From assembly GCA_028534125.1 (NCBI GenBank), contig CM052816.1, forward strand, positions 54,376,001-54,440,000: a stretch of 64,000 nt of DNA, read 5' to 3'. Each line of letters begins with the position of its first letter. Within the stretch, counting starts at the first letter, position 1. Shown piece after piece: positions 1-64,000 of this stretch. Origin of the DNA: Lama glama (taxonomy: Eukaryota). Under the pieces are notes generated by a model. It was not told where the DNA came from. It did no database searches and saw nothing but the letters and a program-made list of their open reading frames with translations. A program made the position numbers and the translations under genes.

Positions 1-640
1 GCCTCTCGTCCCCACTATCCCAGGGGGAAGCTGGGAAGGGCTAAAGACAAAGGGGAAACCTCGAACACACAAAGGAAATATTTTCTATTTACAAAGCAAG
101 CTTAAACGTGTAAGGTACAGGCTGAGCTTCTGGATGGGTGGAGATTGTGGGTCAGCCTGTAACTGAGCTGAGCGGTGTCAGCTGATGCTTCATAAAGTGC
201 AAAAAAGGATCTGTGATAAAATACGTTTTGAAAAGAATGAGATAAACTGTTAAGTTTCTTTCTTTAAGATGGAAACTTTAAAAGTAGACTTCTGTTGTCT
301 GTGTCTAACTATAAAAGTAATAACATTAATTTTAAGGTGTACAAAACACAGAAAAATACAAAGAAAAAACCCTCAGAATCACTGATAATGTCATAAGCTG
401 GAGATAATTAATTTTGGTTTATTCCCCTTAGGCTTTTATTTTGTCTCTTTCTTTAGGTCTAAGAACTTCCATTGCAGTGAGGATCAGTCTTCTGTAGGTG
501 ATGGTTTTTCAACACTGCAACACTTTGCATAACTGGCACTCATTGTCTTACAGACTATTTTATTCCATTGCCTTATCTTTTGGGAATTTTCCAGACTAGT
601 TAACCCATAAATCCAAAATAAATTGAATGAACCAAAAAAG

Positions 641-925
641 CAATGGTCTTCAAACTTCAACATGCTAAGAACCACCTGGCATTTGGTTACAAATGCAGAT
701 TCCTGGGCCCTGCTGCCAGGAACGTAGGCAGGGGTCTTCAGTACAGGACTCCCCCATACGTTTGGATGCGATGTGGCCAATGTGCACTGCACATTCTCGG
801 GGGAGGGAGGAGGAGCAACAGAGTCTTCCCTGATTTCCCAGACTTGACCACAGAAGCCTTCTGCCACGGACACCTGTTAAGGGCTCTGGGACACTAGTGT
901 TCCATGGAACAGTTTGGGAAATGTG
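641..925. mobile_element. MER5-like hAT-Charlie remnant
   Basis: caatggtcttcaaactt...acaaatgcagattcctgggccc...tgttccatggaacagtttgggaaatg. Confidence 0.6.
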
Positions 926-2850
926 ACTCTGGTGGGCCTGGTACAGATCTGGGAGTTAAACACCAAGCATGTGCATCTTGACTTGGTAAGAGAATGAACT
1001 ATGCAAGTGAGTCATTTTGAGCCTGTCTGCTCTGCAAAAATGGAGAGAGTATCAAACCTCTCACCTGTAGATGAAGATCAAGTAAAGCACCTAGAATGGA
1101 GCCAGACAAATAACAAACCTCAGTTCTCCACTCCCTCCTCCGAGGGAAGCCTCTCCAGGGAGGAACTATTTTCAATGCTCAAATCCCTGACATGCTTAGC
1201 GCACTGCGTTGCTCACAGTAAGTGCTCCGTAAATACTTGCTGAATGAACTCCAAGCATCATTCCAGGTAGAAAAAGGGGCCCACAAAGAATGACTCCAAA
1301 CAGCTACAATTGCCCTTTGCTAAGATGCTCTTCCTAAAAGGCTCAGGGTGGACTGAGCACCACACAGCCAGCCACTCATGCATAGCTACAGAGGCTTCAA
1401 GGGGAGCTGCTGTGGAATATGTGATGGTACAACGTGTTCCTGGATCCCCACTCAGGGACCCAGAGACTGAAGCGCTGGCCAATTAGCTAGTAAGGCAGAG
1501 CTGAGTTTCAGCAGATGATTTAATACAATCAAAACAACTCAGAGATGGGAAACGACTTTACGGAAGGCAAGGAGAATAGCTGGCATATTTGGAAGGGTTC
1601 TTGGGCAGAAAGTTGCCAGAGACAAAATTTTGCCCAAAAAAGGAGACCAGCCACCTGGAGAGCAGCCTCAGCTGACTCTGTGCCCCAGTAACTCAGGACC
1701 GGAAGGAAGCCTGGTAGGTTCAGTGTGCTTCTCTCCGCAAGAGCCCCAACTCCTTGGGGGCACCCTGACCTAGCTGGCAAAAGGCCTCGATCAGACCCAG
1801 CACAAAAAAACACCCAGTGGTCCCTGACAGGTACTGTTTTTCATGCTTCCACAAAGGGCCTGATTCACGGTGGATGACTGCAGGAAGCAGCACCCTATCT
1901 GGACAGACGGAAATGAAACCTTCTAGAGCAGCAAAGAAAGGTTACAAAATGAATTTAAAGGAGATAAGGGACCTTCCGTAATAAATTTACTTAACATCGT
2001 TTGCACTCCAAGGGCGCACGTGTTTCTCCGAAGGTTTTCTGTGAGTAGACCTGCAATCTCAGCCCCTCAGATTAGATGCTACCACTCCAAACACCACCAG
2101 CCTCCTCAGGGTTGGCCGGAGGTAGGATCACTCAACTAAATGTTGAATTCCAAAAGGATACTGGACAGCACCTGCAGCGATGGGGGCTCACTGCAAGAAC
2201 CTACAGAGAGTCACGCCTTCTCCAAGGTAATGGGAAACCCTCCATGCTTACACTGCAAGAGGTCCTGCCTCAGATGTGGAGGACAGTGCTGGGCTGGGAT
2301 GCGTGGGTGCTCAACGTTACACAGAAGATCTATGAAAACTGAATAATCAAGTCATTTCTCAGAAAATGAATAAGTAAAGAGGTCCCAGCCACAAGGCTTC
2401 TGGGACGATTTTTCTTTTGCAACTGTCCATTCCAAGACTCAGAAGCACTGCATTATGCATTCTCATAAGCACACAAGAACGGCATCCAGAACCAAACGCC
2501 AGCCTCTGAGAGATGTGATGGGACAAGAGGAAAGTGTTAGGGAAGTGAGCGACATTGCTGACTGGAAACTTTCATTTCTATCACCGCGGACCATAGTGCT
2601 ACCTGGAATGTTTTATAGAGCACCACTTCCACACTACAGCACACAAAAAAGCTGCATGATATAGGCAATTTCCATTTCTCTGTGGTCAACAACAAAGGGG
2701 ATTTTTTTTTGAACCCAGTAGCAAAGCACCATTGCTTAAAGCACCCAAAGGAGTTTGTATAATTCTCAAGGCACTGGCAGTCTGCTATTTTTGAAGGAAA
2801 AGGAGGCAATCACATCATCTATTTGAGACTTGGATTATTCTTATCAAAAG

Positions 2851-3530
2851 ACCTTAAGATACCAGGCAAACCTAGTTATTTAGTTTGTTGGTAAGTCTCA
2901 GAGTAACCAATCTTAATCTTCTAGTTAAGTATCAGTGTTATTCATGTAGCTGTCAACGAATTTTTCTCTGCTAATGTTTTTGGTTTAAACCAGGAGTTCA
3001 CAAGATACTACAAGTTACTTGCTTGAGTTTAAATTATTAGCAAAAGTTGCATAAGTTAACAGTGGATCTCCACTCTCTTTTTCCCCTCAAAGGATAATCT
3101 TTTTTTTTTTTAAAGTAGGAGACATTTTTTAAAATTAAAAAAAAAATACAAGCATATAAAGTGAGGTCCTCCATGATTTCTCTGTAAGGATTTGTTTTCT
3201 TTTAATGTTATGAAATATATTTCCTTAAACAACATGCTTTGATTATCTTTTTCCAACCACCTTTCTCTCTCTCAAACTGACTCCATCATGTTCTTTTCGA
3301 TTTCATGCACAAAGCCTCGCCTCCAACCAAACCTTCAGACTGTCCATGAGATATTGGGTAGGCCTACTTATTTAGTGTAAGTTTCCTTGGAGTAATCAGT
3401 CTTCAAGTTGAATTTCAGGGCTAGTCATGTAGTTGTCACTGAGAATTTTTCTCTGGACATTTATGGTCTCAATGAGGAGCTCATGGGATGCTGCTGCTGT
3501 CATGGGCCTATCCCAGGTTATAAGCTCTGG
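2851..3530 (+). repeat. Ancient diverged direct duplication (~190-bp units at ~2851-3040 and ~3345-3530)
   Basis: Collinear blocks cctagttatttag/cctacttatttag, tcatgtagctgtca/tcatgtagttgtca and identical gaatttttctctg, at offsets of ~483-492. Confidence 0.75.
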
Positions 3531-3889
3531 CTGAGCCTAATGAACACGGAGCCCTGGGTACTGATTTGGTGGACTAACTATATATAAACCACACGCACAC
3601 ACACACTAACTGAATGGACCGATTTAAATGAGATTACTTTGGGACTACAGAATTTTGACCTGATACAATAGATTTTTATGCCATTACATATCTGTAGCTA
3701 AGATATATAAAGTTATTAGAGAAAAGGAAAAACCTTGACTAGAGGGGAGCCGTTACCATCCCAGGAGAACAGCTACTTCCTTTCCCTCACAGTCCTGGAG
3801 CCTCACGCTTGGAACAGTTACGCACGGCTGCTTGGTTAAGGTTAGGTGTCTGTACTTGGGCGGGGGGCACTAGTTCATCTTCTACGTAC

Positions 3890-3947
3890 CCTGTTGAAGC
3901 CTGCGTGCAGAAGAGGGAGGACTGAGGCCTCTTCACAGTCGCCTGAT
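3890..3947 (-). CDS. PDE8B: PDE8B coding exon (exon 5 equivalent), 58 bp, (A)SGDCEEASVLPLLHAGFNR
   Basis: tttcctgcag|A TCA GGC GAC TGT GAA GAG GCC TCA GTC CTC CCT CTT CTG CAC GCA GGC TTC AAC AGG|gtacgt; phase 2/0, matches the PDE8B EEASVLPLLHAGFNR motif. Confidence 0.97.
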
Positions 3948-6272
3948 CTGCAGGAAAGCAGAAAATGGGGTCACTTAGCAGATACAAACCAGGACCCTCA
4001 TGCTGAAACACGGACAGAGTGATGAGGCGAGCAGGGCGTCGGCTCTGAGAGTGACTTCCTGACCACACGTGCCCATGGAGCGTGGCACCCTTCAGTGACC
4101 GAGACTCCCACACCCGCCTTCAGATGCAAATAAAACACCAACAGTAGAGGGAACTTGAGCAGTGTGCGTGAGGGAAAGCACCACCACATACACCTGAGAG
4201 CCCTCCCCAACTCTGGGCTCCGGGGCAGCTACAGCGAAAGTCTCACAAAGGGGCAGGAGGCGCAGTGCTCATCCCAGAGACCACCGTCCTCCCTGATGTC
4301 CCCAAACCTTCCGGAAGCACAACTCCCACTCCAAGACCTAGCTGGGTCCATCTCTCAGTATGAGGAAGGCAAGTGGCCACCACAGGCCGCAGCGCCCCAG
4401 GGCCAATGGGGAAGAAGTGGCATCAGGAAAGCCAAGTTAGAGGGGAGAAGAGGAAGCAAGAACTGATTATTGTCACTCATGTCATGGGGAGGTTTCCTAC
4501 GTGGAGCCTACAGTTTGGTCTCAGGAGTTCAGTTTGAGTAGAGGGTGGGGGTCGGCTTTTCCTGAAGTCACGCTGTAGCCACGGTTCCACCTTTATGAGA
4601 AACGGTGTCCCCGAGTCAGCCAGCAAGTAACATGGAGAGGGGACCTTAGAAAATAGGGAAGAAAAATGGGATAGTGAAGGTTGGGTGGAGAAGCAGGCAG
4701 ACAACAGGAAGAGAAACCCCAGTGCTTATCTGTGGCATTACTTGTAGCCCATTCCTGCCCGACAGGGAGGAGCCAGCTCCCCTACCCTCTTTCCTCCTCA
4801 GGAACTCATGATTCCACCTTCTCTGAATAAGAAATCAGGAGAGGCACAAAAAGGGCTGCAAAGGTATTAATGTTCTGTGTCATCAGCTGTGTGGCACAAG
4901 CTCAGCATTCATTTTATTATCAACTCCCTCATATATGAGATATTTTAAAAATAGGAAAAAAAGTGAAAAATAGTAACAAGACATAGTAAAGCATTACTTG
5001 TCAAGGACACGTACACATACACATTTTTGCTGCATGAGTTGGAAAACAGGAAAGTTCTATTCCTGGGCCCATGGAAGCAGCCAGGCTTGCGGAAATACTG
5101 TGTGGCCTGGCACCCACTGGTATCCATGTCAAGTCTCCTGGACCCTATGAAGATCTCATAGTCCCCAGAAGATAAATCCAAGCTGAAGCAGGCTAGTCCC
5201 CCATCTCGGTTCCCCTCATTCTTTCCCCTTGAGATCCCGTCTCCTATCAGGAGGGTGAGGTGGTAAGGAAGCACTGGGGCAGTTTCCTCACTTTCCTTGG
5301 CCCACAGCCCGTGGCAGGTATCAAAATGAAGAGACTCAGCTCCTAACAAGAGACTGAAGGAACAGCAGGGGAGGAGAAGTCCTTGGTTAGGGCAAGACTT
5401 TGAAGCCAGGATTTCCCACTGTCCCAGCACGGCTTTGGAGTGAATGTTTCAAATTTCTCCTGGGCTGGGCCTGCTTGAGGGAGACAGTCTCTGAGAGGCT
5501 GGCCTGTCAGCTCCTTCACTGCGGAATCTGGGCCCATCACCACAAGGGGCCAGGTCCAGTCGGCACTAGGCCCTAATTAAGGTCTTATTCTCTCTGAAGC
5601 TAATGATGGCCATTAAGTGACTAGAACATATTTGGATACTTGCAAAGACTCCAACCACTGTAGCTGTCCAATCAATTTTTTCCTTCCAGGTCTTATTCTA
5701 AGTGCTGGCCATTTCAGACAACAAACACAGCAAGCAGCTCCTCATTCCAGTCTCGTACCTACAGCTAAATCCCTCTTTCTTCATTCCAACACTGGCCTGC
5801 ATCCAGCTGCCCTGCCTCTAACCACGTAACAGTCCCAACGTAAACTGCACAATCCTTTTCTTGCAGTGGCCTTGGCGCCTCTGCTCTCGTGCTACAATTT
5901 GCTTCTTCTTAAGGGAAAAAAACAAGCATTCTCCCATCTCTTTTCTTCAAAAGAAAAACATAAGTAAGCTGGAGCCGTGTTCTCTCCTGATCTCCTCCTC
6001 CCCAGATTTTCTGCTCATTTCTAGCATATGATGAGTGATCATTTTTTTCCTGAGGTGTATGAGTATGAGCTAACAGTGATTAGGTATGATAGAGAGAAAA
6101 ATGTAAATGTTTCTAGAAACTTGCAAAACAAAGAAACCCCCCAAAGTAAGATCTAAAGTTGCTGAAGCCAAAGACAGCGCCCTTGCCCTGCTAGCTCAAA
6201 GACTGGATTACACCAGACAAATGTTTCAAAATGAACAGTACTGCTTCCAGCTGGGGCGGAAGGGGAGCTTAC

Positions 6273-6332
6273 GCTTGTGAAACCACTGCGAGGATCACCG
6301 TGTGCTCGGAGGGATTTGTGGCCCGGATCGAC
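6273..6332 (-). CDS. PDE8B: PDE8B coding exon (exon 4 equivalent), 60 bp, (R)SIRATNPSEHTVILAVVSQ(A)
   Basis: cattgcag|G TCG ATC CGG GCC ACA AAT CCC TCC GAG CAC ACG GTG ATC CTC GCA GTG GTT TCA CAA GC|gtaagc; phase 2/2 continues the frame from the previous exon. Confidence 0.97.
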
Positions 6333-9300
6333 CTGCAATGACAAAGCGCCAAGTCAAACCAGGTGACCAGGCCTTGTTATGTTAACTAAATACAGAACTT
6401 CCTCCTAGTGACAGTGGCACAAAATCCAATGCCCCTCTACAGGAAAAGTCTGAAAACACATGGAATACAACAAAGAAAGATGCCCATGTGGATTAGGACA
6501 ATCTCTTTGTGTTTTACTGAAAAAAAAAATTTTTTTTTTAAACTCCCAGGCAATTCTCCAATAGGTCAGAGCTGCCAATTTTCCACTTCAAAAACTGGCA
6601 AATTCCACTTAAATTCCATGTTTTCTGATTGAAATTCCACTCTGCAAGAAAATTGGCAGTCCTACAAGTCTCTGGTTATCAGTTTGTACTTGGGGACCTA
6701 ATTGGGTTGGATCCTTTTTCCTTTTAAAATAGTACATAGTTGAGAAAGTTGACCTTTTAATAAGGATTGCTAGCAGCTGGATATACAAGGGCAGGTTAAA
6801 GTGTTAAGAACCATATAAAGAGCCACCCACATTTTTTGGCTGTACTGTTACTTGTGCTTCAATGCTTTAAACAACTAGGTCACCAACTCGGGCAGAGAAA
6901 TGTTGTGACATATAACTGTCACTATAATGACACCTGTTGTACTGTGTCCACCTGTCTACAATTTGTTTATTCGCTAGGAATTTAACAGGATTAAAATACC
7001 CAAGGATATAGATTTCTGAGGTCCATGAGTCTTCTTAGAAAATGCGCTATTCTGCAACTCAGATTCTGGATTATTCTGGACAGGGGTCATGATCTGGATG
7101 AACTTTTAGTAACGGGCCACATACCTGAATCTTAGAACAAACAAGCATGCCTGTTTTGATCTGTCTCCTTGGGCTAGCCTCTCCTTCTTTCAAGATCCCC
7201 CAGAAGGGAACCATCACCTTCCAAAACAGAAGGCTCAAGGCTGCTCCTGAGTAATTTGTGAAACAACCTGTATTTGCGTTTCTTTCTAGCTACTAGCATT
7301 CCTGCTCCTCTCCCCTTCAATGTGTTTGCACCACTGCTCCCTGAGGACAGCCAGCTCACAGTGCTTCACCTCTCTGACTCCAAATTTTCCCCACCTTTCT
7401 CCAAAAACATACCTTTTCCATGTCCTATTCCTTGAGACCTCACTCTATGTGAATAGAAGGTTCAAGAAAATGACAAGCTGTCATCTTCCTGCAAAGTGAA
7501 GTTTCCTTTTTTGCATACATGGTGTTTGAATAAGCTCCTTTGGAGAGAATGCCTTAACTCACTATAGGGCAGCAGGAGTTAGGTCAGGCCCCTCCAATGC
7601 CAGCACAGACTACTTGCCAGTTAGCCATCCCACAGAACAGGTCCCTGAACAGTAACATGAAGCTACACTTATTTCCTACCTGGGAGCTACCGAATTCTCA
7701 GCAGAAATACCAGTAGCACCAAATGAGAAAAATGCACAGCATTTCAGAGGTGCGCTCTCACCTGCAGGGAACACTCAGCTCTTCCCACCTTCTTCCAGCC
7801 TCTTCTGCCCCAACAAGATGTCCTGGGTACACTGCTAGGCTGCATCCTGAGGGGTGGGACTTAGGCAAGAGGCCCAGACACATTATGAATGTAACTGGGC
7901 AGGAGCTCATACTCGCTCAGCTTCTTTTGAGAATGGCTTATGTGTTTTGGGTCCCTTCCTGCTATTCACCTCTCCTCTCTCATTCCTCCAAAGAGCTGGT
8001 GTGGCCAGAGGGACCAGGACCCCTTCCTGGTTGAGAGGATTAAGGGGGACTGGGGACAGGCAAGCCAGAAGTCCAAGGAAGCATGCTAAGCTAAGGTCTA
8101 GTCTAGCTCCAAAGCCAGGGATCTCGGGCCAGAGACAATAAAGAATGCATATCTGCTGGGGATGGGTCCCCACTCATCTTAGGGAACACATGTGGGCAGG
8201 CCAGCACCAGCAATCCTCAACATGATGGGTAACGGTTGGTAAATAAACCAGCAAACACGTAATCCAGCTTCTGAACTGCACAGATGCCTCATTGTTTTCC
8301 TGTGCAGCTGAGACAGAAGTTCCTTTATCATGAAACAAAACTACATTTCTTTATATTCAAGGTAGACTACAAAGCTTATCTACTAAAATTGGACCTTTGC
8401 CTGAATTAAAAGAATTCTTTCTATCAACTTCTTTTTACATCTGAGGCCTATCTTAAATCATTCTATACATGCACAAAGAATTGTGGTATTTCTGCCAGAA
8501 AATCAATAAGAAGTGGAGACAAAGAAAAAGCAGACATACTTAATTATAGGGGACCCAATTCTAGCCTGAAAATCATTTTATATATATATTTCTTACTACT
8601 AAAAATATAATCCAAATATTTTAAGATACATATTATTTATTAATATATATAATAATTAATTAGGCAAATGTTTCTATGCAGGAAGGCAAGATTATTTGAG
8701 ACTAGTAAGACATTTTTAAGATAGGTTCCTTAAGAAAATTTCTTCTTTGGGGAACTGAAAATGGTCGAAGACTAGTAGGGCAATGTCTTTAACAAGAAAC
8801 TTCTTTTAGTCCACTCATTTCTTTCCAGGGTACCAGAGGTTCAAAGAAGCCAGTTCCTTACCTTTCATTTCACTTATTAATATTCAAGACAATTCCAGCT
8901 CCATACATAATTGGACACTGCCCTGCTCTAGCATTTAATTAGTGACCTCTTCCCGTCCAGCTTCAAAGCATTCCACTTTTGCTAAACGGATCAGTTCATC
9001 CAGAGCTCACTCTGATGACTGCATTTCTGTAGGAACAGGCAAGCATTTCCTCCCCAGAGTGCAAGCATTTCGGTAAACAAGCAGAGGGTGGAGGTGGGGG
9101 TTGGATCCCTGGAAGATTTTCTGCTGGTGCAAAGTGGCTGCCTTCCCTCCACAACTGCTGCAGAATCCACCCGTCTGTGTCAGGCATGGAAAAATGTCTA
9201 TTTCACACATTTCTGATGTTCATTTTGGGACAGAATAATTAAGATTAAAATATCTGGTTTAAATCCAAACCATATCTGTGTAATAAGAACTGTGTGAATT

Positions 9301-9543
9301 TCAAAGTTATTTTTGTGTGAAATATGAGCAATACTCAAGGGGAAAAAATACCCTGAAGTTTTCAGTGGAGCCCAGCTCGCACCTCTAAATTCATCGGAAC
9401 TCAAATGTGGAAACATGAAAAAGGCCGTATGAGGAGCTACAGTTTTCCTCACAGAAATCCATGTCTATTGCTTAGAAACATCAATACATATTTTTAAATA
9501 TTTGAGATGGAACAAAAGACGTCTCTAAATGAATTTCATTTTA

Positions 9544-9819
<276 letters not shown>

Positions 9820-10489
9820 TTAAGAGACCATTAAAAACAGGCCAACAAGATACTGATTTAAAGTGCAGCCTCTGGAGAGAAGCTCCCTGCATTCAAATCC
9901 CAGCTGGTCCACTGATTCAAGAACTGTCTTTGAAAAGATAGTTCATCTCTTCAGCCTACAGCTTCTCGACCATCACACGTGATAAGAACTGTGCCACAGA
10001 AGCGACCTATGAGGCCTGAGTGAGCACAGAATAGGTGCTCCATCACTCTGCTGCTGGCTGTTATCCATCTGTAATTTCCTTTTGGCTTTGTTTTTAAATA
10101 GACTGAGCAGTGAAATGATAACAGGCTGATCAACACAGGTTCGACTGCGGTGCACATATTCACTTATTTGGTTCCAGAGGAGCTGGCGTTGGCCTCGAAG
10201 TACCTGGAGGCCACTTCTCTGAAATAGCACTTAAATCTCTACCCAGCCACAGAAAGGATGGGAACGCAAAACAACCTCAGAGACTAATTGTAACACTAAA
10301 CACTTCCCCGATCTGGAAAGTGATGATGAAATGTGAAGCGACTGGAGCTAAGGTGAGGAAACTTGCCTCTTTTTCGCTTCACTGAAAAGTGTAGCCCTGC
10401 TCCCTTGAAAGAAGGTAGCCATACTTCCCACCACGGTGTCCTCATCAATCCCTGGCGGCCAGAAAGCCAGAGACAGCCACACCCCCACT

Positions 10490-10640
10490 TCAACTTGTTC
10501 ATTTATGTGTTTATGGTCCATCTTCCCCACTAGAACTGAGCTCCAGGACAGCGGGGACCTGTCTGTCTTGCTCCTGCTGTGACCCTGTGCCCAGCCCCGG
10601 GCAGCACTTAACTGCCTGCTCAGTAAGTATTCAGCGAGTC
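10490..10640 (+). mobile_element. L2 3' end remnant
   Basis: cttccccactagaactgagctccaggacagcggggacctgtctgtcttgctc...ctcagtaagtattcagcgagt. Confidence 0.65.
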
Positions 10641-11834
10641 AAAGGTAACTACGCGTAGGCTTTCTGCAAAATGCAAAGGGCTTTACTGTCAATTGGAGTG
10701 AGACTACCTCACAGCAGTACGTCCAGTAAGAATAACATACAATAATCTCAAGATATTGATAAGGTGTTTAATATTCTTCTCCATCCACTTCTGGTTTAAA
10801 CAATTAGGAACACAAATGTGGTTTCTGTTCCTCTAGGCCCGTAGCTAATATCACTCTTCATGAAATTTGGAATGTTTCATTTAAAACCAGAGACAAGACA
10901 AACTGTCCAATCATTACCACTACATTTAAAAAATGCTTTACTAATTGAAAATTGACTATATATAGAAAAACAGAAACAAGAGTATAATGAACCTCATGTA
11001 CCCATCACCCAGCTTCAGCAATAACCAACTCCTAGCCAGTCTGATTTCAGTTCTTCCCTACCCACTTTCCCAACTCGTACTAGCTCGCAGCCAATCCCAC
11101 ATATCATTTCATTTATATGCATCTGTTAGATTCTTTCCTAAAACAAAAAACAAAACAGAAAAACCACAATACAATTTCATACGTAAACGTCTCCAAAAAT
11201 TCCTTATCATTTCACATCTGAATGTATCATAAATGTCATTTGTTTTACACTGTTTGAATCATTTCCTGTTTTCTCAAATGTCATGTTTCCAGAAGAGAAA
11301 TAATATTTTCCAGCATGATTTTGACATTTTCTTCTTAACACATGTCTTGAAATCATGTACCAGTAACACATGAGGCAGCCATGCTTATTAAGGGCTCACT
11401 CTGGGCAGAGGCCACTCCTCAGTCCAGACTGGCCCCAGAAACCTCAGCCACAGAGCTATTTCCAGGAAGAAATGGGAGGTGGCTCTTTCAAGAGAAGTGG
11501 AGGGCTCAGGGGGAGCTCTTGATAGTGAAAAGAAAGCCTTCAAATGAACTGTTAACAATAGAGCCACAATGAAAAAATTAGGCAGAATGAACTGGTTTGT
11601 ATGAAAAGTCACTAGCCCTTTACTTGATGTGGCTGTGGTTTTGCATGAGAAGCTCAATATGCAGAGCCTAAAAGTCAGAAAAGGGGACAGAACTTCTTGT
11701 CTCATCTGCCTGGCTGAATTATGGCCTGCCGAACAAGAATCACAATACTCTGTATTTCCTGTATGCCTCAGTATTTGACTAACACAATAAGAACCTAACT
11801 GTATTCCTATATTAGACATTGCTACGGATATTAA

Positions 11835-12334
11835 NNNNNNNNNNNNNNNNNNNNNNNNNNNNNNNNNNNNNNNNNNNNNNNNNNNNNNNNNNNNNNNNNN
11901 NNNNNNNNNNNNNNNNNNNNNNNNNNNNNNNNNNNNNNNNNNNNNNNNNNNNNNNNNNNNNNNNNNNNNNNNNNNNNNNNNNNNNNNNNNNNNNNNNNNN
12001 NNNNNNNNNNNNNNNNNNNNNNNNNNNNNNNNNNNNNNNNNNNNNNNNNNNNNNNNNNNNNNNNNNNNNNNNNNNNNNNNNNNNNNNNNNNNNNNNNNNN
12101 NNNNNNNNNNNNNNNNNNNNNNNNNNNNNNNNNNNNNNNNNNNNNNNNNNNNNNNNNNNNNNNNNNNNNNNNNNNNNNNNNNNNNNNNNNNNNNNNNNNN
12201 NNNNNNNNNNNNNNNNNNNNNNNNNNNNNNNNNNNNNNNNNNNNNNNNNNNNNNNNNNNNNNNNNNNNNNNNNNNNNNNNNNNNNNNNNNNNNNNNNNNN
12301 NNNNNNNNNNNNNNNNNNNNNNNNNNNNNNNNNN
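11835..12334. other. Assembly gap (500 N)
   Basis: Run of Ns of fixed length. Confidence 0.99.
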
Positions 12335-13719
12335 AGTCTCTACTAGCCTGCTGGCCTCACCCCACCTGAACAAGAATAACATCTACATTTTAAAACAAGT
12401 ATATTTATATTACAAAAGCATTCACTAGAGAATTTCTCCGGGTAGTGCTCAAAATTCTTTCCATTTATAAAAAATTAATTCAGAAAGAATACTTTTCAAT
12501 AATTCAGCTCCTAAGCAAACTGAAAATCTATGGGAATAAAACATACATAATTTTAGAGTAAAGTACTGTAGTAATCACCTTTTTTTTTTTTTTTTGATGA
12601 CTGCCTATCTCTGGAAAACTATACCTTCTCTAGGAAAGCAGTTCACCCAAGGAACCAAAGCTATACTCTCTGTCCCTACTTCCTAGGCCACTGCTGGGCT
12701 AGGAATATTGTTTCTGGGAATCTGAAGTTTGAACAGAGAGACACAGAGGCTGAGGATTAGGACCCATGGCTCATTTATAGTAGAAATACTGAAGGAAGAA
12801 CCTTAAATTCTTCTCTAAATACTCAAGAGATACCTCAATGCCACCCTTCCTAAGCCATAGATTTCCAATTCTCCCTTGGATTCTGCAAGAAAAAAAATAC
12901 ACTATCTTTCTAATATATTTCTTACTCATTTACTATTTTGTATAAGGCAGCGTTACTGGCAACCAAAGAACATAACCCAAAGAAACTTTACGTGATAAGA
13001 GTCTCTCTTCAGATATATCATTCTATGTATCAATATTTAGTTTCTTTGTAAGACATGGCCATTTGTAAATATTTATTGACCATTCACTGAGTAAATCCCA
13101 TAAAATGATTTTGCAAAATATGTTTTAAAAAATCATTAATAAAAGCATACAACTAAATTTAATTTATAAAGAGTTAAAATAAACTCTTACTTGCTCTAAA
13201 TAATATGCGGAACATTCTTTCAAAAAATCCTTTGGATGACCCATCACACAGCTTGTTAAGAACTCAGAGTAAAAAGCTAACAGAGACAACCATGGTCCAG
13301 TCTCTGCCCCAGAACCCAAGCAGGGGAGGGATTCAGGTAAACAGATAGGTACCAAGAGACACACTAATAAGTGGTGACCAAAGACAGAGCACGGACATGG
13401 CACCTACGAAAGAAGCTAGGCACAGGAGAACGGGCAGCAGGAAGTGGTCTGGTTTATCACCCACACTGCACTGCTGTAAACACAGCAAGAGAGAAAATAG
13501 ATAAAGAGCAGCTCTGGGACAAAGCCTGGGACAATGAGGAAACGTCTTCTGGAGCAGATCTTGGCCGCCGTGGGACCTGCTCAGGATCAGAACACAAACA
13601 TAGGAAGTTCTCACTTCGCACAGTAGTGACAGACCATATAAATGACCATGCAAAGCAATCTTAATGACTGATGGCAAAATGATTATTCCATGATGTTTAG
13701 AGATTTTGTCAAAACATAA

Positions 13720-14620
13720 ACTTTCTTATTGTTGGTTATAAATTGATAGGGAAATGGGAAAAAAGTAAACATTTATTCAGTGCACTGTAATTTAAAATAT
13801 TAGAAACAGAATTTAAAAACTTTTAAACTCACTGAGTAGTTTGAACAGTGCTTGCCTTCTTCCAGTAGGATAAATTATAATACAGAGCAAGCCTCTTTTC
13901 TATGTCTTGGCGAATTATAAACTCCTACGTTTGCATTAGCTTCCAATATTTTATCCTCTGTACTTTCAATGTCATGAAATACCTCCAGAGTTCCTTCACT
14001 CAATGTGCATTTTTTTTTCCACTGGCATCACTCCCTCTGTGACATTTCATCCTTTTTGTGACAACCACTTTCTTCAATGATTTCAATAAGCTTGCACTGA
14101 CTCACTTCCTATGGCTCCCTATGCAGAATCTCTCACAGGCAGCAGTGTCCACATTCCCACAGTCAGCTATTTCTCCCCTCACTCCATTTACGTTGCCATT
14201 TCACTTCCAGCATGATCGCTTCCCACTTCTTTCTACACTCTCATCTTTTGGGGCTAACTCCCTCTTTCAATGATCAGTTTTCGGGTAAGGCCACGTGAGT
14301 TATCACGGAGAGAGAAGGTGGTAACACAACTGCACACTTTGCTGTCTGTGCTTGAACTGACAGGCAGACACTTTCAAAAGAGTGATGTGATTGGTCACTG
14401 TTCAGGCTGCACGTTTGTCTCTGACCATGCAGCACATGTTACTTATGCAATGCCTTGTGGACTGAAGAACTGGCAGCAAAATCTGTGCTTCAGGCAATTA
14501 TTCAGTTAACACACCAACATGACTGCAATCTTTGGGTCTGGTACGATTTAACCCTAAAATTGGTGTACGATGGAACTGCACAAAGTGAGGGCTACCAGTA
14601 CAGCTCTTCCAAAGTAGCTA
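13720..14620 (-). mobile_element. Degenerate Tigger-type DNA transposon (Tigger13-like)
   Basis: Minus strand reads as a frameshifted Tigger transposase C-terminus (LIEIIEESGCHKKDE...FHDIESTEDKILEA...KKASTVQTT). Confidence 0.6.
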
Positions 14621-15581
14621 TGAAGACCTCAAACCGCCATGCAGGGCCTCCCTCTATTTCTACCTACATCTTCTCGGAACCACAAAGTTTAACTCATCTT
14701 TCACCCCAAGCCAGTATGATGAATTAAGGGCTGATCCTGGGCAGGGCTCAGAATGACATACAGGTGTCTGGCCTAAGAGGCTGGAGAGGGGTAGCACCCA
14801 GATGGGAGGTGATTTGGGGAGGGAGGAGGCCCAGGGGCAGGAAAAGGGACCATGACTCTGAGGAGTCCTCAGAGCAGGAAGGGACTCGGGAGTGATCCAT
14901 CACCTCGACTCAACAGGTGAGGGGTCGGAAGTAAGCGATTTCCCCCAGCAAAGCGGCGGCAGAGCTGGACCCACAGGTCCCAACCCCTCCTTCAGCGATC
15001 TCTCCTCTTGCTTTGCTAGAAATCACCATAACCATTTCTTTGACAAGGTTCATCAAGGAAGTACTGAAAATTATCTTTTTGAGGATAGCAATAAGCTGTT
15101 TTTGCTAGCTAAGTGAGAAGAAAACTATATCCCTGGTGAAGGCTAATTATGACAAAGATGGAAAAAACCTAACTTTTCCTGAACTTGAAGAAGACAGTAC
15201 AAGTGTTCATTATTATTAGTCTTCTTTCTAAAAAGGGTATGTCTGTGTCTCCAAATGGATTACCGATACCTATTAAATATCTAATTAAATATCTAATTTT
15301 CAGAATACTTGGTTTGGCTTTAAGCAAAAGCCAGGCAATGAGGAACTTCTAGAGTAGACCACATATACAGATCATCTAAGTTGTATCCACATAATACTAA
15401 ACAATTGGCCAATGTGATCATAGGAGGTATCAATTCAGTTGGGGGAAAAACGGTTTGGGAGCTTAAACGTCCCTAAGAAAGTGATGCTAACACATCTCGT
15501 TGGGGATCTGACGTTAACTAAACTGTGAAATTTGTGCAAATTGGAACTATGCGAACTGAGGGCTTTGTCAAGCAGATACAG

Positions 15582-15880
15582 ATTTTTTTTAAAGTGAAGT
15601 ACAGTTGACTTACAGCATTATGTTAGTTTTAGGTGTACAGCAAAATGATTCAGTTATACACATATACATATACATGACAGTTCTACATATATACAGATAC
15701 GGTTATATACACATATATATATATACACACAGTGAAGCTATACACACACACATATATATACACACATATTCTTTTTCAGTTTCTTTTCCATTATAGGTTA
15801 TAACTAGATATTGAATATAGTTCCCTGTGCTATAGAATAGACCCTTGCTGTTCATCTACTTTATATATAGTAGTGTGTAT
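15582..15880 (-). mobile_element. L1 3'UTR fragment with embedded (TA/CA)-rich simple repeat
   Basis: gaagtacagttgacttacagcattatgttagttttaggtgtacagcaaaatgattcagttataca...gatattgaatatagttccctgtgctatag is the reverse of a laurasiatherian L1 3' end. Confidence 0.85.
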
Positions 15881-15924
15881 CAAGCAGCTATAGTGTGATG
15901 AGAATTTAGGGCCAGCCATGATAC

Positions 15925-16105
15925 TGAAAGGACTTTAAATATACTCTCTCATTTAACAACCCTTCCACAACTCTTTGGAGGTGGGCATCAGCCCCATTTA
16001 CAGACATGTAAACTGAGGCATGGAATGGTTAAGAGACTTGTCCAGAGCCACACAATTAACAAGATTTGAACTGAGGTTGGCCCAATCCCAGAGACTGTGT
16101 AATCA
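15925..16105 (-). mobile_element. MIR SINE
   Basis: ccccatttacagacatgtaaactgaggcatggaatggttaagagacttgtccagagccacaca (reverse MIR core). Confidence 0.75.
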
Positions 16106-17299
16106 TTAAGTAACACACTCTATTTTCACCCCCTAAAATATTGGGCCAAAATCCTTAACAACTCTGTGGTTTTATGAAACTGGCTGGGTAGAGGACACAA
16201 CTTGGTACCAGTAGTAAGGGACATGCTGACCACATCAAGTTACTGAGTGTGAACATCTCCATCACTCCATTATTTCAGTTAATATGTGAAGAACAGCTCG
16301 AGGCCAAAGGATCTCCAATCCCTAAACACAACTGAAGAATAAATTTTAAAGGAAAGGAGGAAAAATCTTAGGCCATAGCTGTGAAGATCTGTTTCCAAGG
16401 CCAACTGGAAAGCTCAGTGTGCAGGGAGTGGGGGTCATACTCTAAGCAGAAACGTCAACTCTACACACAGGGAAGTCAACGTGCTCTAGGCACGGATGAA
16501 GAAAAGGCTGTTTGACTTTCAGATGGTATCATGTTGATATAAATCAGCCTCATAATATTTCTCCTACTTTTAATTTTTTTCTTTTTTGCCAAGAATGGAA
16601 AATATGACTTGCTGTGAGTCACAGCCACTCACCCAGCAGAGCTGTGCTCTGTAATACCACGAGACACTGCCACCCGCTCCACTGCTAACAGCGCTCCTGC
16701 CAGCCCACGTCACACATCCCTGGTCCCGAGGTGGGAGCAAATTTCCCCCGGTGAACTCAGAAACGCACCCTCAAAAGTAACCACATCCTGGAATAGTCTT
16801 ACCAAGTTAGTTCCTCCCAAGTCCTGAGGGCTGTAGCCTGATGTAGCTAACATTTTCAGCATAGCAGTGAAGTTACAAAATTGGTATTTTTCTCCAAGAA
16901 AAAAAATTTAAACTAAGGCTCCAGGACATGATTTAATTTTTCTAAGAGAGGTGCAATGGCGGCAGCAGAAGCACGAGAACATGTGACTAGGTATCACTGC
17001 CCTACAAGCTGGAACGTTTTAGACAGTAAAACCGACCAGCCACCTCCGGATGATCAGGGCTCATCGTGCGACCCCCCTTCCCCCGCAGCACCTGGTGTGG
17101 AGACTTGGGCACACAGGCACACCACAGACTCCTACTGGATGGATCAGGGAGAGAAACTATGCTTGAATGAGGCCCAGTAGTAAAGGCATCCTTAGTTCCA
17201 AGCTGAGTTTCTTGTCTTTAAAAAAGAGGGAGTCTTAATCATTCTGTCCCTTATTCAGAGAGGGACCCTTGACCACCTGTGTCTGCTGTCATGGGGGTC

Positions 17300-20200
17300 A
17301 AACTCATGTGACAGGAACCAGGCAGGGTACATGGAAGCACTGGAAATATTCCACCTCTTGTGCCGGGTCATGGGTTCACAGCATTAATTTCATTATTGTA
17401 CTTCATAGCTCATGAGCACAAATTTAAAATATTTTGTTTTGTTTTAATATGCCAAAAATAATAAGTCCAAAATTATAGCTAGTTTTTTTGGGATGAAGAA
17501 ATGGGGCCATTAGGGGATATTTAAATACTACAAAGGACTACATCATATCTGACAGGACAGAAATATAATACACTTGAAACTTTGTTATAAAAATTGACTG
17601 CTAAGCAAACACATTGAAAATAACTTAAGAGTAGCAACTAAAATAAAAGCATAACCTATAGCTTCTAGAACAGGAAATAAAAGGTAATTCTGAAAACTGT
17701 CAATTTAGCAAAAAGGAGAAGAAAAAAAGAAAAAGTGTATTAAATAGAAAATACTATTAAAATAAGGCCAATTGTATCAGTAATCACACTCAATGATCAG
17801 ATTAAACTCACTGATCATCAAAATAGGTTTTAGAAAAATGTAACTGTGTACTGCTTACAAGAGGGATATTTCACATAAAGTTATAAAGAAAACTGAAAAT
17901 GAAAAGATAGAAAAAGACACAGCCGGAAAATATTAACCAAAGAAAGCTGGTCTAGCCATATTATCAACAAATAGAAATTAAGGCAGAAGTTTAAAGAGGG
18001 ACACTACATAACAATAAAAGAGACAGCCACCAAGAACATGAAATAATCCAAAACTCGGATACACATTAACATGATCTACTCAAAATATCTGAAAATATTA
18101 AGAAATATGGAGGATATGACATAGCCATTGCAGTAGAAACTGACAGAACAGTCAAAAAATTAAGATAGAAACATCTGAATAGCATCATTAATAAAGCTGA
18201 ATTAATTCACAGATAGAAAAACCCTTTATTCAACAAATAGAGATACATTTAAAAAAATTTTTTGTGGAAAGTTTCAAAACTGACTACATTATTAACTACC
18301 AAACAAGTTACAACAAGTATGGAAGAGTCAGTAACAAAGGCATCACAGTAATCCACGATGGAGAAAAGAACATATAGTCATTTCAACAAGTGGAGCTGGA
18401 ACACCTGGACATCACTATGGGGTGAAAAAGAGCCTTGATCCCTTTACTACACCATACATAAAAATGAGCCTGAGATTGACTTATAGGTCTAAAAGTAAAA
18501 TTTAACAACAAACTTTCCAGAAGAAAACAAAGTATCTTCAACCTGGGATTAGGTAAAGATTCTTAGAAGACAGAAGGCAATAACCATCAATAAATTAGAC
18601 TGCATCAAAACTAAAATTTGTGCTCAAAATTTAGCTATGAAAATGAAGAGAAAAGCCACAGATCGGGAGAAAATATTTTCAAAACCTGATAAAGGACTTG
18701 CAACAAGAATATATAAAAAACTCCTACAACTCAATAACTTTTCAAAAGTCAACCCAATTAAAAATGGGAAGGAGACTTAACTAAACAGTCACAAAAGATT
18801 TTAAAAGATGGCCAATCAGCAAATAAGAATTCAACATTATTAGGCATGGAGAAGTTAAGTGACCGTAAGACAGTACTACTCACCCACTAGAATTAAAAGA
18901 CTGACATAACTATTACCAAGGATTTGGAGTAATCAGAACTCTCATGTTGCTTGTAGGAGTAATTTTTAAGAAAATATCTAGATGTATCTTATGAAAGTAA
19001 ACACACCATTGTTTTGAAGGTTCTAGCAGGACAATTAGGCTAATAAAACAAAAGGCATTCAGATCGGAAAGAAAGTAGTAATGATACGATCTTGTACATA
19101 GAAAATCCTGAAGACTCTACGAAAAACCTGTAAGAGCTCATAAATGAGATCAGCAAGATTGCAGGATACAAACTCAAAATACAAAAATAAATTTTATTTC
19201 TACATCCTAGCAATGAACAACCCAAAAATGAAAGTAAGGAAACAATTCTGTTTGCCAGAACATCAAAAAAAAAAAAAATTCAGGAGTAAATCTAACAAAA
19301 ATGTAAAAGACACACACTAAAAACTACAAGACATTGTTCAAAGAGGTTAAAGAAAATCTAAATAAATGAAAGACATCTTATGTTAATGGATTAGAACACA
19401 AAGTTGTTAACATAATATTCCCCAAATTGATCTACAAGTTCATTACAACCATTGTCAAAATCCCAGCTGGTGCTCCCACACCACCTGAAGTTAACAAGCT
19501 GGTCTCGAAATTCATATGAAGATTCAAGGGACCAAGACAACCAAAACAATTCTTGAAAAATGAGGAAGTTGGGGGAGTCACACTTCAGAGTTCCAGAAAT
19601 CAAGACAGTGTGCTGCTGGCATAGGACAGACGTGTATCAATGGAATAGAACTGAGAATCTAGAAATAAATCTCACAATTAGTCAGTTGATTTTAGAAAAA
19701 GACGCCAAGACAATTCAATGAGAAAAAAATATTCTTTTAAACAAATTCTGCTGGGACTACCAGACATCCACATGCAAAAGAATGAAGCCCTACCTCACAT
19801 CATACACAAAAATTAAGTCAAAGTGGATCACAGAGCTAAATAAGAGCTAAAACTATAAAACTCTTAGAAGAAAACAAAGGAGTAAATTTTTATAATCCTA
19901 GATCAGGCAATAGATTGATTCTTAGATAGATACTAAATGATGAAGAAAAATTTCAGAATGATGCCTACTGCCCAATACCTTTCAAATAAAATTTAAAATA
20001 TTCAAAACATAGTAAATATTATTAATGGATACATACAGATATGGAAGAAATAAATACCTATCATAATCAATCTCCGAATAGTGGTTACTTTTAGGGAAGA
20101 GAGAGGACGGTGAGGAATAAATAGGGCTTGAAAACTATTTGTAATCTTTTGTTTCTAAAAAGAACTCAAACAAATAGGGCACACTTGCCAAAATAAATTT

Positions 20201-20300
20201 ATCATATTTGGAAAAAAAATAAAAAGAACACATTTGAGAAAAGTGGGTATGGGCATTCCATGAATATTTGAAATACTTTACAATTCAACAAATTATATCT
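17300..20300 (+). mobile_element. Cluster of old, fragmented L1 ORF2 pieces (nested, out of order)
   Basis: A-rich degenerate ORF2 segments: endonuclease-like ~17750-18330; downstream ORF2 ~18350-19005 (ttcaacaagtggagctggaac...); then a more upstream RT-region piece ~19015-19950 (gaaggttctagcaggacaattaggc...ctaaaactataaaactcttagaagaaaac). Confidence 0.8.
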
Positions 20301-21688
20301 TACAAGAATGAGACATCCTTACCATCCTTATCATAAGCATTCATTGCCAGTACAGCACAGGGTGAAAAATGAAGGTAAGTTAAACTAACTGATCTAAAGC
20401 CACACTAATCCCAAGAGAGATTCTGGAAATTACTTTGGGAATCAATACTGACATAAGAACCTTTGTCAAGTCTGTGCCTCCAGAATGAACACTGGAATTT
20501 TCCACTTGTTTGTATCCTATACAAATAGTTGCGGCTTATGTTTATTTTAATAAATTCTCTCTCCCTCTCTCTCTGCTCCTAAATTTGTTTTCATCAAATT
20601 TTCCCAAGCTGAAATCTCTTGGTTTTTTTCTTTTTTTTTCCCTTTCCCTAGGTTTGCATTTCCTTTTTCCAAGCGACGGTAAATTATTTTCTTTTCCATT
20701 TGCTCATAAATCAAACAGTACATTTCTTTGGTTGGTTTTCACTTTCTTCTACATGTTCATTGGTTTGTTTACGTCTTTTCTGCATCTTCACTTGTTCGAA
20801 ATACAGGGCTAGCATCCAGGTGCTAACAAATTACAGCTTTACAAGGAGGAAGGTGGCTTGGATAGGCCTCCCATGCGATGGGGATTTAACAAACCCTCTC
20901 ACACCTATTTCCTCAAAGAGGGCAGAGGGAGAGGCCGTGGGAGGACATGACTGCTGTCCTTGTTAGAGGGAGGTCAAGGCTGCAGGCACAGGCCCTTCTC
21001 TCCCTGCAGCCAGTTCTCCTGGTCTTCCAGAGCCCAGTACGCTGCTTGGCTCAATTACAGGGACCAAAAAGAGGCGCCTTTGACCATCTTTTCTTCCCAG
21101 CCAACAACAGGCATCACTATCAAGCACCTTCCACTGCCAGGCGGTGTCTCAGGCACCCCATGCTTCTTCAGATTACTCAAATTCCCTGTGAGAGAGGCAC
21201 TGCTATCTGCACTTCACAGACCAGGCACTGGGTAGAGAAGTGAAGCAACACAGCCAAGGTCACACCACTGGTTAACGGCAGAGCCAGGACTCCCAGCCAG
21301 CTGCGGCTGATAGCAAAGCCCTGCCCTTAACCACATGGCTTCCCTTTCTGGCTGCAAAAGCAGCAGCAGCACATGGAACAGACTAGTTTTGTGGTGGAAG
21401 AGTTGTTCTCCCTCACAGCTCACCATGCAATCTACCTACCCTGTTATTTATACTCAAGATGGGACAATGCTTGTCTTCAAGGAAACAAGGTGATGCCTCA
21501 AGTATAACATTAATGAGAACAAGCACTTGCACACAGATACATACACTGACACCGCACATGGATGCACGGGCGTGCACGGCGGGGCAAGGACAGCTATCTG
21601 CTGTGTGTAGCAAGAGGAGAGCCCTCAGACGGTGCTCATACAACCACATGCTCTGGAAACCAAGCCCCTACGAGGAAGCGAGGCGTAC

Positions 21689-21748
21689 CTGGATAGGATC
21701 CTGCGTCAGTCTCATGGGCCCGATGCGCACCTCCGCAGAAGAGACCTG
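21689..21748 (-). CDS. PDE8B: PDE8B internal coding exon (human exon 2 equivalent), 60 bp, [20 protein letters not shown]
   Basis: Minus strand reads tttattcag|CAG GTC TCT TCT GCG GAG GTG CGC ATC GGG CCC ATG AGA CTG ACG CAG GAT CCT ATC CAG|gtacgc. The peptide matches PDE8B as I recall it; phase 0/0. Confidence 0.97.
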
Positions 21749-24700
21749 CTGAATAAAGGACAGCACGTGAGCCGTGGCAAGTCTCGAACTACAGGAACTG
21801 ACAAATTCTTCCTTACACTGGGTACGACATCATGCCACTTTGCAGATGCTGAATAAAAGGATCCAATTTATTGACATGGAGACGGTTTATAAAACATGTT
21901 GAGCACAACCCTGGTTTTGTAAAAGAATATTTACATTTATGTGCACTGAAATTCTGGGAGGATATATATCCCCAAATGCTAAGTGGTGGGATTTCAGGTT
22001 ATTTTTACATTAAGTGCATGGGGTTTTACAATAAGCATGTAGTCGTTATGTCAGAAAACAACCCAACCATTATTTACTGAGCATCAACTCTGCTGGGCAC
22101 CATGCCAGGCTGTTATTATTCTGAAATTCAAAAGAGTAAAAGCTTCTCTCATATGAAGGGGCTAAAGCATTTCTATGATTTAAGACCTGTCCCGATATTT
22201 AAATCTCTGTTTTTTTATCTTCATGTTTTAGTGTGAGGAATACACAGCTTACTCTTACCCATGTTTACCATGACTAAATTACTTATTTCAGTTGTGTCTC
22301 CTCAAAAAAACTGAGTGACACAGTACCAAGACCACGGGGAGCTGAACTCCGCCCCACGACTCCAGGAATGAAGGGTACGTGTTCACTGGCCAGCTCCATC
22401 TCGCTACCCGCAAGCACAGAGCCAATGTTCGTCTTTATTTTTAATTACTTTACTTGGATTTCTAAAAATGACTTTTCTCTAGACAACTGGATGGAGGTCT
22501 TGGCCTCACCTCCACGGACCCAGGTTCATTCTTCTCTAAGAGGCTGCAGTTCGTTGTGCCTCTACTTAGAAGCCTGGCCCCATGAGTCGAATGGGACACC
22601 TTCAAGAGGACCAGAGACACTGCCACAACCCAAGGGTCAGAGGACGCTTTGTCAGTTCAAGGGAAGAGCAGAACTTTCTTTACATTAGACTTTGAAGACT
22701 AAAAATTTCCCTTTCTCCCTTCTTGCCCTTTAACTCCCGGTGGGCAGGGTATGAATCTTCTCAACAAGATCACGAACTGCTGACATCTTTTTCCTCTGTA
22801 AGGCTGATCCCTCCACCCCACCCTCTGTGGTGGGGTCTCAGGAGGGCAAAGCTGGGCTCTCCTGCTCTGCTCAGGGAGGCAGCCTTCCGACAGGGGGTCC
22901 TCCTGGCAGGCCTGGCCCCACTCCGCCAGTCCCTGAGCCTCTGACCAGGATGAGTTCCTTCACTGTTGCACTTCAGGCAAAAGTGATAGACTCAGGTTGC
23001 TTTTCTCTAAGCAAAACCATGTCCTGCAGGGTTTGTCCTGATACCAGCGCTCAGTGGATGCACACAGCCCTACGAATTCCACTGGAAGAGGAACATCACA
23101 GACCTCCAGCATCCCCAGGACTCTGCCCCCACCCACCACAGCTTCACTCTAAAAGCCAGAACTTCTTATCTGAAAGAGACACTGGTTCAAAAGCAGGGCA
23201 ACCGCCAGCATTCTGCTTAAAAGCTAGTGATTAAGAAGTGAAACCAAACTGGTACAGAAAGACAAATGTGATTGATCATCTGAGATATCTCTGCACCCTT
23301 CCTTCGGCCACTCTTGGGTATACAGCGTCCACTACACACCCCTTCCAACAAGGCCTCCTGTGCTTTCTCCAGTGAAACTGAGCCTAAACAGGGACATCCA
23401 GGGGCAGAAAATAAATGAAATATGGAATCCATAAAAGTTTAAAAGGAATAGAATAAAAAGTGACTTGCTTTGGAAGGCTAAGGGACTGGGGGAAGGGAAC
23501 TGACTGCCCAAGATATAATGATAATTCTCTCCTAACTTACACATTCCTGCGTACTTAGAAGAGACCAATATGTGCATGACGTTGTTAAACAGGCCATTTT
23601 AACTCTTCCAGGAGAGCATGTGATGACTGTGTGAGCCTGTCTGTCCTCGGCACTGTGCTAGGCACTTCCATGAGAGTGACCTTGGCGGGAGTCAGGCAAC
23701 AGCCACTGAGCGGCAGCATGGGGTCTGAGAAGCAACCCCACTCTAGAACACCCTTTATGTGCTGAAAGACAGGAAAGACCCTACAGCTCTCTCCTACAGC
23801 CACAGGAGATCCCTGCCTGTGTCCAGGATTTTAACCTCTGCCTGATCTAGTCAGCAGGAAGCTGCCACCCTAGGCAGAGTCCAGGAGACAAGCTGCAAGG
23901 CCGGTGAGCTTTCTCCCAGACCCCTGGCCTCTCCCTCCTGCACCCACCCCCTTGCAGCCCCCCCTCCCTGTGCTGTCTCCCTGGTAGCTTAGGGGCCTCG
24001 GCTTCCCAGCTCCTCTCGTCCTGACCTACACTTTCCTCCTCGCCTCTTGGCCAGCCTTCTCCTTCTTGGTCTGTGCTCCCAGCCATCAGACCTCGCCTTC
24101 TGTGTCCAAGAGAGGTCAGCCATCCCAACAGAACCGGACGCCCACCTGGTGGGCTCTGCAAGATGGCCCACAGCATGACCAGCAGCAGGTATGGTCACCG
24201 CAGCTGCAGTCTGCAGAGCTCTCCTTCTGACCCAGGAGGCTTAACTGCCTGCGTCCCACCCATTTGGAGAAGAATCATGAACAGAATCATGATCAGAAAC
24301 AGGAGACCCCTTACTGATGTCTGTGTAGCCAAGCCAAGATTCTCTACTTCAAAGAGTGGATTTGTAGCAACTGCAGACACACAGATCCTCAATTAGTATA
24401 TTAGCTCCGATTCCAGGAAGTGATCACGTTTGCCAAGGACATAGACGCAAGAAGGAGGTGGGGGCATAAGTAACAGAATTCCAGCTCTGGAGAGGAGGAT
24501 GGGATGAGAGTGTGAGGAGGCAGACGACTCCCAGCCACTCTGACCACACAGCTCTGCCCCGCGGCCCAGGGAGGAAGCACTACTGGTCGACAGCGCCGTT
24601 TTAACTGTCTATCATATAGCGTGTGTCAAGTATTGATGTGTACACACGTGTGTGCATGGTCACATACACACATACATGTATATATAGATGCAGTAGGGTC

Positions 24701-27700
24701 ACCAATTCACCTTCAGATGAGCTGGCTCTTCAAGAGAAGAAAAAAGTCCTATTTGGAGCATTTGCTGAGTGTATGGCGTAACTACACTCACCTTGGCTGA
24801 TCTCAAGCTAGCAACCTAGGTCCCTGAATGTGCAAGTGGGAATCTATGTCTTCATTCCAAGAGGGTCTGTGGGTGGCAAACTCATTCAGGCTTCACTGAT
24901 CTGCAAATTTCTATTACCCTCTTTTGTTTGAAAGTTTAGCAAGATACAGAATTCTGACTGACAGAAATTTCGCCTAGACTTTGAGGCTGAGAGAAAAGAG
25001 GTCATCTTTCTGGTTTGGAAGGTGGGGAGATCAAGGAAGTCTTCATGAAGATGAGTGGGTCGTGAACAGGAAGAAGAGGAGACTGGGCTGGGAGAGGAAT
25101 GTCCAGGCAGAGTGGACAACAGAAGCAAAGGCACGGAGGAAAGAATGCAAAGACGCTCACTGGGGAGAAGAGTCTAGAAAAGCTGGATTGCAGAGCACGA
25201 AAGGGAGACTGGGCTGGGGTCATCCTTCTAGGATTCTGGAGGGGAAATCCCTTTAGATTCTCTAGGCACCAACCACACTGCAGGTTTCTGAGCAGAGGAT
25301 TAATAGGATCAGATTTATGACTTGGGGGAAAAAATCAAACATTTGGTTTCCCTATTTTCTGGATAGGCAAAAACAGAGAGTTAGCAAAAAATAAAACAAA
25401 GACACTGCTATGAGTAGGAACTACAGCAGTGAAAGCAAGTGCAGAAAATATACTGCACCCATCAAGAAAATAAATGACCCCCAACGCCCGCACAGCTTGG
25501 CCTCATTTCAAACAAGCAGGAACGCCGAGACGAAGCCCAGCTGGCGCAGGTACACAGATGAAAGAGACTGAGTCTTGAGAGAAACCAAGGCAGTTCAGAT
25601 GCTGGGTCACCCGAGATGCACCACGTGGCGGGGAGGGACTGCCACAGCTCTCGGTAGTTTCAGGAATTGGGTTCAATGACCTGGACTCAAGTCTTAGCGC
25701 TTCACTTAAACAAGGAGGAGGGGAGAATTCAGGAGAAGGGGTTGACCTTGAAAGGCCTTCCTCCCTCATCTGCTCAGTACAGCCTACTCACCCGCAAGCG
25801 CCCCCCTCCCCGCCCCGCAGGCTGTTCAGGCCCAGTGGCACCCGGACAGGACTGAAAACTCTCCTCCAGGCTTCTCCTGCGCTTCCAAGGCTTTACTGTA
25901 TTACTCATTTCAGTATCCTTCTCCCGGGCAAGGTTGTGAGCATCTTGAGGACCCAGGTGTCTTGTTCATAACTGTATCCCAGCATCGAGAAGGTGCTCAC
26001 TCGATGCCGATGCTCAATAAATAAATGGAGTTGAATGAAACTTCCCAAGATCGCAGATTTTAAGTCACAGAGTCAGCACTGGGACTTCATCTGTCCTGAC
26101 GCCCAGTATGCTGCTGCTCTTTCTTTATGTGCCGAGGTGAAGAGCATTAGTTCTGACTGCACTGCCCACCTTTCTGTTATGGGTTTTGGGACTTTATTCC
26201 AATTTTGCAAATAGATCCAGCACCTGGCAATCCCTGCTCACATCGTAGCAGTCTGTGCTACTGCTAACAGGGCAGCTGCCAGGGCTAAGAAGAAGGAAAA
26301 GGGGAGTCTGTCTGCGTGGGTGGGTAGGGAGCTTCCATAACTTCTACCTTCCAAAGATGAGCTCCGAGCCTGAATCTTCCCTGACTTCTACAACTCCATG
26401 GGAATCCCTTCCTCCCCACCATCTGCTGTACTGAGTGTTCACGCACAGGTGCTCACACACACAGCTCAGGGCAAAACCGACTTCACTTCATGAAAGGGGG
26501 ACTCCATCGTAAAGATCATTTTTATGTTTAAATGCCATGAATCAGCTCTGCCTGCTGCCCTGGTGGCTCTGATTTTAAAATAATATTTACATCTCTCAAG
26601 GTGTCCCCTGTCTACCCTTGACTCCCAGGCCAAACTTCTTTCTTTATTCCTTTGAGCTCTGGGTAAGCAACAGTTCTATTTGACTTGTGCCTGTTAAATG
26701 GGCCCAGGCCTGCCCTCTGGCTTTGGGCAGAAGGCACCAGCATTGCAGCCTCCACATACCCCACCCTGAGGCCGGGCATCCCTGCTCCAGACTGGGGACC
26801 CCTGGCTCACCCTGCCTCACCTTCCAGGCCCACCGTCCTCAGAACATCCAAAAGGCTTTCCTCCTCCTGTCTCTTCTCAGCCTCAGGCCCCAGTGGTCAG
26901 CTCTGCTCTCACACCAGTCTCCAGCCTCCACCTTGCTTTGACTCCAGCCACGCTCTACGGCCTCCTGGCAACTCTGCTGCCCTGGACCTGTCAGTGCCCA
27001 ACAGGTGGTACCTATCCACCCCTTATCTTCCTGCTTCCAATTCTCTGACCTACAAGTTCTCAACATGGCTTTCATAATAGAAATAACTGAAGAACTTCTT
27101 AAATCTATCAATGCCTGGGACCTATTTCAAACCAAGAGAATCAGTATCTCTAAGGATGGGGCCCTGGCCATCAGCATTTTAATCTTTTCGGGTACAACTA
27201 GGGTTGAGAACCACTCATTTATTCGTCCAAGCAGACACGTCTATTGTCAACTTTAGACTCTGTTACACATTCATTTATTCAACAGGTATCAATGGAGCAC
27301 TTACTGTGGGGAAGGCACCAAAACCCACCTGGACTCGGCCATCACACCTGAACCCCAGACACCCAGTTTTTTGCAGATACACCCTCCAAAAACACAAGAT
27401 TACCACTTAGGCAAGAGGAAAATACAGTCCTTTGCATTTGATGAATTATTCCCCCCAAACAGTATCCCTAAATTAGAATCAAAATAAAAAAATTTTTATA
27501 GTCTTTTTTGGTTACATACACACACATTATATATGGAAGATTACTCATAGTCATGAGATGCTCACAGTGGGTAGATCTACTAAATTTGTTTTATGCTCTG
27601 CTGTTTGGAACATTAATTTGGCAGCATGAGGTTTTATCACATAAATACAAACATAAATATCTACTCATCAAAATATACAACCATAAAAGATTAATTACTT

Positions 27701-27871
27701 GACTTTAAAACTTCTGTTCACCAAAAGCAAAAAAACACTAATAAAATAGAAGAAAAGAGGTGGTAGCCTAGAAACGACATCAACATTACAAGAAACCAAT
27801 GAGTATTAGTAACCGGAATGGAACAAAACCCTTAAAAACATCAGTAAAAAGACAACCAAAAAGAAAGCTGG

Positions 27872-28454
27872 TATATCCAGAAGGAACCCTACTCCAAAAT
27901 GACACCTGCACCCCAGTGTTCATTGCAGCACTATTCACAACAGCCAAGACATGGAAACAGACTAAATGTCCATCAGCAGGTGACTGGATAAAGATGTGGT
28001 ATATTTATACAATGGAATACTACTCAGCCATAAAAACAGACAACATGACGCCATTTGCAGCAACATGGATGTCCCTGGAGAATGCAATTCTAAGTGAAGT
28101 AAGCCAGAAAGAGAAAGAAAAATGCCATATGAGATGGCTCATATGTGGAATCTAAAATTAAAAAAAAACATAAATACAAAACAGAAACAGACTCATAGAC
28201 ATAGAATACAAACTTGTGGTTGCCAAGGGGGAGGGGGATGAGGACAGACTGGGATTTCAAAATGTAGAATAGATAAACAAGATTATACTGTATAGCACAG
28301 GGAAATATATACAAGATCTTATGGTAGCTCACAGAGAAAAAAATGTGACAATGAATATATGTATGTTTACATATAACTGAAAAATTGTGCTCTACACTGG
28401 AATTTGACACAACATTGTAAAATGATTATAATTCAATAAAAAATGTTAAAAAAA
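27872..28454 (+). mobile_element. Young 5'-truncated L1 (ORF2 C-terminus + 3'UTR + polyA) with TSD
   Basis: Translates TCTPVFIAALFTTAKTWKQTKCPS...[13 protein letters not shown]...LSEVSQKEKEK. AATAAA at ~28435; aaagctgg duplicated at 27864-27871 and 28455-28462. Confidence 0.93.
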
Positions 28455-28865
28455 AAAGCTGGGCAAAAGATTTGAAAAAAGAAATTCTCAGAAGAGAAAA
28501 TACCAATATCAAGGGATGCTCAGTCTTCAGTAATCAGGAGAATAAAACTTTCCAATTACAATGAGTTGCTATGTCACAACCAGCTTTTCTTTGATCAGCA
28601 GGGTAGTAGAACCAGGAAGGCACAGACTATCTGGCATGGGCAAGGAGGAGACCCCCACGAAGTCATACACCATTGATGGAGGTGTGAATTGGTTCAGCCA
28701 CACTGCAGAACACTGGGGATTTCTACTAAAGACAAAGAAATGTACGTCCTACAATCCACCTCCTATGTGGCTTGATCTCTAGCATACATGAGGAGGCACT
28801 TACAAGAATATCTGGAGCATATTTATAACCAAAATTTGAAAACAGCTTAATTTACAGTCCATGGT

Positions 28866-29018
28866 GGGAGGGTATAGCTCAAGTCGGGGGAGGGTATAGT
28901 TCAAGTGGTAGAGTGCATGCTTAGCATACACAAGGTCCTGGGTTCAATCCCCAGTACCTCCTCTAAAACTAAACAAGTAAACCTAATTACTTCCCCCCAC
29001 CAAAAAATTAAAAAAAAA
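28866..29018 (+). mobile_element. tRNA-Ala-derived SINE (camelid vic-1 type) with duplicated head
   Basis: gggagggtatagttcaagtggtagagtgcatgcttagcatacacaaggtcctgggttcaatccccagtacctcc, with A box, B box (GGTTCAATCC) and an A-rich tail. Confidence 0.88.
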
Positions 29019-29889
29019 GGTATGTCCACAATCCATTATTGTATACTACTAGAACAATTAATGTATCGAGAAATATCCATACAATGGAATCTTATACCAC
29101 AATGAAAATAAATCCACTAACGCTATGCATTCAGAATGGATGACTCAAACATCAAGCAAAATAAGCCTTAGAAGAATACATATGTTAGAAAACCACCTAT
29201 GGTTTTAAAATGTTTAAAACAATACTGAATACAGTTTAGGAATATATTATAATAGTACAAAGAAATGCTTATAAGTTCCCAGTTGAGGGAGGTGGTCCTG
29301 CTGGTGAAGAAGGGGATGTATTCAGGGAAGAAAATACCAGGGGCTTCGAGTATTGTTCATTATCCATTTTTTTTAAGCAGTGAATAGTGAGTACATAGAT
29401 GTTTACAGAACTATATTTTCTGGTTGGTTGATATCTTAAATACCACAAAATAAATTTAAAATACAATTTTTTGGGAAAAGTCTATTTTGTATTTTGGGGT
29501 TAACATTCATTGAGCAGTAGTCACTATATAAATATTCTATATATGCTATTTTTTTCTAGTAAAGCCTTTATTGGGTAACATAAGATGCTGTATTTAAAAT
29601 TCCTCAGAATATGGATAGAGTTTCCCTGAAACTTGGTAAAATGAAATCATAGGAAACGGGGCTGGGACTCAGGGGATCTTGTTCAAAATTGCTCTGTGCC
29701 TTGGTGAGAAGAGAGAACTGACAACCCACTCTCCACATGCACCATCCCATGTAACAGGCACAGCAGTCCCACTGCCTTAAAGCTAAAGAAGTTAAAGCTC
29801 CAGGGTTGCACTACTCATTCGAGGGCTGGAGTTGAGATGCAAGCCCAGACCTGCCTTACTGGGACGGAGTGTCATGCATTTATATATTC

Positions 29890-30090
29890 ACTTACGTCTC
29901 ACTTGTTCCAGAAAGGGTTTAAGACGGTAGGTATACAAAGAGGCTTTAAGTAAAAGCTGTAAAATACTTATAAACAAGGTGTGGAAGATCTGGTCGAGCA
30001 CAGGGAAGATGAAGCAAGTGGGGAGATCAGTACACGTCACATCTGTCACAGCCAATGCAGTCAGTGCAGTGAAGGAGAGACGTGACCCGC
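29890..30090 (-). promoter_or_regulatory. Candidate intronic promoter / short 5' exon (CCAAT, TGACGT, TATA-like, two donors)
   Basis: AGCCAATGC at 30050-30058; minus-strand TGACGT at 30034-30039; TTTATAAG at 29967-29974; donors CAA|gtgaga (exon end 29903) and GAC|gtaagt (exon end 29896). Locally raised CpG. Confidence 0.3.
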
Positions 30091-32927
30091 AGGTGCCCCC
30101 AGGCGCTGGACCAGACACAGCAGTGCGCTTTGCAGCACCGCGCCTCATGATGCCCCCCACCCCGTGCCGTCCCCCAGTCCCCACTGTCACTGCTGGGGAC
30201 AAGGCTGTTCTTTCTTAAGAAGTACTGCTACTATGTTCCGTGAGCCTCACTGGACGAGTGGAGAAGAGGATGATGAATCCCACGGTGCTTGGACAGAGGC
30301 CACCTTCTGGTTAGCACTGAAATGGTCATTAATGATAAACGCAGATGACATCCCCAAGGCCTTCAGATCCACACAGACAAGGTGGCCAGCAGAGTCTAAC
30401 GGAGCAGCAGTCCTCCGCAGAAGTATCAGATGAAGGAGAAATTATCTAAATAACATAGTCGTTTCATCTACAGCCATCAGAAAAGAACTCAGCCTGCTGT
30501 CAACTATGTGTTAACAAAGGAAGAAAAAAAAGATCTAGTACACAATCCATGAAATGGCGAGCATCCGAAGGAGGCTGGCACAAGGACGCCTCAGAGAGAA
30601 TTAGCTGAGGGGGGAAACCCTCATGCACTATAGAATTATGATTATATCAAAAGGCTTTACATCTTAGGGGCCGTGCAAGACTCGCAGCGTCAAGCATTAT
30701 TAACCTAACAATTCAGCCGCGGTGTCACCGGGCCGGGCATGTGTGTAAACATAACACCGTTTCCAGATTCCAAAGGTCAATCCCAGAGCCTGACTTGGAG
30801 AACAGAGGAATTTAAAGGCAACTGCAAAACGTGACATCCTTCAACTAACTTCCTTCCTTTTATTAGGGATATTACTGATAATAGAAACAGCCGGATGACT
30901 TCAAGCCTTTAAAATTACATTGTGCAACAGAGGACGAGCAAAGAACGTCGATCTCTGATTACTCAGGAGGCAATTATCCGGACTGTGGAAAAACCCAAGC
31001 ACTTTTGATGCTGTTCCATCCTGCTATGCCTTCTCCTTAACATTACATGAATTTGAGAGAAAGTGGGGAGGATGATACTCAACTCAGCCAGTTCTGCTAC
31101 ATGGTCAGCAGTTCTGGTAAATAGATTTGATGGGCAAGGAAACAGAAACCATCTGCTGAAAATGAGTTTTAGAGATTTCCTGTGGATTTCAATTATCCAT
31201 GCTGCCGCTGTTCTCAGTATTACCATTGCTAAGCTCGGACTGCCTTAGAGAACCAGCAGCCCAATGTCTTCCCTGCTTGGCTCCGGGGGAATCTCACACT
31301 AGAGCCCCAGTGACCGTGAAGCGACTCTGAAGTTTCAGCCACATCTAGTACCACACCAGAATTCAACCACGCTCGCTTTCCTGACTCTGGCGTGGCAGGG
31401 CCACTCACACGGGGTGGACTGCCACCGTCAGACCCTGAGTCCACGGATTGCAGGGATGCCAGGGGTGAAGACTCCGTGTGGAGTGTTGACTCCCATTTAA
31501 AAGCTAATCCCATTTCAACAAATCCCATTTAAAAGTAAGAAACTGGTGAGAAGTCACCCACAAAATGCAAATGCCCACTTTTTTGAAAAGGAATTTTACT
31601 TCCCTGGCAAAAATGAACAGTCATTCATAAAATGCACAGTGCACATCCTAAAGATGTAAAATCTAATGATCTACTGTATTGTACAATTCGAACCACAACA
31701 TTTTTAGAAGCTTACCATCCAGACAGCTGCCCCTGAGACCAGCAGGCCGTACCCTGGAAGGCCCCGGGCCCTGCATCGCTCCCCGCCCCTCCACCGCTTA
31801 TCTATCGAAGGCACTCATGGCAGGGGCTGGGGGGCAGGTCCTCACTGTGCTTGGCCCTCTGGGTCCACCGCAGCTTACATCAAAAGCCAAGATGCTCAAT
31901 AAAAAAAAGTGAAAAAAAAAAGCTAAGGTGAATAAAAAAAAAAAGAAAAAAAAAGCCAAACCAAGGTGGTAACACCAACACCCACAACCTTATTTCTTAA
32001 AAAAAAAAAAAAAAAGGTATTTTTTTAAGATTCAGGGAGGAAGACAGGGGAGCACCGTGAGGGTGGAAACTCTACGGGCGTGTGGCTGAGCTGAGGAAGG
32101 GTGCCCAGGGCAGCGCCCGCCCTTCCCCCAGAAACCCAGAGAGTCAGAAAGAGGCAGAGAAAGAGAGAAAACTCTCAAGCCCAGCAAAAGATTAGGTAAG
32201 TTCCCAAAGGTCATTTTCTATTCAACCGAAATACATTTCCTTACTTTTTATCCTATCTTGGACCCTCGCACAGCTTCCTCTTCTCTTGGCTGGACAACAG
32301 GCTGAGTGACGTGCTCTCGTCTGACTGAGGAATGGAAGCAAAAGGCTCCCGTTTGCTCTTATTTGAAAGTTCTGCCCACGTGCTCCTTCTGATGAGCCTC
32401 AGGCTCTCACCTCTCCGTGCTCCTGTTAAATACCTTCACCTGAGAGCACAGCGCTCTGCAATCAATTCAACAACGGTGGTAAGCAGCAAGCCCGAGGTAC
32501 TTGCAGGGTGCCATGGAAACTCAGGCGAGATGCACGTAGCTCCCCGTGGGAATCCAGGCAGACTCCTAGGAAATCACACCGGAGTTCAGTGATGGAGGCG
32601 GCGTGAGGCTGCGGCAGGTGAAGACCAGTGGAAAGGGGCAATTCAGGCGTCAGAATACCACGAGGAACAGTAAAGGACAGAGTTGCTGTGGATGACCACA
32701 AGCAGTGTGGGTCTGTGGATGAGACAATGAGGCTGGAGAGGGAGGTAGGAGCCAGGTCACAGGTCACAGCCCTGTGTGGTGAGAAGCACGGGCTTGTGAG
32801 GAAGACAAAGGGGCAGCCCTGTTGGATGAGTATTTGGCTGGATCATTCTGGTTGAAGTGTGGAGAGATTAAGGAGGTCCAGACTGGAAGACCAGAAACCG
32901 GAAAGGAGCTGCTGCCATGATCCAGCC

Positions 32928-33108
32928 CAGTGGGTCTCAAAGTGTGGTCCCTGAACCAGCAGCAGCAGCACCCAGGACTTACTAGCAACGGAAAAGCTCA
33001 GGCCCACCCAAGACTTGCTGAGTCAGGAACTTGGGGGTGGGCCCAGCAAGTGTGAACTGACTGGCTCTCCAGGTGACTGTGATATTTGCTAACGTTTGAG
33101 AACCACTG
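32928..33108 (+). mobile_element. hAT-Charlie MITE (MER5A-like) within L2 remnants
   Basis: TIRs CAGTGGGTCTCAAA / TTTGAGAACCACTG; internal gtgtggtccctgaaccagcagcagcagcacc. Confidence 0.85.
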
Positions 33109-34169
33109 GGTAGACAAGAGGTGAGTGGTGCCTGCACTAGAAACAGAGGTGGGGTTAGAAGCGGATGAATTTGAGGCAGGTTTAGGTCATAAAATCAACT
33201 GAGATGTGTGGGCGAAGGAGGGGAAAGAGGGAAATTCAAGGATTTTGGTTTGAGGGACTAGGTGGAGCTGGCAAGATGTCAAGCAGGCTTGCAGAGGGAT
33301 GATGAGTTATGTGCTGGATGTGTGGAGTTTGAAATGCCTCTGGGCCATCCGACTTGTCAGGCTGTGGGACAAATGAGAAGGAAGCTCAGGGAACACCACC
33401 ACCAGCTCAGAGGAGAGGTGGTTAAAAACATGCCATCACTCAGCAGGAGACCAGAGGCAGAACTCTGGAGACACCAGTATCAGAGGGCCAAGGAGAGGCA
33501 GGGAGGCCTACAGAAGAACTAGAAAGAGGAAAAAGAGAAGAAAAAGGGAAACAAGCTGGCTGTCCCTCCAGTACCTCCACAGGGCAGAGCTAAGTAGGTT
33601 TTGTCCTCCTGACTTAATATTAGGGGATCTCTTTACATAACTCACCAGCATCAATTAGAGAAAACCAATACATGCTTATCTCAAGAGATGCCAACGTGGC
33701 ATTTTGATAAAATCCAACATTGATTTAAAAAGTTCCTTTACTGACAGCTCCCTCTTCTCTCTTCCTAGGGGTCCTGACTCCTGTTTGGGGATCCATGTGG
33801 TTCTAAAGAAAACATGTCAATTTATACGCCTATGGCTAACTATTTGATTTCCCCGGCTGCAGTGACTGGTGAGAGGTAGTCAAGTGAGTTAGGCCGGTCC
33901 AATCAAAGTTTTATCTCAGGAATTTTGCTAGTAATGCTGAGAAAAGGCTGTTTCTCTCCCCCTCTCTTTCTCTAATTCTCTCCCTGGTTCTCAAAACGAA
34001 CATTCCTTCAACAAATGTTGGCTGACAATCCACTATATTCTAGTCAACATGAGGGGGCAAACATTGCTTACTACTATACAAGCTAATAGACAGTGCGATT
34101 TGGATTTGAACTCAGGCTCCCTGCCTTCAAAACCTGTGCTTTCACATATGACATCACATGCCAGACTAC

Positions 34170-35070
34170 CTGAGTGTCGTCAAAGAAGACTGACATAAAT
34201 GGAATGATATGCTACCTTCCCGGATGGGATGCCAGGATTTAAAAAGTGTCAGGTCTCCCCTAAATCAAATAATATGTTAATTTCTATAAATATCTGGGCA
34301 GAGCTTTTTTAATTTGTAAAATGATTCTCTAATCCACATGGAAGAATAACTGCCAGCACCTGGCTAACAAAATTATGAAAGAAGAGTTACTTTGCTCCGC
34401 CAGATGTAACAATAGATTTCAAAGATAAACACCAAAACAGTGTTTGTAAGTGTGGTCCTAGCAGAGAGTTTGATGAAATATAACAGAAAGCTTAGGAACA
34501 TACACACAAACATGAACATATATGTGAATATATACACTTTTCAGTTCTTAGTTTTTTTGTTATCTTTCATTGATCCCTCTGTTAGTACCATGCTGTTCTA
34601 AAAGTATGACTTTAGTGAACAGTAAAAGTGTGATTTTATATTAGTGGGGAAGAAGTGAATAGATAATCCAATAATCTCAATAGTAATAGGATAAATGGTT
34701 AACATGTGAAAAAAATTAAGGTAGCTCCATGAATCATGATATATATCCAAATTACTTCCAGATGAATTAAAATTTTAAATGAAAAATATGAGAATGTTGA
34801 AAAAATATGTAATTGAACACATATCATTCAAGGGCCTAGAAGGCCCTGCTAAGAATAATATCAAAGACATAAACACTGAAGGAATAATTGTTAGATTTTT
34901 AATAATAAAAATAAATATATAAAAAGCATAATAAATATAAAAATACAAAACAAAGAAATAATATTAGTAATATATGATGGAAATGGAGTTAGCATCCTTA
35001 CAAGAGTTTTTAAAAACTCTAATCAGACAATTAGAAAAAAGGCAGGCATCCCAATTTAAAAATGCAACAG
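34170..35070 (+). mobile_element. Ancient degenerate L1 ORF2 fragment
   Basis: caaagaagactgacataaatggaatgatatgc, atgattctctaatccacatggaagaataa, aaattacttccagatgaattaaaattttaaatg motifs. Confidence 0.65.
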
Positions 35071-35598
35071 TATGAAAAAATGCTCAATATCACTAATTAT
35101 CAGAGAAACGCAAATCAAAACTACAATGAGGTATCACCTCACACCAGTCAGAACGGCCATCACTCAAAAGTCCACAAATGAGAAATGCTGGAGAGGCTGT
35201 GGACAAAAGGGAACCCTCCTACACTGCTGGTGGGAATGTAGTTTGGTGCAGCCACTGTGGAAAACAGTATGGAGATTCCTCAAAAGACTAGGAATAGACT
35301 TACCGTATGACTCAGAATCCCACTCCTGGGCATATATCCAGAAGGAACCCTACTTCAAAATGACACCTGCACCCCAATGTTCATAGCAGCGCTATTTACA
35401 ATAGCCAAGACGTGGAAACAGCCTAAATGTCCATCAACAGATGACTGGATAAGGAAGTTGTGGTATATTTATACAGTGGAATACTATTCAGCCATAAAAA
35501 CAACAACATAACACCATTTGCAGGAACATGGATGTCCCTGGAGAATATCATTCTAAGTGAAGTAAGCCAGAAAGAGAAAGAAAAATACCATATGAAAT
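35071..35598 (+). mobile_element. Young L1 ORF2 3' region, truncated by assembly gap
   Basis: [27 protein letters not shown]...[34 protein letters not shown] (ORF2 cysteine-rich region); runs into Ns. Confidence 0.92.
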
Positions 35599-36098
35599 NN
35601 NNNNNNNNNNNNNNNNNNNNNNNNNNNNNNNNNNNNNNNNNNNNNNNNNNNNNNNNNNNNNNNNNNNNNNNNNNNNNNNNNNNNNNNNNNNNNNNNNNNN
35701 NNNNNNNNNNNNNNNNNNNNNNNNNNNNNNNNNNNNNNNNNNNNNNNNNNNNNNNNNNNNNNNNNNNNNNNNNNNNNNNNNNNNNNNNNNNNNNNNNNNN
35801 NNNNNNNNNNNNNNNNNNNNNNNNNNNNNNNNNNNNNNNNNNNNNNNNNNNNNNNNNNNNNNNNNNNNNNNNNNNNNNNNNNNNNNNNNNNNNNNNNNNN
35901 NNNNNNNNNNNNNNNNNNNNNNNNNNNNNNNNNNNNNNNNNNNNNNNNNNNNNNNNNNNNNNNNNNNNNNNNNNNNNNNNNNNNNNNNNNNNNNNNNNNN
36001 NNNNNNNNNNNNNNNNNNNNNNNNNNNNNNNNNNNNNNNNNNNNNNNNNNNNNNNNNNNNNNNNNNNNNNNNNNNNNNNNNNNNNNNNNNNNNNNNNN
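35599..36098. other. Assembly gap (500 N)
   Basis: Run of Ns of fixed length between two L1 ends. Confidence 0.99.
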
Positions 36099-36730
36099 CT
36101 CCTGGGCATATATCCAGGAGGAACCTTAAAAAGATACATGCACCCCACTGTTCATAGCAGCACTATTTACAATAGCCAAGATATGGAAACAACCTAAACG
36201 TCCATTGACAGATGACTGGATAAAGAAATTGTGGTATATTAATACAATAGAATATTACTCAGCCATAAAAAATAATAAAATAATGCCATTTGCAGTAACA
36301 TGGATGGACCTGGAGACTGTCATTCTAACTGAAGTAAGCCAGAAAGAGAAGGAAAAATAACATATGAGATCGCTTACATGCAGAATCTTAACAAAAAAAG
36401 ACAAATGAACTTATTTACACAACAGAAACAGACTCACAGAAATAGAAAACTTATGGTTACTGGTGGGGAAAGGGGGTGGGAAGGGATAAATTGGGAGTTT
36501 GAGATTTGCAGACACTAACTACTATATATAAAATAGATAAACAAGTTTATACTGTATAGCACAGGGAACTGTATTCAATATCTTATAGTAACCTGTAATG
36601 AAAAAGAATATGAAAAAAAATATATGTTCATGTATGACTGAAGCATTATGCTATACACCAGAAATTGACACATTGTAAACTGACTATACTTCAATAAAAA
36701 AATTTTTTTAAACTTAAAAAAGAAGAAAAA
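36099..36730 (+). mobile_element. L1 3' end of a different subfamily (ORF2 end + 3'UTR + polyA)
   Basis: LLGIYP...[18 protein letters not shown] sequence; 3'UTR differs from the young copies (gggagtttgagatttgcagacactaactac); ends cttcaataaaaaa. Confidence 0.88.
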
Positions 36731-36950
36731 AGAGTGAACCCTAATGTAAACTGTGGACTTTGGGTGATAATGACGTGTCAATCTAGGTTCACCAACTGTA
36801 AAAAATGTACCCTCTGGTGGGACAGGGTGATAATGGGGAAGTCTGTGCACACGTAGGGATGGGGTGGGGTATATGGAAACTCTCTGACTTTCTATTCAGT
36901 TTTGTTGTAAATCTAAACTGCTCTAAAAAATAAGGTCTATTAAAAAATAA
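36731..36950 (+). mobile_element. Ancient L1M-type 3'UTR fragment
   Basis: agagtgaaccctaatgtaaactgtggactttgggtgataatg...ctaaactgctctaaaaaataaggtctatt is typical of mammalian-wide L1 3' ends. Confidence 0.75.
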
Positions 36951-38334
36951 ACCACTGCAGTGCTTACTTACATAATGTAAAAGACATGCAAAAAACTTGT
37001 ATTCTCATCAATAATATATTTACACTTTTATTATTAAAATACATTTCAATTATGTGGAACTTATCAAACTCCTAGTCTGAGGGAATGAAGTGTTTATCTC
37101 TGGCCCAGCTTGGACAGCTCTGGGGGAGTCACCTCTGCAAAGGAACCCGTAGCAAGCACTTTCTAAGGTCAGTATCATAACACAACACTTTGCTTTTATG
37201 GTTCCATCAACTGGGGATTCAGAACAGGCTGAGCCTCAGCCTTCTGAGGAAGCCTGGCTCTCCTGCCACATCCGGCTACTGCCTCTGGCCACCAGGCAGA
37301 GGTTTTGATTTCTAACTTTCCTGAGTCAGCTGGACATTGCTCCATTAGGACTCAGAATTTGCTGTCAGGGAAGATGACTCACAGCTAACAGCCTTTCCCA
37401 AAACTCCAGCTGCAGCTCTACCAGTGAGTGTCACTGGCACTGCCTTCTGAATGGAAGCAGAAGGGCCCAGAGGGTCCCAGGGCCGCCAGGAGGGGCAGCT
37501 CCCAGGAGCACAGTGTGAGAACACCCTCCAGTACTCTCTCCCGTCTGACTTCCAGCCAAGGATGCGTAATGACAGCACGACTGGACCAGCAGACAAATTC
37601 AAACCCAGCTGGCACTGGCTGACTGCCAGCTCTATTCCTGTCCAAGGGGCAGCACAGTGTGGGGGTGACACAGAGCCTGCCTAGAAGTGTCGGTACTCTT
37701 CACACAGTCAGTTGGTCACCTTGGGTCTGGAGCTCCGTGTGTTCTTCTGGGAGGGAGGGGAAGAGTCCTTCATGCTGTCCCTTCTTGGGAAGGTGCATCC
37801 CACAGGCCACAGGGGAAAGGAGAGAGGCTGGGATCACAGGGCCAGGCTGGGGCACTAGCCCTGCTGCATGGCTGGTGCTTGGGGGGACGAGACATGCTTG
37901 TGTCCCAAATCTCAGCGTCTGCCTCTGTCCCAGGGCAGTCTCGTGTGTGTGTGTGTGGGAGGGGTACTCCAACTCTGGAGCCAGACTGTCTAGGACTGCA
38001 TATAGCTCTACTTGCCAAGGGACCTTGGGCAATTACCTAATCTCCTTAAGGTTCCATTTCTTCACCTCTAAGTTGGAAGCCACAGCACCTCTTGGGTTGT
38101 TGTGAGTATTAAATAGGCTACTCTACAAAGTCCTTAGCAGAGTGTCTAAAATGCAAATTAACCAATAATTATCAGCTGCCACACCAGTACCCCCAGATTC
38201 TGACCACCTCAGACTCTACAAATGAGTCCATCTGGCAGGTGGCAGCATGTATGTGTGTGTTGGGGGAGGCACTATACAACAAAAGCAAAAATTACAGTGG
38301 GTCAGATGACAATCAAATGAATCCCCAAATCTGG

Positions 38335-38785
38335 AGCTGGTGGCTGAATAACGTCCTCCAAAGAGATCCAGGTCCTAATCCCTGGAAACTGAAATTTACA
38401 TACACAGCAAAAGTAATCACCTCTTTGCAGAGTGATTAAGTTAATGATCTAGAGATGGGGAGGTTATTCTGGATATCAGGGTGGGCCAGAAATGTAATCA
38501 CAAATGTTTTTGTAAGAGGGAGATTTGACCACAGAAAAGGAAAAGGCAATGTGAGATTAATGTGGCCACAAGCTAAAGAATGCTGGCAGTCACAGAAGCC
38601 AAAAGAGGCAAGAATGAATTCTCCCCTAGACCCTCCAGAAAGTACCAGCTCTGCCAACAACGTGACTTTACTCCGCATGACTAATTTCAGACTTCCGGCT
38701 TCCAGGATCCTAAGAGAACAAAGTTCTGTTGTTTTAAGCCACCAAATCTGTAGTAATTTGTTACAGCAGCAGTAAGAAACTAATA
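38335..38785 (+). mobile_element. MaLR solo LTR (MLT1, probably MLT1D-like)
   Basis: ggctgaataacgtcctccaaagagatccaggtcctaatccctggaa...ctttgcagagtgattaagttaa...gttttaagccaccaaatctgtagtaatttgttacagcagcagtaagaaactaata. Confidence 0.88.
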
Positions 38786-40029
38786 TGTTAGCTTGGAATC
38801 CTGCCATGACTGTACATCCAGCCAGCAGAATGGAGACCTGGGGGAAGAATGCTGGCAAGACCTTCTCAGGGCCACAGCCACATCAGTCAGGATGCAGGGC
38901 TGGGATCATGCATCAGGAAAAGCCAGAATGTGACCAGGAGCTGAGGCAGGGACCAAGTCTCAAGGGCAGAGCTATGATGGAGGACAGCAGGGGACTGGCT
39001 GTCTTCCACACCCAAGCATGCCACACACAGGCTGATGGCAGCAGGCACGAATCCAGACCTTGGCAGGAGGACCTGCACCTATACACGCACGGCCAGCCTC
39101 AGTCAGGATGGGCTCCAGGCCTGCTTCTCAAAGTGCACTCTGGTACAGGCCTGGGAACTGTTATCCAACAGCAATGAGACAGGACAGAAACTGAGAATAA
39201 ATGCTTATAAACTTAGAGCAAGTTGGCATCACCTGCACATTTTTGGAAATCTAATTTTTTTGCTGTTGAATCTTCTAATAAAATATTTCTGCTTGTGTTC
39301 TGTGTGCCTTTTAAAAAAGTCACTTTTCTAATAATCCATCCTGATTGTACTTTATGAGTGCTTGTTTGCAATAAATTGGGAAACACACACACTCACAACA
39401 CTGGTCCTTTACCACCGATAGGGCTCCGACAACCACAGAGCAGGTGTCTGCAGGTGGCAGGGAGGAGGCCTCCGGATGCACAGGTGTGATCCAGACAGCT
39501 GTTCCAGGGGAGGGTTTGCATATGACGGCCTGAAACACAAAGGCCAGATGCCTAGAGGGCAACAAGAAGTGCAGGCTCCAAGAGCTCTCAGTTCTTCCGT
39601 CCCCTGCTTAACACCCATCACCTGCCCTGCCCCAGCCTTGGAAGGGTCCCATCAATCAGGTGATAAAGAGTAAATATAAGGTTCTCAAGGCCATGCATTT
39701 TCTCACCACGGCTTTCCTGCTTAATTAGGTGTTTCCAGTGTATCTGCACTTGCTTGGCGCACATGAACCCAGAGCTGGGGTGCATGCTGGGCGGCAGGAT
39801 GAAGTGCACCCAGTGGGAGACATTGCTACCCAGAACCCAGAAAGGGGAAAATGACTACTTGTGCTGTACAAGTCGTGCCCAGGCTGCTCAAGCTCGGTGC
39901 GGTAGGCTGTTCTGCATCCCTTTTCTCACTGGTGCCTCCAGATACGCCCATGAGACTAAGATTATCATTCTTGTTTTACCGAAAACCCAAAGCTGGCTCA
40001 GAGAGGGTACCGGGTAATAAATCAAAGTA

Positions 40030-40230
40030 AGTCTTCAACTCCCACCTTCATCATTAACCATCTGGGCAACTTTGGAGTTATTGAACCTTTCTAGGCTTCA
40101 GTTTGCATATTTGTAAAATGTGGACAGTAATACCTTCACCACAGGGTTCTTATAATTAAGTAATTAAAGCAATGTCTGGAAAACACTTGACACTTAGCAC
40201 CTAGCCCAAAGTTCCCAATAAATACTGACT
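40030..40230 (+). mobile_element. MIR SINE
   Basis: ttattgaacctttctaggcttcagtttgcatatttgtaaaatgtggacagtaataccttcaccacagggttctt. Confidence 0.65.
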
Positions 40231-40930
40231 TTAAAAAGCAGGGGTGGGGAGAGGGGAGCCACAGCTAAGGCGTGAAGAAGCTCTAAAGACAGAGATTAAA
40301 AGAACATTGCACTAAGAACATCCAGAAGGAAAAATACAGAATAAAATAAAAGTGACTGGCATGGGAATAGCAATTCTAGTTCATCATGCACTGCATTTTG
40401 TAAATGCAACAAAAAGAATTATCCTGTTTACAATCAAATCATCAAAGAATTGGAAATTTGGAATGAAACAAGTTTATTTTTTTTGGTGGTGTCTCCCCAA
40501 ATCTAAACTCCCTCTTCTCATTTTTATTACAAACACACACACATAAGGGCTCCACATAATCAACAGTATTTAGTCCAATGTGATATTAAAATATAATTAC
40601 GGATGGAACAAAAACAATTTAAGAAAGCAATTAAAATGATTTCACAAGCTAGAGTATATTTGTTTTACGTCAGAAGTTTATAGAAATTAAAGCATGAAAC
40701 TGAGCACTGTCACAGTCAGGAGTAACAGGAGCCACAAATTTCGTATCTTCATAGTACTTATTTCAGGTAGGTACATTTCATTCCCTGTATAAACAGGGCA
40801 TTTTTTGAAGTACCAACTTAAACAGGTGTTAATTGGAAAGAGAAATTTAAATGATGATTGATTCAGAATTAATATGCCAAACAATCCACTCAAATATTTG
40901 AAAAGCTTCTCTCTCTTTAAAATAATATGG

Positions 40931-41607
40931 GAGAGTCGGGAAAGGGCACAGGGTTTGAAATACGGCAGATGATGCGGACCAGCAACAAATTACCAGCACC
41001 GCACAAGAGCCCCTGGACCTTACCAGGCTCAGCATGGATGAGCGAATCTATGAAAACGGGAAATGACAGAGAGCTTCAAGGCAGGTTACATGCTTACGAT
41101 CAACATTTAAATATGACATTGGGAGATAAGGAAGGAACTGTGACAACTATAGAAACTGATGAAGAAACATATGAAGAGATACATAAATCAGCAAAAGGGA
41201 ATATTCTGATGCTCTTGGTCTGGGGAGATGGGGTTGTGCTAGTTGACCCGTCATTGAGAGGTGGATAAAACAAAGAATTACCCTGTGTGGAAGATAGGAG
41301 ACTTTGTACGATTGCCTATTTAAATGCAGAAGATGCTCAAAAGAGAAACCTGCAAAGATTCTGATATTAAGAAATGACCAAGAATTCTTCTGTTCCTGAA
41401 ATAAGCTGATTTAGACAGAATTCACAAATTCTTAAGCTAAATGGCATTTTAATTTTTCTCCAACTCCTCTGATAAATGTGATCACCAAGATGCAGAACTT
41501 TTTCAGGAGTTGATTTGCTCTGTTGTTTTTTTCAATTTCTGGGTTTTTTTTTTCTTTAAATTAAATTTGATGTTTCCTTTTTTGATTTTTAAAGCAAAAA
41601 ATAAAAT
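40931..41607 (+). pseudogene. LSM3: Processed pseudogene of LSM3 (U6 snRNA-associated Sm-like protein)
   Basis: Intronless: (ACG)[29 protein letters not shown], then a 2-nt deletion, then [68 protein letters not shown] (stop 41266-41268). Start codon mutated to ACG (40962). 3'UTR, A-rich tail, and TSD aaaataatatgg (40919-40930) / aaaataacatgg (41608-41619). Confidence 0.95.
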
Positions 41608-43794
41608 AAAATAACATGGAGTCTTGCCATGACCTCAAGGAGAAGTCTTTGAAGAGAACTGGACTCTTGATTTCCATTTCATGGGAACACAACAGATGAA
41701 AAGCTAAAATGGACAGTCCTGAGCAAGACCATCATTAAGGGCTAAAGGATATGTGATGACTTTGCCCGAAGTCAGCAAGGTCGGGTTCCTACTTACCAGA
41801 ATCTCCCTGGAGCATGGAAGTGCAAGTCAACGGCCCAAGTTCTGAACAGAGGTCACAAGGGGATTTTATCTATAGAAGAGATGGTAAACTTGGGCCTTAA
41901 TTCAGCCAACTGCATTTATGGATGAGGTAAAAATCAGAAGCCACAAAGCCCCAGTGATGGTCCCAGGCAATGGCAGCTGAGAGCTGTAGGCTGAGACAGA
42001 CAGAAACGTATGAATGTTTGGTGCCTAAGCGACCAGCACTGGTGACCCCAACAGCCTCCAAATCATGGCTTTCCAGCCTTGGGCAGTGGTGGAGGTTCAC
42101 CAGGCTGGCCCTGACTCAATAAGGACTAGAAACAAATGACGTGGAGGCTTGAGACAATCATTTAAGTAATTTGGGAAATTCATACCACAGTTACTATACT
42201 CATATTTTGAACTTCATTGTTTCACATAACTAATTCAGCCCAAAGGATAACATACACATGTACTTGCTTCAGTTCAGAGGACGACAGTATACATACTTAC
42301 ACATTTTATATCATTTTTAAGTAGCCTTTGGTGTGTTCATAGGATAATAAGTACTTTTAACATTTCCAGTCTTTTTTGTGGTTAGATTTTTTGTTTCTTG
42401 TTAAGATACTGAAATGAAATTTGACATTTTATAAAATATCTTGGAAGCACTGTGCATTTGGGACACAAAGAATTACAGTCCTCATAACAATTCTCACAAC
42501 ATGTCAAACCCAACGTTTACTGTGGGTGGGATTTTACAAGTTCACAAAGTAACTAAGGGAAATTGTGTAGCAATTAAAGCACTTATAAGCAAATCCGTAG
42601 CTTTTTCTTGACAGTCGCTGGTAGTATTTCAGCTGAGTCAACATATTTCTATCTTATTCCCAGGCTTCACATACTGAAGAATGTTGCCCCCCAACTGACC
42701 ATAAGACCACCCTCCCAGCCTTTCCTACAATTTGCTGATAACCCAATGATGTTTGCATCCTTGTGGGAGAAACTCATAGACGTTCTCTTAAAAATTAAAG
42801 ATAAGTTAACTCATGGGCCCAAAGTTACCTTAAGTTTAAAAAGGGCAAATGGCAGAAAAGTTAAAACAGAGTAATGGCCCTGTTTTTGTAAAAAAAAATA
42901 AAATAAAATAAAGATTGTATGTAGAAATTAAACTGGATCTGTCACTGTAGGTAAGGAGCAAGTAAGAGTCACTATTCAGGAGGGACAAATTCCAAATTGC
43001 TAACAGTGGTCACCTCTAGGGTGGGGCGGCAGGAGTAGGTTATCAGGGAAAGAGACTTCATATATATGTATGAATGGGACAAAAGGACAAACAAGTATGG
43101 ATACGCATACATATTTTTTTAACCTGGTGATAATATGGGTGACTTTTACTTTTCTTCTTACATTTCTCAGTATTTTCAAAAGATTTTGTTTTAAAAGTAG
43201 GCCAGTAGATTAAATTCCTGACCACATAATTTCATTTGGTTGTCAACAAAATCTCTCTCTCCCTCCGAAACATTTGCAAGGACTTTAAACGGTATCACAA
43301 TCTACATGGCTTGCTGAGGTGAGGTATGCTCTTGGGCACTCAGGTCTATCAACTGTGAAAATCTTAAACTACTGATGTTTTCATAAAATATTTAAGGTGG
43401 AGATCTTCCGACTATAACATCTAAATACGTGTTACTTTTCCATCTATTATTTCTCAGTGAGAACTATGCCTTTTCTAATTATTTGATGAGGGTAATAATT
43501 AAGATATTTGATGAAATCAGGAGAGCAAATTAATCTTCTGAATATACAAATTAATTGGAAACCTAAATGTCCCAGAAATGTCAAGCTGTGATTTGTTTCT
43601 CCATGTGTCCAATACATGTAGCAGGGATCATGGCACAGCATGGCTGTATCACCAGGAAGACGACAACTGAAGCTCGTAGCTGCATCCCCAGTGCTGAGCA
43701 TGGCACCTGGGACATGTTAAATACTCAATAAATACTTGTGGAATGAATAAATGAATGATCGGCAATATGTGAACATGTCCACGGCAAGGCAGAA

Positions 43795-44015
43795 GGAAGC
43801 AGTGGAAAGAGTGTGAGCTTTAGAAGCAGATGTTTGAGTTCTAGCCCTGCTACGTGCATAGTAGTGCATGACCTTGAGCAAAGTGATTAACTTCTTTGAA
43901 CATCAGTTTCTTTACCTGTTAATGGGGATAACAATACCTCCCAACTTCCTCTGGTTTTTGTGAGGGTTGATTGAAATAATATACGTGTACCTAAACATTA
44001 GCCTTCATTAAATGG
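43795..44015 (+). mobile_element. MIR SINE
   Basis: gcagtggaaagagtgtgagcttt...gaccttgagcaaagtgattaacttctttgaacatcagtttctttacctgttaatggggataacaatacctc MIR core. Confidence 0.75.
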
Positions 44016-45718
44016 CAGTTCCTTCCTTTTGTGGATACTGAAACTATTGTCTAGAGATGGAACCAGCTGGCATGATAATGTGTTCATGAAAATCAAAATT
44101 TATTATTTTATAATATTTTGTCCACCTAGAATGCCTTTTGCCCTGTTTCTTCCTATCAAACCCAGACCCAACCTCAAGATCAAGCTGAACCACAACCTTT
44201 GCCTCAGAGGAAAGTAGACTTCTATCCCTTACTCCCATCCCAGCCAAAAGCGAGTTACTCTCCTCCAGTGAGCGTAGTAGCCCCCCTCTCTTACAGCAAG
44301 AGTTACACTGCTGGGTTTATAATCGTTTCTACCCGTGATATCTCCCCTCTTAGGCTGTCAGCTCCCTAAAAGACAATTTCTGGTTCCTGAAACTGGCATC
44401 TTCAAAAAGCACTGTTTGTAGTGTTTTCCAGGTAATATATGTTTAGGAAAATTTTAAAAACTAAATTAAGACAACTGATCCTATTTTCCCACAGGAAGAA
44501 TGATATAATAGGCTATCATGTACCTGTTCAAGAAATTGATTTGAAATAAACTACAGATTGAATTAATTCTACAGATAGAAGCAAAGATTCAATAACTATG
44601 AAAATAATTACACATTAATAAAACAAAATATCAAAAAAATAGTTACATGAATGGTAAAATTCAGCTTCAGGTTCTATAAAATGTATGTTAAAATGGGAAC
44701 CACACATTTCAGTGATCACAAAGGCTTCAACATAGCACACAGACATGTCTGTGACCTAAAAAGAAAACGCTGCCATGTCATACATTTGTTCTAACTCCTA
44801 TAATCAGCTGTAACAAAGACAAAGCTTTCTTAAAAGTCGAAGAATACGGATGAGCTAGTTTCCTTAAAATGATGTCTTCTTTCTTCCTCATCTTATAATC
44901 ACCCTTGCAGCAAGCAGAGCCATTCAGAACCATGCCACTGCCCCTGCCTGGCCTTCTAGCCTTTCCCTTCCCAGCACAGAAAACTCTTAGTCACCACTTC
45001 AAGATGGCTCCTGCTGGGATCTTGGGTTACCTTTGCCCCCTTTATATGGTGTTACTCCCTCTCGACCACATGTTCTTCTACTCTCAACTACTTTTTCTCC
45101 TCCTCCTGGGCTAATTATAGACACTGGTGCCTATCGAGCACTTACTATGTGCCAGGCACTATGCTAAGTCCTTTGCAGATTATGTTCCAGCCCCCGCCTT
45201 GCAGATGGCAGATGGGAGCACACAGAGAGTGGTGGCCCAAATCACAAGAGGGTTGGGGTGGTCAAGGAAGTCTTTTCAGAAGGAGGTTTTAAAGGATGAG
45301 ACAAAGAAGAGAGAGGAGGCATGGCATGTGCCAGGGGCAGAGAGCTGTGAAGAAACAGGACCTGTTCAAGGCTGAGAAAAGATCAGCCAGCTGTGCTATG
45401 ACACCCCGAGAGACTAGGTAGCTGAGAATCTTAGAACAACCAGAGTCAACCGAGGTTACCCGGGCATTCTCTCTGGAGAGAACAATTATACAGGCTTATC
45501 TGAAGCCATTACGCAGTCTTGCCTTAACCCGTGAATTAACAGGTATCATAACATTTTAGAAGTTTTCTCTCAACACAGCCCATCATATTCCTATGACTGC
45601 TGTTCCAATCCACCCTCCAGCCTCTCCCGTCCAGCCCCCTGCTCCCCTGACCTCCCTCTCAGCAGGGAGCCAAGCCAACGTCCTACACCTGGGGATAGCA
45701 GGGCGCCGAGGTTCAGAC

Positions 45719-45872
45719 CAGGGTTCTCAACCTTTCTCATGTACACCCACCACTTGGGGATTTTGTTAAAATGCAGGTCGGTTTCAGTTGGTCTGAGGAT
45801 GGGGCCCAAGAGGCAGCATTTCTAACAGGCTTTCAGGTGCTGCTGTTCCGAGGACCACACTTTGGGTAGCAA
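45719..45872. mobile_element. MER5A-family MITE
   Basis: cagggttctcaacc...ttgttaaaatgcag...ggtctgaggatggggcccaag...gcatttctaacagg...ggaccacactttgggtagc. Confidence 0.75.
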
Positions 45873-46464
45873 GACTCCACCTGAGCAGATTTTGCAAGTC
45901 ACACTGACTGGAGTTACATCCCACCTCCCCCCACCCCATGTCCCCTGAATAACCAGCGCTGAGCCCCAAGTTGTCTCATCTTAAAATGTGACGTGGCTGC
46001 TGTGAACATTAGGTGAGAACGTATAGGAAGCATCTGGCACCTGGTCAACCTTCAGGACACGGCAGCTCTTACTGGTGGAAGTGAGCACCTTTGGGGATAT
46101 CCAGCTGCCGCCTTAGTGTCCTTTCCTTTCACTCCCTTCCACCTCTTGATTCCACTCCTTCCGGCCTGCTCCTGGGCCACACCCTCTCTAATATTCCCTC
46201 CTTTACTAATATTTCCACTTGTTTTCAAAAATGTTTATCTTTCACGTCCTGAAAAATAAACTTCTCTGTGACCTTCAGTCACTACTTTCTTTGCTCCACA
46301 GTTCAACTTGAACTTTGAAAGATTCCTCTACCTGCCTCTGCCTCCCCATCTCCATCCCAGCCGACCACACTCTCCGCTGTCCACCACTGATCTCAGAACA
46401 TGGCAACCCTATGGTCTCTTATGAATTGTCATTACGCTATACTTTTATTTCCTTGAATGACCTT

Positions 46465-47362
46465 TGGTTTTAGTTGAAGTAGAGTGAGTTTATAATGTCA
46501 TGTCAATTTCTGGGGTACATCATAATGTTTCAGTCATATATATGCATATATATTCCTTTCCATATTCTTTTTCATTATAGTTACTATAAGATATTGAATA
46601 TAGTTTCCTGTGCTGTACAGTAAAAACTTGCTGTTTATCTATTTTACATCTTTTTATTTTACATGTTTACATTATTTTTAGTATCTCCAAATCCCAAACT
46701 CCTGATTTATCTCTTCCTGCCCCCTTTCCCCACTGGTAACCATGAGTTTTGTTTTCTATGTCTGAGTCTGCATTTGTGTCTTTTTTTTTTTTTTAAGATT
46801 CCACATATAAGTGATATCATATGGTATTTTTCTTTCTCTTTCTGGCTTACTTCACTGAGAATGAAGATCTCCAGGTCAATCCATGTTGCTGCAAATGGCA
46901 TTTTTATTCTTTTTTATGGATGAGTAGTATTCCATTGTATAAATATACCACTGCTTCTTTATCAAGTCATCTGTCAATGGACATTAAGGTTGTTTTCATG
47001 TCTTGACTACTGTAAATAGTGCTGCTGTGAACACTGGGGTACATATATCTTTTCAAGTTAGAGTTCCCTCTGGACATAGGCCCAGGAGTGGGATTGGAGT
47101 CTATTTTTAGTTTTTTGAGGAATCTCCATACTGCTTTCCATAGTGGCTGCACCAATCTACATTCCCACCAGCAGTGTAGGAGGGCTCCCTTTTCTTTACA
47201 TTCTCCCCAGCATTTATCATTTGTGGACTTTTGAATGATGGCCATTCATTCTGACTGGTGTGAGGTGATACCTCATTGCAGTTTTGATTTGCATTTCTCT
47301 AATAATTAGCAATATTGAGCATTTTTTCATATGCCTATTGGCCATTTGTATGTATTCACTGG
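46465..47362 (-). mobile_element. L1 3' fragment (ORF2 C-terminus + 3'UTR), sense to PDE8B
   Basis: Minus ORFs [46 protein letters not shown] and MPFAATWIDLEIFILSEVSQKEKEKYHMISLICGI. Confidence 0.92.
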
Positions 47363-49456
47363 AGGCCCATCACTGGAGTGGTCTAGGAAGAGGCAAAGGC
47401 AGGGCCTGGCCATTTAAATGCAGTTACCACACATTCCTTTACAGTTTGGAGTCTTTTCCACTGGGAGTTCGGCCAATGTTCCCACAATGTCATTACCTCA
47501 GGGATTCCATGAACGGTGCTATCTCTCAGGGCTGACTTGATTCCTGAGCAAATGGTGGGGGGTGGGGGTGGGCAGTGAGCCTCCACTCGACATGGGGAAG
47601 GGCACAATCCTCAGGAGATTTTTGACTTCCTGTGTGACTCCGAGCCCGCCTAACTCCCACCTGGCTGGTGAGGTATCCCAAGGCAACCGGAGCGGCTCGC
47701 AGAGAAAGCCTGGAGCTGCCAGCCTTGCCGCACACCTCAGAGAGAAGTCATGTCCCTGGTTGGCTCTTCCTTCTGCCTAAGGAGCTCTCCACATGGTCCG
47801 ATGAAGTGAGCTCTCCTGGTCTCACGTTTGGATGTTTGTAGGGGTTGGGGCGGAAGGTTTAACAGCAAGAGTCATCAACAGTCACTATGCTCTATGCACA
47901 GGTATCCCCAAAGGACCGCATCAAGCAAGGTGGCTAATTGAGGCTGAGGTTCAGGAGTGCTAGGAGCCCTCGACCAAATACCTCATCATGTCACCCGATT
48001 TCTTAGCAGGTGCTAGCACTGGGGCTAGGAGCACAAAGGAGAGGTGGGAGTGAAGGGTTAGGAGGAGCATGGGAGGAAATGAGATGCTGATAATACAAAG
48101 GCAAATGGAGCCGCTCAGTGATCAGTAGCGGTCACTCTTCTTTAGCCAAAGCACCTCTCCCCTTCCTAAGGCCCAGCCGTCCCTCTTCCACCAGGTTTTT
48201 TTTTTTTTTCGTTCTTAATATGGAAAATAAGGATAATCACTAAACTAATTTGGTGAGTAACTACACCCTGTTCTGTAAGGAGATCTCTTCAAGCAATCTG
48301 CTCACTGTTTATGTGTTTCAGGAAATCTCTTATTCTGATCTCAAATGAAACAAGCTCCCAATCCACCTGTGGACAATTCATTTGTTCACTAAAGACATTG
48401 CCCTCACCGGAACTCTTGTCTGACAGCTCTTATAAACAATCTCTTTGTAATCATTTCACATCATGTAAGAAGTCTTATGAAAGTTGGGTGCATTACAGCT
48501 CATTGTCTGGAGACTGGGTCACCATGAAGACTGATGAGGCATGTGAGAAACCCTGATTAAGATCTTGATTAGGGGCAAGAACAGGGATCAGTGTAAGAGT
48601 TGGTGAGGGATGAGACACAGCACAGTGGCTGTGAGGTCAGGTGGGCACAGTGAGGGCCTCTGGGAGAGAGCCCTGTCTCACCACCCACAATATGCCAGGT
48701 GGGGGCTCATGGCAGGTCCCTTCAGCCCAGGGAGGGACAGCAGAGAGGGAGTCACAATTTCCAAAAGGAGGCAACGCTCTTACTTGAACCCACTGTGCAA
48801 CATTTTCTTGCTATTTTTAATAGTGATGCTAAACCTCCAGGAAGTGGGAAGAGGTGAATGAATCACTCAATTGATCAACAAGCAAATCTGATGGCAAGAA
48901 AACGTATCAGGTGGGCTTAAGGGATATAGGATAAATCAAATTCCATAGTTACTTTCAAAAGCTCATGATGAGCATATACGTTTTGATGTTTTGTTCTTTA
49001 CCAAGGTTTTGCAATAATTATTACTGAATGCCTACAAAACTAAGAAAACAAGGATGAAGACTATAAATGGCTCTACAGAAATCTGTAGGTCATCTCTCTT
49101 TTTCGGTCCATTCAAAGGCTTCTACGTTGGAAACTGTACGTCCTTACATTTACATTTATTCCAGTGAACATATTAAGGAGAGAAGCTTGAGGAAAGGCCG
49201 AGTTCTCCATTTGATTAAAGACTGGCTCAGCGTGTGGAACAGAAAACTTACAGATGACTTTGACCAGGTTTTCAGAAGCTCAGTTTAACACTACACAACA
49301 TCTGTAATTTGCCAAGCAGAATTCTCCAGAGAGAACATATTCAAGAAATAATAAGCAAGAATAAAAAAGAAAGAAAGAAAAAGCCCCATGCTTCATCCGG
49401 AGGGCTGAAGGCAGGGTCCCACAGACTTGAAGGATTATGAGGTAGGAAGAGAGAAG

Positions 49457-50096
49457 GAGTCGATTCTCATTAGTCCCAGTGGTCCTGTTCTATAAAGTCA
49501 CTGCAGACACCGAATTAATAAATACCGAACCACCGCTTCTAGGGGAAAGGCAGTGTTAGGTTCCTATGAACCTCTGGTCATATTTTTGTCAACCGATTGA
49601 CACAGAACCTTGTTTTACATGTGTTTCTGCTGAAAGCTGTCTTGTTTAAAACATTGTCCATTCATGACATCAAGCTCATGGTGAAGAGTACCGTGCTCGT
49701 GCCTGAGTGGAGCCCATCAAATGCACATCTTTCCTTCGGGAGGCACACCACAGCTTTCCTGCACTTAGGGACACCAGACAGCACTTGAGCATGATGCCTG
49801 GGGGCCCACTCAACAGTGAAATCACCAATGAAGAGGACCAAAATGTGAAAACATGACACTGAGCAGATTGGGAGAAAAGGACACTTGTTTACAGTCTGGG
49901 AGCAGAAACAAGAAGGCAGAGCAGCCCCTCGTTCGACCTCAGCTGGGGACTTGCATGTCAGATGACCTACATTTCTCACTGCTCTGCCCATGTCCACAAA
50001 GGCCCACAAAAGCACTGCAAGTATTGGTTTTGGGGGTTACAAAAAACCTCTCCCGAGTAGGTAAATACAGAGTGCATAGGTGTTGAGGATTGACTG
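49457..50096 (+). mobile_element. TcMar-Tigger non-autonomous DNA transposon (MER82-like)
   Basis: Terminal inverted repeats (g)agtcgattctc / gaggattgactg; internal gttctataaagtcactgcagacaccgaatta...ctaggggaaa...ttaggttcct; ~640 bp. Confidence 0.8.
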
Positions 50097-51779
50097 TGCC
50101 CCTCGCCCACCTCAGGGACAGCGCCGCAATGTCGCAGGCTACTCAAAGGCACGAGCCCGCTCTGCGGCACCCCCCATGCTGAGGGGGACGTCCCCTTATT
50201 CCCTGAGCAGCCCGGTCAGGGCAGAGTTGGAGCTGAGCTCTCTGAAAGGCCTTAGGAGCAGAGAAGTTCTCACTCCAGTTTCCGAGAAGGTACTCTTACC
50301 TGCTCCCTAGAAAAGAAGGGGAAATGGACTATTCTCTGTCTACACATCTTAATCAAGGACAATTTGAATGATCTCAGAAGGGCCTGCAGTTGAAACTTCA
50401 GCCCATTTTCCCTGCAGGATATTTAATCTTGAGAGAAGTGCCGCTTTATCAAGCATTTTGCCTTTTCTAATTAAATTCTGGAAGAACACCCAAAGAGCTA
50501 CTCTCCTTACACTTCCCGAGCATGAACAAACAAGGGATGGCCCAGATGGAAGAGGGCTCTGCGAGAGAAGGCACCACTTAGAAGGGCCACTTAATGAAAT
50601 CAAATCATGAGCTTTTCAAGAGGCCTACAGTTTTGGAGAGAAAAGACAGTGATATTTTGCAAGTGGGAGTTTTTAGAAATTCAGAGGTGACTGGCAATGT
50701 TTAAAAAAAAATAAGATTAGGATTAGAATTAAAAATACAATAAAAGAAAACATTGGACAGAGTACAGAAATTGTTACAGTAAATACAATAAATTAGTTAC
50801 TGTGGTTGAACAACAACAACAAAAAACTCAGTTCTGAGCTTTTTGGCAGCAAATAAGAAAGGAAAACATTTTGACACAGAAGTTTTCATCAACAGATAAG
50901 CATCAACATATTAGACTATCTCATCTAGAAAGGATACGTTTTGTGGGTGTCAGAGTCCAGCAGGTATTTCCTGTGCCAGTATCAGAATTATTTGTGATGT
51001 CTTGGTTTCTGGGTCAGCTCGTGTTCTATATGGCATCACCCTGGCCAGACAACACGAGTGTCATGAGCTGTTGCTCACCAGATGAGTCAACTATCATACT
51101 GGCTCCTACCTAAGGTGCAGAGCGAGAGGCTGCCTTGTGAGAGATCTTACAAAAACACTACCCACTGATCACTAACAATATAAAAAAAAAAAAGAATCTG
51201 TTGAGAACAACAATCTGTAAAACCGGAAGATCTACTGACTTGCACAAGCAACCAGAGAGGTCCAGGAGGAAGATGCATTTCAATGTCAAAAGAATGTCCC
51301 TGGTAAGAAACAACAGTAAGCTAAAAGTATGATTAGATTCCCTGTTACATTTTTGCCCTGGGAGCCAATTCTGGACAAAACGGTTTATGGTTCACCTGAG
51401 TGAGTTGTTTCACCTACTGAACAAAGCTGCTCTACTGTTCGTTCTATCTTACGATTACGCATAATAACCTAATTGCACCTTGTGATAATGATTTTAAGGA
51501 CCTTGATTCCTTTCAGAACAAATATAGGTTTGATGACTAAAAACAGTAATAATTACCCACAGGACGTTATGATGAACCTGGTTACGTTCTCCTAGTTGAA
51601 TATACCTAACTTCCAGGCACTAAACTCTACTCCCCCAAATGTCCCCCACCTGCCCCTCCTGCTAAGCTGAGCAGACTCGCATTTCCCAGGATGCTACAGT
51701 AATCAAGCTTCCTAATCAGGGTATTTAAACCTGGTTCATACCTGATGTGGTTAATAAGTGCTCATTTTTACTCTCAAAA

Positions 51780-52525
51780 TTGTCCCCACTATAATTAAAA
51801 AATAAACAACACAGTAACAAGTGTTGACAAAAATGTGGAGCTATTGGAACCTCATAGACTGCTGATGGGAATGAAAATTTGTGCAGCTGCTCTGCAAAAC
51901 AGTCTGGTATGTCCTCAAAAAGTTAAATGTATAGTTACCATATGACCCAGCTATTTCACTCCTAGGTGTATATATATATATATATATATATACACTCAAG
52001 AAATTATGTCCATATAAGCTCATACATGAATGTTCACATCACAGTATTCATAACAGCCAAAATGTGTAAACCTCCCAAATGTCCATAAAGTGATGAATGG
52101 ATAAATAACATGTTTTACAGCCATACAATGAAATATTTTTCAGCAATAAAGAGGAATGAAGCTCTGATACATGTTACAATGTGACTGAGTCTTGAAAGCA
52201 TTATACTAAACGAAAGAAGCCGGACACCAAAGGCCATACAGTGTATGAGTCCATTTATGTGAAATGTCCCAAATAGGCAAGTTTATGGAGACAGAAAGTA
52301 GATTTGTGCTTTTCCGGGGCCAGGGGTGGGGTGGAAGTGAGAGGAAGCAAGGCAGGGACTGCTAATGCATATCAGGTTCCTTTTTTGGAGTGATAGAAAT
52401 GTTCTTAAATTGATGGTGCTGATGATTGCACAACTTTGGGAACATACTAAAAACCACGGAGTCATGTACTTTAAATGAGTGAATCATACAGTACGTAATT
52501 TATATTTCAATAAAGCTTTTATAAA
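51780..52525 (+). mobile_element. Old L1 (L1MA/MB-like) 3' end
   Basis: aacaagtgttgacaaaaatgtggag...agttaccatatgacccagc...gagtgatagaaatgttcttaaattg...tatatttcaataaagct. Confidence 0.85.
51969..51992. repeat. (TA)12 microsatellite inside an old L1
   Basis: Direct read. Confidence 0.95.
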
Positions 52526-54591
52526 AAGTAATATGAAATCAAATAATAATATAATAATAATAACAATAATAAACCACCCAGTAAGGAAGTTAGTTCTCTG
52601 GTTACTCTATACAGCACCAAACACAGGGTACTCAGACACCAATGGGGGCCAGGGGGCTGGGACACCTTTAGCAATGACCAACAGTAGTGGAACCTCCTCA
52701 ACTTTTAATAAGCCATGTGAATAAGCTAATTACCATATTCTCAACTCATCCTATTTTGATGGGCAGGGGAGGGACACAGGATGGTGGGTTTCTGTAATTT
52801 ATTCTTTCAGTATAGAAGAGTCAAATTTGTTCTCTGTGAAAAACTACTCACCAGCATCTACAGCAGCATTTCAGAAATGAAGTATAGAACATAAAGGTCT
52901 GAGCACTGAGAGGTAAAAACTTTTACTCACTTAAATGTGATCCAAGAAACAAAGGTTTTTATTGACTTAAGTATGTTCCAAGAAAGCACACTGAGAATTA
53001 GAATACATTATTTAACCCACTGCAAGATCAGCATTTGAATACAATTTCACACTGATCTTAACTCACTAAAGACAAACATTTCCTATTCTCTGACCAAAAA
53101 GTATTCTGCCCTCAGCTCTCACTGAGTCTTTGCCCCCATTCTACTCACTACTAATCACTCAAAAATTCTCCTTGATCCACTAATTATTTTGCTTTGTTTT
53201 CTCCATCTTGCTTCTATTTTGGTGAAAGCTTACAGCACTGCCTATGAAGCACGTGTCTTAGAGTCCACTCGTCCGATTTCTATGAAGTGACAACCATGCC
53301 CATTCCCATCAGTCTCCAGGACAGCCTTCAACAATTACCATTGTATCAGAAGAAGAAAAGAAAGAGTGAAGTCTTCTGTTGAGGATATTACATCACATGC
53401 CAAGTGAAATGAAAAACTCAAGAGGACTAATTCTTGTAAAATCAGTTGAAAAGTGCCTAAGTGGATGGAGCAGGCCCCTACTCCTCGACAGAGAGGAGTC
53501 TCAAGTCCTGTGGTTTGCAAAACAGATTCTGGGCAAGAAATCAAGTGGCTCCTTCAAGTCCATCTGGCCTCCTCTGTCACGATGGGGTCCTTCCACCAGT
53601 ATGTTACAACAAGGGCAGTAAAGACAGAAGTAGAAAACCAGAGGGCACAATTAATTCTGCATATAGAATAAGAAAGGTAATACAAGGTACTGAATTAAAT
53701 ATAATCAGAGAAATGTATTTTGTACACAAACACTGCAGACAGACACACAAGGTAGGCATCTGATAGCAATGTATAACTATAAAGTAAGGAAGTCAATTCT
53801 GGTGTAAGGGGGACACAGTCAACCCTGCTATTTCCTACTCTTGCATAATCACGTGTTTTAAAAATGAACACCCGCATCATGCCTCCAGCAGAGATTAGTT
53901 CTTCGAAATTGCAGTAGGGGTTGAAAAGGAGAGGGACACCTATTTTTATCTCTTGGTTCTATTTTTCCGAAGTTATACTGATTATGCTTAACAGCCACAC
54001 AGGAAGACTGTGGACGAGCTAATCAATGACCACGTTAATACTAAAGAACATGTTAAGGAAAGCATACGAAGGCTCCTGTCTCCCCTTCTCTCTGGTGCCC
54101 TTTGTTCCTTCTGTCCTCCTGCTTCTCTCCATTCTCTGTCAGTTTTGCTCTTTTCTTCCACCAGATGCTTTCACTAGCCCCACCTCCATTTCCACATGCA
54201 GGATTTTCCCATCTTAACTGGCCACAATATAGACACGAAGTATATTGTTACTATTTATACAGTATAAAGCAAGTAAAGACATGCATTTCCTGCTACTATT
54301 TTCAAGGCACAGGATTTTCATTTCTAAAAATGTTTTTCATGTACAAAAAATGTAGCCTAACTTATTTTATACACAGCAAAGATGGAGAGAGGAAAAATGG
54401 AAAACAGGAGGCTGTCAGCAACCTGGCATCAAACGTTACACAGGAGTAAAAACTATTCCACTGTGACCATGAGACACGTCTCCAAATCCACGCATGGAAA
54501 ATCCTCTTTGCTGCTGAAGCAAATTTGGGGTAAACTTCTAAAAGTTAGGTATAGGACCCAGCCAAACACCTGGATTTAGAAGACACGAGGG

Positions 54592-54594
<3 letters not shown>

Positions 54595-54622
<28 letters not shown>
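54595..54622. repeat. (TC)14 microsatellite
   Basis: Direct read. Confidence 0.95.
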
Positions 54623-54628
<6 letters not shown>

Positions 54629-56744
54629 ACATACCCTCAAAGGGACCTCACTGGAATCTCTCTCTCAGCCATCACCCTGCATGGCACAGGTGTAGTGTGT
54701 GGAGCAAACCCACTGGTCGACAGTCTGGGCAGCTCCCATGAGACAGAAAGGGTTTCAGGCAACGAACAGACAGATACCCTCTAAGGTGCGGAGAGGGAGG
54801 GCTGCAAGTCTAGTTGCTAGCCATCAGTTACCCTACTTTGTTTAAATGCTAGTGATTAAGTCGAAACAAAATGGCATAAATGACAGCAAAACATAGAAAA
54901 ATAAATGTGGTTCCCAGAGTCTGGCCAAGCCGTTATCAATCAATGCTTCATTTCATCTTGGTTTCCAATACGTACCAAAGAGAAATATTTAGCAATCTTT
55001 TCACTTCCACTTCTCGAAAGGCCTTGGGCTACCATGTAGAGATGATCAGATCTATCCTTTCCCCACTCCATGGAGACAACATTCTCACCATCACATCTAC
55101 ATGCACTGTACAGCGAGTTCCTGTCGTAAGGACTACAGGCTGGTTTTAACCTTCCTGGGAGAATTCTAACAGAATGACTTCTGACTTTGTTAAGCTATTA
55201 GACTTTTCCTAAATTTTTAAAAGGTCTCAGGCCATTTTTTATTTCTGGGCATTTAAGAACAAAAGAATACAGCTATTTTTCAAACAGATTTAATCAGAGG
55301 TCTCTTCACCATCCTATAGAATTGAAGGATGGTCTTGATCAGTTGTTCCTAATTTGTTTCTTTATCTACATTCAGTATCAGAACAGTCATGATTTTATTT
55401 TTCCCCCCACTTTTCTGATGAAGAAACAAGATACTTTGGGAAAATGTACCAACGATTAAGAAGTGAGCCTCAGTGGAAATTATTAATAAAATGCCCAAGA
55501 ATATGTTTTTACTATGAAATTAATTAATATTCAAATCCTAGGAAACTGATGTCTATGGAGGTACTTAATATTTCCTAATTTACCAAATCATTAAATTGTA
55601 TATCAAATTTTTCCAGAAGCATTCACATAAATAGTGGCTAATTTTTAAACATCACTTTTTAAATGCTCCTTAGAGAAAGAGACCTCTTATTTTCCAAACC
55701 AGATGGTAAACAGATGAGCTAATTTCCAAGAAAAACTTTAAATTCAGCAAGATTTTAAACTTTTACAGCCACATTAGAGCTTTTCAAATGATTCTTGAAC
55801 AAATTAGCCGGTTCTTTACATTTCAATAGTACAGTTAAGTGTAAATGAGAGCTTTATTTGTATACTGAAACTTTTTCCACATGTAACAGGATATTAAATG
55901 GCCGAAAGCTGAAATAAGACTCACCACACTATAAACTCTCAACTACATAAGACTTGGCAGAGGGTAAGACAAAGAACCACCAAACTGCTCCATGAGAGGA
56001 GGTATTTAGTAACCAAGAAGTTAAAAAACCCTGAAAGGGCCAATGCCCCATCTTTTACCTCTTATCGTCTTTGCCCAGACCCTGAGAAAACTGCAGGAGG
56101 AGGTGGAGTAAGGATAACCGAGATGAAGGAACACACAGCCTCTCTTGGCTGCAGGTTGTCAAGACAAGGGCAGCCTTGAACTGGAGGAAGCGCAGAAGCA
56201 CTGAATTGGATGATGAGGGATGGGAGTTTTGATTTAGATCAGATTGGACTTTTTAATAACTGAAAGTGAGACTCAAAAGCTGTGACAGATCCCTGAGATA
56301 TAATCCAGAGATGCAGCAGAAAGATCTAACAGAACAGGTTTGAAAGAGATGATGGGAGAGAAACAAATCTGTTTTCTGATGGCATCCTATCAGGTCCAGC
56401 CTGTTTTTAAAGTGTAGGGCTCTCTGTCATCTACTGTTTTCAGTTTTAGGCCATGGAGAAATCTAAGAACACCTAATGATTAAATATTAAATCAAAGTTA
56501 CAGCATGAAGCAAACATGTTTGCTCTCGAATCCCATTATGTGCTTTGTAAACCCCTTACCATTGTCCACAAGGTCTTATGTAACCTAGACCCTGCCTGTC
56601 TCTCTGGCCTACCATGGACCATGCCTCAACTCACTCTGCTTCAAACACACTGGACTGCTTTGCATTCTTCCAACACTCAAACTCTTCCTGACCTCAGGAC
56701 CTTTGCATGTACCTTTTCTTCTGCCTGGAACATTCTTCCCCAAA

Positions 56745-57340
56745 CTATTGAGAAAAAGGTGTTGAAATCTCTGGATATAAATGTAGATTCATCTATTTCT
56801 CTTTTCAATTCTACCAGTTTTTATTTCAATGTATTTTGAAGTCTTATTACTACATGCATAATTGTTTAGTTCTGTCATTGATTCACTGGCACCTTTTTGA
56901 TTATGAAGTGATAATATTTATCACTGATAATATTCTTAGCTCTCAAATTCATTTTGCTTGATATTAATGTAGCTGCTTCAGCTTTCTTTTGATTAGTGTT
57001 AGCATGGTGTCTATCCTGTTACTTAAAACCTATTTGTATCTTTATATTTAAGGTGGGTTTCTTATTGACAGCATACAGTTGAGTCTCACCTTTTCTTTCA
57101 TCCAATCTGATCATCTCTGCCTTTTGACTGAGGTGTTTAGACCACTGACATTTAATGTCATTATTGATATGGTTAGCTTTAAACTATCAACTTGCTCTTT
57201 GTTTTCTACTTGTCTCCTCTGTTCTTGGTTGACATTTTCCTTTTTTTCTGCTTCCTTTTGGATTTAATAAGTATTTTAAAAAATATTCAATTCATTTTAT
57301 CTTCTATGTTATTTTATTAGGTATATCTTTTTTTTGGTGG
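56745..57340 (-). mobile_element. Old L1 ORF2 (endonuclease-region) fragment
   Basis: T-rich reverse L1: gtgttgaaatctc...tccaatctgatcatctctgccttttgactgaggtgtttagaccactgacatttaatg. Confidence 0.8.
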
Positions 57341-58366
57341 TTGACTTATCACATTCTTTGTTCTTTATTGTTCAGTTCATTTCTATTACCCCGGCACCTG
57401 GAAAAATGCCTCAAACCTAGATGAGGTTCGATAAAGTGCTGTTGAATAAATTGGTAACAGAGCTAAGAAAAATACCAATTTTGGGTTCAAAACATGGAAT
57501 GTTTATTCTAGTTAACAGAATTTCTAATCAAATAAGGACTATTCCGAAAGCTATATACTTCAACTTTTTTATTGTTTTGAGAGTTTTTTCTTCAAATGCA
57601 ATAGTTGGCTCTTCATGCCTTCCAAGTTTAGTGTATTAGAAATAACTCTGTGGTAACTCATTCTTATTATTCTAAACATCTGTGAAGTTGATGTCTCAAC
57701 ACAGAAACGGCAGAGAAGGTATAGAATGGAATAAACCTGTACAGAGCTCAGGATGCACCCTAGATGTTATTTATTTAGTTTTTCTCTTTTTTTGAAGAAA
57801 ATCTTAGTGTGGCATGCTTTCTCTGTAATCTGCCTTTGTCCTTGACATAGACAGGAAAAAATTCTTCCAGCTGTTGAAGACAAACGGGGCATACTTACTA
57901 TACGGTGAAATAGCGTTAAGATGGAAAAACCACTTCTGTGTCAGGCTGATAGAAACCAGTATAGAATTTAAAAAATGAAATTGAATCAAATGAGATTACA
58001 ATAAGAATAGTAATGTACTAGTAAATGTTGAAGGCATAATGAAATTGCCCACACACTTAGATGTAGTCAGGACACGATAAGTAGACCACACAACGCATTA
58101 GAACAGGTCCCACAAGGGTTACACTTCTTTGTGGTACAAAAAATATGACTCCATCCCTGCCTTCATGTATTATTTCCAGTTTATGATTCTCTAGGGCAAA
58201 ACTATTCTGAAGACATGAAAACAGATTACCATAACTAATAATTAAATGATGATAAATGGCAAATAACTGTAAATAACCCTTCCTGCAGAGATAAAGGATA
58301 CTCACACAATTAAATTGTACCTTGTCTGAACCAAAGCTTTTAAACAGTGATTAATAGCAAATACAG

Positions 58367-59023
58367 TATGGAGATTCCTTAAAAGACTAGGAATAGACTT
58401 ACCATATGACCCAGGAATCCCGCTCCTGGGCATATATCCACTAGGAACCCTACTTCAAAATGACACCTGCACCCCAAGGTTCATAGCAGCATTATTTACA
58501 ATAGCCAAGACATGGAAACAGCCTAAATGTCCATCAACAGATGACAGGATAAAGATGTGGTATATTTATACAATGGAATACTACTCAGCCATAAAAACCG
58601 ACAACATAACGCCATTTGCAGCAACATGGATGCTCCTGGAGAATGTCATTCTAAGTGAAGTAAGCCAGAAAGAGAAAGAAAAATACCATATGAGATCGCT
58701 CATATGTGGAACCTAAAAAACAAACAAACAAAGCATAAATACAAAACAGAAATAGACTCACAGACATAGAATACAAACTTGTGGTTGCCAAGGGAGCGGG
58801 GAGTGGAAAGAGATAGATTGGGATTTCAAAATTGTAGAATAGATAAACAAGATTATACTGTATAGCACAGGGAAATATATACAAGATTTTATGGTAGCTC
58901 ACAGAGAAAAAAATGTGACAATGAATATACATATGTTCATGTATAACTGAAAAATTGTGCTCTACACTGGAATTTGACACAACATTGTAAAATGATTATA
59001 AATCGATAAAAAATGTTTTAAAA
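58367..59023 (+). mobile_element. Young 5'-truncated L1, same subfamily as 27872-28454, with TSD
   Basis: Near-identical 3'UTR to the 28 kb copy (e.g. aaaattgtgctctacactggaatttgacacaacattgtaaaatgattata). TSD aatagcaaatacag (58353-58366) / aataacaaatacag (59024-59037). Confidence 0.93.
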
Positions 59024-60438
59024 AATAACAAATACAGATCACCTTCTAAATCTACAAATCCCTGCTACAAAGAGAACCCTCTATAAACTTAAAAAGTTCA
59101 AGGAATCAGTTCAACTAGCATTTTCTCTGTAAACCACAGCAATGATGAACACCATTAGCCAGCAGGTATTCTCATGGAACTTCCAGAAGAGAGGATAAAG
59201 TGGGCTCAGACAGGGTCCTTGAGCGTTGGTCTCTTTGGGGCTTATTTCTCCTTCATGATGGGACCCTGCTGGTGTAGTGGTATGCAGTGCTTGTATCGTA
59301 ACATTTAGGTCACAATCAACATTGAGTCTGTGTACGCGTGTGTGTGAGAGGGTACAGGTGTGCATATGTATATGCATACACAGATATATGGAGGAAAATA
59401 AACATGAGTGTAGTCCTTCATTTACTGATGGGAACACAGAACCTCTCCAGATACCACTAAACTCCTAACTAAACACATGCCAGGTCTCAAGCTGATCTGT
59501 ACTACAACCACCTCTACCACCTATTCCTTCCCAGCACAGTCAGGCAGGCAAAAGGAAAAAGTAAATACTCAAATTAGGAATCAACAAGGAGGCCCCCGAC
59601 TTCCCATCTCTGAACTCATTAAATGATTCTAAAATTTGGAAAGCAAGAATCAACCTTCTGCTGAGGCAGCTGAGGTGTAGCGTTCTTCAGAGGCTGGAAC
59701 AGGTCCTGGCTTTGTGCCCTGTGATACAGGGCATCCCTTCCAGGCACCAGGAAGGCAGATGACGTGCATCCACACATACACGTGCACATGTGCTCCGGGA
59801 AGGGGTGCTGCATCCCCCAGTTTACTGTGAAAAGCCCACAATCCTGCTGCACCTGGAGAATGGAAGGCTGGCTCCCCCACTCATGGGTGTCAAGGCTGGA
59901 GAATAAAGGCCTTACTTAGTCATCACTGAAACATGTACAGTTCCTTCTCCTTTTTTGACCAAGGGCGGTCCCCAGCAAGGACTGCCAGGTCTTCCATCCT
60001 CTCCAAGTCTGACACTGCCTGAGAGCCTTCATAGCCTCAGTGAAATGGTGCTGAGGGCATCCGCCCTAGGAACAGGCAGAGAAAACCTACTATCCCTGAA
60101 AGGCGACTCAGCCCCTAAAGGGAAGTGACCAAACTGACATCAGGTGGGTTTCACTAACAGGAGAGATGAAAGAAAACATTAAAGAACAAAAGAATGCAAA
60201 TGCGCAAAATAATATAATTAACATCATGTAATTTTTGTATTAAACAAAAATATTTCCTGAAGCTAAAATTAAAAAAAAAATTTTTTCACTTTAAATTAAC
60301 TTTTATTCATTTTATTTTATTTTGCTTTTGTTTTTTCTTCTACTTTTACTGATATATAATTAAGTTTTCTTAAACTTTTAAAGTTGAATAACCTAACTAA
60401 GAATATTCTCTCCCAGGAACAAAATAAGTAGGCTGGAA

Positions 60439-60660
60439 CAGGAGTTGGCAAACTTTCTGTAAAGGTCAAGTTAGTAAATACTTTTGACTTTGTGGGCCAT
60501 ATGGTCTCTGTTGAAGTTGCCCAACTTTGCCATTGTAGCATGAAGGCAGCCATAGATAATACATACATAAATGAGTTTGGCTGTGTTCCCATGAAAATTT
60601 ATTTATAGAAACAGGTAGCAGGATGGTTTTGGCAAGCAATCTGAAGTTTGTAGATCCCTG
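60439..60660 (+). mobile_element. hAT-Charlie MITE (MER58A-like)
   Basis: caggagttggcaaactttctgtaaagg...tttgtgggccatatggtctctg...ggctgtgttcccatgaaaatttattta...gtttgtagatccctg; TIR pair present. Confidence 0.85.
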
Positions 60661-60869
60661 GTCTAGAAGGTCAAATAAAAAATCTATCACAACACGGGAA
60701 AAAAAGGAAAAAAAAATAGATCAGATACAAAAACTAACAGTCTTCCCCTGCACTAACATTACTCTTTAAACAAACAGAAAACCAATCCATACATGATAGC
60801 AACAACAGTTATAAAACTCAGAAAGGAAATTGATAAATATTAAGAAAATTATACACTTAAAAAAATTAA

Positions 60870-61170
60870 TATTTAAAGTTGAATTAATATAAAAAATTCC
60901 AATCCAAATCCCAACAGCGTTTATAGGAGAAACAAGAGCAATTACTTCAAAGTTCTTATGGAACATTACTTCAGATTTGCCAAGACAATTTTGCAGAATA
61001 AAGAATAGTGCAGGGAGATTTTCTCCACCAGATATAACCATATTATAAAGCCATGGAGAGATAGGTATGGCTCAGTGGCAGAGTGCGTGCTTAGCATGCA
61101 CAAGGTCCGGGGTTCAATCCCCAGTACCTCCATTAAAAAAAAAAAAGGCATGCAGTAGTGGCACGTCCAT
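60870..61170 (+). mobile_element. Old L1 ORF2 fragment hosting a SINE
   Basis: aattccaatccaaatcccaacagcg...gccaagacaattttgcagaataaagaatag...ccagatataaccatattataaagcca. Confidence 0.65.
61056..61143 (+). mobile_element. tRNA-Ala-derived SINE (camelid vic-1 type), short form
   Basis: ggtatggctcagtggcagagtgcgtgcttagcatgcacaaggtccggggttcaatccccagtacctccatt + polyA; TSD-like aaagccatg / aaaggcatg. Confidence 0.88.
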
Positions 61171-62308
61171 GAAGCCTGCCCTGCCTATAGCATAACCAGA
61201 GACAGAGTGCACTGAAAACTTCAATTAACTCACACAGAGGGAAACGAACATCTGAAAACAGCAGAAATCTTGCCAGAGAAGACAGTCAGGTGGCCACTCC
61301 TGGTTCTGGTAGCAGAACGGATGAAAATCACCTCCAGTGTGGAAATACTGAAAAAAGTCTGATACTTGGACACCAGGGAAATGAAAGGAAGGGCTGGAAA
61401 GTCAGTGGGACCAAAGATGGAGGTTTTGGGAGACATCACTTCTGGAGGGAGGGAGATGACTTGGAGGATCACATCCCTTGGATGCTTGATGGTGAGGGGA
61501 AAAAAAGGAAGAAGCAAGCAATAGAAATTAAGGGTCCTTTGAAAAGAAAAGAGATTCACAAAATCAAAAGACATATCCCGTGCTGTCCTTTCCCCAAAAG
61601 GCACCATTTATTAAACCGACAGTTCCCTGCACCGAGAGAAGATGCACACAAGCTAAGAAACCTAGTGGGCTGTCATCTCTGCCCGCACAGAATCACCAGC
61701 TATTGCTGGTCCAGCCATGAAAACATAAGACACTTCAAGATGAACAGAAAACTGCAGGCACATGTGAAATCAGCCAACGTTGAAGAATTTATTGTGATGA
61801 AAAGAAATTAATTCCAATTATGACTCTTTTCATTTCAGGTTATAACTAATGTTCCATTATTCACCTGTATTTTAGAAGTAGAAATTAGATACAAAAGAAA
61901 AACAAAACAAAACCCAAAAGCTCAAAAAGAAAGAAAAAAAAGGAAGATCAGCTCGTTTCTGAGAAAGGCAGAAGGAAACGAAGTGCGTCATTACACACCT
62001 GGCTCTGGGGGTTGCTGTAACAATACAGTGACTAGAGAAAAGAGGCGGTGAAAAAGCCCATTAGAGACGGGAATCTTAAAAGAGAGCGTCAACCTATCAT
62101 TCTTCTGAGCAATTATTTCAATTTTTTAAATGACTGAATTTTCTAAATTGGAAAGCATTTATTCAAGTAGTTCTGAGATCTTTTCTGTCTACTTTTGAGG
62201 CAGTTGTTCACTGTGATTCTCTTCTGGGCATAATTCATATTTATTTTTTAACTTAAGACTTTCACAATGTCCAAGGTATCTCTCTATTTCTCAAGACTTA
62301 ACACTTAC

Positions 62309-62332
62309 AGTTCTTTCAAGGAGTTCCATCAT
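62309..62332 (-). CDS. PDE8B: Candidate alternative first coding exon of PDE8B (MMELLERT)
   Basis: Minus strand ATG ATG GAA CTC CTT GAA AGA ACT|gtaagt: phase-0 consensus donor compatible with the phase-0 exon at 21748. An X-box lies just upstream. No transcript evidence available. Confidence 0.45.
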
Positions 62333-62342
62333 ATATAATCTG

Positions 62343-62355
62343 GTTGCTAAGCAAC
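62343..62355. promoter_or_regulatory. RFX X-box palindrome GTTGCTAAGCAAC
   Basis: Inverted half-sites GTTGC/GCAAC around a 3-bp centre, close to the RFX consensus GTTGCCATGGCAAC; 10 bp from the candidate ATG. Confidence 0.5.
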
Positions 62356-63345
62356 AGGGTTCTTTTGACGAACTGTCATCACAATAGAGAAGGACTGGAT
62401 CTGAAAGGTACAGAGTAAAATCTTTCAAGTAAAGATACAGTCGTATAGATTATTCTACTTATTGATTCCACAAAACTTCCTACTGCCTTATTTCTTTTTG
62501 GTAACCTTTTAGGCTTCATTAATGAAAAGAATAGGAAAGCATACTTCATACTGATGGTAATTAAAACTCATAAAACATGGAATACTCAAGCTTCATTAGA
62601 GTCCATCTACAATCATATTAAATCCATCCACTGAGCAGTTAGGCATATGTCAATTTAAGTTAAGAGAAAAATATTTTCTTTTCCTATTATGCATTGTGTG
62701 ACCAAGGATATCACTTAAGATTGCCCTTCCTGTAACGTTCAATATCAGTTTCACACCAGGACTGTGCAATTAAAATGCTAGCTGTCTCAAGCTTTTCCTC
62801 TAAAACTCTTGCTCCAGTCTTCCAGGCTATCTTCAGAGGATGATGTCAAATGCAAATGTTGAAACATAACAATGTTCACTGTAAGTTGTCTTCATGCCAC
62901 TGAAATTTAAAATGAATAAAATAAATATATACATGGGGCAATCTTCAGTTTCCTTTTCTCTCACTATTGGAAGATTTCTCTAAGAAGCAGAATGAAACTG
63001 TTAATATTTTGAGTGGCTTTTGCCAATAATTCTGAAGGCCGGTGCTTTGGAGATAGGAATTTGGATCTGAAGATGTGAACGAAGAAAACTGTTAAGAAAT
63101 ATGTATCAGTAACAACAAGAGGCACCTATCACAGTCAACTATTTTTCTCTCCAGCCTCACTTGTATTAATAATTAATTAGGCATCTCCACGTACCAAGTG
63201 GTACCTGACTACTGCATTGCATTATCCTTTAAAATGCATATCATTTATGGTAGGATTGCAACACACTTGGAACACTGTTTTCTTCATGATTACTTTGAGC
63301 CAAGACATTCATACATGAAAATACAAACTGCCCGCAGAAGAATGC

Positions 63346-63486
63346 TTGATGATGCCCTAACCCAGATGTTCACCCTGATGATGCCCTAACCCAGATGTTC
63401 ACCTGATGATGCCCTAACCCAGATGTTCACCTGATGATGCCCTAACCCAGATGTGCACCTGATGATGCCCTAACCCAGATGTGCAC
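63346..63486. repeat. 28-bp minisatellite, 5 copies (CTGATGATGCCCTAACCCAGATGT[T/G]CAC)
   Basis: Copies at 63346, 63375, 63403, 63431 and 63459; one extra C after copy 1; the first three end gttcac and the last two gtgcac. Confidence 0.95.
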
Positions 63487-64000
63487 CCAGCGAGTCAGGA
63501 GACTGCAGCCTGCTCCTTGCACACTGAGTAATCTGCTGGCTGCCTTTTCTTGGCCTGTGTTTATAGAAAAAAATAACTTCTATCACGTAAATGATATTTG
63601 CTCTCTAAAAGTACAATGCTTTACTCCATAAGAGGATGTGATTCCTAGGTGGAGAGACCAGACTTGGTAAAATGTGACCTCAATGAAAAGATTGAAATAT
63701 AGAATTATTTGCTCAAATTCTAATGCTTTGAAGATGGTAATAGAAAAATTAATGGAAATATTGATCAGAAATATGATTCTTTTCTACCAAAGCACCAGTT
63801 TTCAACCATTCAAAAACTTCTCACTCCTCAAAGGCTACCTCTGTTAGAAGGAAGGATAAGACAGTTATATCTACACCTCCCCCCCAAATAAATATAGTGC
63901 CAACCCCTTTGTAGTTATCTCCCAAAAGGGAAATGTGCAGAAAAGGGCTCCCCAAAGGATATTCCTCAAACAAACAACAACAAACACAATTAATAGGGCC

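What the first reader, a model, noticed from the sequence alone, without database searches (positions are those of the whole stretch)
62303..62450. Candidate RFX-driven alternative first exon encoding a short-N-terminus PDE8B (MMELLERT-QVSSAEV...)
Seen: in apparently non-repeat sequence, the minus strand reads ATG ATG GAA CTC CTT GAA AGA ACT|gtaagt. The donor has a consensus intronic hexamer and is phase 0, matching the exon at 21748. The frame is open back to a TAA at 62450-62452 with no earlier in-frame ATG. A palindromic X-box GTTGCTAAGCAAC sits at 62343-62355, and a short out-of-frame uORF (MTVRQKNPVA*, 62379-62347) ends inside it. Known: RFX factors bind X-boxes close to the TSS of ciliary and spermatid genes, and PDE families often use intronic promoters to swap N-termini. 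Canonical PDE8B starts MGC..., a putative acylation motif. Inference: an isoform lacking that N-terminus, possibly with different localisation, expressed in testis or ciliated cells.
Basis: partly seen in the sequence, partly recalled or inferred. Interest (0 to 1): 0.7.

Follow-up and report, generated by a model that had tools for sequence, protein, structure and literature searches.

The report
Unproven exon in PDE8B intron
A short stretch inside the first intron of a cAMP-degrading enzyme gene carries a binding motif for cilia/sperm transcription factors plus exon-like signals, but nothing yet shows it is used, and short-start versions of this enzyme are already known.

Summary
Entered from canonical exon 1, it would read the 'uORF' frame and stop inside the X-box (poison exon); a start at that acceptor would make it a hybrid first/internal exon. 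ATG-to-donor frames (19 vs 17.9 in shuffles) and acceptor/donor pairs (22) are common in this intron; only the X-box beside them is unusual (1 of 400 shuffles, post hoc). No support for the protein: 0 of 200 fetched PDE8B N-termini match, while other short first exons are annotated. Mouse ependymal RFX peaks assigned to Pde8b lie only upstream; human testis PDE8B staining is Leydig-only. No reads were laid and no orthologous DNA was obtained, so junction, start site and conservation are untested. Most likely an intronic RFX-type motif over an unused pseudo-exon (0.5); a real MELLERT-type isoform about 0.27. If real, it is one more PDE8B first exon. No earlier scan note matched.

The parts
62343..62355 (.). 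X-box (RFX-type inverted repeat, 5 of 6 match per half-site, 1-nt spacer)
   Evidence: exact match; ideal site definition from PMC2797782 passages; chance 41 of 400 shuffles of the intron part
62309..62332 (-). 8-codon frame MMELLERT, in phase 0 with PDE8B exon 2; the second ATG (62329) has A at -3 and G at +4, the first (62332) has T at -3
62303..62308 (-). 5' splice-site-like GTAAGT; 7 of 9 consensus positions, as for real exons 2 and 3
62347..62379 (-). out-of-frame 10-codon ORF; also the frame read if the 92-nt exon is entered from a phase-0 exon; stop 38 nt before the donor, 14 nt before ATG 62332
62401..62430 (-). acceptor-like site: 14 of 17 pyrimidines, CAG ending at 62401, branch-point-like A at 62430 (about -30) and 62416
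   Evidence: crude consensus scoring, no trained model
62309..62400 (-). candidate 92-nt internal or hybrid exon (phase 1 to phase 0 in the PDE8B frame; frameshifting after canonical exon 1)
   Evidence: use not shown
62366..62370 (.). half-CRE (CGTCA), 10 nt from the X-box; holds one of only 2 CpGs in 600 bp
   Evidence: 23 such sites in the window; motif definition recalled
62450..62452 (-). in-frame TAA bounding the 47-codon open frame
21689..21748 (-). PDE8B exon 2 (60 nt), tandem CAG-CAG acceptor, internal in-frame ATG at 21715
   Evidence: plus/minus-Gln isoforms seen in fetched proteins
9590..9780 (-). PDE8B exon 3 (191 nt)

Best explanation
An intronic RFX-type DNA motif (X-box with a neighbouring half-CRE) that happens to overlap one of the many pseudo-exons of PDE8B intron 1. 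If it does anything, an RFX dimer binds it and it acts as a weak enhancer or promoter-like element of the locus; the ATG frame and the splice-like sites are not used to make a stable spliced mRNA, and no MMELLERT protein is made in meaningful amounts. Shown: the motifs, their positions, the background rates. Inferred: RFX binding, enhancer action, non-use of the splice sites.
For: ATG-to-GTRAG frames are at chance level (19 vs 17.9); 22 acceptor/donor pairs score at least as well, 2 with GTAAGT vs 1.17 in shuffles; 6 frames have a strong Kozak ATG and 2 of them also an acceptor. 0 of 200 fetched PDE8B proteins with residues before exon 2 carry the peptide (best 2 of 8 identities), though other short first exons were recovered many times. 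The 47-codon frame has no relative. Mouse ependymal RFX1 and RFX3 peaks assigned to Pde8b are at -12 kb and -89 kb only, there is no RFX2 row, and Pde8b rises (logFC +0.91) in Rfx2-/- cells. Pde8b is absent from the RFX2 testis target/DE tables. Human testis PDE8B staining was seen only in Leydig cells. About two thirds of RFX2 testis peaks are outside promoters.
Against: The X-box lies 11 nt upstream of the in-frame ATG, a pairing seen in 1 of 400 shuffles, with a half-CRE 10 nt away (about 0.03 expected) and a strong Kozak context at ATG 62329. The protein sample is partial (120 of 1206 and 120 of 1069 hits listed, plus cluster members) and held only one protein named as camelid. The mouse tables cover other species and tissues, and the testis table lists only peaks at annotated promoters.
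Confidence: 0.5

Rival explanations
1. Alternative first exon, probably of the hybrid first/internal type: RFX (with CREB/CREM at the half-CRE) starts transcription at or near the acceptor (about 62400), the exon splices to exon 2, and ribosomes that pass the upstream ORF start at ATG 62329, replacing the 113 residues of canonical exon 1 by 7-8 residues. The enzyme keeps REC, PAS and catalytic domains but lacks the Gly2/Cys3 N-terminus, so it would be less membrane-bound.
For: X-box beside frame and donor in 1 of 400 shuffles; strong Kozak ATG; phase match. Hybrid exons have start sites centred on a strong 3' splice site and no CpG island (PMC11797052 passages), as here (GC 32%, 2 CpG in 600 bp). 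With a start at 62400 the X-box would be at +46 to +58, inside the -500/+500 window of PMC5838959 and at the edge of the -500/+50 promoter window of PMC4498915. PDE8B uses short first exons elsewhere (25 of 197 fetched proteins of 600 aa or more are of the MD/ME/MA..Q type).
Against: 0 of 200 fetched N-termini match; mouse RFX data and human testis staining give no support; an upstream ORF ending 14-17 nt before the ATGs would lower translation (effect inferred); initiator-like words at 62402 and 62396 are uninformative (12 per kb).
Confidence: 0.27
2. Poison cassette exon: the 92-nt exon is occasionally included after canonical exon 1 (phase 0), shifts the frame, stops after 17 codons inside the X-box, and the mRNA is removed by nonsense-mediated decay, tuning PDE8B output.
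For: Acceptor is as pyrimidine-rich as those of exons 2 and 3 (14 vs 12 of 17), with a branch-point-like A at about -30; 92 nt is a typical internal-exon size and not a multiple of 3; the phase-0 reading stops at 62347.
Against: Such pairs are common here (22); it does not explain the X-box or the in-frame ATGs; canonical exon 1 is outside the window, its phase is taken from fetched proteins.
Confidence: 0.12
3. Coding internal exon of 30 codons that follows an unknown phase-1 upstream exon and gives a longer alternative N-terminus.
For: The PDE8B frame is open through the whole 92 nt and 17 codons beyond.
Against: No protein relative of the 47-codon frame: 0 of 15 candidates at E<=10; 2 hits among 1.84 billion representatives, both tandem-repeat proteins; no Pfam match; best local score against fetched N-termini 25.
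Confidence: 0.03

Closest known systems
Annotated short-N-terminus PDE8B isoforms (MDQ-type first exon, e.g. mouse NP_001360935.1; MRLTQ-type starting at the exon-2 ATG, e.g. XP_054540260.1)
   Same: Same gene, same exon-2 acceptor with plus/minus Gln, same loss of the MGC N-terminus.
   Different: Different peptide (score 2-3 against the MDQ-type set vs 16 for the best chance frame); no MDQ-type exon was found in this window; those isoforms are annotated, this one was not seen in any fetched protein.
Hybrid first-internal exons (PMC11797052, passages; bioRxiv 10.1101/2021.05.27.446076, listing and start of abstract only)
   Same: Strong polypyrimidine acceptor, no CpG island, transcription-factor site near the exon start, position inside a gene body.
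   Different: The class is defined by reads showing both uses; none were examined here. The factor site lies inside the exon rather than in the upstream intron.
RFX2/RFX3 target promoters of spermatocytes, spermatids and ciliated cells (PMC4498915, PMC7498320, PMC2797782, PMC5838959; passages, and supplements for all but PMC2797782)
   Same: Near-ideal inverted repeat with a 0-3 nt spacer; could lie within tens of bases of a start site.
   Different: 13-bp form against the 14-bp motif found de novo in testis; no binding or start site shown; Pde8b is not among the listed mouse promoter targets.
[quoted passage not shown] 2008, PMID 18431404)
   Same: A tissue-enriched PDE8B isoform has been reported.
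   Different: Only the title was seen, in a reference list; the paper is not held, so whether it concerns the orthologous exon is open.

Membership tests
RFX X-box (functional site) | Inverted repeat of GTTGCC-like half-sites with 0-3 nt spacer | tested here: met
   5 of 6 per half, spacer 1; definition PMC2797782
RFX X-box (functional site) | Occupied by an RFX factor in vivo | tested here: inconclusive
   No camelid data; mouse ependymal peaks for Pde8b only upstream; orthologous position not mapped; testis non-promoter peaks not listed
RFX X-box (functional site) | Conserved across species | not testable with these tools
   No mammalian genomes held; motif scan of metagenome contigs gave one unrelated phage-like hit
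Alternative coding first exon of PDE8B | In-frame ATG and donor in the phase of exon 2 | tested here: met
   common by chance
Alternative coding first exon of PDE8B | Junction reads to exon 2 | not tested
Alternative coding first exon of PDE8B | Capped 5' ends at the site | not testable with these tools
   No CAGE data; runs found were contigs only
Alternative coding first exon of PDE8B | Protein with this N-terminus on record | tested here: inconclusive
   0 of 200, from a partial sample with one protein named as camelid
Hybrid first-internal exon | Strong 3' splice site at the exon's 5' end, no CpG island | tested here: met
   (crude scoring)
Hybrid first-internal exon | Reads showing both first and internal use | not tested
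   No reads were laid
Poison (NMD) cassette exon | Frameshift and premature stop with downstream junctions | tested here: met
   92 nt, stop at 62347 on phase-0 entry; exons 2 and 3 downstream
Poison (NMD) cassette exon | Inclusion rises on NMD inhibition | not testable with these tools
   needs an experiment

The most novel reading that the evidence does not exclude
One 92-nt hybrid exon works as a two-way isoform switch: spliced into transcripts from the canonical promoter it is a poison exon whose stop codon lies inside the X-box, removing the Gly2/Cys3-bearing long PDE8B; started from its own RFX/CRE-driven site at the acceptor it encodes a PDE8B without that N-terminus. RFX-high germ or ciliated cells would thereby trade a membrane-targeted for a soluble cAMP phosphodiesterase, with a half-CRE allowing cAMP feedback, possibly only in camelids.
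Probability: 0.06. Interest if true: 0.55.

Novelty: new member of a known kind. Interest (0 to 1): 0.2.

Why it matters
If the exon is used, it adds a tissue-restricted PDE8B isoform and a direct link from RFX factors to cAMP breakdown; PDE8B matters for steroidogenesis, thyroid and brain (PMC10146088, PMC13095499 passages). The principle is not new: PDE8B isoforms lacking the MGC N-terminus are annotated in rodents, lemurs and other primates, and one paper speaks of 'the several PDE8B promoters' (PMC8836216). The poison/first-exon switch would be the only part a specialist might find surprising. If unused, it is an ordinary pseudo-exon.

Tried and rejected
Sequencing runs (24 rows for 61800-63200): 14 rows hold 0.98-1.00 of the words (12 guessed DNA, 2 of unknown kind); 2 rows on record as RNA (reproductive-system label) hold 0.41 and 0.23; 4 guessed-RNA rows hold 0.39-0.43; 4 rows hold none. 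None was laid, so they are no evidence of expression; a share near 0.4 is also what full coverage at about 97% identity would give (0.97^31, my arithmetic). Own genome: not held. Degenerate X-box/ATG/donor scan of metagenome contigs: 1 hit, a phage-like coding region with no similarity to the window. 47-codon frame: no hit, two repeat artefacts. Profile approach: the 8-residue peptide aligned to an internal PAS-region stretch instead of the N-terminus, so the alignment was dropped. Search for an MDQ-type exon among 264 ATG..GT frames: nothing convincing (best score 16). 14-bp X-box form: 0 matches at up to 1 mismatch. Rfam on 62050-64000: 0. PDE8B in PMC5838959 supplements: 0 in 5 files. PDE8 acylation: PMC6713761 states that human PDE8A appears N-myristoylated; PMC4550359 does not mention PDE8; no direct evidence for PDE8B found, so that step stays an inference from Gly2/Cys3. 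Literature searches for this exon showed no description of it in the listings; the library lacks most subscription papers, including Horvath 2008. Earlier scan notes: nothing relevant.

Full report
Setting. The window holds PDE8B exons 2 (21748-21689) and 3 (9780-9590) on the minus strand; exon 3 matches Pfam PDE8A_N and retrieves proteins named PDE8B. The canonical first exon lies outside the window: in a fetched canonical protein 113 residues precede exon 2, and only one 1-kb bin (at 30001) has CpG observed/expected above 0.5. No whole genome is held.

Observation. All listed elements are present: the 8-codon frame 62332-62309, GTAAGT at 62308-62303, the bounding TAA at 62452-62450, the X-box at 62343-62355 and the out-of-frame ORF 62379-62347. 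The exon-2 acceptor is a tandem CAG-CAG, and fetched proteins show the matching plus/minus Gln pairs. The second ATG (62329) has A at -3 and G at +4, the first has T at -3, so a product would more likely start at the second.

A pyrimidine tract (14 of 17, against 12 of 17 for exons 2 and 3) and CAG end at 62401, with a branch-point-like A about 30 nt upstream. With the donor this outlines a 92-nt exon. Entered in phase 0, as from canonical exon 1, it reads the 'uORF' frame and stops after 17 codons inside the X-box, 38 nt before the donor. A half-CRE lies at 62370-62366, in a region of 32% GC with 2 CpGs in 600 bp. These promoter and splice motifs are recalled consensus patterns, not trained models.

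Chance. In the 42,240-nt intron part, ATG-to-GTRAG frames number 19 against 17.9 +/- 4.7 in 400 block-wise dinucleotide shuffles. Acceptor/donor pairs scoring at least as well number 22; 2 have GTAAGT against 1.17 in 300 shuffles; 6 frames have a strong Kozak ATG (shuffle mean 2.33) and 2 of these also an acceptor (mean 0.24). An X-box appears in 41 of 400 shuffles, and within 200 nt upstream of an ATG-donor frame in 1 of 400. The half-CRE has about 0.03 expected occurrences within 40 nt. So the exon-like signals alone are ordinary; their conjunction with the X-box is uncommon, but the features were picked after seeing the site.

Protein evidence. Two searches listed 120 of 1206 and 120 of 1069 hits; two cluster look-ups added members, 300 proteins in all. 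Of these 205 have an exon-2-like segment and 200 have at least 3 residues before it; none resembles the peptide (best 2 of 8 identities). The 95 without that segment were left out of this count; an earlier text search of the first 247 found the peptide's core in none. Other short N-termini were recovered repeatedly: among 197 proteins of 600 aa or more, 131 start MGC, 12 at the exon-2 methionine and 25 with an MD/ME/MA..Q first exon, the last from rodents and strepsirrhines. The sample is partial: I saw no large cluster of full-length mammalian PDE8B in it, and it held one protein named as camelid. The 47-codon frame has no relative (0 of 15 candidates; two tandem-repeat artefacts among 1.84 billion representatives).

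RFX evidence from papers. The ideal X-box is an inverted GTTGCC with a 0-3 nt spacer, and affinity follows closeness to it (PMC2797782, passages); this site matches 5 of 6 per half. Functional X-boxes cluster within 500 bp on either side of start sites (PMC5838959, passages; PDE8B absent from its 5 supplement files). In mouse testis about one third of some 3,000 RFX2 peaks are at promoters (PMC4498915, passages); Pde8b is absent from its 4 readable supplement files, which list annotated-promoter targets and changed genes only; two .doc files were unreadable. In mouse ependymal cells the GREAT tables give Pde8b an RFX1 peak at -12 kb and RFX3 peaks at -12 and -89 kb, none downstream of the start, and no RFX2 row; Pde8b is up in Rfx2-/- cells (PMC7498320, passages and supplement rows, file cut when stored). 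That an intronic peak would have been listed is my inference from the GREAT rule in the table head. In Drosophila a degenerate X-box upstream of an ATG was not predictive without conservation (PMC2375033, passages). In human testis PDE8B staining was seen only in Leydig cells, PDE8A in germ cells (PMC9585345, passages); mouse testis has both transcripts, mature sperm only PDE8A according to one cited study, although the same review's table lists PDE8B in mouse spermatozoa (PMC10146088, passages).

What stays open. No reads were laid on the locus and no orthologous DNA was obtained (the one metagenome motif hit is a phage-like chance match), so the junction, the start site and conservation are untested. 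Horvath et al. 2008 report a novel adrenal PDE8B isoform; I saw only its title in a reference list (PMC5003917, passages; not held). Searches for a description of this exon showed none in their listings.

Mechanism. Most likely (0.5) the X-box is an intronic RFX-type site, at most a weak enhancer or promoter-like element, lying over an unused pseudo-exon. Altered localisation is inferred: human PDE8A is said to be N-myristoylated (PMC6713761, passages); I found no such test for PDE8B. A poison cassette (0.12) and a 30-codon coding exon (0.03) follow. These odds are judgement, not computed.

Novelty and verdict. Reviews describe several PDE8B splice variants (PMC13095499, passages), one paper mentions several PDE8B promoters (PMC8836216, passages), and isoforms without the MGC N-terminus are annotated. 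If real, this is a new member of a known kind. The boldest reading not excluded is a single exon that poisons the long isoform and starts the short one (0.06). Earlier scan notes had no bearing. Interest 0.2.

Noticed in passing
window 40921-41268 (+): Intronless stretch matching the LSM domain (Pfam PF01423, E 2.4e-7), antisense within PDE8B intron 1; looks like a processed LSm3-type pseudogene (gene name from recall).
   Followed up: partly
window 63347-63487: Five copies of a 28-bp unit, 98% alike, about 1 kb upstream of the candidate on the minus strand.
   Followed up: no
window 12952-12963: Second X-box consensus match (12 bp, no spacer) in PDE8B intron 2.
   Followed up: no
window 21745-21751 (-): Tandem CAG-CAG acceptor of exon 2; fetched proteins from many mammals show isoforms with and without the Gln.
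   Followed up: partly
window 62841-62848 and 62931 (-): CRE-like octamer about 490 nt and a TATA-like word about 580 nt upstream of the X-box; too far from the acceptor to be its core promoter.
   Followed up: no
window 27872-28455, 35071-36721, 46468-47331, 58360-59032: Several copies of one interspersed repeat, 72-92% alike, LINE-like by their translations; one is split by a run of N.
   Followed up: no
window 51966-51995: Perfect 30-bp palindrome.
   Followed up: no
fetched proteins P0252, P0260, P0264, P0066: Further alternative PDE8B N-termini: short first exons in a bird-type and a marsupial-type protein, and a 27-residue insertion after exon 1 in a hamster cluster.
   Followed up: no
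L001:1-3056: Phage-like coding region (scaffold- and capsid-like frames) hit by chance by the motif scan.
   Followed up: no
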